Positions 1 to 10,789 of a stretch of 10,789 nucleotides of DNA are shown piece after piece (the stretch's first letter is position 1; every line of letters begins with the position of its first letter). The notes beneath the pieces are model-generated. The model did no database searches, was not told the DNA's origin, and was given only the letters and a program-made list of their open reading frames with translations. The position numbers were made by a program, and so were the translations under genes. The DNA is taken from positions 1,384,365 through 1,395,153 of the forward strand of contig JAWQFM010000017.1 in the NCBI GenBank assembly GCA_033442325.1. Reading direction: 5' to 3'. This DNA is from Salpingoeca rosetta (Eukaryota > Protista > Choanoflagellata).

Positions 1-651
1 TTGCAGTTAAAAAGCTCGTAGTTGGATTTCATGCGGGGTTTCACGGTGTGTGGGTGGGGGAGGGTGTGTTTTACTTGCCCCGCACTGTTTGCGCTCTGCA
101 GTTTAATATTCCCTGGTGGCGCCTTTGGCGCGTGCCCTTGATTGGGTGTGTGTCAAGTCACGTAGTGGTGGGGCGCTGTTGGGGGCTTTACTTTGAAAAA
201 ATTAGAGTGTTCAAAGCAGGCAGTCATTTGATTTGCTTGAATAGATTAGCATGGAACAACGGAAGAGGACTTTTGGGCCTGTACTGTTGGCGTGTGGTGC
301 GGGGGTGTGGAGTGAGAAACCGCAAGGTTTTCTTATTCCTCCCTCACCACATCGGGTCTGAAGTAATGATTAATAGGGACGGTTGGGGGCACTGGTATTT
401 CGTTGTCAGAGGTGAAATTCTTGGATTTACGAAAGACCGCCGACTGCGAAAGCATTTGCCAAGGACGCTTTCATTGATCAAGAACGAAAGTTAGGGGATC
501 GAAGACGATTAGATACCGTCGTAGTCTTAACCATAAACGATGCCGGCCAGGGCTCGGTGGGCAGCACAAATGTTTCAAAGCATGGTGGCGCCATCGGGAC
601 CTTTAGGGAAACCAAAGCGTTTGGGTTCCGGGGGGAGTATGATCGCAAGAT

Positions 652-698
<47 letters not shown>

Positions 699-731
699 GC
701 GGCTTAATTTGACTCAACACGGGGAAACTCA
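1..731 (+). rRNA. 18S rRNA: 18S (SSU) rRNA gene, partial (V4 to about helix 31), truncated at its 3' side by a telomeric tract
   Basis: Universal eukaryotic SSU motifs occur in the expected order: TTGCAGTTAAAAAGCTCGTAGTTGGA (1-26), TTTACTTTGAAAAAATTAGAGTGTTCAAAGCAGGC, GTAATGATTAATAGGGAC, GGTGAAATTCTTGGA, CAAGAACGAAAGTTAGGGGATCGAAGACGATTAGATACCGTCGTAGTC, GAAACTTAAAGGAATTGACGGAAGGGCACCACCAGGAGTGGAGCCTGCGGCTTAATTTGACTCAACACGGGGAAACTCA. The canonical continuation CCAGG is absent. Confidence 0.98.
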
Positions 732-1013
732 GGGTTAGGGTTAGGGTTAGGGTTAGGGTTAGGGTTAGGGTTAGGGTTAGGGTTAGTTAGGGTTAGGGTT
801 AGGGTTAGGGTTAGGGTTAGGGTTAGGGTTAGGGTTAGGGTTAGGGTTAGGGTTAGGGTTAGGGTTAGGGTTAGGGTTAGGGTTAGGGTTAGGGTTAGGG
901 TTAGGGTTAGGGTTAGGGTTAGGGTTAGGGTTAGGGTTAGGGTTAGGGTTAGGGTTAGGGTTAGGGTTAGGGTTAGGGTTAGGGTTAGGGTTAGGGTTAG
1001 GTTAGGGTTAGGG
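731..1013 (+). repeat. Telomeric (TTAGGG)n tract, 283 bp, G-rich strand on +
   Basis: AGGG (731-734) is followed by 8 TTAGGG, one TTAG (783-786), 35 TTAGGG, one TTAGG (997-1001) and 2 TTAGGG, giving 47 units by manual count. Confidence 0.99.
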
Positions 1014-1086
1014 CACGCGAACGTCAGCGCGCATGAACGGACGTACAGGGTGAGGAGAACGGTACCGAGCATGTCGTGGGTGAGGT

Positions 1087-1186
1087 NNNNNNNNNNNNNN
1101 NNNNNNNNNNNNNNNNNNNNNNNNNNNNNNNNNNNNNNNNNNNNNNNNNNNNNNNNNNNNNNNNNNNNNNNNNNNNNNNNNNNNNN
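1087..1186. other. Assembly gap (100 N; true size probably unknown)
   Basis: Run of exactly 100 N. Confidence 0.99.
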
Positions 1187-1502
1187 CCCGACGATTCGAC
1201 AAGTGGTATCGGTGGCCAGCCCATCGACCCTGGTGCAAGCAATGAAGATCGCCGAGGACGCGGACCAAGCCAAGGATGTATCCGGGACCCACTTCGCGCG
1301 CCGCACGTCAGTCTCTTCAAGCGGCACCTCCAAGTACCAGGCAAACAAGCAGGCCCCGCGACGTGACGATGGACCACGCAAGCGCCTGCCACCGCTGACA
1401 CCGGAGGAGCGCCAGCGACTGATGGCCGAGGGCGCCTGCTTCCGTTGCCGCAAGCCCGGCCACGGCTATGCTCAGTGTCCGGGAAACGGCCCGCTTCAGT
1501 GA
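1187..1502 (+). CDS. gag: Gag C-terminus (5' partial) with CCHC zinc knuckle
   Basis: LTPEERQRLMAEGA-CFRCRKPGHGYAQC matches Cx2Cx4Hx4C at 1437-1478, with the typical gypsy 'ERQR...G.CF.C' context. Stop codon TGA at 1500-1502. Confidence 0.93.
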
Positions 1503-1528
1503 GGGGTCTCGCGACCCTCCTGAAGCGG
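1481..1528 (+). promoter_or_regulatory. Putative -1 programmed ribosomal frameshift signal (slippery heptamer plus stem-loop)
   Basis: G_GGA_AAC at 1481-1487 is in correct X_XXY_YYZ phase with gag. CCGCTTCAG (1491-1499) pairs perfectly with CTGAAGCGG (1520-1528), and the inner stem GAGGG(G)TC/GACCCTC closes a TCGC loop. The -1 frame is open to 1825. Confidence 0.85.
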
Positions 1529-4500
1529 ACCACCCCACGCGAGCCACCACCCACCACAACGACAACCCCAGACACACACACAGACACAGACACAGCCACA
1601 GCCACAGCGTGCAGAGATCTACACGCGCACACGGACACAGACACAGACACAGCTACAGCGTGCAGAGACCTACACGCGCACACGGACACAGACACAGCAG
1701 CAGAGTCGTCGGACTCAGCAACCATGGATCAAGTCACTGCCGCAGCACACACAGCATTAGCCACGGTGGCAAACCTAGATGCGCAAACAAACGCCGACAC
1801 TGACACAGACACAGACATGCATTGACACTGGAACAGTGATGTCAACAACAGACACCCACACAGACCAGGACGCACATACAGACACAACCACACACACCGT
1901 CACAGACACAGCTACAGCGTGCAGAGACCTACACGCCCACAGACACACACACGCAGACACAGTGACGACGCCCGCCATAGCAACAACTGCGGGGGTAGAC
2001 CCACACAACGTCGCCGGCTCACAATCACCGCTTCCCTCCAGTGCGTCATGGAGGCCACCACCAACAACCGTGCGGAAGCCTCGACGATCCAGCCGCCTCG
2101 CACAAAAGGCGTACCTACGAGCATGGCAAGACAACCCACTGCTGGCCATGACGAGACAGCCCCCGCCAAGCCTCCGCAAGGAGCAGACCTCCCGCCGCGC
2201 GGGCGCTGCACGACCGGGACGCCGGAACGGAGATACCGATGGAGACGACGGCCAGGAGTACTCCTCCATCACCCTCACCGTTCGCACCGCACCCACAACA
2301 AGAAGCCAGCCACCGACCAACTACCTAAGCGCAGTTACCACAGCATCAACCCCGGCCTACGTTCCCCAACTACGTTTTCGTGCAACGATCAACGGTGTCC
2401 CATGCAACATCCTGTTGGACTCGGGGTGCACAACCGACGTGGTGGCCGAGGAGTTTGCCTTGAAAAACCTTAGGGTGACACAGGTACGCCAAGACACACA
2501 GGTCACGTACGGAGACGGATCCCACGTCTCCAGATCGAGCATGACAACGGCTACCCTCAAGGTGCAAGGCCTGACGACGACGCGGGACTTCCTCGTAATT
2601 CCAATTGGGGGAGTCGACGCCGTGTTGGGCAGACCTTTCCTCAAGGACTATGCTGCGCGCGTTGACCACATCAATGATCAAGTTCACCTCACAGATCCCA
2701 CCAACCCACGACAACCACTGCGTAATCCGGCACCCATGGAGCACAGCAACACAGACAAGGAACTGGCAGGCCGCGTCACTCTTCAAACAACACCAGCCAC
2801 GACACGGGACGACCGCGACAACGACCCAGCACTGTATCTGATATCCGCAACAGCAGTCGGCAAGGCGGCACGCGACCCAGACCAGCAACTGTTCCTAATC
2901 CACGTGCGTCCGGACGACATCCTCATCGACGAGCCTCAAGAACTGCCGACGCTCAAGGACCAACACCCGTTCGTTAAGGCTTTTCAAGACGTGTTCCCAG
3001 ATAAGCTGCCAGACGGTCTGCCACCAGAACGAGCAGTAGATCACAAGATTCCCACGACAGAGGACCACCGGCCTTATGCGCGCTCCCCTTACCGCCTGTC
3101 GCCACGCGAAAGGGTTGAGCTGAGGCGCCAGCTGCAGGAGCTCACACAGGCCGGCCACATTCGACCTAGCTCAGGTCCATATGGGGCGCCGGTGCTGCTG
3201 GTGAGGAAAGCCGACAACAGCCTCAGGCTGTGCGTCGACTACAGAGCCCTCAACCGTGAAACGGTGCGCGACGCGTACCCGCTTCCGCGGATCCAGGACG
3301 TGCTAGACCAGCTGGCCTCAGCCACAGTCTTCTCGTCACTGGATCTGAGATCGGGCTACCACCAAGTGAGAGTGGCTGAGGAGGACGTGGGCAAGACTGC
3401 GTTCAACACCCCGTACGGATCGTTCGAATGGTTGGTTCTTCCGTTTGGTCTCACGTCCGCACCAGGTACCTTCCAGAGGCTCATGAATGAAGTTCTTCGG
3501 GACTTCATTGGAGACTTTGTCCAGGTCTACCTCGACGATGTGATCATCTACAGTCGTAACATAGACGAGCACAAGGACCACGTGCACCAAGTACTCCGCC
3601 AGCTCCGCCGCCACCGCCTGTATGGCAAGGCGTCCAAATGCCAGTGGGCGCAAGACCAGATCAAGTTCCTCGGACACGTCGTGTCGGGACGCGGAGTGGA
3701 AACGGACCCTGACAAGATAGCAGCGGTCACCGAGTGGCCTCAGCCCAAGAACGTGCGCGACGTGCGCTCGTTTCTCGGATTCTGCAACTTCTACCGCCGA
3801 TTCGTCAAGGACTACGCATCGGTGGCCGCCCCCCTCACGGATCTCATGCACAAGGATAGAGCGTGGGAGTTCAACGACAAGGAGCGCAGTGCTTTCGACG
3901 CGCTCAAGACGGCAATGACAACGGCACCTGTGCTAGCCTACCCCGACGCAAGCCAGAAATACGTCGTGCAGACCGACGCCTCGGAGACAGCAGTAGGAGG
4001 AGTCCTCATGCAGAAGGGCCGTCCGGTTGCTTTCGAATCGCGACGATACAGAGGAGCCGAACAGAGATACGACGTCAGAGACAAGGAGGCACTGGCAATT
4101 GTCCATTGCTTGAGACAGTGGCGCCATTACCTTTACGGAGCAGACTTTGACATCAACACCGACCACAGAACATTGCAGTACCTCCAGACGCAGAAGGACA
4201 TCAAGCCGAGACACGCCCGATGGATGGAGCTGCTGTCGGAGTTTGGACGACTCGACATCCAGTACATCCCAGGCAAGCGTAATCAGGTGGCTGACGCCCT
4301 CAGTAGGAACCTCATGGACGTCAACCTCGCGACGATCTCAACCTCGTCGCCGACCAGCGCCCTTTTGGAGCAGATCCGCCAAGCAACACGGAAGATGCCA
4401 GGCCGGGAGCGCCAGCGCCTGCAGCAGCCACGTTTCAGCGAGGAAGAGGGCATCTTCTACCTCACCCAGCAACAGCGACGGCGAGTTTACGTCCCCAGAG

Positions 4501-4991
4501 ACAACCGTCTGCGCACCAAGATCCTGAAGGAGGCCCACGACGCCTCAACCCGCGGACACCGAGCAGCTTCTCAAACGCACCTGTATGTCAGCCAGCGCTT
4601 TTACTGGCCGAACCAGCTGCAAGATGCAATCAAGTATACGGCGTCCTGCGACCAATGCCAACGGAACAAGTACGACACCAGAGCCAAGGCCGGCCTTCTT
4701 CACCCGTTGCCGGTGCCGCCACACAACTGGCACACGGTATCCATGGACTTCATCACCGGGTTGCCCAGCACTGACGGCGGACTGGACGCCATACTGGTGG
4801 TCGTGGACAAGCTCTCAGAGCGCACCCACCTGCTTGCGACGACTAAGACTGTCACGGCCCAGGATACACCGCGGCTTTTCTTCAAGGAGATCGTGCGACT
4901 ACACGGGGGTGCCGGCACACATCGACTCGGACAGAGACGTTCGTTTCACCTCCACATTCTGGACTTGAGCTGTTCCGCTGTATGGGGACCA
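1487..4991 (+). CDS. pol: Pol polyprotein (spacer, aspartic protease, reverse transcriptase, RNase H, integrase), 3' partial, with frame disruptions at about 1816, 4905-4909 and 4965-4966
   Basis: Protease LLDSG (Asp codon 2418-2420) and DAVLGRPFL; RT YLDD (3528-3539); RNase H QTDAS (Asp codon 3975-3977), KEALAI, TDH and NQVADALSR; IN zinc finger H-x6-H...CDQC (about 4536-4658) and core MDF (Asp codon 4746-4748). SDRD continues in a shifted frame. The main uninterrupted ORF runs from 1779 to about 4904. Confidence 0.92.
1578..1941 (+). repeat. 51-bp minisatellite-like repeat (two tandem copies plus one dispersed partial copy) within (GACACA)n low-complexity sequence
   Basis: The core ACAGCGTGCAGAGA(T/C)CTACACGC starts at 1604, 1655 and 1914 and encodes TACRDLHAH each time. 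Confidence 0.9.
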
Positions 4992-5091
4992 NNNNNNNNN
5001 NNNNNNNNNNNNNNNNNNNNNNNNNNNNNNNNNNNNNNNNNNNNNNNNNNNNNNNNNNNNNNNNNNNNNNNNNNNNNNNNNNNNNNNNNNN
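4992..5091. other. Assembly gap (100 N; true size probably unknown)
   Basis: Run of exactly 100 N. Confidence 0.99.

Positions 5092-5144
<53 letters not shown>
5092..5144. repeat. (TG)n microsatellite, truncated by the gap
   Basis: Perfect dinucleotide run. Confidence 0.98.
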
Positions 5145-5147
<3 letters not shown>

Positions 5148-5372
5148 GTGCGTGTGTGAATCTGTACGGGTGAGCCGTTCTTCACGTGTTACAGGTAAAG
5201 TTGTTACATTGCGTGCAACACCTTTTGCTTGCTTGGGGCGTGCTAGCAGCTAGGCTGAGCTGACTCTGTTGTTATCTGTGTCGCCGCCTCCTCTTCTGGC
5301 GCTTTTGTGATTGTTACATTACCCTTACAACGCTGAGCTATTTGCATCAAACGAGAGTGGGGAAGGGGACTG

Positions 5373-5520
<148 letters not shown>

Positions 5521-5586
5521 GAACACCGCCGAATATTGGTGCAAGTTTTGGGACAATTTGCACCGATTGCATCCACACGCGCAACG

Positions 5587-8500
5587 ATGGTGCTCTTGTT
5601 GCTGCTCCTTCTTCCTGCGTCGTCAGCCGCCACCCTCAACACTGGTGGTGTACAGTCAGCAGGACCTCAGGAGCGCAACGGAGCAACGGACGACGCATGC
5701 GCACGCGCCTTGCAAGCGCTGGAAGCCATTCAAGCGTTGCAGCCAGTGATCTTATGCTCGGCATCATCCTTGCAGCCACACTTAAATGAGCTCCAAACCG
5801 CGGTGCACGCCTTGTGCCCTCTGCCAGGCAACATCGCAAATGCTGCCGCGGATGCTGCTGTAGATGCTGCTGATGCTGCTGTAGATGCTGCTGTAGATGC
5901 CGCGGATGATGCTGCTGATGATGGTGAAACTGTTGTTGACGTCTCCACCGACCACCACGCCGGCTTCAGCGGCCCACAAGAACCGCAAAGGACGATACAT
6001 GCGCGGCTGAGGCGCAACACAAACTCCTCGTCCACAACAACACTTTCACCTGCAGCAGACCCCACCACAGCGACATCCACCACCACCACCGCCGCCATTA
6101 CCACTGATACGCAGTCGTCCTCATCGGCGGCGCCTGCCACAGCAACCACAGTAACAGCAACCACAGTAACAGCGGTGACGACGACAACGACAACGACGTC
6201 GGCCCCCTCGCTGCGCCAGTTCTCCTGCACCATTCGCTTGTTGCTGCTTGGACGATGCCGCCTCAACAGCCCACGTGAACCTGGACGTCCGTTCAACCTC
6301 GCCTTCAACTCGCCAGACCGCCCCGCAAGCGATACCATCACGCCCGCGGCGACGGCTGCGTCTGCCCTGCGTGATCTCGTCGCCCTGTATCAGCCGCGTG
6401 ACGTCATCTTCCGGCGAACCATCTTCTCCGCGGACATGGAGTGGGTCCTGAACAACGCCGACTGGAGCAGCGTGGAGACCCTGCGCATCGACGGCCTCGT
6501 CGCCACCTCCTTCTCCCTCAACACCCTCAACCATTTTCCAAACCTTCGCGTCCTCAACATTGGCAGCAACCACATTAACGGCCTCGCCACAACTTTGCCG
6601 AGGGACGCCACGCCGTTCATGGGGGCGCACAAGCTGGAGGTGCTGGACGCCCGCAACAACTCCCTCTTCCACCTCCCGCCCGCCCTGTTCCAAGGCATGT
6701 CGAGCCTGCGCGTGCTCAACCTCACAGACAACTACATCACATCCTTGGAGGCAGGCGTTTTGCGCGATGCAACGGCGCTGGAGCACCTCTGGCTCTCGCT
6801 CAACTACATCACCGCCATCCACCCCGACGCCCTGCAGGGCTTGTCCATGCTGCGGGACCTGACCCTCGAGGACAACCACCTCAGCACCTTGGAGGAGCCC
6901 GTGTTCCGCGACCTCACCCGCCTGGAGCGCCTCATCCTCAGCGACAACGTCATCAACGCGCTGCCGCCCAGGCTGCTCCAGCACACGGTGAACCTGCGCC
7001 AGTTTGAGGTGGTGGACTCGTTCCTGCCGTCGCTGCCGGACACCTTCTTCCAGACCACCACGCGCATGGAGCGCCTTCTTCTCTTCAACGCGCGCCTCAC
7101 CGCACTGCCGCGGGCCCTCTTGCACAACATGCCGGCCCTCGACTACTTCAGCATCAGCGGCAACCGCGTGCGCTCTCTGCACCCAGACATGTTTCGGGGC
7201 CTGCGAAACATCACCAACATTTACATCAACCGCAACCACATCACGGCCCTGCCAGCTGGCCTCTTCAGCGACCAACCAAAGCTCAGCGTCCTGGGCCTCG
7301 GCCACAACAACATCGCCACCGTGCCCTCCACCGCATTTGAGGCCAACACCGCGCTCGTGTTCCTCGCGCTCAGCCACAACAAGCTCTCCGCGCTTCCCGC
7401 CTCCGCGCTTCGCAACAAGCCGCAGCTGCAGTCGCTCTACCTGGCCAACAACAACATCAGGCGCCTCTCCTTTGCTGACGATGACGATGACAGCAGCAGC
7501 AACAGCGGCAGCGGTGGCGGTGGCACCGCGCCCTTGACCGTGCTGCCCGCCCTGGAGATCCTCGACCTCTCCTTCAACCCGATTGAGGTCCTGCCGCCCC
7601 CGCACGTCATGCCAAACCTGACCACGCTGCGCGCCATTCACCACAGCATGTCCACCATCCACATGACGCCGCTGCTGTCGCTGCGCAGGCTCACGCGGCT
7701 TGAGCTCGCCTCGGACCTGGCCCGGCCCACCAGCACGCTCGCCTTCACCGCGGAGGAGGCGGAGCACGACACGGCACCGCCAAACCTGCGTTTCTTCGAC
7801 CTGCGCAATGTCGAGCTGTCCACGGCGTTTGTGCTGTTTGCGTACCAGCAGCAGCTGCGGCTGCGCCACATCAACCTGGGCTGGCCCGGCATGAGCGAGA
7901 GCACCGCGCCCATTGCGCAGATCTGCGACCTGTTCGACCAGGAAGTGGAGTACGTTGGCTTGCACAACACGGCGTACCGGCGCATTGAGCTGTGCCAGGA
8001 CAAGCGCATCCTCTCTGTCGGGCTGGAGGACAACCCGCGCCTGGAGCACCTCACCCTGCTGCACAACCTGAACCGCCTCAACGTGTCTGGCTGCACCAGC
8101 CTCCGCGACATGACGCTGCTCTCCGCTGACATCCTGGACATCAGCGGCACCCGCCTCATGTTCCAGCCGCCACTCTGCGACACGTGGGGCACGCATGTCC
8201 TGCTCGCAAGCAGAATTCGCCTCTCCCGCAAGGCGGACCTGGCCGACGTGGGTGCACACATCCAGCGCTGCCTGTCGCAGGTGGACGTGCTTGATCTGTC
8301 CCAAAACACGTGGCTCAACCAGGCCCACCTTGTGCAGACGCCGCCTATCGTGCTTAGCCGTGCCGGCTTCTGGTCGGAGGATTTTGCGGTGGCGCTGGCC
8401 AACAACCCGCGGGTCCCCGTGCTCACCATCAACGCAGGCAAGGTGTCATGCACGCTCGAGCTTGGCAACACGCAGGCGCGCGCGCGGGAGGCACGGGCAG

Positions 8501-9353
8501 ACATCACCACGGAGGTCACATTCCAGTTCAACTGCAGGTGCGCGCAGCGGTTTGTGCAGCGCGACGGCAAGTGCGTGCCGGACGAGCTGACGCGCGGCGA
8601 GATTGCTGCCATCTCCATGGGCGTTGTGATGGTGGTGGGCGCGGTGCTGGCGGTGGTGTATCAGCATTACCGCCGCCGGCGACTCACGCTCGAGGTGGAG
8701 AACAAGACTGTGTACTCGCACCTGCTGGAGAAGGAAGAGGAGGTGATGGCGCTGAAGAAGGTATGGGAGATTGACTTTGGGGAGCTGCACCTCGTCACGC
8801 GCATCGACAAGGACTCCGAGGGCGCGTTTGGGGAGGTGTGGCTGGCACGCTGGGACGAGCTCACCGTGGCCACGAAACTGCTCAAGCGCTCCGTGCTGCT
8901 GTTTGACGAGTCGCAACGCGAGGAGTTTGAGAAGGAGGTGGAGTTCCTGCAGCGGACACGGCACCCGCACGTGGTGCGGTTCTTCGGTGCGGGCACGGAT
9001 CCGCATGGCAGCCCGTTCCTGGTGCTGGAGTTTGTGGCGATGGGGTCGCTGCAGGCGCTGCTGCGGCGTGACTTGGCGCAGGTGCTGCTGTCCAAGGTGA
9101 AAGAGCGGCAGCTGTCAAACACACGCGCCCTGTTTGTGCCGAGTACGAGTGACGATAGCAGCGGCCAGAGCACCGGAGCCCGTCGCAGCGTGGCCATCGC
9201 CGAGACGCATGACACCGTGGTTATCCGCGCGCGCGAAATGCACGCCAACGCTGCCAGCACCGGACCACGTGCTGTGTGGACGCTCAAGCTTCGTCTTGCC
9301 CAGGACATTGCCTGTGGCATGGCCTTCGTCCACAGCCTTGGCCACGTGCACAG
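5587..9353 (+). CDS. LRR transmembrane receptor kinase (TKL group), exon 1: signal peptide, N-terminal region, Thr-rich linker, LRR solenoid, Cys cap, TM helix and kinase N-lobe up to HR
   Basis: The first in-frame ATG at 5587 gives MVLLLLLLLPASSAA, a signal peptide. About 13 regular 24-aa LxxLxLxxNxLxxLpxxxF repeats (about 6535-7470) are followed by degenerate repeats to about 8310. A CRC-x10-C cap precedes the TM helix IAAISMGVVMVVGAVLAVVY (8602-8661) and RRRR. Kinase motifs: EGAFGEV, VATK, FEKEV, HPHVVRFFG, LVLEF, IACGMAFVH and HVHR. The start is uncertain if an upstream exon exists. Confidence 0.93.
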
Positions 9354-9482
9354 GTGTGTAGATGTGTGTGTGGGGGGGTGTATGGGTGTAGGTGTGTGGT
9401 GTGGGTGTGTGTCTGCCTGTGCAGTGTCTGCTATTGATGATGGTGGTATTGCTGCCTCGCTCAACTCACTCTGTCCAACCAC

Positions 9483-9560
<78 letters not shown>

Positions 9561-9570
9561 GCATATGCAG
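9354..9570 (+). other. Spliceosomal GT-AG intron, 217 bp, phase 2, splitting the Arg codon of HRD
   Basis: CACAG|GTGTGT ... (CA)n ... ATGCAG|AGACCTTAAG. Splicing joins AG+A = AGA and restores HRDLKSGN in frame. Confidence 0.95.
9486..9558. repeat. (CA)n microsatellite at the 3' end of the intron
   Basis: Perfect dinucleotide run ending 12 nt before the exon boundary. Confidence 0.97.
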
Positions 9571-10219
9571 AGACCTTAAGAGCGGCAACGTGCTGGTGTC
9601 AAACGCGCTTCGGGCCAAAATCTCGGATTTCGGATGCATCCGGGACGTGTTGACAAAGGGGCAAACACGCACAGGGGATAGGAAAGGACATGACTTCACA
9701 TCTTCGTCAACCAGCGCAGTGACAGCAACGTCAGCGACAGCAATTGCGCCAACAGCATCCTCGCCTCTGAACCCTTCGCTGACGGCGGGTGTTGGTACAC
9801 CGCTGTACATGGCGCCTGAGGTACTTGCTGGCGAGGAGTACGATGGCAAGGCCGACGTCTTCAGCTTTGGAGTGCTGCTGTGGGAGATTGCCGTGCAACG
9901 CGTGCCGGATCTGGTTGAGCAGGAGCTTGGCCCAGACTTCAAAGGCACCTACACGGCACGTTTGCTGGAACTGTTGCGGCAGGGCAAACGCTTGCAGTTT
10001 CCGTCATCAGCAGCAGCCGCAGGGAACACCACCTCCACAGACTCGCCAGATGCTGCCGACATGGATGCTACACTGGCCTGGTTGGCGAGCGTTGCAAGTG
10101 AGTGTTCTGCGGAGGATCCTGCCAGGCGACCAAACTTTGGCGGCCTGGAGCTGCGGTTGAGATCAGAGGTTCAACAACTCACTGCGGCGTCATCGCACCT
10201 CGACGAAACGCGTGCTTGA
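9571..10219 (+). CDS. LRR transmembrane receptor kinase, exon 2: kinase C-lobe (spliced product about 1471 aa)
   Basis: DLKSGNVLV, KISDFG, GVGTPLYMAPE, KADVFSFGVLLWEI and C...DPARRPNF. Stop codon TGA at 10217-10219. Exon lengths 3767+649 = 4416 nt, divisible by 3. Confidence 0.95.
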
Positions 10220-10226
10220 TTCACTC

Positions 10227-10335
<109 letters not shown>

Positions 10336-10451
10336 GCTCGTATGTACCTAGCAATAGCACAATGTCCTTTTATCGCCTTGCCAAAATAAATGAGAAGGAG
10401 AACTGCTGGAATGGGTGGTACCAAGTGGGGACATACCCATTGTTCCGATGT

Positions 10452-10452
<1 letters not shown>

Positions 10453-10539
<87 letters not shown>
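10453..10539. repeat. (GT)n microsatellite
   Basis: Perfect dinucleotide run. Confidence 0.98.
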
Positions 10540-10542
<3 letters not shown>

Positions 10543-10789
10543 AAGTCGTACCTTTTCACCCCTGGTATCTTAGGGTTACCCTTGAGAAGTTCTTGCGCCT
10601 GTGGCCTCCAAACTCATGGTCGTTGCGGAGGAAGTCGCCCATGCAAAGACGCCGCAGATGCGCAGGCATCGGCCAAGCCGATTCAAGCCTGTTTTGTGTA
10701 TTGATGGCAGAAGACGAGCCCATCTGCTCCCAAGTAATAGTTGTGTGGTCTGTATCGCATGAATAGTCAACAGTTGGAGGGAAATGACG

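Follow-up and report, generated by a model that had tools for sequence, protein, structure and literature searches.

The window, by which we mean the whole stretch of 10,789 nucleotides analysed here, is the last 10.8 kb of the 1,395,153-bp scaffold C17 of Salpingoeca rosetta (C17:1384365-1395153, plus strand), and its position 10789 is the scaffold end. A gap of 1147 N directly precedes position 1. The window opens within an 18S rRNA gene, of which an internal fragment is present (1-730, plus strand), identified by an Rfam match, by paralogue alignment and by comparison with a reference unit on scaffold C23. At the breakpoint ...ACTCA/GGGTT (727-736, plus strand), placed by comparison with intact copies, which read on as CCAGG, the gene gives way to a telomere tract of (TTAGGG)n. 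The tract spans 283 nt (731-1013, plus strand; delimited by TRF and a unit count), and A731 can be assigned to either side of the breakpoint. A non-telomeric tail of 73 nt (1014-1086, plus strand), with a 97% match to the minus strand of C10:9302-9374, closes the contig. The 18S fragment, the tract, and the tail together form a contig of 1086 bp located between the 1147-N gap and a gap of 100 N (1087-1186), which is a placeholder size, 9.7 kb from the end of C17.

A fragment of a Ty3/gypsy LTR retrotransposon (1187-4991, plus strand), recognised by its Pfam domains, follows the gap and is interrupted by a second gap of 100 N (4992-5091). Its parts are arranged as a gag CCHC knuckle at ~1438-1482, read from the sequence, followed by the protease (RVP_2, 7e-07), the reverse transcriptase (RVT_1, 1.5e-36), the RNase H (RT_RNaseH, 4.9e-34), and the integrase zinc domain (Integrase_H2C2, 1.3e-16). 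Between gag and pol lies a 51-nt tandem repeat (1577-1698). The remaining gene of the window encodes a leucine-rich-repeat receptor kinase (5536-10219, plus strand; LRR_8, 1.7e-48, and PK_Tyr_Ser-Thr, 1.4e-16 and 2e-18) and heads to the scaffold end. Long dinucleotide microsatellites are located at 5092-5144, 5373-5520, 9486-9558, 10228-10334, and 10449-10539. We treat the retrotransposon and the kinase gene as context, the former probably outside the chromosome end.

The Rfam model SSU_rRNA_eukarya matches from window position 1 onward, between model positions 613 and ~1217, with 339 bits. In the coordinates of the C23 reference unit, window 1-730 corresponds to nt ~665-1398 of a 2094-nt gene, whose 5' part falls in the 1147-N gap and whose transcription is directed toward the telomere. 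The fragment is 96-98% identical to 11 other 18S copies of the genome, with the differences limited to the expansion segments. It has its own haplotype, including a unique T at 39 and a variant block at 54-82, and its conserved core is the same as in the other copies. The window 18S is therefore a copy in its own right and does not look decayed. Copies from different scaffold ends are 2-5% apart, nearly only in the expansion segments (window 39-101, 304-340, and 571-586), and the variants are common in blocks to subsets of scaffold ends. From the sequences, this block-like sharing suggests weak concerted evolution among the dispersed subtelomeric units.

The site of the break can be read from the intact copies. 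All of them (11/11) read ...GGGGAAACTCA/CCAGGTCCAGAC across the site, and the window reads ...GGGGAAACTCA/GGGTTAGGG. After ...ACTCA, the intact copies (n=11) go on as CCAGGTCC and the window as GGGTTAGGG, and the distal 18S sequence is gone. This divergence places the break between window positions 731 (A, shared) and 732, free of any linker. The initial annotation had described an 18S gene cut mid-gene and capped by telomere repeats without a linker, and both the Rfam match and the divergence from the 11 intact paralogues bear this out. Its description of a G-rich strand directed away from the rDNA also holds, as TTAGGG stands on the sense strand of the 18S.

TRF finds a period-6 array at 731-1013 with 47.7 copies and 97% matches. 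Of the units in the tract, 45 are perfect TTAGGG and two have lost bases (TTAG at ~783, TTAGG at ~997). Our genome-wide searches covered the assembly of 55.4 Mb in 68 sequences. In it, all 37 forward-strand matches to (TTAGGG)4 belong to the window tract, which is the sole forward-strand array. In the assembly, the scaffold runs on past the tract with 73 non-telomeric bases, then a 100-N gap and another 9.6 kb, which leaves the tract in a non-terminal position. A variant unit, TCAGGG, occurs in the proximal part of the telomere on scaffold C36 (341-369 of the C36 piece) and as the first unit at a telomere junction on C23 (2142-2170 of the C23 piece), where the order is GAGTT, CAGGG, TTAGGG. 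The window junction likewise reads TCAGGG, yet the TCA there is 18S sequence.

The DNA on the other side of the 1147-N gap tells where the fragment belongs. The 2.5 kb of C17 before this gap are 90-93% identical to the spacer and 5'ETS upstream of the rDNA on scaffolds C23, C32, C5, C19, C36, and C7. With the C23 unit as the reference, the C17 spacer stretch stops 478 nt upstream of the 18S start and window base 1 corresponds to C23:5557. The stretch expected to be missing is thus 1141 nt long, compared with a gap of 1147 N. The spacer identity and the fit of the gap size make the order of spacer, ETS, (gap), 18S, and telomere internally consistent. Rfam finds no rRNA in the 10 kb upstream of the gap, as expected for spacer.

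The same type of unit recurs across the assembly. We searched with a unit query of 7.2 kb, running from the spacer through 28S nt 248, and also searched the 28S part and the 18S part separately. Spacer plus rDNA unit is present at no fewer than 25 scaffold ends; near left ends it occupies the minus strand and near right ends the plus strand. At every such end the rDNA is transcribed outward and one unit is present, in a gapped assembly in which a collapsed or unassembled tandem rDNA array would not show. The initial annotation had proposed the healed end of a terminal rDNA array. The healed end is retained in our reading, and the array is replaced by a single subtelomeric unit of the type found at these scaffold ends.

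Cataloguing the places where rDNA meets TTAGGG repeats, which the initial annotation had called for, gave four junctions at four different places, all with the G-rich strand pointing outward. On C5 the telomere joins the unit in the spacer/ETS, 842 nt upstream of the 18S; on C17, in the window, at 18S nt ~1398; on C36 in ITS2, 224 nt before the 28S, at a genuine scaffold terminus; and on C23 at 28S nt ~248. Of six junction patterns that exclude one another, four were searched (all but non-A at -4 and non-T at -6), so the catalogue stands at four or more. The first 1.9 kb of the 28S contains no telomere junction besides that on C23. The telomere arrays at C25:46-287, C30:764049-764396, and C23:1000626 lie outside the part of the rDNA unit from the spacer to 28S nt 1906.

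Comparison with intact paralogues shows that the unit and the repeat overlap at the breakpoints by A on C17, TT on C36, and GTT on C5. A summed overlap of at least 6 over three random joins has p ~0.004. The initial annotation had pointed to the shared A as a microhomology. A731 is indeed shared, but on its own this 1-nt overlap is weak, occurring by chance one time in four; the set of junctions, in turn, does overlap by 1-3 nt. Together, the different sites and the short overlaps argue for sporadic breakage healed by telomerase rather than for a targeted cut.

These results bear on two origins offered in the initial annotation, namely that the 18S is cut at a programmed or specific site, or that the rDNA is an extrachromosomal, telomere-capped molecule, which would be linear as in ciliates. 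The break does fall within a universally conserved 18S motif, with a telomerase-type addition directly after it. However, the 18S-telomere junction pattern occurs only once in the assembly, in the window, and the exact junction string has 0 matches in metagenome contigs. The C5, C36, and C23 junctions lie at three unrelated sites of the unit, and at least 11 copies are intact at the break position. The fragment lines up with the subtelomere of the C17 chromosome, where the gap size fits, and a molecule that ends at 18S nt 1398 carries no working rRNA operon and would be unable to make ribosomes. We regard either form of this explanation as highly improbable.

We infer a breakage followed by telomerase healing, with artefactual sequence on the distal side. 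In this scenario, a single rRNA unit (spacer, 5'ETS, 18S, 5.8S, and 28S) would sit beside most chromosome ends and be transcribed toward the telomere, and the window would contain the true right end of one chromosome, that of scaffold C17. A double-strand break or terminal erosion would have removed all DNA beyond 18S nt ~1398. The 3' end left by this loss (...ACTCA) would then have been extended by telomerase, primed on one or a few bases, to give the (TTAGGG)n cap. The truncated 18S would be a dead remnant, and the only function of the junction would be end protection. The 73-nt tail would be a chimeric read that extended the contig, as a natural end gives no competing sequence, and the last 9.6 kb of the window, on the far side of the 100-N gap, would come from scaffolding past the telomere and be foreign to this chromosome end. 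Overall, the window junction is likely to be real and to mark the place where one subtelomeric rDNA unit was truncated at the chromosome end and healed, with an artefactual tail and an over-extended scaffold on its distal side.

The join between 18S and TTAGGG might itself be an artefact, arising from misassembly or from a chimeric clone or read in which an 18S piece was ligated to a telomeric one, and placed in C17 by mate pairs from the repeated rDNA. The contig of only 1086 bp, isolated between the 1147-N and 100-N gaps, means that the junction may rest on very few reads, and a tract of 283 nt that is not terminal in the assembly also speaks against a true chromosome end. In addition, a second, unrelated join follows 283 nt further on, where the tract meets the C10-matching tail; since this join is in the same contig, chimeric sequence did enter it. 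The assembly was built from 454 jumping libraries and plasmid and fosmid Sanger reads, both prone to chimeras. Nevertheless, the polarity of the tract is that of a real end, and the fragment, with its own 18S haplotype, is no copy of another unit. The gap size agrees with the colinearity of the C17 spacer to within 6 nt, and three analogous junctions exist, one of them at a genuine scaffold terminus. Published fosmid mates, moreover, speak for a 3'-terminal telomere on a supercontig of 1,385 kb (PMC4054682). An artefactual junction is therefore unlikely.

The published record comes from the genome paper of Fairclough et al. 2013 (PMC4054682). In it, TTAGGG was assembled on six supercontigs, the ends were named 'aberrant or newly formed telomeres', and four of the six ends were confirmed via the fosmid mates of telomeric reads (PMC4054682). 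Table S3 lists supercontig 18 with 1,385 kb, an assembled 3' end, 5 mates, and 0 kb missing (PMC4054682). Window position 1086 corresponds to C17:1,385,450, and we take C17:1-1,385,450 as supercontig 18, with the last 9.7 kb appended later; the match in size is the sole basis of this assignment. The six aberrant telomeres are very probably the same objects as the telomere junctions described here. The paper does not mention rDNA (0 occurrences) and gives no junction positions (PMC4054682). Our literature search found no paper on rDNA-telomere junctions in choanoflagellates. The earlier suggestion that nothing of this kind had been described for choanoflagellates is thus nearly right: TTAGGG ends were published, but rDNA was never mentioned with them (PMC4054682).

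The 73-nt tail has only two copies in the genome. The other, C10:9302-9374 on the minus strand, differs by 2 substitutions and has a (CA)n run 8 nt away, in surroundings that are otherwise unrelated. The tail is probably the end of a chimeric read or clone. A contig that stops after 73 nt of two-copy sequence would fit a single chimeric read that ran past a natural end, and not a real junction covered at the 33x of the genome, which was sequenced with 454 jumping and plasmid/fosmid Sanger reads (PMC4054682). Several other origins of the tail were considered and rejected. The distal part of the window is not a subtelomeric paralogue of the start of C10, as the match is limited to the 73 nt and the remaining 9.6 kb show no similarity. 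An intramolecular junction from a 3-kb jumping library would be expected to carry sequence from ~3 kb upstream, in the spacer, yet the only other copy is on C10. The region around the 73 nt on C10 is not a repeat family either, since its many matches come from the (CA)n run, plus one inverted copy (C10:20124-20721) that ends before the 73 nt. That copy and C10:9398-10000 form an inverted duplicate of ~600 bp with 97% identity, which ends in the (CA)n run beside the tail copy. The first 10 kb of C10 are not homologous to a subtelomere block that C10:10335-17033 and C17 have in common.

Alternatively, the tract could be a real interstitial telomere. A healed 18S end would then have been fused later to a broken C10-like paralogue, or moved by a subtelomeric translocation, and the chromosome would continue with the retrotransposon and the receptor kinase gene. 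Non-telomeric sequence does follow the tract within one contig, with 9.6 kb more scaffold past it, and the tail differs from its sole other copy at 2/73 positions, as a paralogue might. On C23 and C12, too, the tract is succeeded by non-telomeric sequence, of 27 nt and 242 nt, respectively. The C12 tail (C12:1379862-1380103, distal to the array) has no second copy in the genome. It is AT-rich, unlike the GC-rich host DNA, and could be a chimeric tail of foreign DNA, for example from prey bacteria. Against an interstitial telomere, the end of the window contig 73 nt past the tract, in spite of a two-copy sequence, is unexpected at 33x coverage of a real junction, and the gap that follows has only the placeholder size of 100 N. 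The polarity of the G-rich strand caps the rDNA side only, the genome paper scored its assembled TTAGGG arrays as telomeric ends, and the assembly contains further obvious end-to-end scaffold joins. We consider an interstitial telomere improbable.

Further telomere arrays of the assembly adjoin N gaps within scaffolds, namely at C5:4192, C23:2040, C12:1380104-1380214, C7:1538265-1538313, and C30:764049-764396. Arrays with the polarity of a left end are found within scaffolds at C30:764049-764396, C12:1380104-1380214, C23:1000626, and C7:1538265-1538313, and adjoin N gaps. On C30 (at 764 kb) and C12 (at 1.38 Mb), the array is followed on its right, at a distance of 20-30 kb, by an rDNA/spacer unit that points outward, which is the arrangement of a chromosome left end. 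These internal arrays of left-end polarity look like joins of separate chromosome ends. With the outward units on C30 and C12, they indicate that scaffolding past telomeres is recurrent in this assembly. The first sequence of the assembly, at 3.59 Mb, is longer than any original supercontig (PMC4054682). In a 2025 study, Micro-C served to re-scaffold S. rosetta, and telomeres were reported to cluster throughout the genome (PMC12221973). Such clustering could favour end-to-end misjoins. The places where scaffolds pass through telomeres are relevant for synteny and for chromosome counts. Two rDNA units on C3, at 1863871-1869210 (plus strand) and 1884787-1889725 (minus strand), face each other ~15 kb apart; the pair is either real and inverted or the product of head-to-head scaffolding of two chromosome ends.

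Terminal and telomere-capped rDNA form a known class, which the window case joins in a new lineage. In Magnaporthe oryzae, telomere 3 caps a truncated terminal rDNA unit directly (Rehmeyer et al. 2006, PMC1635262), and telomeric rDNA is also known in Neurospora, Giardia, E. cuniculi, nucleomorphs, C. elegans, and Arabidopsis (PMC1635262). The S. rosetta junction resembles telomere 3 in that a truncated terminal unit carries a direct telomere cap. In M. oryzae, however, it is the intergenic spacer that carries the cap, where a ~2-Mb tandem array on one chromosome comes to its end (PMC1635262). In S. rosetta the cap sits within the coding region of the 18S, the unit stands singly, and many ends have such a unit. 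Each chromosome end of Encephalitozoon cuniculi carries one rDNA unit, whose transcription is directed toward the telomere (Dia et al. 2016, PMC4704409). S. rosetta likewise has one outward-pointing unit per scaffold end, but its copies are 2-5% apart in the expansion segments and at least 4 are shortened by a telomere. Such an E. cuniculi- or nucleomorph-like rDNA layout is not known to have been described for the closest relatives of animals.

Giardia lamblia and the ciliates offer two further comparisons. In G. lamblia, Adam et al. in 1991 reportedly found several chromosome ends at which telomere repeats adjoin the rDNA, the breakpoints being internal to the unit. The repeats there are said to be TAGGG, the rDNA to form tandem arrays, and rearrangements between isolates to be frequent. 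S. rosetta is similar in that telomere repeats abut the rDNA and the breakpoints fall within the unit. In ciliates, telomerase adds repeats de novo beside the rRNA genes of macronuclear rDNA minichromosomes. Cleavage in these organisms is programmed at defined sites, and the rDNA is complete, amplified, and capped at both ends. In contrast, the S. rosetta case is one truncated gene attached to a chromosome, with no recurrent cleavage site and no complete free rDNA. A ciliate-like programmed cleavage or free rDNA molecule is not supported, as nothing found here speaks for it.

Taken alone, the window junction is a textbook healed chromosome end and adds little. Its worth is in the set of four junctions, in which telomeres were added at four sites of the subtelomeric rDNA unit, providing sequence-level evidence of telomerase-type healing in a choanoflagellate. 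The set also documents a layout of rDNA at the chromosome ends that is absent from the genome paper. A more general picture may be drawn, in which the rDNA is carried as single, diverging units at most chromosome ends, transcribed toward the telomere, broken repeatedly inside the unit, and healed by telomerase. We give this general picture about an even chance of being right. If it is true, rDNA copy number and chromosome ends turn over jointly, and the window junction is one snapshot of this process.

Healing of this kind would call for a telomerase. A 2017 survey found no TERT orthologue in S. rosetta or Monosiga brevicollis, and none in choanoflagellates (PMC5405514). In the assembly, the Pfam model Telomerase_RBD (PF12009) matches C5:174989-175177 on the plus strand with 56.4 bits (E 1.3e-13), and 0 of 14 control genomes match. 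This match contrasts with the published lack of a recognisable TERT in choanoflagellates (PMC5405514). A weak N-terminal piece lies 500 nt upstream of the Telomerase_RBD match, and the locus as a whole (C5:174387-175177, plus strand) is, judged by its domain content, a candidate TERT-like gene.
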